A program made the position numbers and the translations under genes. Positions 1 through 64,000 of a stretch of DNA of 64,000 nucleotides are shown here, one piece after another. Source of the stretch: Oculina patagonica (Eukaryota). Below the pieces are notes generated by a model. It did not search any database. It was not told where the DNA came from and saw nothing but the letters and a program-made list of their open reading frames with translations. The stretch is taken from the NCBI RefSeq assembly GCF_052425735.1, contig NC_135763.1, forward strand, positions 310,001-374,000, in the 5' to 3' direction. Each line of letters opens with the position of its first letter. Within the stretch, counting starts at the first letter, position 1.

Positions 1-725
1 AGGCAAAGATTTTAGCCATCTGTCTGTAATGATAAAATAACGACAATGTTTGATGGTTAAGTCATTTGATAAGGGCTTAAAACCCTCAAAAATAATGATG
101 ACATACCTTAGTAGCTATGCGACCATGAAATAAAATTAAGATTTTTGTTTATAGTGTTTCCTCTTTTTCAGTGGAGAATAACTGTTTTAGCAAAACCTGC
201 ACACTTATCAATTCAACAACCTAATGCACGAAAAACCATGTGTTCATCCTGAGCTGCCCCAAGCCCCAAGGGCCCTCTGTTGATTGACAGTTGTAGTCAA
301 TCAGATTGTGTGTTTTCCAATAGTTAGTCACTGAGGTATTCTAATGGATCATCATCACTATACAACTTACTAACGAGTAAAAGTTCACACTAGCACCAAA
401 ACAAGTTTTAGAGTAAAAACGTTTACAAAAAAGACGTTTTTGCCTGAACATGTTTGTTTACACTGTTCACATCAGGTGTAGCGCTTTAAGGTTTAAATCA
501 GTTTTTGGACTTTTTTATACATAAAAATTTGTTTCTATAAAGAGATAACAATAAGTTAGATGCTACAAATTAGTTTTTTTGAGTTGCACTGTGGGCAGAA
601 ATGTATATTTAATGGCTAGTTCTTGTTTATTGCAATCTATCGTAAAATGTGTTCTTTGTATGTTTCATTCAAATATGTCATTGACAAGTTATTATATAAT
701 AAATACAAATGAGCTAGTTTAGTTC

Positions 726-3424
726 TTAGACTCTGTAATGAGAATCAGATTCAGACTCTACAGCAAAACGTTGAAGCTTACAAAAGTACATCGGGCTCCA
801 GTTCTTTGTCTTGGATGGTAACACTAGAATGCCATTTTTCGTTGTTCTGTAATTGAACATTTCTGAAATAAAATGATTTGTAAACTGTGAGTCCACTACC
901 TCAACTTTGAGCTGACTGTTCTCTGAACATTTTGTCAAAACCTGATCAACAACTCTGTCATTTTCTAACGGCGACATAGAGCAGGTGGAATAAACCACAA
1001 TTCCACCAGGAACAACAGTTTGTAAAGCAGACATGAGAAGTTTTCTCTGCACGTTGGCATTTGCCTTGGAGTGTTCCTCAGACCAGAAGCTGAATTCAAA
1101 GTTAGTATGCAAGTTGTGTCGTTCAGACGAGCATGGTACATCAAGAAGGACTCTGTCGTATGTGCAAGGTTCATACTCGCCATATTTGAAACCTGTCAAG
1201 TTTCTTATGTGAACCAAGTCTTTGGTTTTGGATATCTTTGGTACGTAGTCCTTAATTACCTAGAAATAAAACATTAAAGGTAACCATATCATAGGAAAAT
1301 AGTATTCCTTTCACATACCCACAGAAGGGATAATGCAGCTCTTTTTTTTAATTTTTCACAAAATACCTCAAAATTATCAATAAATTGATCCTTTGATAGG
1401 TCTGTTCGAGATATTTTAAAAAGGTCTTTTAAATACCTATAGTAAATGACAGTTTTACCTAGTGAGTACTGACTCTTTTGTATACTCCCAAATTGTGAAA
1501 TCATCTTACTTTAATACACCTACAGCCTGAATAATTATTAGGTACCCCTTTTGGGCGGAGCCTCCCTGTACAGTCCCCGTTAAATAAGGAGTACCCCCAG
1601 AATCAGGCGTTTCGAATGGTAAGTGGCAGCGAGACTTTGCGAGATGGTGAGAATGATATCTTTTCTGCGAGCCTGAGACCTTGTTAGCCTTGCAAAAGAA
1701 ATCGAGACTCCGAGGAGGCGTCAAAGAAAATTTCAAGACAACGAGACATGCATTATTTGAATGACAATTCTCCAACCCCCAAGATTCCCACTCCCAAGAA
1801 ATAAACCAAATGAAAGAAAAATTACTGAGGAAATTCTATTTACCTTGTGTGGTGTAACCATTGTAATGAGGTAATATCTACAGTCGACCTTACCTTAATT
1901 AGATTTGCCCTTCTATGGTTTGCGACTTCACTAGCAACAAGACAGCCTTTGGTTGACAGGAATTGCGATATCAGGACACTTTTACCACCTGGAGCAGCAC
2001 ACATGTCAAGAACTGTGCTCTCTGGATGGAGATCAAGAGCTAAGACAGGCAGGATAGAGGAAGCATCCGGAAGATAGTAATCAAAATATCCATTGCTTGT
2101 TTCTCCTTGTTTTGGAAATCTAACATTTTCTAAACTTGGGAAGTAACAAGGCAGCTGGTCTTGATTTTGGCCATGCTCGTTAGGTGTGCTTTGAAGAGCT
2201 GGTATGTTATGAAGTTTTGCTGCTACTGTAGAGAGTTTTTCATGAGCTTCTTTGTGAGCAGAAAACTTGTTTACTACTGCACAATGCTGGACCGGTAGCT
2301 TAAGTGCCTCAAAAATCAAAGGCCAGTCTTCACCAAACTGCTCAGCATAAAATGTTTGGAAATTCTCCAAAGATGAAGCCTTTTTCCTTTGTATCTGTCA
2401 ATTACATGTAACAGCAAACACTCAGAGTCAATCAATAGTAACTGTTCTTGAAAGTTGTCCAAATAATGCCATGGGTGGCATTATTTGGACTTAAAAGATG
2501 TAGTGGTGGTTAAGCTATGTGGAAACATTTATGTACTTTACTCAGACTGTGGACCAGACTGTTGGGGGGAGCTGAGGAGGGAGGGGAAAAGAGGAATAGG
2601 GTGACTTTGAATTGCCAGTGGCCTGTTACTTCAAAAGGGTTAATTTGGTAGTAAATCCAATTCAAGATGGAACTTGGGTTTTGACAAAGTGCAAGCCAGG
2701 GAGTCATGAGAGCCACTAGTTTCTGGTTAGCCTAAATATCACCCGGTTAGCCTACGGTTAGCTTACTTAATATAGGGAGCTTAATAGTAGCCTCTATTTT
2801 GGGATTGATTGATTGCAAATGATTGATTGGAAAATTAAGCGGCAAGATTTCCGCACAGGACCCTACATTAATTATGCATACAATTTTTTGACTGATTCGT
2901 TCTTTTCGTGATTGCTGTTTATGTATAGTGATAGTATGAAATAGTTGCATACATAATTAATGTAGGGTCCTGTGCGGAGATCTTTCCAATTAAGCCCTAG
3001 GGGGAAAAGCGCAAAGAGGTCTTTAGAACCAATGCATGTGGGTACCAACCCAGGGCTGGGAGAGTCACCTACTCTTTTGACTCTTTTCAAACAGTGATTG
3101 AGAGTTCAGTGCTGAGTTCTGGCTCGCCCTGATTCATAGGACAGTCATACTTGATTGGGAAGCCACCACTTTGAATAATTTGGTAAGCGAAATCATAATA
3201 TAAGGGGGTTGGCTGTTGGATTGAATATTCCGGGACTTGATATATAAATGCAGAATGAATGCAGACTTTACGATAAAATGTTGACTGAAAATGAAATGAC
3301 TATGAAAATTTTTTAAAAACTGCATACATCTTACCTTCCATGACTTCTTCTTGTAATACCTTCTACCAAAAACAGCCAGAAAAGGACGAACAAAACTATT
3401 TTTTGAAGAAATTCGTCGAATCAT
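726..3424 (-). CDS. NSUN4: Mitochondrial rRNA m5C methyltransferase (NOL1/NOP2/Sun family), NSUN4-like; 3 exons
   Basis: Exons 3424-3335, 2394-1894, 1259-726 join in frame at GT-AG sites. Motifs VLDMCAAPGGKS, YDRVLLDVPCS and VVYSTCSMS. The Arg-rich presequence-like N-terminus ending RYYKKKSWK, and 'ENFQTFYAEQFGEDWPLI', resemble NSUN4 more than NSUN3. Confidence 0.85.
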
Positions 3425-3619
3425 TCTTACTACTGTACTCGCTTGCAGGCAGAAAATAACAAGGCGTTCCTTCAACACGTCGACTGGGCACCGCGGTCAA
3501 CGATCGAAAGGAGACTGGAAACGAATGAAGTCATTCACAAACTTGAAGAAGCACGTATGATAAAATTTCGGAAGGTAACAGGGAAATAATTCTCTGCTGT
3601 GAGATTTCACCATCCAGAA
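3425..3619. promoter_or_regulatory. Compact bidirectional promoter / 5' UTRs between NSUN4 and TFG
   Basis: Divergent ATGs at 3424 (-) and 3620 (+) with only 195 bp between them; contains an ETS-like CGGAAG near 3569. Confidence 0.6.
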
Positions 3620-6600
3620 ATGAATTACACTCCAGAAACGTTCTCCATTGGTGTGCCTGGAAATAGAGGGGTGAATTTTGTAGGCGGCAATGTAGATCTC
3701 AGTGGAACACTGATAATCAAAGCACGGTTGGGAGACGATATACGATGCATACCAATTCACAACGAGGACCTCACTTACGATGACTTATTGTTAATGATGC
3801 AAAGAGTTTACCGAGGAAAACTTAGTAACACGGATGATATTACAATTAAATACAAGGATGACGGTAAGCATTCAGATTGTCTGTGGCATATAAAATGGTA
3901 TTCTTTATCAAATTGTCCGGAGATTATCGAGCCTATTTAAAATTGACATCACTTATCATTACATTGCACTTGTTTCAGATGGCGATCTAGTAACCATTTT
4001 TGATAGTTCTGACCTTGCCTTTGCGCGAACCATATGCAGGATATTAAAGATAACTCTGTTTGGTAAGTAGGCGTAGTGCATTTTTTCAATTATACTGAAT
4101 TATACTATAAATATATTCCTCAGGATTGAGTTCAATTAAATTAAGCTTAATTATTTTGTTTAGATTCAATAGTAAACTTTTAGCTTAATTATAAATTGGC
4201 CAAGTTCTTATGTTTAATCGTATCTATTAAAAAATTCTTGATTTTGATTGGTGCCTGTTTGTTGTGTAATTGGCGCTCGATAACATGGGTGTCCAATTAG
4301 AGGTATCCAATTTGAACAACTTCAAATTAGCTACCTGTAATCGGATTTAGTATCTAATTCTTATAGGGCATGAGGGTTATACTGAGATAATGTCACCCAA
4401 GGTCTTTCTGGTGCAGACTGAATAAAGTGAGGTCTGTGCAAGAAGGACAGAAAGTGATATTGTCCCAGTACAGTCTGAGCTTATGAGAGTAAATAAGAAG
4501 TTCATTTATTGTTTTCTTTGCTATGCTGTTGCCTATGTTTTTCTAGGCAGCCGATCATTAACATTGCTTGTAATGCCCATTAGCTGTCAGTGCTTTTCGT
4601 ATATGTACCAGAAATGACTCTTAACAGCAGGGAACATCTTGAATTGGCTGCAAGTAAAAAGGTTTAGAAATCATTGCAAGCTTCTGAATATACAATAATG
4701 TAGAAAACATGTTGCAGTGGGGGTGTGTACTTGTCTTGTTCTATAACATCAAATGTAAAATAAATATGTTGAATTTTTCTTCAGTTAATGGAAAGCCTCG
4801 ACCTCCAGAACACACCCTTGTTGCAGAGTTTAGAAGAGAATTGACGCAGATTAGGGATAGGATTAATTATCTTCTGAACAGACTGGAGATAAGTGATGAA
4901 AGTGACCAGCCCAAGGGTGGACCACAACAGCCAGTTGATAAGAAAATTGTACAAGGTTTGTGGCTTACAGTATGTAAGGTTTTGAAAAGTTGTACTTACA
5001 AAAATGATATTTTATGCCAGTTACTGTATTTGTAAAACAATCAAAGTAATTAAACATTGGCCCAGGGACATAAGTCTTTTTTCTGCTAATATGGCACAAA
5101 CATTTTGTTGCGTAAAGTATGTGTAGACTGTATGGAAGATGAAACAGTGCACTGAGTTAGATACTTAATGCTATCCACTGGATAGTGATTTATCTGATGG
5201 AAAGTGTTTAATCCATCCTTTTAACAACCAGGCTCAGAATTCGACCTGCTATAATCTTGGCACATTGACAAGATCATTTTAAAATTTACAATAAAACACA
5301 TTTGCTTCAGAAAGGCTGCTTAGATATTATTGGAATTGGATGCTAATGTAATGTATTTCTGAATTCTGTAGTTCCCACTCAGGAACAGTCACCGCCTATA
5401 GTACATGTTCCTCCTCCCAAGCCCACCCCTGAGGTGACCATGTTTGATCCTCTTGCTAAGGATAAACAGCAGCCAGACAGTTCCACTGGAAACATCTCAC
5501 GGCAGCCGCTGTATCCCAGCGCTGCCGCTGCCACTGATGGAGGTCAGACCATTTAACATTTAACTTCGGTGGTTGAATCTTTTAAAGTTCCAGGACTTAA
5601 GTCATATTCTCATACACTGAATTCCCCTTGTCTGCTACACAAGAATGCAACAGCATTAATTGACATGTCAACAAAGCTTACAGACATAACAAAAAGAGAC
5701 TTTGCCCACACTGAACAAAACAGCAACGAAGAACTCATGACAGACTGGCAGAGGGTTGGGAGATTGGGAAAGCTGTTAATGGGTTTGGCAAGAAACAAAA
5801 ACTGACTCACATAACCAACCCTCCAAGTTTACTTTTTTCCTTAGTGGCCATTTGGCCACTGACTGCTCAAGTTTGGTCGCCAGTGAAAAGTTTTTGTCGC
5901 TAAATTAAGCTCACGCTTTCAATCCTTCTTTTCAATTTTAGTCGCCAGACTGGCAACTTTAGTTCCAATTTAATCGCCAGCTAAAAAATTTTAGTCACCA
6001 TGGCGACTAAAATGGTCTTAACTTGGAGAGTTGATAACCAAGTTTGACATCTGATATTGTGAGTCGTACCCAGCCCTCCATTCAGTGTTTGAACACTTTA
6101 TTTCTTTCCTCTTTCAAGCTCAGCTGGCATGAAAGACATTTTTTTCAGAAACCAGTCATATCATGTTTGAGCCATCCAAGCACCTTCTAAGTCTTAAGAA
6201 TTTCACGAGCTGCATTTTAACTTTTTGAAAAAAATATCTTTTCAAATACCATAAATTTCTGACCCTACACTCAACTGTTGGTAATTATAGGAACAATTAA
6301 AACTTTTTAAAAAAAATTACATCTGCAGGTTTAAAGAGCCAAGAGCTAAGTTCCCAAGGATATCAGGCAAGTCCTGCGTCACAGCAGATGCAGCTTCCAG
6401 GACAGCAGAACATCGCGCCGTCATCTCTGGCAAACAAAGCACCTGCAGCATCATCATATGCACAGCAGACCCAGTATCCGCAGCAGGCCACCCAAGCACC
6501 CCCGCAATCTTATGCTCCCACTTCCACTCAGACACAGTCAACTTACCCCGGTATGACCAGTGCAGCAGCTGCCACTTATCCAGCTAGCCAAGCTCAACAG

Positions 6601-6894
6601 CCTTATGGCCAAACCAGTCAGCAAAGTTACACTCCGCAAAGCCAGAGTTACTCAGCTGCTGGCGTCACAGCATATTCTGGGTCAGGACAGACACAGACAC
6701 AGTACCAAGCTGGTTATCAACAGCAACAGCAGCAGCCGCAGCAGCCGCAATCTCAACAGCAACCTGCGGCACAGAGTGGTTATGGTGGTACACAAGCATC
6801 AGTGTATCCTAGTAACCAACAGTATCCACAGCAACCCGCATATAATCAATATAATTATAACTATCAACAACAGCAGACATATCCGAATTATTGA
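3620..6894 (+). CDS. TFG: Protein TFG (PB1 domain, coiled coil, Q/P/Y-rich tail); 5 exons
   Basis: Exons 3620-3863, 3979-4062, 4785-4955, 5372-5542, 6329-6894. [66 protein letters not shown] matches the TFG PB1 domain; [20 protein letters not shown] is the coiled coil. Confidence 0.93.
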
Positions 6895-9841
6895 TACTTT
6901 TCACCTGGTGAGATATCATTGTAATCTGCTAGGACAGAACTCAATGTTGGATTGTGCATTTTGCATTTTCCACATGCAAAGAATGCAATCTTGGTCCCGA
7001 CATTGAAGTATGTTATAGGCTAGGTTAGCAACTAATAAAAAATGTAATGGTTTTTTTAATTACAAGTGTAAAAGTGTAAAAGATTGTGGTAGGGTATAAG
7101 TATTTGTAAAAAAGTAAACAAAACTGTGATTGTGTAGTTTTCTGCTTTCAGCTGCAAAGCAGGCTATAGCTTTCAAGTTTGCAACATGCTAATGAGCCAC
7201 AAAAGAGTCTTGCCATTAGTTGTAAGGAGGCTGTGGCATTTATTAACTTTTCCTAGGTATATTAATAAGGAACTACATGAGAAAACATAGTGCAATCACT
7301 TATTATAAAAGGATGAGAAATTGGTTAAGAGATCTAAATTTCCTTTTTCAAATTTGGATCTGTATTTTGGTTTATGCCAAGAACCTACATGCAGAAGTGG
7401 GAAGAATTTGTAAGTTAATTGTAAAGCTTGGTGTAAGGACTTGGCTGAGTAAAATCAGTTTACAGCCTGAATCCTAGAAAGAACATGAGAAAATTAACAA
7501 CCAAAACATTTCTGAGTGAGTGGCTCACCAAGTGCTGTAACTTTTTAAAAAACGTTACTGTCAGTATAAACTGAGAGAGTAATGACAGCTCTTGCCAGTC
7601 TAGTGCTAATAAGCACTCTTGAGAGATTCAGATAAGTGATAAGAACTTTGAAAATTGCTGACTAGTGTACCAACAAATTCTTTACTAGCACTAAAAGAAG
7701 AAATATATGCATTCAGTAAGGAGAACGAATGCTCTTTTACAGTTTGGGTTACATGGTTTAATAGGGAAAGTATTAACATGGGTAACAAAAAAGCATTGAA
7801 AAGTGGAAATGAAATAATTTTATTGCTTTCACTGACTTTCATACTTGATCCAGCTCAGCCAATCACTGACCTAATACGTGCAATAACAAAGCAAGGACAT
7901 TTAATATGGTTAGAATTAAGTGATTGGAACACCTCTCTCACTCAAACTTGGAGCTTTTGCTTGGCAAAAAAAGCATCACTTTTTTACCTTATTAGTTAAA
8001 AAGGCAGCATTAACTACCTATTAATAGGTACACAAGTAAATAACCCAAGGTTAAATAATTTTTCTCGTACTAATAAAATGACAAAAAAACCCGAAGTGTG
8101 TTGGTTTGCTATATCTTCAAAATCCCCAATTTCAACATTCAAATTCTCACAGTTTTCAGAGCTCCACCTCACTATGACCTCACACCTAAGAGAAATTGGT
8201 AAACCCATCGAGCTAAAAAATTTTGGTTGTAACGTGTTTGTCCGTGCGTCCGTACTCTGCAATACGCGATAAATACGAATTGGTTCATGCTTAGCGTGCG
8301 TGTACCGCGTTTATAGGTGCACGCGGGAAATTTGGAAAGCACGAAAGATGCGTACGTTTTACCATGATGGCTCAAAATGCAAAGCATTGCGGGTATAGGG
8401 TCCAATCCTCCTTGGCTCAATTCTTAAATTCTTGCTTTTCACATGACGTCATCAAAATTCTAAAATCCAGAATCGCGAGACCCCTGACTTTTTATCCTTA
8501 ACTGCCAATTAGACGTCCTTAATATAACTTATTATAGGAAATTAACGCTTCATGAAATTAACGTGATTTTTTTAAATTCGCGTTAATTTTTGTTAACGTA
8601 AATTTCCGCACCGTTAATTAGAGTGGACGGTTAATTTCCATGACCTTAATTTCCATTATTTTGGCCCTAATTTCTCGTTACAGTCCAGACATTCCTGACT
8701 CCTAGGAAAATGCTTTATTTTATCAGGTTGGAAATCTGCCAGTATAACTAAAACTGTGAAGAACGCTCGAGGCGGTCGGAATTCTTCGCTTAGCCCATAC
8801 GTTTAGGATTACACGCCAAGTGTTAAAATAAAATTATTCCTGTTGTCACAACAAGTTTTTTCTTTGTGTTCGTCGCGTTAATTTCCTTCATTTTGAAATT
8901 TTAACCCCTCTTTCGCGTTAATTTCCTCTATTGGGAAGTAATTTTTCCTTCGATTCGCGTTAATTTAAGTCGCGTTAATTTCAAATACCTTAATTAACAC
9001 AAGCGTTTTAAAATTTCCTATATTAAGGTATATTTTAATGAAGGTTTTTAAGATATACCGTTAACATTTTGAATTTCGGAGTTTCGCGCCACACGACATC
9101 AAAATGGCCGCCTGAAGGCTGTCACGTATGTTTACTGAAAATGCCTCCTCCTGTTATTTGTAATAATCTAAACAGCTGAGGTTTTACGAGAAGTGTTTAT
9201 GTGAATGTTTAAGTGTTCATGAAGGTGAACTGACAGATGTTTTCATTGATTTCCGGCGGCCATGTTGGAGCCCTTCACACGGACTCCAACATGGCGTTTC
9301 CATACTGAGCTCTCTAAGTTTGTGTAAAACATTTTGACAGATAACTCAAGTACGGAATACCGTACAGACTTGAGACTTGGACACGTTGATTATCTAGTAA
9401 TTTTCTACAACCTGTAATATTCTTGATTTTTTTTTACTCAATAGTTTTGGATTTATATTTAGCAGCGCGTGACAGCAGCGTTACTGGCGTGACCAGCATG
9501 CGCGCTATGTTATAATTACAACATACATACAATAACATACAAGTTATTGCCGGTCGTGATTTACAAGTCGCGCTCAGGAGATAAATAACTGTGCTCCGCT
9601 TTTAGCCTTAGTACTGTATAACCTTTATATTAGATTTTACAGTGACTGTTAACAACCTCTGTGGGTTTCCTTTCGGCTCTGACAGTCCTTACCCGGACTG
9701 CCTCCCCAAATGCGCTCAATGGCGATTTGCATGATGGCATACACCGGCTACAACTACCAGAATGCTTCACTGTGTAATTGTTAGCTAAGCCTAGACTGTT
9801 CTCAGGTTCTCTATTTTTTTAACGCAAAAGAACGTGAGATC

Positions 9842-10370
9842 TAGGCTTTTATAGATTGTGCTAGCATAATTTTTGGCATAATTGGAGCTAAAAAGCATAA
9901 TTTGTGAAACGAGCACTGCCACGGCATAATTAGCAATTTTTAGCACTTTTTGGAGCATAAATTCATAAAATGTAGTAAATATGGTGTACTTTCTACAGAA
10001 ATAAATGAAATTTAGGTAGTTTGTTCTTGCAATGCGTGTTTTAGCTATACAATTGTGATTGTTAAGTCGTTGGAGGCATTTTACAAACGGTTTAGAGATG
10101 CGAGCAGCTAATTTGGACAGCTGACGGCCGTGATAAACTGCCATAAACACAAATAAATTTACAACAACAGTTTATTTAAAAAACATCATAATTTGGTGTC
10201 GTTATTGCGCACCTCTATGTATAGAATCTACGTCATTTTGTGAGCATAATTTCGGAAATCAGAAGCATAATTTGGGAATTCTGGCATAATTTTTGCATAA
10301 TTTGGCAAAATTTTGAGCACTGCTAGTAGCATAATATGCCACTTTTAGGAGCACAATCTATAAAAGCCTA
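9842..10370. mobile_element. Non-autonomous DNA element (MITE)
   Basis: Terminal inverted repeats TAGGCTTTTATAGATTGTGCT ... AGCACAATCTATAAAAGCCTA, with subterminal GCATAATT repeats. Confidence 0.75.
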
Positions 10371-10731
10371 CCCCCACCCCTTCCAGGTTGCGCCTCATAA
10401 AGAGGAAAACATTTAGATAAAGGATAACCTGCGATCAGGCGTTATTTTTCTCGCAGCGATAGGCTCGCACGGCCGTTCAACTTCTTTTTAAGAAAGAACT
10501 TTATACAGCTTGCGAACGCAGACGTATTTCCGGCTGTCGTTTCTCTCCGCAGCCGGGAAATACGTCTGTGTCCGAATATTCTTACCGGTTTCCCAGGCCC
10601 AATAGGCTTCCAAGTAAGGCCAGGTTACCAAGTGGTTTGTTGAACTTCTTCTTTGGCTTATTGCGTGAGAAAAGTAAAACATACACGTGCAAAGCCGGGT
10701 GAAAAATACATCATACCTGTTGTCGATTTCC

Positions 10732-25649
<14,918 letters not shown>

Positions 25650-26313
25650 CGACTCTTCGTTGTGAATCGAATTAAAAAGTGGAATCGTTTATTACAATCA
25701 ACAGGCAGCAAGAAATGTCGTCAGAATTAAATTTCATCCCAACGTGTAGTTATTTAGTTATTTAAATTTAGTGGAGACTTACTGAGAGTGAACATGTCTG
25801 TTGGTTTCTTGTAATGTTTGTTGAGGACACTCTTCGGATTTAACAAATTTCATATTTGAGATTTTACCCTTAATTGCCATTTACTCAAAACAGCAACATG
25901 AGTTGCTCCTGTTGACAGAAATTTTGATATTTGTTATTTTGGGGAAATTTCCAGTAGTAAATGCTGGAACGTTAAAAGTGAACGATGGTGAAAGTTCTTT
26001 TATCCGTTGGGCATAACAGGCCTTAATTTCTTTGTTCTCTTCAATCGAAGAGCCTGGGAAAGGGCTTTAGCAAGATGTATGTTAATTCCCCATTACTGCG
26101 TTATTCTGGTAAAGGTTCAGTGAAATTGTCACCAATCCTCAAACCTGAATTCTCAAAGTATTGTAATAAACTGACTCAAGACAATTCATCCCTGGTGTTC
26201 AATTTCTTCCTTTTTACGACCTCTACACTAAACGTTTCCTAATGAGATGTTTGGAGATGGCGTTCAGAGCCAACAGATAAGTAGCAGAACCTCTCTACTG
26301 CCTCTACATAGAG

Positions 26314-26746
26314 CCCCAGGGGGGTACTCCAGCTTGTAAATGACAGGGATGATCGAATGGAGGCAAAACTCAGGACCCCAAAAATCCCTAAGTCTTCCGA
26401 CATTACCCCCCAAAAATCCCTGTATCAAAAATAACCCCCCAAAAACTCCTTTGTCAAATTACCCTTAAATTGCCAGGAGGGGCAATAATATAACACAAAG
26501 AAAATCAAAAAAATTAAACGCTAGTGTTTGTTCATTCATGATACCATAAATACGCCAAAGGCCGCACCAAGGCACTTCAGTTCGTTTTCAATACCCCAAA
26601 AAATCCCCTATTTAAATCAAGTCACCCCCAAAAATACTTACCAAATTTTCCAACCCAAAAAAATCCCGCAATCGAAAATTTCAACCCTAAAAAATCCTTC
26701 GATCATCCCCGTCATTTACAAGCCGGAGTACCCCCCCCCCCCCGGG
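26314..26746. mobile_element. Dispersed MITE; second copy at ~60759-61115
   Basis: TIR CCC.GGGGGGTACTCC.GCTTGTAAATGAC.GGGATGATCGAA; the interior is shared with 60759-61115. Confidence 0.75.
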
Positions 26747-26897
26747 CATGGAGCTTTTCTATTTACACTCTGCGCACGATATCGGTGTCTTACTTTAAAA
26801 AAAAATTGTATTATTTAAAGACTGCATGCTGCTGGGTTGTACGTTTTATGTTTTGTTGATGTATTTACAGCTTCGTAAAGGAAAAAGTGGAAGAAAA

Positions 26898-27007
26898 AAA
26901 AACTGGGGGTGGCTAGCCCTTTGGATTTCACCAAGCCGTTCCAAGTCAGGAGGCCCGCTAGGTATCTCCCATTCGCTACGGCTTTAGTATGCGGGATCAG
27001 AGATCCC
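26898..27007 (-). ncRNA. Divergent U6-like Pol III small nuclear RNA, copy 1
   Basis: 105 nt + T9 terminator; 104/105 identical to 48298-48402. Has a 5' hairpin GGGAUC/GAUCCC, AUACUAAA, GAGA-N5-AGC, an ISL-like hairpin and AAAUCC; TATA at about -24 to -32. Confidence 0.75.
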
Positions 27008-27030
27008 AGTAATTTGCTTTTCTTACGCGA

Positions 27031-27283
27031 TATATAAATCATTTCGTCTACGAAGCATCATCCATGTGGGGTGCGGTAAATAGTTACTCATTAACTTAAC
27101 TCTGTCTGAAGGCGTGTAAAAGTTGTTGATATTGCTTATCATTTTATTATAATTTGTTTTTTAATATCCTTGTAATGACAGCTAGCTGCAATAAAAATAA
27201 GAAAACAAAACAGTTTTCTTCCTGATACGCATGCGCAGTGTATCAAGAAGGTCGAATCAGCTAATTAAATATGCAAGAGAGTT
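27031..27283 (-). promoter_or_regulatory. Type 3 Pol III (U6-type) promoter: TATA, PSE-like and DSE-like blocks
   Basis: TTTATATA at about -30. Block catccat.tgg...aatagttact.at.aactt.actc from about -51. Distal TACGCATGCGCA and GCTAATTAAATATGCAAGAGAGTT (octamer-like). The PSE-like and distal blocks recur upstream of copy 2. Confidence 0.7.
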
Positions 27284-41400: not shown

Positions 41401-41925
41401 TGCAGGGAGAAATATCTATAAAGCATTTCCAAGAGTACAAGTTTCCCTCAAAGTTATCAGACGATCTATTATATTCATCTTGCGTGGTTCGGGCGAGTTA
41501 AGATATCACGAAATTCCGCCTCTTGAGTTGTTTTCTGCCACTATGTTGTGCAAAAGTGACCTGGAGATGCCTTGAAGTATGTTTAAAAAACATTTGCGCA
41601 GTAGATACGGCTTCTACATCACTACAGATTAAAAAGAAAACCAATGTTTTTCCAGATCCAGCACTCCAGCCTTCGAAGCAGTCATTTTGTTGATGCGCAT
41701 ATGACGTCAGCATGCTCTCGCCCCAACTAGTTCCAGATCTCTATTTGGTCCTCGGACATTTTTGAATCTAGTAATGGCGGCAAGCCAAAGCCGAAGTTTA
41801 CGCGTGAAATAAGTGGTCTTCCAATTCGAATTTGAACTTAAAATTTGGCAAGGTTACTATTTAATGTAAGTACTTTCAAAAACCGAAGAGAAAAGGGAAG
41901 GTAAAATTTTGATCATAGTACCACT
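38458..41925. mobile_element. Decayed 3.5-kb Kolobok-like DNA transposon
   Basis: TTAA|AGTGCTACTATGACCAAAATTTT ... AAAATTTTGATCATAGTACCACT|TTAA (two mismatches). Inward-facing TGACGTCA/ATGCGCAT motifs near both ends; acidic/Ser-rich ORF remnant at 38693-39091; nested SINE pieces. Confidence 0.7.
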
Positions 41926-42117
41926 TTAACAGAGTGGTGAAAACTACATGATCACAATTTATCTTCTCCCTGTGCCATAAAATTTGCCACTTACCAGTTC
42001 GAACCAAACTAGGCATAACCCGGAAACTCTTTTTTCCTGTTCCGGACTGAATCTCTAAGGCTATAATTTATTATGGATCAAGTCAATGGAAGTGACGTCA
42101 AAACGGGCACTGAGCTG

Positions 42118-42171
42118 CAACCTCGTTCCCAGGGTCCTCTTCTTGGGAAGAGGACCCTGGGAACGAGGTTG
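42118..42171. mobile_element. 54-bp perfect hairpin mini-element with 9-bp target site duplication
   Basis: CAACCTCGTTCCCAGGGTCCTCTTC-ttgg-GAAGAGGACCCTGGGAACGAGGTTG flanked by ACTGAGCTG on both sides. Confidence 0.8.
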
Positions 42172-42502
42172 ACTGAGCTGTTACTCGTTTGGTGATCTAA
42201 TGATCGTTAGGTCTCGTTATTTATGAATAAATCAACAAAGAATAGTAGAATAGATTTCTGGTACTGAGTGCAAGTGAGTCAGTAGCTCGTTTGGTCGCTT
42301 AGCATATCTCTATTGACTTTTCGTACAAAAAGTTAACATAAGCGTGCTTTTGAAGGAAGAACAAGACATTTTATTCAGCTAAGTCCACTAAGCGCAGGAC
42401 GCACCGGCATAAGGCAATCTCGTTTGCAGGGTCTCTCTCTCTCCCTCTGCGCTGTTTGTTTTATATTTTTAATCAAGCTACGTTTGCCTAAGAACAAGAG
42501 TC

Positions 42503-42655
42503 AATAGATCATATTCGTATTATCGGTATTAAACTGAACTGCTTGCAATGGAGGCTAATGCGGGAATCTTTTCAAATGCAAATCACATGAAAAGCTGGCA
42601 TTAGCGAACATTGCAAGCTAGTTCAGTCCATTACCGAGAATATGAATATGGTATT
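42503..42655. mobile_element. Palindromic MITE; better-preserved copy at 62640-62814
   Basis: AATAGA.CATATTCGTATT ... GAATA.GAATAT.GT ends; shared interior gcttgcaatggaggctaatgc. Confidence 0.65.
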
Positions 42656-43124
42656 TTACCGATTGCCTCGTTAACTATCCGTCTTTGCCATGTTTATATA
42701 TTAAAGGGACAAGTTCATGGTACGGCGCATGTACAAGTTATGACGCAAGCTATTGTTCATAGACCAATCGGAACCGTACCGAACTTGCAGCTAACCAAGT
42801 TATATCAAAAAGTCATAACCGGCTGTTTCTTTGCATTTTTAGTAAAAAAAATATTGATTCCGTTTGTTTTTTCGTATACTCTTCTACGATTTTCTAAGCG
42901 GTTTCTCACTTTAACTTGCATGTTTACTGCTAGTTAGTCATAACTCGGAATTTTAAGCAAGAAACTTGAATAGTTCTTAAATAGAAAAATGCAACATTAC
43001 AGTTTCAATTTATTATCTCCGAGCTGTAAAAGTCATTTGAATAGCTTTAACAGAAATTCAGTTCACGTCACTTGGGGTTTGAAGAGATTCGCCAGGTCGC
43101 CATGGTAACATTTGCATGATCGAG

Positions 43125-46100
43125 TCACATGGTCATTGGCTCTAACACAGTAATGACGTCACTCATTGTTGAGCGCTTGGTCGGATCCTTTGCAATGCAC
43201 TGTTCAGCTAAATCTCTTAGATTTTTGTTCCACATCAATGCAATTTGTTTCTCTCTTTCATCAGGATTCGGTGTTTGGTTGGTGCACAGTTCACAAAGAA
43301 GCACACCAAAACTGTAGACGTCGATCTGTTTGGGAGAAAAAAAAGACAAAGAGAAGAATAAGTAAAATGTTTGCCATTATTGAGTCACACACTGAAGGGC
43401 GTTTCTTAATATCGACATTCAGGCGAGTACTTCTTTAGTGTGAAAATGTTACACTCATCATTTCCGTGTATGGCCGTGTTGCCATTGGCCGATACTCAAT
43501 TATAGTCCTTGAATTGATTGAGAGAGGCACTGTGTGAGTTAGCACAAACAGTGACCTCAGCTTGTGCTCTAATCTCGATCTGTAGGTCTTAATTAAATCC
43601 AACGCACAAAATCGAAGGATTTTTTTCTTCCAAGTCTCCTTGGCGCCAAGGAGACTACAGTTAAATTCCGATAACTCAAACCACCCGGTAACTCGAGCCT
43701 ACCTTTAACTTCCCCTTTAGGTCACTTTCGTACTAATTTTACCCTCGATAACTTGAACTTCCGATAATTCGAACCTTTCTCAATTTCCCTTGAAAGTTCA
43801 AGTTATCAGGATTCAACTGTACTTTAGGGTGTTTTCTGATAACAACGATAAACCTATGACGTCATAAGATCCAAAATGGCGACGCGCGCCAAATGTTAAG
43901 CTCAACTTGGTTAATATTTGAATCCAACTTTCAACGAAACTCGGGAGCCCATTACCCTGTCGCGACAATTTATTCCAACTTATGTAGATTTCCGGCTATA
44001 ATAAAACAGTGGATTGTGCTTTGCATGGTAAATAATTGTTTGGCGTTTCAAAAAAAGGACTTCCTACCTTAGGGGACTGGTGCGAGCTGCTCGCCTCTGG
44101 AGCCGAGTAGAACGGATTGCCCGGATTTTCTGACATCTTGCTCCCCATGAACTCCGCTGATCCAAAATCGCAGAGTTTCCCGCGCCATTTGTCGCCTTGT
44201 CGCCAAACCATGACGTTGCCGCTGTTGACGTCACGATGCAGTATGGGATTGGGTCGAAAGCAGTGAAGGTAGTTGAGTCCGTAAGCCACATCAAGCGCTA
44301 GTACTCTGATGTATCTATTGCCTAAAGTTTTTTCATCCCTCACCAGCTGCGAGAGAGACATGTCCATGAGCTCTGCAACCAACAAAGGCTTACTAGAACG
44401 GTATTCCGCCACAGCCAAGAATTGTAAAATGCACGGATGTCTCACTAACGTAGCAAATGTGATTTCGCGATCGAACAGGAGTCTGTTGTGTGCAGACTGA
44501 ATGATTTCGTGGATTTCTTTCACTGCCACTTTTGTGCCTCGAAAATTCCCTTCCACAACTCTTCCCCACGCGCCAGTACCTAGAACCTTGTCAGAAAGTT
44601 TAATTTCATCTTTCGTGACCATCCACGGCTGTTCCCCGCGAAAAATGTCGGTAGTTTGACGAGCTCTTTCGATTTCGTGTTCTAAGACGCGAGCCCGTCT
44701 TTGATGTGTTTCTACATCCGCTTCAGCGCGTTGCAAACGTTCTTCACACGCACGCTTCTCGTCACGTAACGTATCGTACGCGCTTCGTTGTGCCCTACGC
44801 TCATCCTGCCATTGTTTCTCTAGTCGATCCAAGCGGTCAGAAGTCCCTTTCCTTGATTTCTCTAGAGTCTCCAAAGTTCTGTCTTTCTCAAAAAGGAGGT
44901 TGTCTTTTCGTCTTAGTTGCTCTCGGAGCTCACCACGTTCATCATTTGCCTGTCTCAAAGCCTGTTCCTTTTCTGTTAATCTAATCTCTATGTTTCCAAG
45001 GTACGCCAGGCCTCTCTCTTTCTCTCTGTTTAACCTGTCAACTGAAAACTTTCGTTCCAGGCTAATCTTGTCATTTTCTCTTTTCTCCTGCTGCAAAGTT
45101 TCTTTCTCGCGCTTGAGTGAGTTAATTTCATGATCTCTGGCCTTGAGGGTGTTTATTTTTTCTTGTATTTGTAGCTTGAATCGCTCGTTTTCCCTTCTAA
45201 TGGATTCGAGTTCGACTCTGGTATCTAAATCAGAGCTAAGTGCACTTGCGGAATGATGAGTCTTGTTCAGCTTTTTATTGTTCATGTTCTCCATCGCACT
45301 CTGCATTTCTTTCACGATCTCTTCTTGCTCGGCTAGCTGTTTTCTCAACAGTTCAGCATTTTCGTTTGCTTCTCTAAACAAACGTTCCTTTTCTCTCAGC
45401 TCGGACTCTTTCTCCTCGATCCGTTGCGTGAAAACCTGCATTTTCTCATGAAAAGACTGAATGACAAACTCTTTTCCTTCAATGACCTGCTCTTTTTCCT
45501 CAATTCGTTCCAAATGACGTTCTCGTTCATTTGTTAAACGATCGAGAATTTCCTTGCCCTTAGATAGAATTTCATTTTTTCCGTGTAGTTCAATTAACAA
45601 ATGCTTCATTTTTATTTTCATGGCCTTCTTCTTACGAGGAATTTGCTTTTCCAAGAATTCTTCGGAAAGTTCTTCATCTCCTTTGTTGGGACTCTCCGCT
45701 TTTAATTTTTCCCGCTTCTTCTCTTTCTTTGGTTTGGCTTTTGCCATCGGCTTGTCACGTGACTCTTCAACATCCGGAATTCCTGAAGGTGCAGTGTTTT
45801 CTTCATTCTCGTTGTCCACAATTTGGAAAGTTCTTTCAACGTCTAAAGAATCTTGTGAATTAAATTCTGGTACTTCTCCTATTCTTTCGAGCTCTTTTAT
45901 ACTCTGAAAAATATGAAATAATATGGATGGATTTAAAATCGAGAAATGGTTGACATGTTTAAGATTGGGGTAGTGTTTTAACGAACGCACACGTATTCCG
46001 TGACAGCCGACAGCCGGAAATGCGTCTGTGTGTTTTATGTAAACCGTTTGTTTACTTGCTAATTAATTTAATTTTCACAATAAAATGGAAAAAACTTTTC

Positions 46101-46932
46101 ATTCAAATGCTAGCGTACATTTTTATTTGTTGCAAAATACTGTTGGCCAACCAAAGAATGTTGTTCTCTCCCCATTCTCCCAGTCATATGTTTTCTTTCT
46201 TCTCTGTTCTACTCAGACGAAATCTCGTTTGTCGCTCTGTGACTCGTTTTGGCAGCTCAAATTTGACTGACAAATAAAGAAGAAAAAACTTATCGAACCA
46301 TGCAGGGTACGTGAATTTTTTGAACTTCAAGTTTATCAATAAATTAGTGACTTGGGCTTCCGTCTGCGTGGAGCTTGTGAACCGGTGCTGTTCCAGATTA
46401 AATACTTTAAATCTTTCGATTTTAATTCTGTCATACGGAATGCTTTAGGATAATTCTTCTTACAGCTTTAAATAATGGCAGTGTAGGTGAAATGCAAAGC
46501 AATAAATGAGTCATAAATAGAGAAGCTAAGTGAATTTATGCTGAAAGTAATAGTGCTGCAACGGTCTGAGTCTATTTTGGTCAGCGGATGGGTTTATAGG
46601 TAAAAGACTGGCGTCAGAATTATACCGTTTAGGTTTTGGTTTAGGTTAAATAAAAATAAATAAAAAGTAAAGGTTCCATGTATATCCAATATATCCAATC
46701 AATATCCAATGTAAACAAATATCTCTTTCTACCTTTATCTGCACGTTGAGATGTTACTTCCTTTGATATTCCCATTGTTGCAATGGATCGTCAGTGAATT
46801 TTGTCAAATTGCAGAAATGTTCAAGTTACGCCTGAGAGAAGGCTCTCTTAAGTCATTATTGAATCTATTCATGTTGAGAAAGAGACTGAGTACAGTGAAA
46901 AATAGCAAGCACTTACTTACCGTATTTCCCAT
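43125..46932 (-). CDS. Coiled-coil + C-terminal TKL-type Ser/Thr protein kinase (paralog A)
   Basis: Exons 46932-46921 (MGNT, tentative), 45903-44068, 43325-43125. Motifs LGTGAWG, VAVK, HRDVNSGN, DFG, YSAPE and DVYSFG are all intact. Confidence 0.88.
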
Positions 46933-48292
46933 GGTTGACTTCTGATTGCAGCGGAAAAATCACAACTTTCAAATTCTTTAACAAAACCGATTCAAGTCGG
47001 CGAAGGCTTATGACCAGGAGTCCAATTCAGTTGAAACACGCATAAACTTCTGTTGATTCTCTTCCACTAAAACAGCAGATCTAGACAAAGTTAAATCGTC
47101 TTCTCGTCGGGATAGGAGAACGTACGCCAGACTGAACAAACCAAAGGCATGAACTCTGTTCTTAGCGGAAATTCGTTCTGCGTTCGCAGGCTACTTATTA
47201 TTCAACCGCTTTCTTTCCCTGGCTGAGTTACCAATAACAAAACAACCTGCTCACGTGTAAATTATGCATTGTGAAGCTCAATTCATGCTCAAAATACACG
47301 CTACGTAATCAGGATAAAGACAATAAATGATAATTAACTGCTAAAGACAACAGAACAGCACTCAAGCGGCAAGTCACAAGACTCCTGATTTCACTGCCAC
47401 TTCCTTTGATGTCACTAAGTTTACTTTTACCGCCTACTTTCGAAGTACTCTTTTAGAGAACTACCTTCCGTTGCAAAACAGAACAGAGCACAAAAAAGAA
47501 CATTTCCCGTCTTAGTTAAGGCCTATAACAGGTCGAGTACGTTAAGAGTTGAGAAACCAGTTCCAAGCTGATAGTTGCACGTTTTGCAGGAGTTTCTTAA
47601 GCATTTTTTGAGGCGCTTATACAACTGATGAAAATAACTCCACTGACAAAAGTTCTCCTGAATTAACAAAAGTTCTTGGCCGATGCAAGTTTGTCGACCG
47701 ATATAATATAAAAACGACTGAGCACACAGAGTTTCTCAGGCATTTTTATAAGCCAATTAAAACTGTCATTTACATTTCTTGACTTATTTCAAACGACTTG
47801 GTTAACTTAAGTAGACTAAGTAAACAGAGCAGGAGTATCTCAGGTATTTTAATAACACAATGAAATTTTCTTCCCTGAACTTAGACAGCGACAGAAAGAA
47901 GGCGGGGCGCGCGCGCGTGCGGGGAGGTGGGGGGGGGGGGGAGGGAAGGCTTTAAATAAAAAGCAGTAGATCCCTCTATTTTTCTCGCCTCTCAAACTCC
48001 ACTAGCTTCCACCCCCGCGCACTTCCGCCTCTGCGCTCGCGTCCAGTCCTCCCGCGATTCTTTTGGCGGACCAGTTGATGATCGAAAAAAACGGAAACAA
48101 AGAGAGCTGCGGGCGGTCTACAACTAACATAAAAATTCTCAATCGATGAAAGATTCCCGACAATCCAAAACAGTATTTTGCTATCGTGCTGCTTAATACA
48201 GCAAAAATTGTATGTGAAGACTGCTGCTGTAAAAATTATTTATTTACTACAAATTATTTATTTACAACAGTCTCGAAAAGAAGAAAAATAAA

Positions 48293-48402
48293 AAAAACTG
48301 GGGGTGGCTAGCCCTTCGGATTTCACCAAGCCGTTCCAAGTCAGGAGGCCCGCTAGGTATCTCCCATTCGCTACGGCTTTAGTATGCGGGATCAGAGATC
48401 CC
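48293..48402 (-). ncRNA. Divergent U6-like Pol III small nuclear RNA, copy 2
   Basis: GGGAUCUCUGAUCCCGCAUACUAAAGCCGUAGCGAAUGGGAGAUACCUAGCGGGCCUCCUGACUUGGAACGGCUUGGUGAAAUCCGAAGGGCUAGCCACCCCCAG + T8; one substitution relative to copy 1. Confidence 0.75.
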
Positions 48403-48424
48403 ATTCCTGTCTCTTCCAGAGGGG

Positions 48425-48667
48425 CTTTTTAACCATTCAGTTCAAGCAGCGCCATCCATATGGTAGTTGTTTAATAGTTACTTATAAACTTGACTCATTA
48501 AAGAGCCATATTAAAGTTGTTATTTTTGCCAACCTTCATTATTGGACCTTTTACAACAACAATATGCCGAATTTCAGCAAAACAGAACGATGACTAGTTC
48601 TTACCAATACGCATGCGCATTATTCGTCTGGACGCTCAAGTGGGCTAATTAAATATGCAAGAGAGTT
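48425..48667 (-). promoter_or_regulatory. Type 3 Pol III promoter of copy 2
   Basis: TTAAAAAG at about -30, PSE-like block from about -51, TACGCATGCGCA at 48608-48619 and GCTAATTAAATATGCAAGAGAGTT at 48644-48667. Confidence 0.7.
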
Positions 48668-49615
48668 ACCCCCTCTTAGAATTTTCATTCCAACAGCATG
48701 CTAGCCGCTACAAGACCAAAACAAATAGCAATGAAGACAAGTTTGCGATTCCAGGAAAAATTATATAAATTAGATGATTTTTTGTCGATTCATTTTGCTT
48801 CGTATGTGAATCACTTGTTACCTAATTAAGAGCATAAGCTCATGGTCATTTTCCAGCCGTTTTGAGAGCCGTTCTTTGAGCGTCCTGACGAATAAAGTGT
48901 ATGTTCCTTTATTTTTTTCTGTCGCTGTTTCAATGGTGTGTTGCTTGTCAGTTAGACTTTCTAAAAGTCGTTCGCTTTTCGTTTCCGGTTCGCGCTCGCT
49001 CTCGCGCTCTGGGTGCTCTCTTCGCGCTCTGGGTGCACTCTTCGCGCTCTCTGAGCTCGACTTGTAGGCAAGTCTACTTGTCGGTATTTACGCTAATTGG
49101 ACCTCAATTTCTGTACAACCTGGAAGGACGAAATAGGACTCGAACAGGCTATCTTTCCGTCAACAGTCTTTTCAGGTCGCCATAACATGATGCTAGGTTA
49201 CGCAATCACGCCTTGGTACGAACACATCACCTTTTTCATCATCAAATAAGCCAACAGCGAAAGGGACTAGCTAACATCTACTTAAGTACCAGAGTACTCC
49301 AGGACGAACAATAAATACTTCTAGATGTTCAGTGATTATCTTTTAATACTATGGAATAAACGGTATTTTCCTAAACCGGAGCATTAATTTCTGCCTAACT
49401 GGTTCAGTCTAAGTTATTAAGTGCCTTTTGAAGAGAAACTGACAGAGGCAGCAAGTAACTCAAGTGACGAGCCACTGATATTTTTTATTGTTTTATGAAA
49501 ATTAAAAACCGAAGTACAATAATGTAAATGCTAAAAACCGTGGAAGGCTTGAAAAGCCATTTGAGAGAGTTGATACAAGCGCGTGATAAAGACATAAAAA
49601 TGCCAAAACGAGATT

Positions 49616-52138
49616 CTACAAGGTGGCTGTTCTTCCATTTATCGTCACAAGTCCCTGAGCTCGCAGAGACTCAGCTTGTTGAGTCAACACTAAAATGACG
49701 TCACTGATAGCTGGACGCGCCTCAGGGTCCCTCATGACACAACGCATAATGAGCTCTCGGAGGACACCGTTAGTTACCAGGCCTATCTGTTCTTGGATCT
49801 GCTGCGGGACCGGAAGTTCTCTGATACACATCTCGCACAACAATAAACCGAAACTGTAAACATCAGCCTGGAAAATAATACATGAGAAACAAACAGTTTT
49901 TGGATGAAAGATGGACGAATAAAAGGAATTTTCCTCAAAAGGACAATTGTTGTATGATCTACTAATCAAATTGATATAAGTAGGAAAAAGGAGGAATCTG
50001 AAAAATGACTCAGTAGAGGAGACTGAAGTCCATTTCAGTTAAAATTGGGAAATTCACGTAGGGCAGCGAAGAAAAAAAACCGCACTACTAAAACAGCGTA
50101 AATTTTGTCCAAGCGCATATTATGCGCTTGAACGAGTGTTGTTGTTTTTTTATATGGAATAGAGTCATGTAAAAAGGCCGCAATTTGCCACAAATAATTC
50201 TGGTTTTCAATCCCGAAGCTCTACCTCTCTTCCGTTTTCCGTTATTTTATACTAACATTAACTACATTCTCACAACTTACTTGCATTAATTTGTTATAAA
50301 AAAGAATCTCTTAGTTATTCATGCTTGCGATTAAAGCGTTACAGAGGAGACGTTTCTTTAGCCCATCACGCAGTCTTTTCCCTAACGAAAAAGGTAAGAT
50401 TGGGTGGCTGGCCAACAATTTTCAGATATTTTATAATCACCTTTGGCGACTGTTGAGAAGTGAGAGCCTCAGGCGCGGCATAAATCCTCGCTCCTGGATT
50501 GACCGTCATGTACTGGCGCATGAAATTTGCCGCTCCATAATCTGACAGCTTGGCCCTCCAACTGTCATCCCGTCTCCATAGCAACACGTTGGAACTACTG
50601 ATGTCTCTATGCATGATGGGAAAAGGCTTATTTAGATGGAGATAATTAAGTCCTCGAGCGACATCCAAAGCGAGGCAAATGATCTCTTCCTGATGTAATG
50701 CACGCTGAGTTAAAACGTTCCTCAAATCTGTATCAAGCAGCTCGGTTACAAACAATGGGCTTCCATCATCATTAGTCGCACCAATAAACTGTAACAGATG
50801 AGGGTGCCGACACCGTGACGCAATGCTCATTTCCCGCTCAAAAAGTCTGCGATTGTGAGGCGAGAGAATAAGCTCGTGAATTTGCTTTACTGCAACTTGA
50901 CAGCCGCGAAACATTCCTTCGTACACCTTGCCCCAGGCCCCTACACCTAAACTGTTTTCACTCAGAGTCACTTCCTCGCGTCGAATGATCCAATCACGTG
51001 GTTCGAGGCGCTGATACTCGGCCAAGGTCTCTTGCGCAGCAGACACCGCTGATTGTAACTCTCGCAGGCGTCGGTCGCTTTCGGACGCAGTTCTTTCGCT
51101 GTCGCGGATGCGTTGTTCATAGTGCTCGCGCTCTCGTTCCAGGTTTTCTCGATCTTGCTGTAAGGTTCCTCTTTCCTCAGTGAGTTCTCTCTCTCTAGAC
51201 ATGCGTCTGCTCCTTTCTTGCTCCAGTTCAGTCTGTACGCTCCTCAGTCTGTCCTGTAAGTTCGTCTTCTGTTCACGTTCTAGCTGCAAGAGCCGTAACT
51301 GTTCCGCAATAGTGTCCTCTTTCGCTTGAACATCTTCTCGGCTGGACTGACTTGACAACCGTTCATTTTCTAGTCTTCTCTCTAACTCAGTACAAGCACT
51401 TCTAGCTTGGCGTAGCTCCTCTTCAACTCTCAATCTCGCTTGTTGCTCTTCGCCCAAAGTTCCTTGTAATCCATGGAAGTTTGTCTCTTTTTCTCTTAGC
51501 TGTTGTTCTCTCATGTTACGTACTGTTTTCTCTTCATCAAGCGCCCGCCGAACCCGCACAAGATCACTCTGAACTTTACGCAAATGAGCATTTGCTTCAC
51601 GTTCTTGTTCAAGCTCGTTTTGAATCTGCCGTACAGAAACTCGTTCTTGTTCCAGCTCATTAGATAACAAGGCTAAATTAACAGTTTGTTGAGTTAAGGT
51701 GTGATCTTTTTCTGTCAAAGCGTTTTCTAAAACTCGGATTCTTTCATACAGACGTTCCTGATCGGCCGAATAACCAATCTCTAAATCTCTTATCCGCCCA
51801 AGTTGGCGATCTTTCTCCTCTTCCATTTCTTGTAGCTTTCCTCTTTCTATTTCCAGAAGTTTTTGGTGTTGCTGTAAGTTTTCTCTTTGTTCCTTGCTGT
51901 GCTGATCGAGTAGCGTGATATGTGACTCCATTTCTTTATGGTGAAGTAGAATATCTGGTTTAACAGGTTCAGAGCCGGTTGCTACAGCGTTGTCACTGTT
52001 TGTGACATCCGAGGCTTTCCGTCGCCTGCTTCTTGTTTGTATCGCGGTGTCTGCTGGGTCATTTTTTTGCTCCTTCGTTCGTTCCTCCAAACATTCGGAT
52101 TCAGTGTTGTTGGTAGCACTGGAAGGAGAGGCTGGCAT
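49616..52138 (-). CDS. Coiled-coil + C-terminal TKL-type Ser/Thr protein kinase (paralog B)
   Basis: Exons 52138-50441 and 49867-49616; a possible upstream in-frame exon lies at 52515-52466. Motifs LGVGAWG, VAVK, HRDISSSN, DYG, YAAPE, DVYSFG. The intron after 'SPK' is at the same position as in paralog A. Confidence 0.88.
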
Positions 52139-52620
52139 TTTGGCCTGAAAGTTCAAAAGAAACACACTGCAAAGTCTCAATACGTTCAAAATCTAAGTTT
52201 TGAGAACTTTTTAAAAGATCAAGGCAGTGTCCCAACTTGTCAGCTTGAAAATGTATTGACCTTCCCTCAGTTTACGGAATCCGAAACTCAAGAGCCTGCT
52301 CGCAGGCTATTGCAACTACGAAGTTCGAGGGCTTACTTGCTAGATTTGAGGAAAATGTATGGTGAACTGCATGTAAGGCTAAATTTTGAAGTAGAATTAC
52401 GCCAAGCACTGTTTTCAATTGCAGCGTGGCTTATGCAGTAAAGATAACCACATCAAATCACTTACCGGAGCAGACTTTGATCTATCTGTGAAGAGCTTTT
52501 TACGAGCGTGTTTGCCTGTATAGACAAAACAGACAATACTTAACTGTGCTCAGGTATTAGCAAAGTTATTCGTTTTTTAAAGAAACTATTGCGCTTTGGC
52601 AGGCACAGGCAAATTTGGAC

Positions 52621-52684
52621 AGCTGACGTTTCGAGCGTTCGCCCTTTTTGCTTCATCGAAGGGCCAACGCTCAAATCGTCAGCT
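52621..52684. repeat. Inverted pair of Penelope hammerhead-tail remnants (small hairpin)
   Basis: AGCTGACGTTTCGAGCGTTCGCCCTT ... AAGGGCCAACGCTCAAATCGTCAGCT; same motif family as 34205-34229. Confidence 0.5.
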
Positions 52685-53441
52685 CTCCAAAAATTTGCTA
52701 CGCAGGTTAATATATATTTATTAACTCTAAGTGAGCTCAATAAGAATATAATTTCTATGTCTCCTTATGTCCAATTTCCAGAAAATAGCTACAACATAGC
52801 CTTACAGATGAGAACAGACATCAGAGGAAGCCAAAAAAGATTTAAGGGGGCAGACCCTTCACTCCAGAGCCGTTACTAAGGACGCTCTCTTGAAAATTTA
52901 TATTTTCAACAGTTTTTTGTGTTTTGCTGCAGCCGCAATGGCTGCAAGCAAAACACATTGAGAGCTGAAGTTTGTGCCGTAAGTGCCGTAAGGTGTAAGT
53001 GCCGTAACAGAGGAGAAATCTGAACTACCGATGTCAATCAAATCCATGAACAAACAAAATCGAAACCAATGAACCGTAGCGCTGATCGCATTCGAAGTTA
53101 CGGGCCAAAGTATTCGAACGCAAACCACGTTGGACACGTTGGAAAACAGAAAACCGATTTAAAAGTATATCGCATTGGGAAAGAAAACAAACTGTGGCGC
53201 GACCACTCCAGTTTTATGAGAAAATTATTCTGCAGTTTTCATCATTTACGAAAAGAGCGAAGACTTGGAACCTCGCCGAAGGTCATAAATATTTTCTCCA
53301 AAGGACCGGTTAGTGCACAGTTTGTAAACTTTCGCTTTGAAAATAAACTTACCCTCACCTTGTCTACACTGTCTACAGCATACTAGTACTGTATTAACTC
53401 TGAACTTCATATTTTAAAATAAAATGTATGAACGTGTAACT

Positions 53442-64000: not shown

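What the first reader, a model, noticed from the sequence alone, without database searches (positions are those of the whole stretch)
26898..27007. A U6-shaped snRNA that is neither U6 nor U6atac: candidate catalytic RNA of a variant spliceosome
Seen: the minus-strand RNA is 105 nt + oligo-U, about the length of U6. After a 5' hairpin (GGGAUC-UCU-GAUCCC), the next 36 nt align without gaps to canonical U6 as I recall it. U6: AUAUACUAAAAUUGGAACGAUACAGAGAAGAUUAGC. This RNA: GCAUACUAAAGCCGUAGCGAAUGGGAGAUACCUAGC (21/36 identical). Retained: AUACUAAA, CGA, GAGA and the AGC triad exactly 5 nt after GAGA. Then comes an ISL-like hairpin GGGCC-UCC-(UGACUU)-GGA-AC-GGCUU with a 3'-side bulge and a loop close to the U6atac UGACA loop, then AAAUCC(G/A) (U6 AAAUUCG) and a U tail. 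Established: hairpin + AUAUAC is the U6 cap-methylation signal; GA of ACAGAGA, AGC and the ISL bulge form the catalytic triplex; U6 is among the most conserved eukaryotic RNAs. Inference: the catalytic scaffold is kept while the partner-pairing segments are changed, the same pattern that separates U6atac from U6. This fits a distinct functional paralog better than random decay.
Basis: partly seen in the sequence, partly recalled or inferred. Interest (0 to 1): 0.95.

Follow-up and report, generated by a model that had tools for sequence, protein, structure and literature searches.

The report
U6-derived small RNA of stony corals
Stony corals carry a small, almost unchanging 105-base RNA gene that looks like an old copy of the splicing RNA U6 and keeps the layout of U6's catalytic centre, but it is neither of the two known U6 types, and its partners, its function and even its transcription are still unshown.

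Summary
Window 27007 to 26903 (minus strand) is a 105-nt unit ending in T9. A second copy lies at 48402 to 48298 and differs by one base, while their flanks are unalignable. There are only these two copies in the 529-Mb genome, so it is not a SINE.

The promoter is snRNA-type and Pol III: GCGCATGCG at about -229, PSE CCCACATGG at -63, and TATA at -29. U6 genes of this genome have the same design.

Eleven coral-metagenome contigs hold orthologues. The body is 96% identical while flanks are 41-48% identical, and nt 17-64 are invariant apart from one base (U44A) in one contig.

No Rfam family matches. Even so, the RNA is collinear with this genome's U6 without gaps (18.7-bit HSP, reached by 4 of 3000 shuffles), about as strong as the U6atac-U6 control. 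It keeps GAGA-N5-AGC and an ISL-shaped hairpin whose topology and AC bulge match the coral U6atac ISL.

Against a third spliceosome:
- The ACA of ACAGAGA is lost.
- There is no above-chance pairing with U4, U4atac, U2 or U12.
- A partner search that recovers U4atac from U6atac finds nothing for this RNA.

Transcription was not shown, because only contigs were available.

Verdict: a real, conserved, U6-derived third lineage. A catalytic role remains speculative.

The parts
26903..27007 (-). Copy 1 of the 105-nt RNA (G1 = 27007, G105 = 26903)
   Evidence: Sequence. Identity with copy 2 and with the orthologues starts at G1 and stops at the T-run.
26894..26902 (-). T9 run, Pol III terminator of copy 1
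   Evidence: A run of 7-9 T follows the body in all 13 loci.
26993..27007 (-). 5' hairpin, nt 1-15: GGGAUC / loop / GAUCCC
   Evidence: Folds in every prediction. The stem is invariant while the loop varies (UCU, UCC, CCC, CCUGC, CCUAC) across corals.
26983..26990 (-). AUACUAAA, nt 18-25, identical to U6 nt 24-31 and sited just after the 5' hairpin as in U6
26965..26970 (-). GGGAGA, nt 38-43, at the position of the U6 ACAGAGA box. GAGA is kept; ACA is replaced by UGG.
   Evidence: Ungapped alignment with coral U6. Invariant in 13 loci.
26957..26959 (-). AGC, nt 49-51, 5 nt after GAGA as in U6 and U6atac
   Evidence: Can pair with nt 91-93 (GUU or GCU) of the same RNA.
26934..26955 (-). ISL-shaped hairpin, nt 53-74: lower stem GGCC/GGCU, upper stem UCC/GGA, loop UGACUU, 3' bulge AC
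   Evidence: The excised nt 49-76 piece folds to -10.0 kcal/mol and pairs two further base pairs below the lower stem (C51-G76, G52-U75). It has the same topology and bulge as the coral U6atac ISL, which is 4+3 bp at -4.3 kcal/mol. The only variant in the hairpin, U65A, lies in the loop.
26908..26932 (-). 3' domain, nt 76-100. Either a hairpin (76-79/97-100 and 81-85/89-93), or nt 91-95 pair with nt 47-51.
   Evidence: Variable positions 86 (A/G) and 92 (C/U) lie here.
27030..27038 (-). TATA box TTTATATAT (TATATA at -29 to -24)
   Evidence: The position is the same as in the U6 genes (-30). Orthologues have AATATAG here.
27059..27070 (-). Proximal sequence element CCCACATGGATG (-63 to -52)
   Evidence: CCCAYATGG lies at -62 to -64 in cand1 and all 11 metagenome orthologues (copy 2 has only the PSE-like CCATATGGATG at about -61) and at -64 in U6_a/U6_b; the third U6 gene and both U6atac genes carry a variant PSE. 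It lies at -58 in the Pol II-type U4 and U4atac genes.
27228..27236 (-). Distal element GCGCATGCG (-229)
   Evidence: The full 9-mer GCGCATGCG is present at -215 to -238 in 11 of the 13 loci; L037 has only the 7-mer core GCATGCG at -226 and L040 showed no hit. It is also upstream of one U6 gene (U6_c), one U6atac gene and U12; two other U6 genes carry only the core GCATGCG.
27253..27276 (-). 24-nt block AACTCTCTTGCATATTTAATTAGC shared by the two copies of this genome; contains an octamer-like TTGCAT
   Evidence: (invariant block). Not seen by motif search in the other corals, so its role is uncertain.
48298..48402 (-). Copy 2 of the RNA (G1 = 48402). Differs from copy 1 only at nt 86 (G instead of A).
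48290..48297 (-). T8 terminator of copy 2
48453..48463 (-). PSE-like CCATATGGATG of copy 2
48426..48431 (-). Weak TATA-like TAAAAA of copy 2
   Evidence: Contigs with copy-2-like flanks in runs X27 and X34 show TAAAATAG or AATAG at this place.
48610..48618 (-). Distal element GCGCATGCG of copy 2

Best explanation
This is a real small-RNA gene family of stony corals that no database family describes. It is most likely an old duplicate of U6 that became a third, separately conserved U6-family lineage.

Shown:
- A DSE-PSE-TATA promoter of the kind that drives U6, a G start and a T-run define a 105-nt unit.
- The unit is present twice here and about twice per coral taxon.
- It is almost invariant while its flanks are saturated with change.
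- It is collinear with U6 from the 5' hairpin to the internal stem-loop. It keeps AUACUAAA, GAGA-N5-AGC and an ISL-shaped hairpin with a 3' AC bulge five base pairs from the AGC.
- It has lost ACA of ACAGAGA and every segment that pairs U6 with U4 or U2.

Inferred:
- It is transcribed by RNA polymerase III through SNAPc.
- It is probably capped and bound at its U tail like U6 (La, then Lsm2-8).
- It forms its own nuclear RNP, in which the invariant nt 17-64 are held by proteins and/or an unknown RNA.
- The AGC can be closed into a helix by the RNA's own nt 91-95 or by the GCUA of U2, so a U6-like core fold is possible without a U4-type chaperone.

What the RNP does, and whether it acts in splicing at all, is not established.
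For: Gene reality:
- Two copies differ at 1 of 105 nt while their flanks are about 55% alike. It is the only long repeat in 35 kb.
- There are only two loci in the genome, by BLAST and by profile.
- 11 orthologous loci lie in coral metagenomes. Body identity is 96% against 48% and 41% for the flanks.
- Public runs under at least 7 further organism labels hold the body, with unlike flanks.

Promoter:
- PSE at -63 and TATA at -29, as in U6 (-64, -30). The GCGCATGCG element, or its core, lies at about -229 in 12 of the 13 loci.

U6 descent:
- 32/60 identities on one ungapped diagonal; 1 of 500 shuffles reaches this.
- HSP of 18.7 bits, reached by 4 of 3000 shuffles. U6atac vs U6 gives 17.2 bits, reached by 7 of 3000. 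Nothing is seen against U6atac, U4, U4atac, U2 or U12.
- 21/44 identities downstream of the shared 8-mer, p 0.0009.
- The profile's three best hits in 56 kb of snRNA loci are the three U6 genes, in the same register.

Core layout:
- The ISL-shaped hairpin folds at -10.0 kcal/mol with the same topology and AC bulge as the coral U6atac ISL.
- All variable positions fall in loops, linkers or wobble-tolerant pairs. G50 pairs with position 92 as G-U in 7 distinct sequences and G-C in 2.
Against: - Rfam U6 and U6atac models give no hit, even at E<=10 on the 114-nt piece alone.
- Gapped alignment is not significant, and the profile-to-U6 hits score only 4.5 bits, E about 0.9.
- There is no compensatory covariation, because the RNA hardly varies. 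The ISL-like fold therefore cannot be told apart from the more stable rival fold, in which nt 24-42 pair with nt 57-75 (-34.0 vs -31.2 kcal/mol).
- Transcription is not shown. Every run laid was a set of contigs, and the contigs run on into the promoter or flanks.
- AGC occurs four times in the RNA, so one AGC falling 5 nt after GAGA is less striking than it looks.
Confidence: 0.55

Rival explanations
1. One reading: it is the catalytic U6-type snRNA of a third, variant spliceosome. It would have its own U4-like chaperone and U2-like partner and recognise a distinct 5' splice-site class through CGAAUGG upstream of GAGA.
For: - GAGA-N5-AGC, then 1 nt plus a 4-bp stem, then a 3' AC bulge. This is the same geometry as the coral U6atac core.
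- The central 48 nt are invariant, apart from one base in one contig.
- Similarity to U6 is as strong as that of U6atac.
- The changed segments are those that pair with partners, as between U6 and U6atac.
Against: - Pairing with U4, U4atac, U2, U12, U6 and U6atac lies within the shuffle range.
- No genomic near-complement of nt 52-72 exists.
- No PSE-driven gene starts with a 12-nt wobble complement of nt 51-70, while the positive control finds U4atac.
- No extra divergent U4atac or U12 was seen.
- The spacer UACCU cannot form helix Ia with U2 or U12 (sequence).
- A third spliceosome would also need 5' splice-site and branch-site recognisers, and none is known.
Confidence: 0.1
2. It is the coral counterpart of 7SK: a short Pol III RNA that binds HEXIM through the GAUC/GAUC duplex of its 5' hairpin and LARP7/MePCE at its ends, and so regulates P-TEFb.
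For: - The genome encodes HEXIM (142.6 and 69.7 bits), but no 7SK is found with Rfam.
- 7SK of early-branching animals was unknown and evolves fast (PMC2655684).
- GAUC motifs in the 5' hairpin are the hallmark HEXIM site, and the 5' and 3' hairpins are the conserved parts of 7SK (PMC10083321).
- The candidate starts with GG-GAUC-loop-GAUC-CC, has a Pol III type-3 promoter and a structured 3' end before the U tail.
Against: - At 105 nt it is about one third of any described 7SK.
- The GAUC duplex is capped by a 3-5 nt loop, without the flanking bulged U's.
- The body is significantly U6-like, which 7SK is not.
- Rfam 7SK gives no hit on the piece.
- The 37-nt invariant single strand has no counterpart in 7SK.
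Confidence: 0.1
3. It is an orphan, lineage-specific Pol III small RNA unrelated to U6. The shared promoter type is expected for any SNAPc gene, and the U6 resemblance is chance or convergence on shared binding proteins (capping signal, La/Lsm).
For: - No Rfam hit.
- Gapped alignment is not significant.
- The most stable fold is three plain hairpins, with GAGA and AGC near the apex of the central one.
- The RNA is rich in UAGC words, so an AGC near GAGA is not rare (sequence).
Against: - The ungapped collinearity tests give p about 0.001, both with and without the 8-mer anchor.
- The register is the same relative to the 5' hairpin, and overall length and termination match U6.
- The alifold fold is broken by the natural variants U65A and C92, while the U6-like model is not.
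Confidence: 0.18
4. It is a decaying U6 pseudogene or a SINE-like retroposon.
For: U6 pseudogenes and U6-headed variants do exist in this genome.
Against: - Only two copies.
- No poly(A) tail and no target-site duplication.
- Its own conserved DSE-PSE-TATA promoter.
- The body is 96% conserved across corals while the flanks are saturated with change.
Confidence: 0.02

Closest known systems
U6 snRNA (Rfam RF00026)
   Same: - Pol III type-3 promoter, with PSE and TATA at the same distances.
- G start, a 5' hairpin followed by AUACUAAA, a length of about 105 nt and a U tail.
- Collinear GAGA, UAGC and CCUG.
- A hairpin with a 3' bulge right after AGC.
   Different: - ACAGAGA reads AUGGGAGA.
- The helix Ia spacer AGAUU reads UACCU.
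- No complementarity to U4 stems I/II or to the 5' end of U2.
- The 3' third is unrelated.
- The Rfam model does not score it.
U6atac snRNA (Rfam RF00619)
   Same: - A divergent U6-family member kept beside U6.
- GAGA-N5-AGC, then 1 nt, a 4-bp lower stem, a 3-bp upper stem and a 2-nt 3' bulge AC.
- About as similar to U6 as U6atac is.
   Different: - No sequence similarity to the coral U6atac beyond the core words.
- No 15-bp duplex with U4atac.
- No 5' splice-site box of the CCGAGAGA/AAGGAGAGA type.
- No long 3' stem-loop.
7SK snRNA
   Same: - Pol III type-3 gene.
- A 5' hairpin containing a GAUC/GAUC duplex.
- A structured 3' end before the U tail.
- The organism has HEXIM but no recognised 7SK.
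   Different: - One third of the length.
- No bulged U's around the GAUC duplex.
- The body resembles U6.
- No Rfam 7SK score.
Group II intron domain V (functional analogue of the U2/U6 core; recalled from memory)
   Same: The AGC triad can be closed within the same RNA by GUU or GCU (nt 91-93). A 2-nt 3' bulge lies five pairs above it.
   Different: - The closing strand lies 15 nt beyond the hairpin and is not contiguous with it.
- Rfam Intron_gpII does not score it.
- Resemblance only; it is not a member.

Membership tests
snRNA-type RNA polymerase III gene (type 3 promoter) | PSE about 55-65 bp upstream and TATA about 25-30 bp upstream of the start | tested here: met
   CCCACATGG at -63 and TATATA at -29. 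U6 genes of the same genome have them at -64 and -30, and the Pol II-type U4 and U4atac genes have the PSE at -58 without TATA.
snRNA-type RNA polymerase III gene (type 3 promoter) | Termination at a run of at least 4 T | tested here: met
   T7-T9 directly after the conserved body in all 13 loci.
snRNA-type RNA polymerase III gene (type 3 promoter) | A transcript of the predicted size exists | not testable with these tools
   Only Logan contigs were available. They extend into the flanks, so they show presence of the DNA, not a transcript.
U6 snRNA | Scores above the Rfam RF00026 gathering threshold | tested here: not met
   No hit at gathering, nor at E<=10 on 701 nt or on 114 nt. The locus is absent from the genome-wide U6 list.
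U6 snRNA | ACAGAGA box | tested here: not met
   The aligned heptamer is UGGGAGA; only GAGA is kept.
U6 snRNA | AGC triad 5 nt after the box, followed by an intramolecular stem-loop with a 3' bulge | tested here: met
   Sequence and fold. There is no covariation to confirm the fold.
U6 snRNA | Extended pairing with U4 (stems I and II) and with U2 (helices I and II) | tested here: not met
   The best helices are 7-10 bp and lie inside the shuffle range. Cognate controls stand out.
U6atac snRNA | Scores above the Rfam RF00619 gathering threshold | tested here: not met
   The locus is not among the 26 genome-wide U6atac matches at E<=10.
U6atac snRNA | Long duplex with U4atac | tested here: not met
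   The candidate's best helix with U4atac is 7-8 bp (-11.1 and -12.7 kcal/mol). U6atac with U4atac gives 15 bp at -26.6 kcal/mol.
7SK snRNA | Scores with Rfam RF00100 | tested here: not met
   There is also no 7SK hit anywhere in the genome.
7SK snRNA | GAUC motifs paired in the 5' hairpin (HEXIM site) | tested here: inconclusive
   A GAUC/GAUC duplex is present and invariant, but in a minimal 6-bp hairpin without bulged U's. Binding was not tested.
7SK snRNA | HEXIM present in the organism | tested here: met
   PF15313 hits of 142.6 and 69.7 bits.
SINE / retro-pseudogene | Many dispersed, decaying copies with A-rich tails or target-site duplications | tested here: not met
   Two copies only, both with promoters. 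The body is conserved and the flanks are not.

The most novel reading that the evidence does not exclude
The RNA may be a working catalytic core RNA. It could be the U6-type RNA of a third kind of spliceosome in corals. Alternatively, it could be a single RNA that supplies both strands of the U2/U6 active-site helix itself: AGC at nt 49-51 closed by GUU or GCU at nt 91-93, with the GAGA and the AC-bulged hairpin in the U6atac geometry. In that case it would need no U4- or U2-like partner.
Probability: 0.1. Interest if true: 0.95.

Novelty: new variant of a known kind. Interest (0 to 1): 0.72.

Why it matters
Only two U6-class RNAs, U6 and U6atac, are known in eukaryotes, and each defines a spliceosome. 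A third, deeply conserved lineage raises a direct question: what else can the U6 scaffold do? This one keeps the GAGA/AGC/bulged-hairpin layout but has shed the U4 and U2 pairing segments.

Whichever answer holds, it is new biology in an early-branching animal group:
- a specialised splicing or RNA-processing RNP;
- a regulator that competes for U6 proteins;
- a 7SK-like function.

It is also a ready-made object for experiment, because the RNA is short, invariant and has a defined promoter. At the least, it adds an unannotated, conserved Pol III gene to coral genomes. Its promoter may also be useful for guide-RNA expression in corals.

Tried and rejected
- Rfam at gathering and at E<=10 on the window, on 701 nt, on 114 nt and on the orthologous contigs. 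No relevant family; only chance hits to Ocean-VII and MIMT1.
- tRNA or tRNA-like origin: ARAGORN finds nothing in the window.
- Gapped local and semi-global alignment to U6, U6atac, U4 and U4atac: not significant.
- RNAduplex over full lengths: uninformative, because it allows large loops.
- Extra paralogues in the genome: none, by BLAST at E<=10 or by a sequence profile.
- A U4-like partner:
  - a 21-mer complement with up to 3 mismatches found nothing;
  - three PSE-plus-wobble-complement patterns found nothing;
  - listing genes that carry both the distal element and the PSE found only copy 1, one U4 gene, hammerhead-bearing repeats and three unexplained loci.
- More distant orthologues: the degenerate core pattern in viral and prokaryote-genome contigs gave chance hits only, and none matches the profile.
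- Expression: two run searches and two read layings returned only contigs that include flanks. The positions of the differences were not listed.
- Group II domain V resemblance (AGCCGUA.GCGA, recalled from memory): no Rfam Intron_gpII hit, so it is kept only as an analogy.
- Literature: no paper holds the sequence, and none describes a third U6-type RNA or a cnidarian 7SK. Two 7SK papers could not be opened.
- Earlier notes of this scan: nothing on this place.

Full report
**What is there**

On the minus strand, window 27007 to 26903 reads as a 105-nt unit that starts with G and is followed by nine T. It contains:
- a 5' hairpin GGGAUC-UCU-GAUCCC;
- AUACUAAA;
- GGGAGA;
- AGC, 5 nt after the GAGA;
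- a hairpin GGCC-UCC-(UGACUU)-GGA-AC-GGCU;
- a structured 3' part.

A second copy lies 21.4 kb away at 48402 to 48298 and differs only at nt 86. Aligning 530 nt around both copies shows that identity begins at the T at -1, directly before the first G, and ends with the T-run. The flanks are only about half identical. The 114-nt unit is the only long repeat in 35 kb. BLAST at E<=10 and a sequence profile find only these two loci in the 529-Mb genome. It is therefore not a SINE or a dispersed pseudogene family. The neighbouring genes are ordinary: two protein kinases, tropomyosin and an MFS transporter.

**Promoter**

Copy 1 has CCCACATGG at -63 and TATATA at -29. The canonical U6 genes of the same genome have CCCACATGG at -64 and TATATA at -30. 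The Pol II-type U4 and U4atac genes carry the same PSE at -58 and no TATA. A distal GCGCATGCG, or at least its core GCATGCG, lies at -215 to -238 in 12 of the 13 candidate loci examined. It also occurs upstream of U6, U6atac and U12 genes. Together with the T-run, this is the signature of a SNAPc-dependent RNA polymerase III gene. That much is shown from the sequence. Transcription itself is inferred.

**Conservation**

Public runs under at least seven other organism labels, including coral metagenomes, hold the body, and their contigs diverge as soon as they leave it. A degenerate core pattern pulled 11 contigs from coral metagenomes. In the 13-locus alignment:
- the body is 96% identical on average;
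- the spacer from -22 to -1 is 48% identical;
- the downstream flank is 41% identical.

Nucleotides 17-64 are invariant except for one base in one contig. All variation falls in:
- the loop of the 5' hairpin (UCU, UCC, CCC, CCUGC, CCUAC);
- linker position 16;
- position 44;
- loop position 65;
- position 86;
- position 92 (C/U);
- the length of the C-run before the tail.

This is strong purifying selection on an RNA with exactly these borders. I did not check that.

**Is it U6-like beyond chance?**

The genome has canonical U6 (114 bits), U6atac (113 and 110 bits), U4, U4atac, U2 and U12. Rfam does not recognise the candidate as any family, even when only 114 nt are searched at E<=10. Gapped alignment is not significant either.

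- On one diagonal (candidate 10-69 against U6 16-75) there are 29/50 and 32/60 identities, each reached by 1 of 500 dinucleotide shuffles.
- A log-odds HSP tuned to low identity scores 18.7 bits and is reached by 4 of 3000 shuffles. The known homologues U6atac and U6 score 17.2 bits, reached by 7 of 3000.
- The candidate shows nothing against U6atac, U4, U4atac, U2 or U12.
- Conditional on the shared AUACUAAA, the next 44 nt on the same diagonal are 21/44 identical, against 26% expected (permutation p 0.0009).
- The candidate's own profile, run over 56 kb of snRNA loci, puts its three best hits on the three U6 genes in that same register, though at only 4.5 bits.

I conclude that descent from U6 is likely but not proven.

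**Core layout**

The following match the spacing in U6 and U6atac: GAGA, five nucleotides, AGC, one nucleotide, then a hairpin. Folded alone, nt 49-76 gives a lower stem, a 3-bp upper stem, a hexaloop and a 2-nt 3' bulge AC, at -10.0 kcal/mol. In that excised fold the 4-bp lower stem is extended by two further pairs (C51-G76 and G52-U75). The ISL of the coral's own U6atac has the same bracket topology and the same AC bulge, at -4.3 kcal/mol.

The AGC can be closed by nt 91-95 of the same RNA. Position 92 pairs with G50 as G-U in seven distinct sequences and as G-C in two.

A competing and more stable fold pairs nt 24-42 with nt 57-75 (-34.0 against -31.2 kcal/mol). That fold is broken by the natural variants U65A and C92, while the U6-like model is not. 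With no double-sided covariation, this is weak evidence.

**What argues against a variant spliceosome**

- The ACA that reads the 5' splice site is gone.
- The spacer that forms helix Ia with U2 or U12 is changed to UACCU.
- The best contiguous helices with U4, U4atac, U2, U12, U6 and U6atac are 7-10 bp and lie within the shuffle distribution. U6/U4 (11 of 200 shuffles) and U6atac/U4atac (0 of 200; 15 bp, -26.6 kcal/mol) stand out.
- No other locus in the genome holds a near-complement of nt 52-72.
- No PSE-driven gene begins with a 12-nt Watson-Crick or wobble complement of nt 51-70. The identical design built from U6atac recovers the U4atac gene.
- Listing genes that carry both the distal element and the PSE revealed no unknown snRNA-like partner.

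**Other readings**

The genome encodes HEXIM, but no 7SK is found. The candidate's 5' hairpin is a GAUC/GAUC duplex, the hallmark HEXIM site (PMC10083321). A 7SK-like role therefore cannot be dismissed. Against it, the RNA is a third of the size of any 7SK, and its body is U6-like. An unrelated orphan RNA remains possible if the collinearity is convergence on shared proteins.

**Verdict**

This is a real, unannotated, deeply conserved Pol III small-RNA gene of stony corals. It is most likely a third U6-derived lineage that keeps the geometry of the U6 core but not its partner-pairing segments. Its function is open, and a catalytic role is the most exciting reading but a minority one. Expression, protein partners and RNA partners are the decisive missing data. 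No paper in the library holds the sequence or describes such an RNA.

Noticed in passing
L016, L017, L019, L022 (G000 C5:15.644-15.664 Mb): A cluster of U6-variant genes. The first 72 nt are identical to U6, then comes an unrelated A-rich 3' part. They have their own PSE-like and TATA-like upstream sequence and score 71-73 bits with Rfam U6.
   Followed up: no
L072, L073, L075 (G000 C4:44.118 Mb, C5:29.242 Mb, C10:20.415 Mb): Repeat units that carry GCGCATGCG and CCCATATGG words. Type I hammerhead ribozymes score 36-39 bits in L072 and L073; L075 shares the repeat but gave no hit at the gathering threshold. They are probably retrozyme-like repeats, not snRNA genes.
   Followed up: partly
L078 (G000 C8:14.3617 Mb): A tRNA-shaped sequence with GGTTCGAATCC and a long T-run, about 250 nt downstream of a DSE+PSE pair. 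Rfam gives no hit at E<=0.1.
   Followed up: no
window 26700-26746: A short stretch next to a G11 run is covered by many contigs at very high word depth (over 30,000) in run X3, so it is a high-copy repeat.
   Followed up: no
L051, L052 (G000 C7:3004056-3004478, C13:3520197-3520547): Two HEXIM-domain loci (142.6 and 69.7 bits), while Rfam 7SK finds nothing in the genome. The coral 7SK RNA remains to be identified.
   Followed up: partly
window 43996-45990 and 50366-52189 (-), 30857-31846 (-), 34412-35953 (-), 16874-17620 (+): Long open frames encode two protein-kinase paralogues that flank copy 2, a tropomyosin, an MFS transporter in two pieces, and a GIY-YIG domain ORF.
   Followed up: partly
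L069 (G000 C1:9040070-9040145): A PSE word followed, after 55 nt, by a 12-nt wobble complement of the U6atac ISL. It was the only hit besides U4atac in the positive-control search and is probably chance.
   Followed up: no

Follow-up and report, generated by a model that had tools for sequence, protein, structure and literature searches.

A candidate third U4/U6-type RNA pair with rewritten recognition bases in stony corals

The stretch of coral DNA analysed here, 64,000 nucleotides in length and referred to as the window, contains a 19-mer, CGAATGGGAGATACCTAGC, that occurs exactly on the minus strand at positions 26957-26975 and 48352-48370, with no occurrence expected by chance. A sequence-only reading of the window had assigned this segment to a U6-like RNA in which the bases on both sides of the catalytic GAGA are rewired, GAAUGG standing at the site of the donor-pairing bases and UACCU at the helix Ia site, and had predicted new partners or a new intron class. 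The locus thus raises the question whether it encodes a functional catalytic-type RNA with a specificity of its own or a derivative of one of the canonical genes. To our knowledge, the number of known spliceosomes has stood at two for about three decades, and each of the two has a U4/U6-type pair of its own; a search of the literature on a third spliceosome, on U6atac- or U4atac-like RNAs and on coral snRNA variants yielded no description of such RNAs.

The 19-nt segment, which can also be written CGAAUGGGAGAUACCUAGC, lies inside both copies (A and B) of an RNA of approximately 105 nt that was designated X and that also comprises the segment GAAUGGGAGAUACCU. A genome-wide search of the 529-Mb genome recovered these two copies, both in the window, and no others. 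The conserved block of the copies starts with GGGAUC (27007) and ends with the T-run, and outside of this block the surroundings of the copies align at short promoter boxes only. Within the RNA a single base differs, at position 26922, where copy A carries an A (CCAAAGG) and copy B, at the corresponding position 48317, a G (CCGAAGG); since G is the base of all orthologues described below, copy A carries the derived base. In another detail, both window copies read GGGCUAGCC where the orthologues read GGGUUAGCC. The coordinates of the deduced features are compiled in Table 1.

Table 1. Features of the X genes in the window and of the partner gene Y elsewhere in the genome.
Feature	Position	Strand	Basis or remark
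X copy A, U6-like pol III snRNA, ~105 nt before the U tail	26903..27007	-	conserved block, reads, orthologue matches
5' stem-loop GGGAUC/GAUCCC, 15 nt	26993..27007	-	predicted fold
AUACUAAA after the 5' stem-loop	26983-26990	-	distance to GAGA as in U6
GAAUGG, at the site of the U6 5' splice-site-pairing bases, directly 5' of GAGA	26969..26974	-	sequence
GAGA, catalytic part of the ACAGAGA box	26965..26968	-	sequence
UACCU, at the helix Ia site	26960..26964	-	AGAUU in U6, AGGUU in U6atac
CUAGCG including the AGC triad (26957-26959), stem I strand facing Y CGCUGG	26956..26961	-	duplex prediction
Internal stem-loop (ISL) directly 3' of AGC	26934..26955	-	read from sequence
Stem II strand facing the 5' end of Y	26924..26954	-	26 bp, four helices, predicted
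T9 pol III terminator	26894..26902	-	sequence
TATA box, about -30	27030..27038	-	position as in U6/U6atac
PSE CCACATGGATG, -62	27059..27069	-	sequence
X-specific upstream block GAGT.AAGT..AT.AGTAACTATT	27078..27102	-	kept in copies A and B and in orthologues
Distal element GCGCATGC, about -220 to -229	27229..27236	-	sequence
Octamer-like block by the distal element	about 27260-27283	-	sequence
X copy B	48298..48402	-	terminator 48290-48297; promoter pattern 48453-48618
Y, U4atac-like Sm snRNA (L042)	G000:C12:3020477-3020652	-	chromosome other than that of X; single-copy

The sequence of X follows the order of elements of U6. The 5' stem-loop is followed by AUACUAAA, which is separated from GAGA by 14 nt, the last six of them being GAAUGG. 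The ISL consists of GGCC-UCC, the loop UGACUU, GGA, a 2-nt AC bulge and GGCU, that is, 4 bp, the bulge, 3 bp and a 6-nt loop, and is followed by a small 3' hairpin, a C-rich tail and a run of nine T residues. An intramolecular pairing of CUAGC with a 3' GCUAG was also considered, but comprises just 5 bp and rests on a palindrome. In an ungapped comparison of X with the coral U6 gene (L011), AUACUAAA, GAGA, AGC and CCUG are in register over 44 nt; the coral U6 reads GAUACA-GAGA-AGAUU-AGC and X, at the same spacing, GAAUGG-GAGA-UACCU-AGC, such that UGG stands in place of the U6 ACA and UACCU in place of the U6 AGAUU. The rewiring proposed from the sequence is accordingly exact at both loci, with the U6 register kept.

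The overall similarity of X and U6 is not significant (z = 1.5, compared with z = 4.7 for U6 versus U6atac), and homology is consequently argued from the exactly spaced motifs, from promoter and terminator, and from the partner RNA. No Rfam family matched X at the gathering threshold in the window, and none matched at E<=10 when a 2-kb or a 126-nt sequence was searched. Members of RF00026 (U6) combine ACAGAGA with AGAUUAGC, the helix I strand complementary to U2, and in X these positions read UGGGAGA and UACCUAGC; the combination of a model match with the core AAGGAGAGAAGGUUAGC that marks RF00619 (U6atac) was likewise not found in X. Judged from the sequence, X does carry GAGA-N5-AGC followed by an ISL with a bulge in the 3' strand, at a spacing identical to that of U6 and U6atac. 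The genuine genes of the same genome score 114 bits (U6) and 113 bits (the U6atac genes L003 and L004).

X thus resembles U6 (RF00026, with its partner U4, RF00015) in the 5' stem-loop and the AUACUAAA motif following it, in the spacing through GAGA, AGC and the ISL, in the promoter type and in the U tail, but its stem II sequence is entirely different and the U6 covariance model gives no match. From U6atac it differs by the presence of the U6-style 5' stem-loop and of AUACUAAA, by the lack of a 65K-type 3' stem-loop and by both specificity segments, the donor box being AAUGG versus AAGGA and the helix Ia segment UACCU versus AGGUU. The layout of the ISL parallels that of both RNAs, and the bulge of the coral U6atac ISL is AC, the same as in X. 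The two coral U6atac genes, L003:1501-1628 (+) and L004:1501-1628 (-), which correspond to G000:C6:24275867-24275994 and 24214399-24214526, show a peculiarity of their own: both read GAGCCGAGAGA, while the Rfam consensus, like human, has GAAAGGAGAGA, so that GCCGA takes the place of AAGGA, the box by which U6atac pairs with the U12-type donor UCCUU. The coral U11 sequence UAAAAGGGCC still fits the standard donor.

Animals possess sequence-variant genes of U1, U2, U5 and U6 as extra low-copy snRNA genes beside the canonical ones. The known variants of which we are aware carry few base changes and still use the canonical partners, whereas in X both specificity segments are changed and a private partner, described below, has apparently co-evolved. 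The U6 variants of the same genome (L014-L018) all keep ACAGAGA and AGAUUAGC. In four of them, namely L014 and L015 (G000:C5, ~15.65 Mb), L016 and L018, the U6 5' half is intact, with ACAGAGAAGAUUAGC kept, and the ISL 3' strand and the tail are replaced; with scores of 50-73 bits these are probably decaying or chimeric U6 copies, unlike X.

The promoter provided a second line of evidence. The X copies show a PSE at -62/-61, a TATA box at -29/-30 and a terminator of eight to nine T residues, and this is the layout of the U6 and U6atac genes of the genome itself, whereas in its pol II snRNA genes (U12, U4 and U4atac) a TATA box is lacking and the PSE lies at -54 to -57. The combination of a PSE, a TATA box at -30 and a T-run that characterises pol III type-3 promoters is therefore present, and X can be classified as a pol III gene of the U6 type. 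The distal element GCGCATGC was also detected upstream of U6, U6atac, U12 and the partner gene Y. When it was combined with the PSE in the pattern GCGCATGC-N140-168-CCAYATGGATG, the genome contained three matches, which are X copy A, X copy B and Y, and a control pattern gave none.

Transcription of X is supported to a modest extent by a single small-RNA run from a closely related species. On a 601-nt stretch around copy A, 18 reads map, every one of them to the minus strand, the sense strand of X, and within 26918-27001, with none on the flanks. One third of them (6/18) start within the 5' hairpin loop, as would be expected if the native 5' end were capped and could not be ligated. Additionally, three more RNA libraries from corals or coral metagenomes contain contigs that match positions 26896-27008 only, one short contig covering 26923-27007, with 1 to 4 differences and unlike sequence beyond; since the contigs from libraries of other corals extend into the promoter, they may derive from DNA and were not counted as expression.

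To assess the conservation of X, public metagenome contigs were scanned with a pattern in which only CAUACUAAAGCC, GAGA and AGC were fixed and the rewired bases were left free. The scan yielded 12 coral-derived contigs with X, 11 of which contain intact genes, two of them identical; the ten distinct intact orthologues form at least five flank-distinct groups. GAAUGG is unchanged in all ten and UACCU is kept in nine, the exception being L087 with AACCU. The sequence-only reading had held that its proposal would fall if these segments varied among orthologues, and they proved to be conserved. The intact orthologues also contain a PSE, either CCCATATGGATGA or CCCATATGGATAA, a TATA box at -30 (TTAATATAG) and a T-run of at least seven residues. 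An alignment of eight orthologues with the two window copies showed a nearly invariant RNA body between diverged flanks. Besides the exchange in L087, variation is confined to the 5' loop, the length of the C-run and three single positions, one each behind the 5' stem, in the ISL loop and in the 3' hairpin. The 5' loops of the orthologues read UCU, CCC, UCC, CCUGC or CCUAC above a stem that is kept. The ISL stem never varies and consequently provides no covariation signal. The remaining copy, on a coral-metagenome contig (L090:2011-2240, minus strand), is mutated, has no PSE, TATA box or T-run and shows broken ISL pairs; it is probably a pseudogene.

A candidate for the partner emerged when the U4atac model was run loosely on the whole genome, which resulted in two matches, the genuine U4atac gene (L041, 60.9 bits) and the gene designated Y. 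Y scores 36.7 bits (3020477-3020639) and thus remains below the gathering score of 53 of RF00618, with E = 1e-4 on a 601-nt stretch. As neither X nor Y reaches an Rfam gathering score, annotation based on these thresholds labels neither of them. The 5' stem-loop of Y nevertheless corresponds near base-for-base to the U4atac K-turn consensus (CCC-UAU-GA...UGAGGG), and the gene further contains an Sm site, AAUUUUUGG, followed by a GC hairpin. Its PSE is located at -54 and no TATA box is present, which is the pol II pattern also seen in U12 and U4; the position of the PSE places the start of Y approximately 13 nt upstream of the Rfam match. Y accordingly unites a K-turn stem-loop, an Sm site with a 3' hairpin and a pol II promoter, and words of its sequence were found in RNA libraries of other corals from three studies. 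The genome contains U6, U6atac, U4, U4atac, U11, U12 and U2 in canonical form, so that X and Y exist in addition to these genes and do not replace them.

The complementarity of X and Y is extensive. The first 32 nt of Y are predicted to pair with X from just 3' of AGC into the X 3' hairpin, forming a stem II of 26 bp in four helices with a duplex energy of -38.6 kcal/mol (z = -5.5). When X was paired with dinucleotide-shuffled versions of Y, the mean energy was -20.2 kcal/mol (sd 3.4) and 0 of 2000 shuffles reached -38.6; the cognate stems II of U6:U4 and U6atac:U4atac amount to -23.9 and -31.6 kcal/mol, respectively. Stem I is formed by CUAGCG of X and CGCUGG of Y (6 bp, -10 kcal/mol) and covers the AGC triad. 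In the modelled duplex, stems I and II would lie on either side of the Y K-turn stem-loop and occupy exactly those sites of X that correspond to the U4-pairing sites of U6, and this predicted arrangement is that of U4-type pairing. In a three-by-three comparison of cofold gains, each cognate pair was best (X-Y -13.9, U6-U4 -14.3 and U6atac-U4atac -17.0 kcal/mol), whereas all non-cognate pairs ranged from -3.5 to -10.5 kcal/mol, with -5.4 for X and U4. The X:Y stem II contains a single U.U mismatch, which would become an A-U pair through the U-to-A exchange in the ISL loop of L081 and L113 if Y were unchanged in these corals. A U4-like Sm partner complementary to CCUAGC(G) and GGCCUCCUGACUU... 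had been anticipated from the sequence of X, and Y corresponds to this expectation far beyond chance. Y also speaks against the other ground on which the sequence-only reading would have given up its proposal, namely the lack of both a complementary Sm-site snRNA and an enriched donor class.

The second expected partner is a U2- or U12-like RNA. UACCU cannot form a canonical helix Ia with the U2 (GAUC) or U12 (GCCUU) of this genome, so a partner carrying AGGUA is expected, and the sequence-only reading had likewise called for an RNA with GCU...AGGUA. Against the U2 and U12 5' regions UACCU yielded trivial helices only, and a 6-bp pairing of AGAUAC of X with the U2 branch-site region (GUAUCU) was at chance level. 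Searches at E<=10, with some 40 to 50 candidates scored for each model, returned the three canonical genes only for U12, the two canonical genes only for U11 and, for U2, the canonical arrays along with fused U2 5' ends, in none of which AGGUA was present. The genome pattern of an X/Y-type PSE followed by AGGTA produced 7 matches versus 6 of the control and no plausible Sm site, and GCT-N0-2-AGGTA-N40-70-RATTTTTG produced 141 matches versus 80, an excess that is at least partly due to dispersed repeat families. The commonest repeat (GCTAGGTAATTCCCC...) was rejected as a transposable element, since ~600 to 850 nt are conserved in six copies and no PSE is present. This repeat, represented by L128 (G000:C1:92611-93465) and by no fewer than 20 further sites, contains GCTAGGTAATTCCCC...AAATTTTTG, which mimics the complement of X and an Sm site. 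Among the matches listed (100 of 141), five single-copy candidates of the AGGTA/Sm pattern were retrieved and also discarded, as none of the five has a PSE at the right distance. A scan of the window and the retrieved loci for a PSE, RGGTR and an Sm site recovered a U4 gene and Y only, in agreement with the earlier statement that no partner RNA lies within the window. Within these models and patterns, each of which presupposed one particular architecture, the prediction of new partners is half confirmed, as a U4-like RNA was recovered and no convincing U2/U12-like one emerged.

Taken together, these data are best read as evidence that stony corals possess a third RNA pair of the U4/U6 type, X and Y, that is under selection, and the rewritten recognition bases of X together with its matching U4-like partner hint at a form of the splicing machinery that has not been described. 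The closest parallel is the U6atac/U4atac pair (RF00619 and RF00618), which likewise combines a pol III RNA with GAGA-N5-AGC and a bulged ISL with a pol II Sm snRNA, uses stems I and II and a U4atac-type K-turn 5' stem-loop in the Sm partner, and is encoded by few gene copies beside the major pair. With moderate confidence, we regard X as the U6-type RNA of this third coral pair, held by Y and most likely serving as the catalyst of a variant spliceosome on distinct substrates. In such a mechanism, pol III would produce X from its U6-type promoter with the catalytic elements of U6 and U6atac (GAGA, five nucleotides, AGC and a bulged ISL) retained, and Y, as a pol II transcript of the Sm class with a K-turn, would keep X inactive in a duplex by means of stems I and II. 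GAAUGG and UACCU would act as selected specificity determinants that exclude the U2/U12 helix Ia partners and the usual donor pairing. Once freed from Y, X would most likely be the catalytic RNA of a variant spliceosome with a distinct substrate set, using a U2/U12-like partner or a substrate strand that carries AGGUA. We infer that a di-snRNP forms in vivo and that X is catalytic, and the new intron class of the original prediction would be the set of introns served by it, with predicted donors of the form YYRUUY at +4 to +9 or, in the alternative put forward by the sequence-only reading, with AG|GUAUC read directly in the manner of U1.

Among the alternatives, the one that survives best, although we consider it unlikely, assigns X and Y to the known minor spliceosome as an alternative di-snRNP that serves part of the U12-type introns together with ordinary U11, U12 and U5, helix Ia being replaced by another contact. 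Y is indeed U4atac-like, the UGAC of the X ISL loop resembles that of U6atac, and corals are rich in minor introns (PMC10639083), and the canonical coral U6atac has GCCGA instead of the AAGGA donor box while U11 still reads the standard donor. Placed in the U6atac register, AAUGG of X would pair with UCCUU slightly better than the coral U6atac does, but this pairing includes a mismatch and two wobbles, and UACCU can form neither a helix of the AAGG/CCUU type with GCCUU at the 5' end of U12 nor the U2 helix (GAUC). Slightly less probable again is a non-catalytic regulatory particle, either a decoy that titrates tri-snRNP proteins (SNU13, PRPF31, LSm and SART3) or an RNA whose invariant 5' half pairs with a target outside of splicing. 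The searches yielded no U2-like partner or substrate, and the 5' half of X is wholly invariant in the orthologues, beyond the catalytic bases, both of which are in line with a regulatory particle. A decoy, however, would not need GAGA-N5-AGC and a bulged ISL at the exact U6 spacing, and the strict conservation of these elements over diverged corals fits catalysis better. A third alternative, in which X would be a pseudogene or repeat that arose from U6 and is decaying, and its match to Y a chance resemblance, is very improbable and contradicted by the data, since against the one promoter-less mutated copy (L090) stand a near-invariant RNA body and promoter boxes between diverged flanks, sense-only reads, two genome copies, the complementarity to Y (z = -5.5) and a promoter signature unique to the X copies and Y.

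Beyond the preferred reading of X and Y as a third pair, a more far-reaching proposal can be put forward tentatively: stony corals may run a third spliceosome composed of X, Y and further U2/U12-like and possibly U1/U11-like RNAs, acting on private introns or in a trans-splicing-type reaction, with donors that pair with GAAUGG (about YYRUUY at +4 to +9). If so, no other spliceosome type would have been added between the description of U12-dependent splicing and this one. As a selected pair with its own promoter signature and co-adapted pairing surfaces, X and Y would represent a natural experiment on how the specificity of a catalytic core gets rewired, and they suggest that reef-building corals, in which minor introns are unusually numerous (PMC10639083), have introns that escaped recognition or carry out a new RNA-processing reaction.

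Two minor observations were made in the course of the analysis. The fused U2 5' ends returned by the U2 model (L067, L068, L071, L073-L075, L077 and L078, mostly at G000:C1 45.77-45.94 Mb) comprise the first ~25-31 nt of U2 together with the U2 promoter flank, joined to unrelated, protein-coding-looking sequence, and resemble retrotransposon insertions that target U2 genes. Just downstream of copy A, positions 26560-26745 of the plus strand consist of short A-rich units similar to AAAAATCCC and end in C12/G-rich homopolymers; the C/G homopolymer motif recurs next to the L128 repeat, and the run probably represents a further interspersed element.

What the first reader, a model, noticed from the sequence alone, without database searches (positions are those of the whole stretch)
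48293..48667. Second copy shows a selection footprint on the RNA and its Pol III promoter boxes
Seen: the two copies lie 21.4 kb apart in unrelated gene contexts. The 105-nt body differs at one base (UCC-GAA-GGG vs UCC-AAA-GGG, a predicted loop). Identity stops one base past the predicted +1 G and at the T-run. Upstream, short blocks stand out at matched spacing: an AT-rich box at -30, catccat.tgg...aatagttact.at.aactt at -51, and TACGCATGCGCA plus a perfectly conserved 24-mer GCTAATTAAATATGCAAGAGAGTT at about -205 to -275. Established: TATA + PSE + octamer-containing DSE is the U6/7SK promoter layout. Inference: an old duplication with both genes under purifying selection or gene conversion. 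The comparison also yields a lineage-specific PSE/DSE, potentially useful for sgRNA expression in this animal.
Basis: partly seen in the sequence, partly recalled or inferred. Interest (0 to 1): 0.8.

Follow-up and report, generated by a model that had tools for sequence, protein, structure and literature searches.

The report
Conserved coral small-RNA gene, second copy
A stony coral carries two copies of a 105-base RNA gene with the same promoter layout as its own U6 genes; the RNA is almost unchanged in other corals, fits no known RNA family, and its expression and job are unshown.

Summary
Copy B (48402..48298, minus strand) and copy A (27007..26903) differ at one base (RNA position 86). 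They are the only two copies in the 529-Mb genome.

Homology covers about 470 bp, from the far edge of the 24-mer to about 100 bp past the T-run. Outside the RNA it survives only as islands.

These islands match the promoter layout of this genome's own U6 and U6atac genes:
- a PSE at -61/-62, at U6 spacing;
- a TATA box 31-32 bp downstream of the PSE;
- a CGCATGCG palindrome further upstream.

The 24-mer and the extended PSE block occur only at these two loci.

Ten coral metagenome contigs (about five taxa) carry the gene in synteny with copy A. In them the RNA is 95-97% identical, and conservation starts exactly at the first G and ends at the T-run. The same promoter blocks are conserved. Copy A is therefore the ancestral locus, and copy B is a later dispersed duplicate that keeps the constrained positions (70% vs 47%, p = 4e-4).

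The RNA has no Rfam match. Its likeness to U6 is only suggestive (shuffle p about 0.05; nhmmer E about 1). Transcription is not shown.

The scan already noted this RNA at copy A (s1-291598).

The parts
48298..48402 (-). Copy B, RNA body (105 nt, predicted +1 G at 48402)
   Evidence: 104/105 identical to copy A and 95-97% identical to orthologues in other corals. Conservation starts at the first G.
48290..48297 (-). Copy B, T8 run (Pol III terminator)
   Evidence: follows the last conserved base directly. All orthologues have T7-T9 here.
48425..48434 (-). Copy B, weak TATA-like box (GGTTAAAAAG) at -33..-24
   Evidence: TTAAAAAG starts at -30, 31 nt downstream of the PSE anchor. Weaker than TTATATAT in copy A and TAATATAG in the orthologues.
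48450..48466 (-). Copy B, PSE (CTACCATATGGATGGCG), anchor at -61
   Evidence: 13.6 bits with a PWM built from this genome's U6/U6atac/U4/U2 PSEs. Background frequency 3e-5 per position.
48473..48496 (-). Copy B, gene-specific block just upstream of the PSE
   Evidence: conserved in copy A and all orthologues; the block-plus-PSE composite occurs only at the two loci in the genome.
48608..48619 (-). Copy B, TGCGCATGCGTA palindrome (distal element), about -206..-217
   Evidence: invariant in copy A and in nearly all orthologue loci (core CGCATGCG in every locus aligned; the simple motif scan found none in the L048 contig). The same core lies upstream of U6, U6atac1 and some U4 genes.
48644..48667 (-). 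Copy B, 24-mer distal element with GCAT-N3-TAAT; far edge of A/B homology
   Evidence: identical in copy A and unique to the two loci. Orthologues carry a near-identical version. A/B homology ends at 48667/27283.
48203..48667 (-). Copy B, whole duplicated unit (homologous to 26801-27283)
   Evidence: one blastn alignment, 69% over 488 columns; nothing beyond it.
26903..27007 (-). Copy A, RNA body (ancestral, syntenic locus)
   Evidence: all ten metagenome contigs also align to copy A's neighbours (window 21.5-32.1 kb), never to copy B's.
26894..26902 (-). Copy A, T9 terminator
27030..27039 (-). Copy A, TATA box (ATTTATATAT)
   Evidence: TTATATAT starts at -30, 32 nt downstream of the PSE anchor, as in U6.
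27057..27073 (-). Copy A, PSE (CACCCCACATGGATGAT), anchor at -62
   Evidence: 18.8 bits, the top PSE score in the 64-kb window. The core CCCACATGG is identical to that of U6_1, U6_2 and U4_5/6.
27078..27102 (-). Copy A, gene-specific block upstream of the PSE
27226..27237 (-). Copy A, TGCGCATGCGTA palindrome
27260..27283 (-). Copy A, 24-mer distal element

Best explanation
Copy B is a dispersed duplicate, about 470 bp long, of a complete transcription unit. The original is copy A, which sits in a locus syntenic across stony corals.

Both copies are most likely gene-external (type-3) RNA polymerase III genes. Their parts, from upstream to downstream, are:
- a distal enhancer region made of a gene-specific 24-mer (GCAT-N3-TAAT) and a CGCATGCG palindrome about 25 bp downstream of it;
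- an extended PSE at -62;
- a TATA box 32 bp downstream of the PSE;
- initiation at the first G of GGGAUC;
- termination in the T-run.

The product would be a small RNA of about 105 nt plus a U-tail, with a 6-bp 5' hairpin followed by RCAUAC.

Purifying selection acts on nearly every base of the RNA and on the promoter blocks.

What is shown: the anatomy, the copy number, the match to this genome's own snRNA promoters, the cross-species conservation and the synteny.

What is inferred: Pol III transcription, the start site, and a nuclear snRNA-like role. I consider a distant U6 relative with U6-type 5' capping the single likeliest identity, at roughly one chance in three.
For: Copy number and unit limits:
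- Two copies only in the genome.
- A/B homology runs 26801-27283 against 48203-48667 and stops at the 24-mer.

Promoter matches the genome's own snRNA genes:
- A PSE PWM trained without this gene scores 18.8 and 13.6 bits at -62/-61. U6 and U6atac PSEs are at -63/-64, U4 and U2 at -56/-57.
- The PSE-to-TATA distance is 32 nt in U6, in copy A and in every orthologue with a detected TATA, and 31 nt in copy B. TATA to +1 is 29-31 nt. T-runs are 7-9 long.
- U4 genes have the PSE but no TATA.
- CGCATGCG lies upstream of U6, U6atac1 and some U4 genes. All 3 occurrences in the window are in PSE+TATA modules, against 0.27 expected.

Cross-species conservation:
- Ten metagenome contigs carry orthologues.
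- RNA differences are confined to the 5' hairpin loop, positions 16, 65 and 92, and the length of the final C-run. The flanks differ from -1 onward.
- The promoter blocks are conserved across about five taxa.
- The neighbouring single-exon tropomyosin region is only about 74% identical, and the upstream 300 nt 60-69%.

Copy B keeps the constrained positions:
- It matches copy A at 70% of the columns invariant in A plus orthologues, against 47% of the variable columns (Fisher p = 4e-4).

Contrast with an unconstrained copy:
- A decayed partial copy in L048 shows what an unconstrained copy looks like.
Against: - No transcript is shown. Contigs from RNA-labelled runs hold the body but run on into promoter-side flank, so they could be DNA or read-through.
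- There is no covariation support for any fold: 0 compensatory pairs, and the few changes break predicted pairs.
- The MFE is not better than shuffles (z = -0.9).
- Copy B has a degenerate TATA box and a weaker PSE, so it may be poorly active.
- The same CGCATGCG+PSE+TATA module is spread by a dispersed repeat with about 900 copies. The module by itself therefore does not prove a cellular gene.
Confidence: 0.8

Rival explanations
1. Only copy A is a working gene. Copy B is a decaying or weakly active duplicate, and its body stays intact through occasional gene conversion from A rather than through selection on B itself.
For: - Copy B has a degenerate TATA (TTAAAAAG) and a lower PSE score, 13.6 against 18.8 bits.
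- Copy B's upstream region is the most divergent of all loci, 49-57% identity.
- No B-type locus was found in the other taxa.
- A and B share derived states against the other taxa: C at RNA position 92, the UCU loop, and the 24-mer variant.
Against: - Copy B keeps the PSE, the palindrome and the 24-mer as separate islands. A conversion tract would be contiguous.
- It retains constrained columns preferentially.
- It carries the ancestral G at position 86, while copy A has the derived A.
- DNA runs under another organism label and a coral metagenome hold more of the B region (0.42-0.62 of sampled words) than the body alone would give (0.24 or less). The locus is therefore not private to one individual.
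Confidence: 0.25
2. The RNA is a third U6-class spliceosomal snRNA, an old U6 paralogue, with UGGGAGA in place of ACAGAGA.
For: - It has the same promoter class and geometry as U6 and a similar length.
- A 5' hairpin is followed by RCAUACUAAA.
- An ungapped 44-nt register with U6 gives 27 identities. It places GAGA, a 5-nt spacer and AGC at the same positions (50 of 1000 shuffles reach the score).
- U6 genes are the only nhmmer hits among 20 local snRNA genes, in the same register.
- Note s1-291598 reads the RNA the same way.
Against: - No Rfam U6 or U6atac hit even at E up to 10.
- nhmmer E is about 1 and gapped local alignment is not significant.
- The genome already has canonical U6 and U6atac.
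- By hand, the region in register with U6 stem II does not pair with this coral's U4 (inference).
- No partner snRNAs were identified.
Confidence: 0.3
3. The RNA is the cnidarian counterpart of 7SK: a miniature scaffold that binds HEXIM and LARP7.
For: - The genome encodes HEXIM (142.6 bits), yet the Rfam 7SK model finds nothing at E up to 1.
- A recent survey places HEXIM at the base of animals and names no cnidarian 7SK RNA (10.1101/2023.02.19.529146). An older survey calls 7SK hard to find in basal metazoans (PMC2655684).
- It has a type-3 promoter.
- The 5' hairpin pairs two GAUC motifs, which I recall as the core of the HEXIM site in 7SK.
- It has a 3' U-tail.
Against: - At 105 nt it is about a third of the length of any 7SK I know of.
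- The hairpin has no U bulges.
- No 7SK model matches.
- GAUC is self-complementary, so the motif pair is cheap to obtain by chance.
- A true 7SK could be any other undetected type-3 gene. Several unexamined candidates appear.
Confidence: 0.1
4. It is a Pol II snRNA gene, or merely a piece of a mobile repeat that carries an snRNA-type promoter.
For: - The PSE is shared with Pol II snRNA genes.
- A repeat family of about 900 copies carries CGCATGCG+PSE+TATA, and one member lies in this window at 58081.
Against: - The TATA box is at -30 and the PSE at the U6 position, not the U4 position. A T7-T9 run sits exactly at the end of conservation, and I saw no conserved 3' box.
- There are only two copies, and the 24-mer and PSE composite are unique to them.
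- Synteny is conserved across taxa.
Confidence: 0.05

Closest known systems
U6 snRNA genes (type-3, gene-external Pol III promoter: DSE, PSE, TATA, T-run)
   Same: - PSE at about -62 with a core identical to this coral's U6 (CCCACATGG).
- TATA box 32 nt downstream of the PSE, +1 G about 30 nt further on, and a T-run terminator.
- A CGCATGCG element upstream.
- The RNA is about the length of U6, starts with a hairpin followed by AUAC, and shows GAGA-N5-AGC in the U6 register.
   Different: - The RNA does not match the U6 or U6atac covariance models, and ACAGAGA is replaced by UGGGAGA.
- The distal elements lie at about -210 to -275, against about -110 to -120 in U6.
- The PSE carries a gene-specific extension of about 24 nt, and the 24-mer occurs nowhere else in the genome.
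7SK RNA gene
   Same: - Type-3 Pol III promoter.
- A 5' hairpin with paired GAUC motifs.
- A U-tail.
- HEXIM is encoded in the genome while no canonical 7SK is detectable.
   Different: - One third of the length.
- No bulged uridines.
- No model match.
- No evidence of binding to HEXIM or LARP7.
Vertebrate snRNA distal sequence element (octamer plus SPH/Staf site)
   Same: Two conserved distal blocks about 25 bp apart, more than 200 bp upstream of the start. One has a bipartite GCAT...TAAT motif, which I recall as POU-like.
   Different: The second block is a CGCATGCG palindrome. From memory it resembles an NRF1-type site and is not an SPH site. There is no canonical ATGCAAAT octamer.

Membership tests
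Type-3 (gene-external) Pol III transcription unit | TATA box near -30 | tested here: met
   the TATA starts at -30 in A and B and at -29..-31 in nine of ten orthologue loci; my TATA pattern found none in L043 (TAATATAC there). Copy B's version is weak (TTAAAAAG).
Type-3 (gene-external) Pol III transcription unit | PSE of the organism's own snRNA genes, at the Pol III-specific distance | tested here: met
   18.8 and 13.6 bits with a PWM trained on other genes. The anchor is at -62/-61, as in U6 and U6atac (-63/-64) and unlike U4 and U2 (-56/-57).
Type-3 (gene-external) Pol III transcription unit | Distal enhancer element shared with other snRNA genes | tested here: met
   CGCATGCG lies upstream of U6_1-3, the U6 variant, U6atac1 and U4_4. 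Enhancer function itself was not tested.
Type-3 (gene-external) Pol III transcription unit | Termination at a run of four or more T directly after the RNA | tested here: met
   T7-T9 in all 12 loci, starting where conservation ends.
Type-3 (gene-external) Pol III transcription unit | A discrete transcript and Pol III/SNAPc occupancy | tested here: inconclusive
   contigs of RNA-labelled runs contain the body but extend into the promoter-side flank. No raw reads were available, and occupancy cannot be tested with these tools.
U6 snRNA (RF00026) | Match to the family covariance model | tested here: not met
   no hit at gathering score or at E up to 10. True U6 genes in this genome score 112-114 bits.
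U6 snRNA (RF00026) | ACAGAGA box and AGC triad in the conserved spacing | tested here: inconclusive
   GAGA-N5-AGC is in register, but the box reads UGGGAGA. The overall similarity has a shuffle p of about 0.05.
U6atac snRNA (RF00619) | Match to the family covariance model | tested here: not met
   no hit. The genome's own U6atac genes score 111-113 bits. The ungapped comparison is not better than shuffles.
7SK RNA (RF00100) | Match to the family model; length about 300 nt; HEXIM-binding 5' hairpin; LARP7-binding 3' hairpin | tested here: not met
   no model hit. The length is 105 nt. Only the paired GAUC motifs and the U-tail are present, and protein binding cannot be tested here.
Dispersed repeat / SINE | Many copies in the genome | tested here: not met
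   exactly two loci for the body, the 24-mer and the PSE composite.

The most novel reading that the evidence does not exclude
The RNA is the core of an undescribed coral snRNP. It would be either a third U6-class RNA beside U6 and U6atac, with a changed 5'-splice-site box, or the missing cnidarian RNA partner of HEXIM (a miniature 7SK). Neither reading is excluded: almost every base is constrained, and the promoter is the one this genome uses for U6.
Probability: 0.2. Interest if true: 0.9.

Novelty: new variant of a known kind. Interest (0 to 1): 0.62.

Why it matters
- It adds a deeply conserved, unclassified small RNA to stony corals. Small-RNA classes such as 7SK, Y and vault RNA were reported as largely unknown in basal metazoans (PMC2655684).
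- It gives the first explicit, cross-checked description I could find of a coral snRNA-type promoter: the PSE consensus, the 32-nt PSE-to-TATA rule that separates Pol III from Pol II snRNA genes, and the CGCATGCG distal element.
- That description is directly usable for choosing promoters to express guide RNAs in corals. The genome's bona fide U6 promoters (L005-L007) are the more obvious first choice.
- The single A/G difference at RNA position 86 is a built-in marker for telling which copy is expressed.

Tried and rejected
- Rfam at gathering score and at E up to 10 gave only junk hits.
- Gapped local alignment of the RNA to U6, U6atac, U4, U2 and MRP was no better than shuffles.
- RNAduplex partner search against U4 and U2 does not discriminate: even true U6 with U4 is no better than shuffles (one search timed out).
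- Consensus folding found no compensatory pairs, so no structure can be supported.
- Read laying on four runs returned one contig each from three of the four runs and none from the fourth. They do not show a discrete transcript and list no variant positions.
- Pairwise identities computed with free end gaps were uninformative, since shuffled controls scored the same. I used identities from the multiple alignment instead.
- My first PSE anchor regex dropped half the sites. It was redone.
- Literature searches for coral U6 promoters, cnidarian PSEs and the sequence itself found nothing relevant.
- By eye I considered and rejected: Y RNA (the ends do not pair), vault RNA (no A or B boxes), SL RNA (no Sm site; Pol III signals), a telomerase RNA template (no CCCUAA), a C/D snoRNA and a small ORF.
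U4atac, U12, the divergent U4 copies and the other type-3 candidates were therefore not examined.

Full report
**What is there**

The finding covers the second copy (B) of a small gene on the minus strand.
- Copy B's RNA body is 48402..48298 and copy A's is 27007..26903.
- The bodies are 105 nt long and differ at one base, RNA position 86: G at 48317 and A at 26922.
- BLAST of the body against the whole 529-Mb assembly finds only these two loci.
- A sensitive A-against-B comparison gives a single homologous segment, 26801-27283 against 48203-48667, at 69% identity. It starts about 100 nt beyond the terminator and stops exactly at the far edge of the 24-mer.
- The proximal boxes (PSE, TATA) are in register to within 1 nt. 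The two distal boxes sit 11-13 nt further out in copy A.

**Is the promoter real?**

I collected this genome's own snRNA genes with Rfam models:
- three canonical U6 genes (112-114 bits) and variants;
- two U6atac genes;
- U2 arrays;
- many U4 genes;
- four MRP genes.

Their upstream regions share a PSE with core CCCACA(T/A)(G/T)G. A weight matrix built from 14 of these sites, with the gene under study left out, gave the following:
- Copy A scores 18.8 bits, the best hit on either strand of the 64-kb window.
- Copy B scores 13.6 bits.
- The orthologues score 15.5-17.6 bits.

Position matters as much as score:
- The anchor is at -63/-64 in U6 and U6atac and at -61 to -63 in this gene across all loci, once +1 is re-anchored in the two loci with a longer hairpin loop. 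It is at -56/-57 in the Pol II genes U4 and U2.
- U6, U6atac and this gene have a TATA box; the U4 genes have none.
- The PSE-to-TATA distance is 32 nt in U6, in copy A and in every orthologue with a detected TATA, and 31 nt in copy B. The TATA box lies 29-31 nt from the first conserved G.
- All 12 loci end in T7-T9.

This is the geometry of a gene-external (type-3) Pol III unit with +1 at the first G. That layout is established knowledge for U6 and 7SK. Here it is matched against the organism's own genes rather than against a vertebrate consensus.

**Distal elements**

- CGCATGCG lies at about -110 to -120 upstream of U6_1-3 and a U6 variant, at -240 upstream of U6atac1, and near some U4 genes.
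- In the window the 8-mer occurs three times against 0.27 expected. All three sit upstream of a PSE+TATA module: copy A, copy B and 58081.
- The shared distal element is therefore this palindrome. From memory it looks like an NRF1-type site.
- Allowing up to 3 mismatches, the 24-mer occurs only at the two loci.
- The composite of the PSE with its upstream extension is equally unique.
- The 24-mer contains GCAT-N3-TAAT, which I recall as a POU-class half-site arrangement. It is not a canonical octamer.

**Evidence from other corals**

An exact 24-nt core of the RNA found ten coral metagenome contigs. By mutual similarity they represent about five taxa.

The RNA itself:
- It is 104-107 nt long in these contigs.
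- It differs from the window's copies only in the loop of the 5' hairpin (UCU, UCC, CCC, or a 5-nt loop), at positions 16, 65 and 92, and in a C-run of 4 or 5.
- The stem GGGAUC/GAUCCC is invariant.
- Conservation begins exactly at the first G, the base at -1 varies, and conservation ends at the T-run.

The same promoter islands are conserved:
- the 24-mer in a slightly different version;
- GCGCATGCGTA, whose CGCATGCG core is kept in every locus aligned;
- a GCTAGCT block;
- a block near -110;
- the extended PSE;
- TAATATAG.

For scale, the upstream 300 nt is 60-69% identical between copy A and the orthologues. The neighbouring single-exon tropomyosin region is about 74% identical. The RNA is 95-97% identical.

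A partial second copy on contig L048 has decayed: 89% over 76 nt, with both ends lost. It shows what happens without constraint.

**Which copy is which**

- Every metagenome contig also aligns to the neighbours of copy A (window 21.5-32.1 kb) and never to those of copy B. Copy A is therefore the ancestral, syntenic locus.
- Copy B lies between two kinase-domain ORFs and is the derived copy.
- Copy B's upstream region is the most divergent of all, at 49-57% identity.
- Even so, copy B matches copy A at 70% of the columns invariant in A plus seven orthologues, against 47% of the variable columns (p = 4e-4). This is a selection footprint measured independently of the A/B comparison that prompted the finding.
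- A and B share derived states against the other taxa: C at position 92, the UCU loop, and the T-containing 24-mer. Either the duplication postdates the split from those taxa and copy B's spacers turned over fast, or conversion has homogenised the functional parts. The island pattern argues against conversion alone.
- Copy B's TATA box and PSE are weaker than copy A's, so lower activity is plausible.
- DNA runs under another organism label and a coral metagenome hold more of the B region than the body alone would give. The B locus is therefore not private to one individual.

**Expression**

- Many runs under about ten organism labels hold the body.
- When laid on the locus, the contigs from RNA-labelled runs cover the body at 95-100% but continue into flank on the promoter side.
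- This shows presence and conservation, not a discrete transcript.
- Transcription, the start site and the polymerase remain inferences from the anatomy.

**What the RNA is**

- It matches no Rfam family, even at E up to 10.
A 5' hairpin is followed by AUACUAAA, then GAGA 18 nt later, then AGC after 5 more nt, giving 27 of 44 identities.
- Shuffles reach that score 50 times in 1000.
- nhmmer with the orthologue profile finds only the U6 genes among 20 local snRNA genes, in the same register, but at E about 1.
- Gapped alignment is not significant.
- I therefore treat 'distant U6 relative' as the leading but unproven identity, at about 0.3.
- A 7SK-like role is a weaker alternative, at about 0.1. 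HEXIM is encoded, no 7SK is detectable, and the 5' hairpin pairs two GAUC motifs. Against this, the RNA is far too short and lacks bulges.
- No fold is supported by covariation, and the MFE is unremarkable.
- Conservation of the primary sequence at almost every base suggests dense contacts with proteins or other RNAs rather than a simple scaffold. This is inference.

**Relation to earlier scan notes and to the literature**

- The scan had already noted the RNA at copy A (s1-291598) and read it as U6-shaped. My tests agree on the resemblance but show it is statistically marginal.
- I found no paper containing the sequence or describing coral snRNA promoters.

**Verdict**

- This is a real, two-copy, deeply conserved gene with this coral's U6-type promoter, coding for an unclassified small RNA.
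- It is a new variant within a known kind of gene.
- Its interest lies in the unknown RNA and in a usable definition of the coral type-3 promoter.

Noticed in passing
window 58081-58260 (+); also L051-L080: A CGCATGCG + PSE (GTACCACAAGGAGAGC) + TATA module in U6 spacing, followed by GTGCTC... and an AT-rich palindrome. The module pattern occurs 910 times in the genome and 0 times in the reversed control, in several subfamilies. This is a dispersed repeat that carries a U6-type external Pol III promoter. Its nature (SINE-like, MITE or other) was not worked out.
   Followed up: partly
G000:C10:15567018-15567460, C13:1370129-1370571, C1187:337627-342480: Tandem arrays with a period of about 122 bp. 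Each unit contains CGCATGCG, a PSE and TATATAAAGG, which leaves almost no room for a gene. This may be a satellite derived from an snRNA promoter.
   Followed up: no
L008, L009 (G000:C5:15.64-15.66 Mb): U6 variant genes. The first 70 nt or so are identical to U6. The 3' part is different, with an A-rich tail in place of a T-run. They have their own PSE, a TATA-like box and CGCATGCGC.
   Followed up: no
L033-L036 (RNase MRP RNA genes): The MRP genes have a TATA box at about -33 and two GATTGG boxes, but no CCCACA-type PSE. Not all of this coral's candidate type-3 genes use the same proximal element.
   Followed up: no
L003/L004 (U6atac genes): The coral U6atac reads GAGCCGAGAGA where, as I recall, human U6atac has AAGGAGAGA. 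This is the box that pairs with the U12-type 5' splice site. It may point to a shifted minor-intron consensus in corals.
   Followed up: no
L048:867-942: A decayed partial second copy of the RNA (89% over 76 nt, lacking the 5' hairpin and 3' end) lies about 300 nt upstream of the intact gene in one metagenome taxon.
   Followed up: partly
G000:C7:3004056-3004478 and C13:3520197-3520547 (L049, L050): Two HEXIM-domain genes (142.6 and 69.7 bits) in a genome where the Rfam 7SK model finds nothing. The coral's 7SK partner RNA is unidentified.
   Followed up: partly
window 30857-31846 (-); 43996-45990 (-) and 50366-52189 (-): A single-exon tropomyosin ORF lies next to copy A and is syntenic in other corals. 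Two kinase-domain ORFs flank copy B.
   Followed up: partly
G000:C1:24250506-24279926, C7:11766414 and 11828230, C8:1145829, C11:18479367: Non-repeat matches to CGCATGCG-N140-170-PSE-TATA, the spacing seen in this gene and in U6atac1. They may be further type-3 Pol III genes.
   Followed up: no
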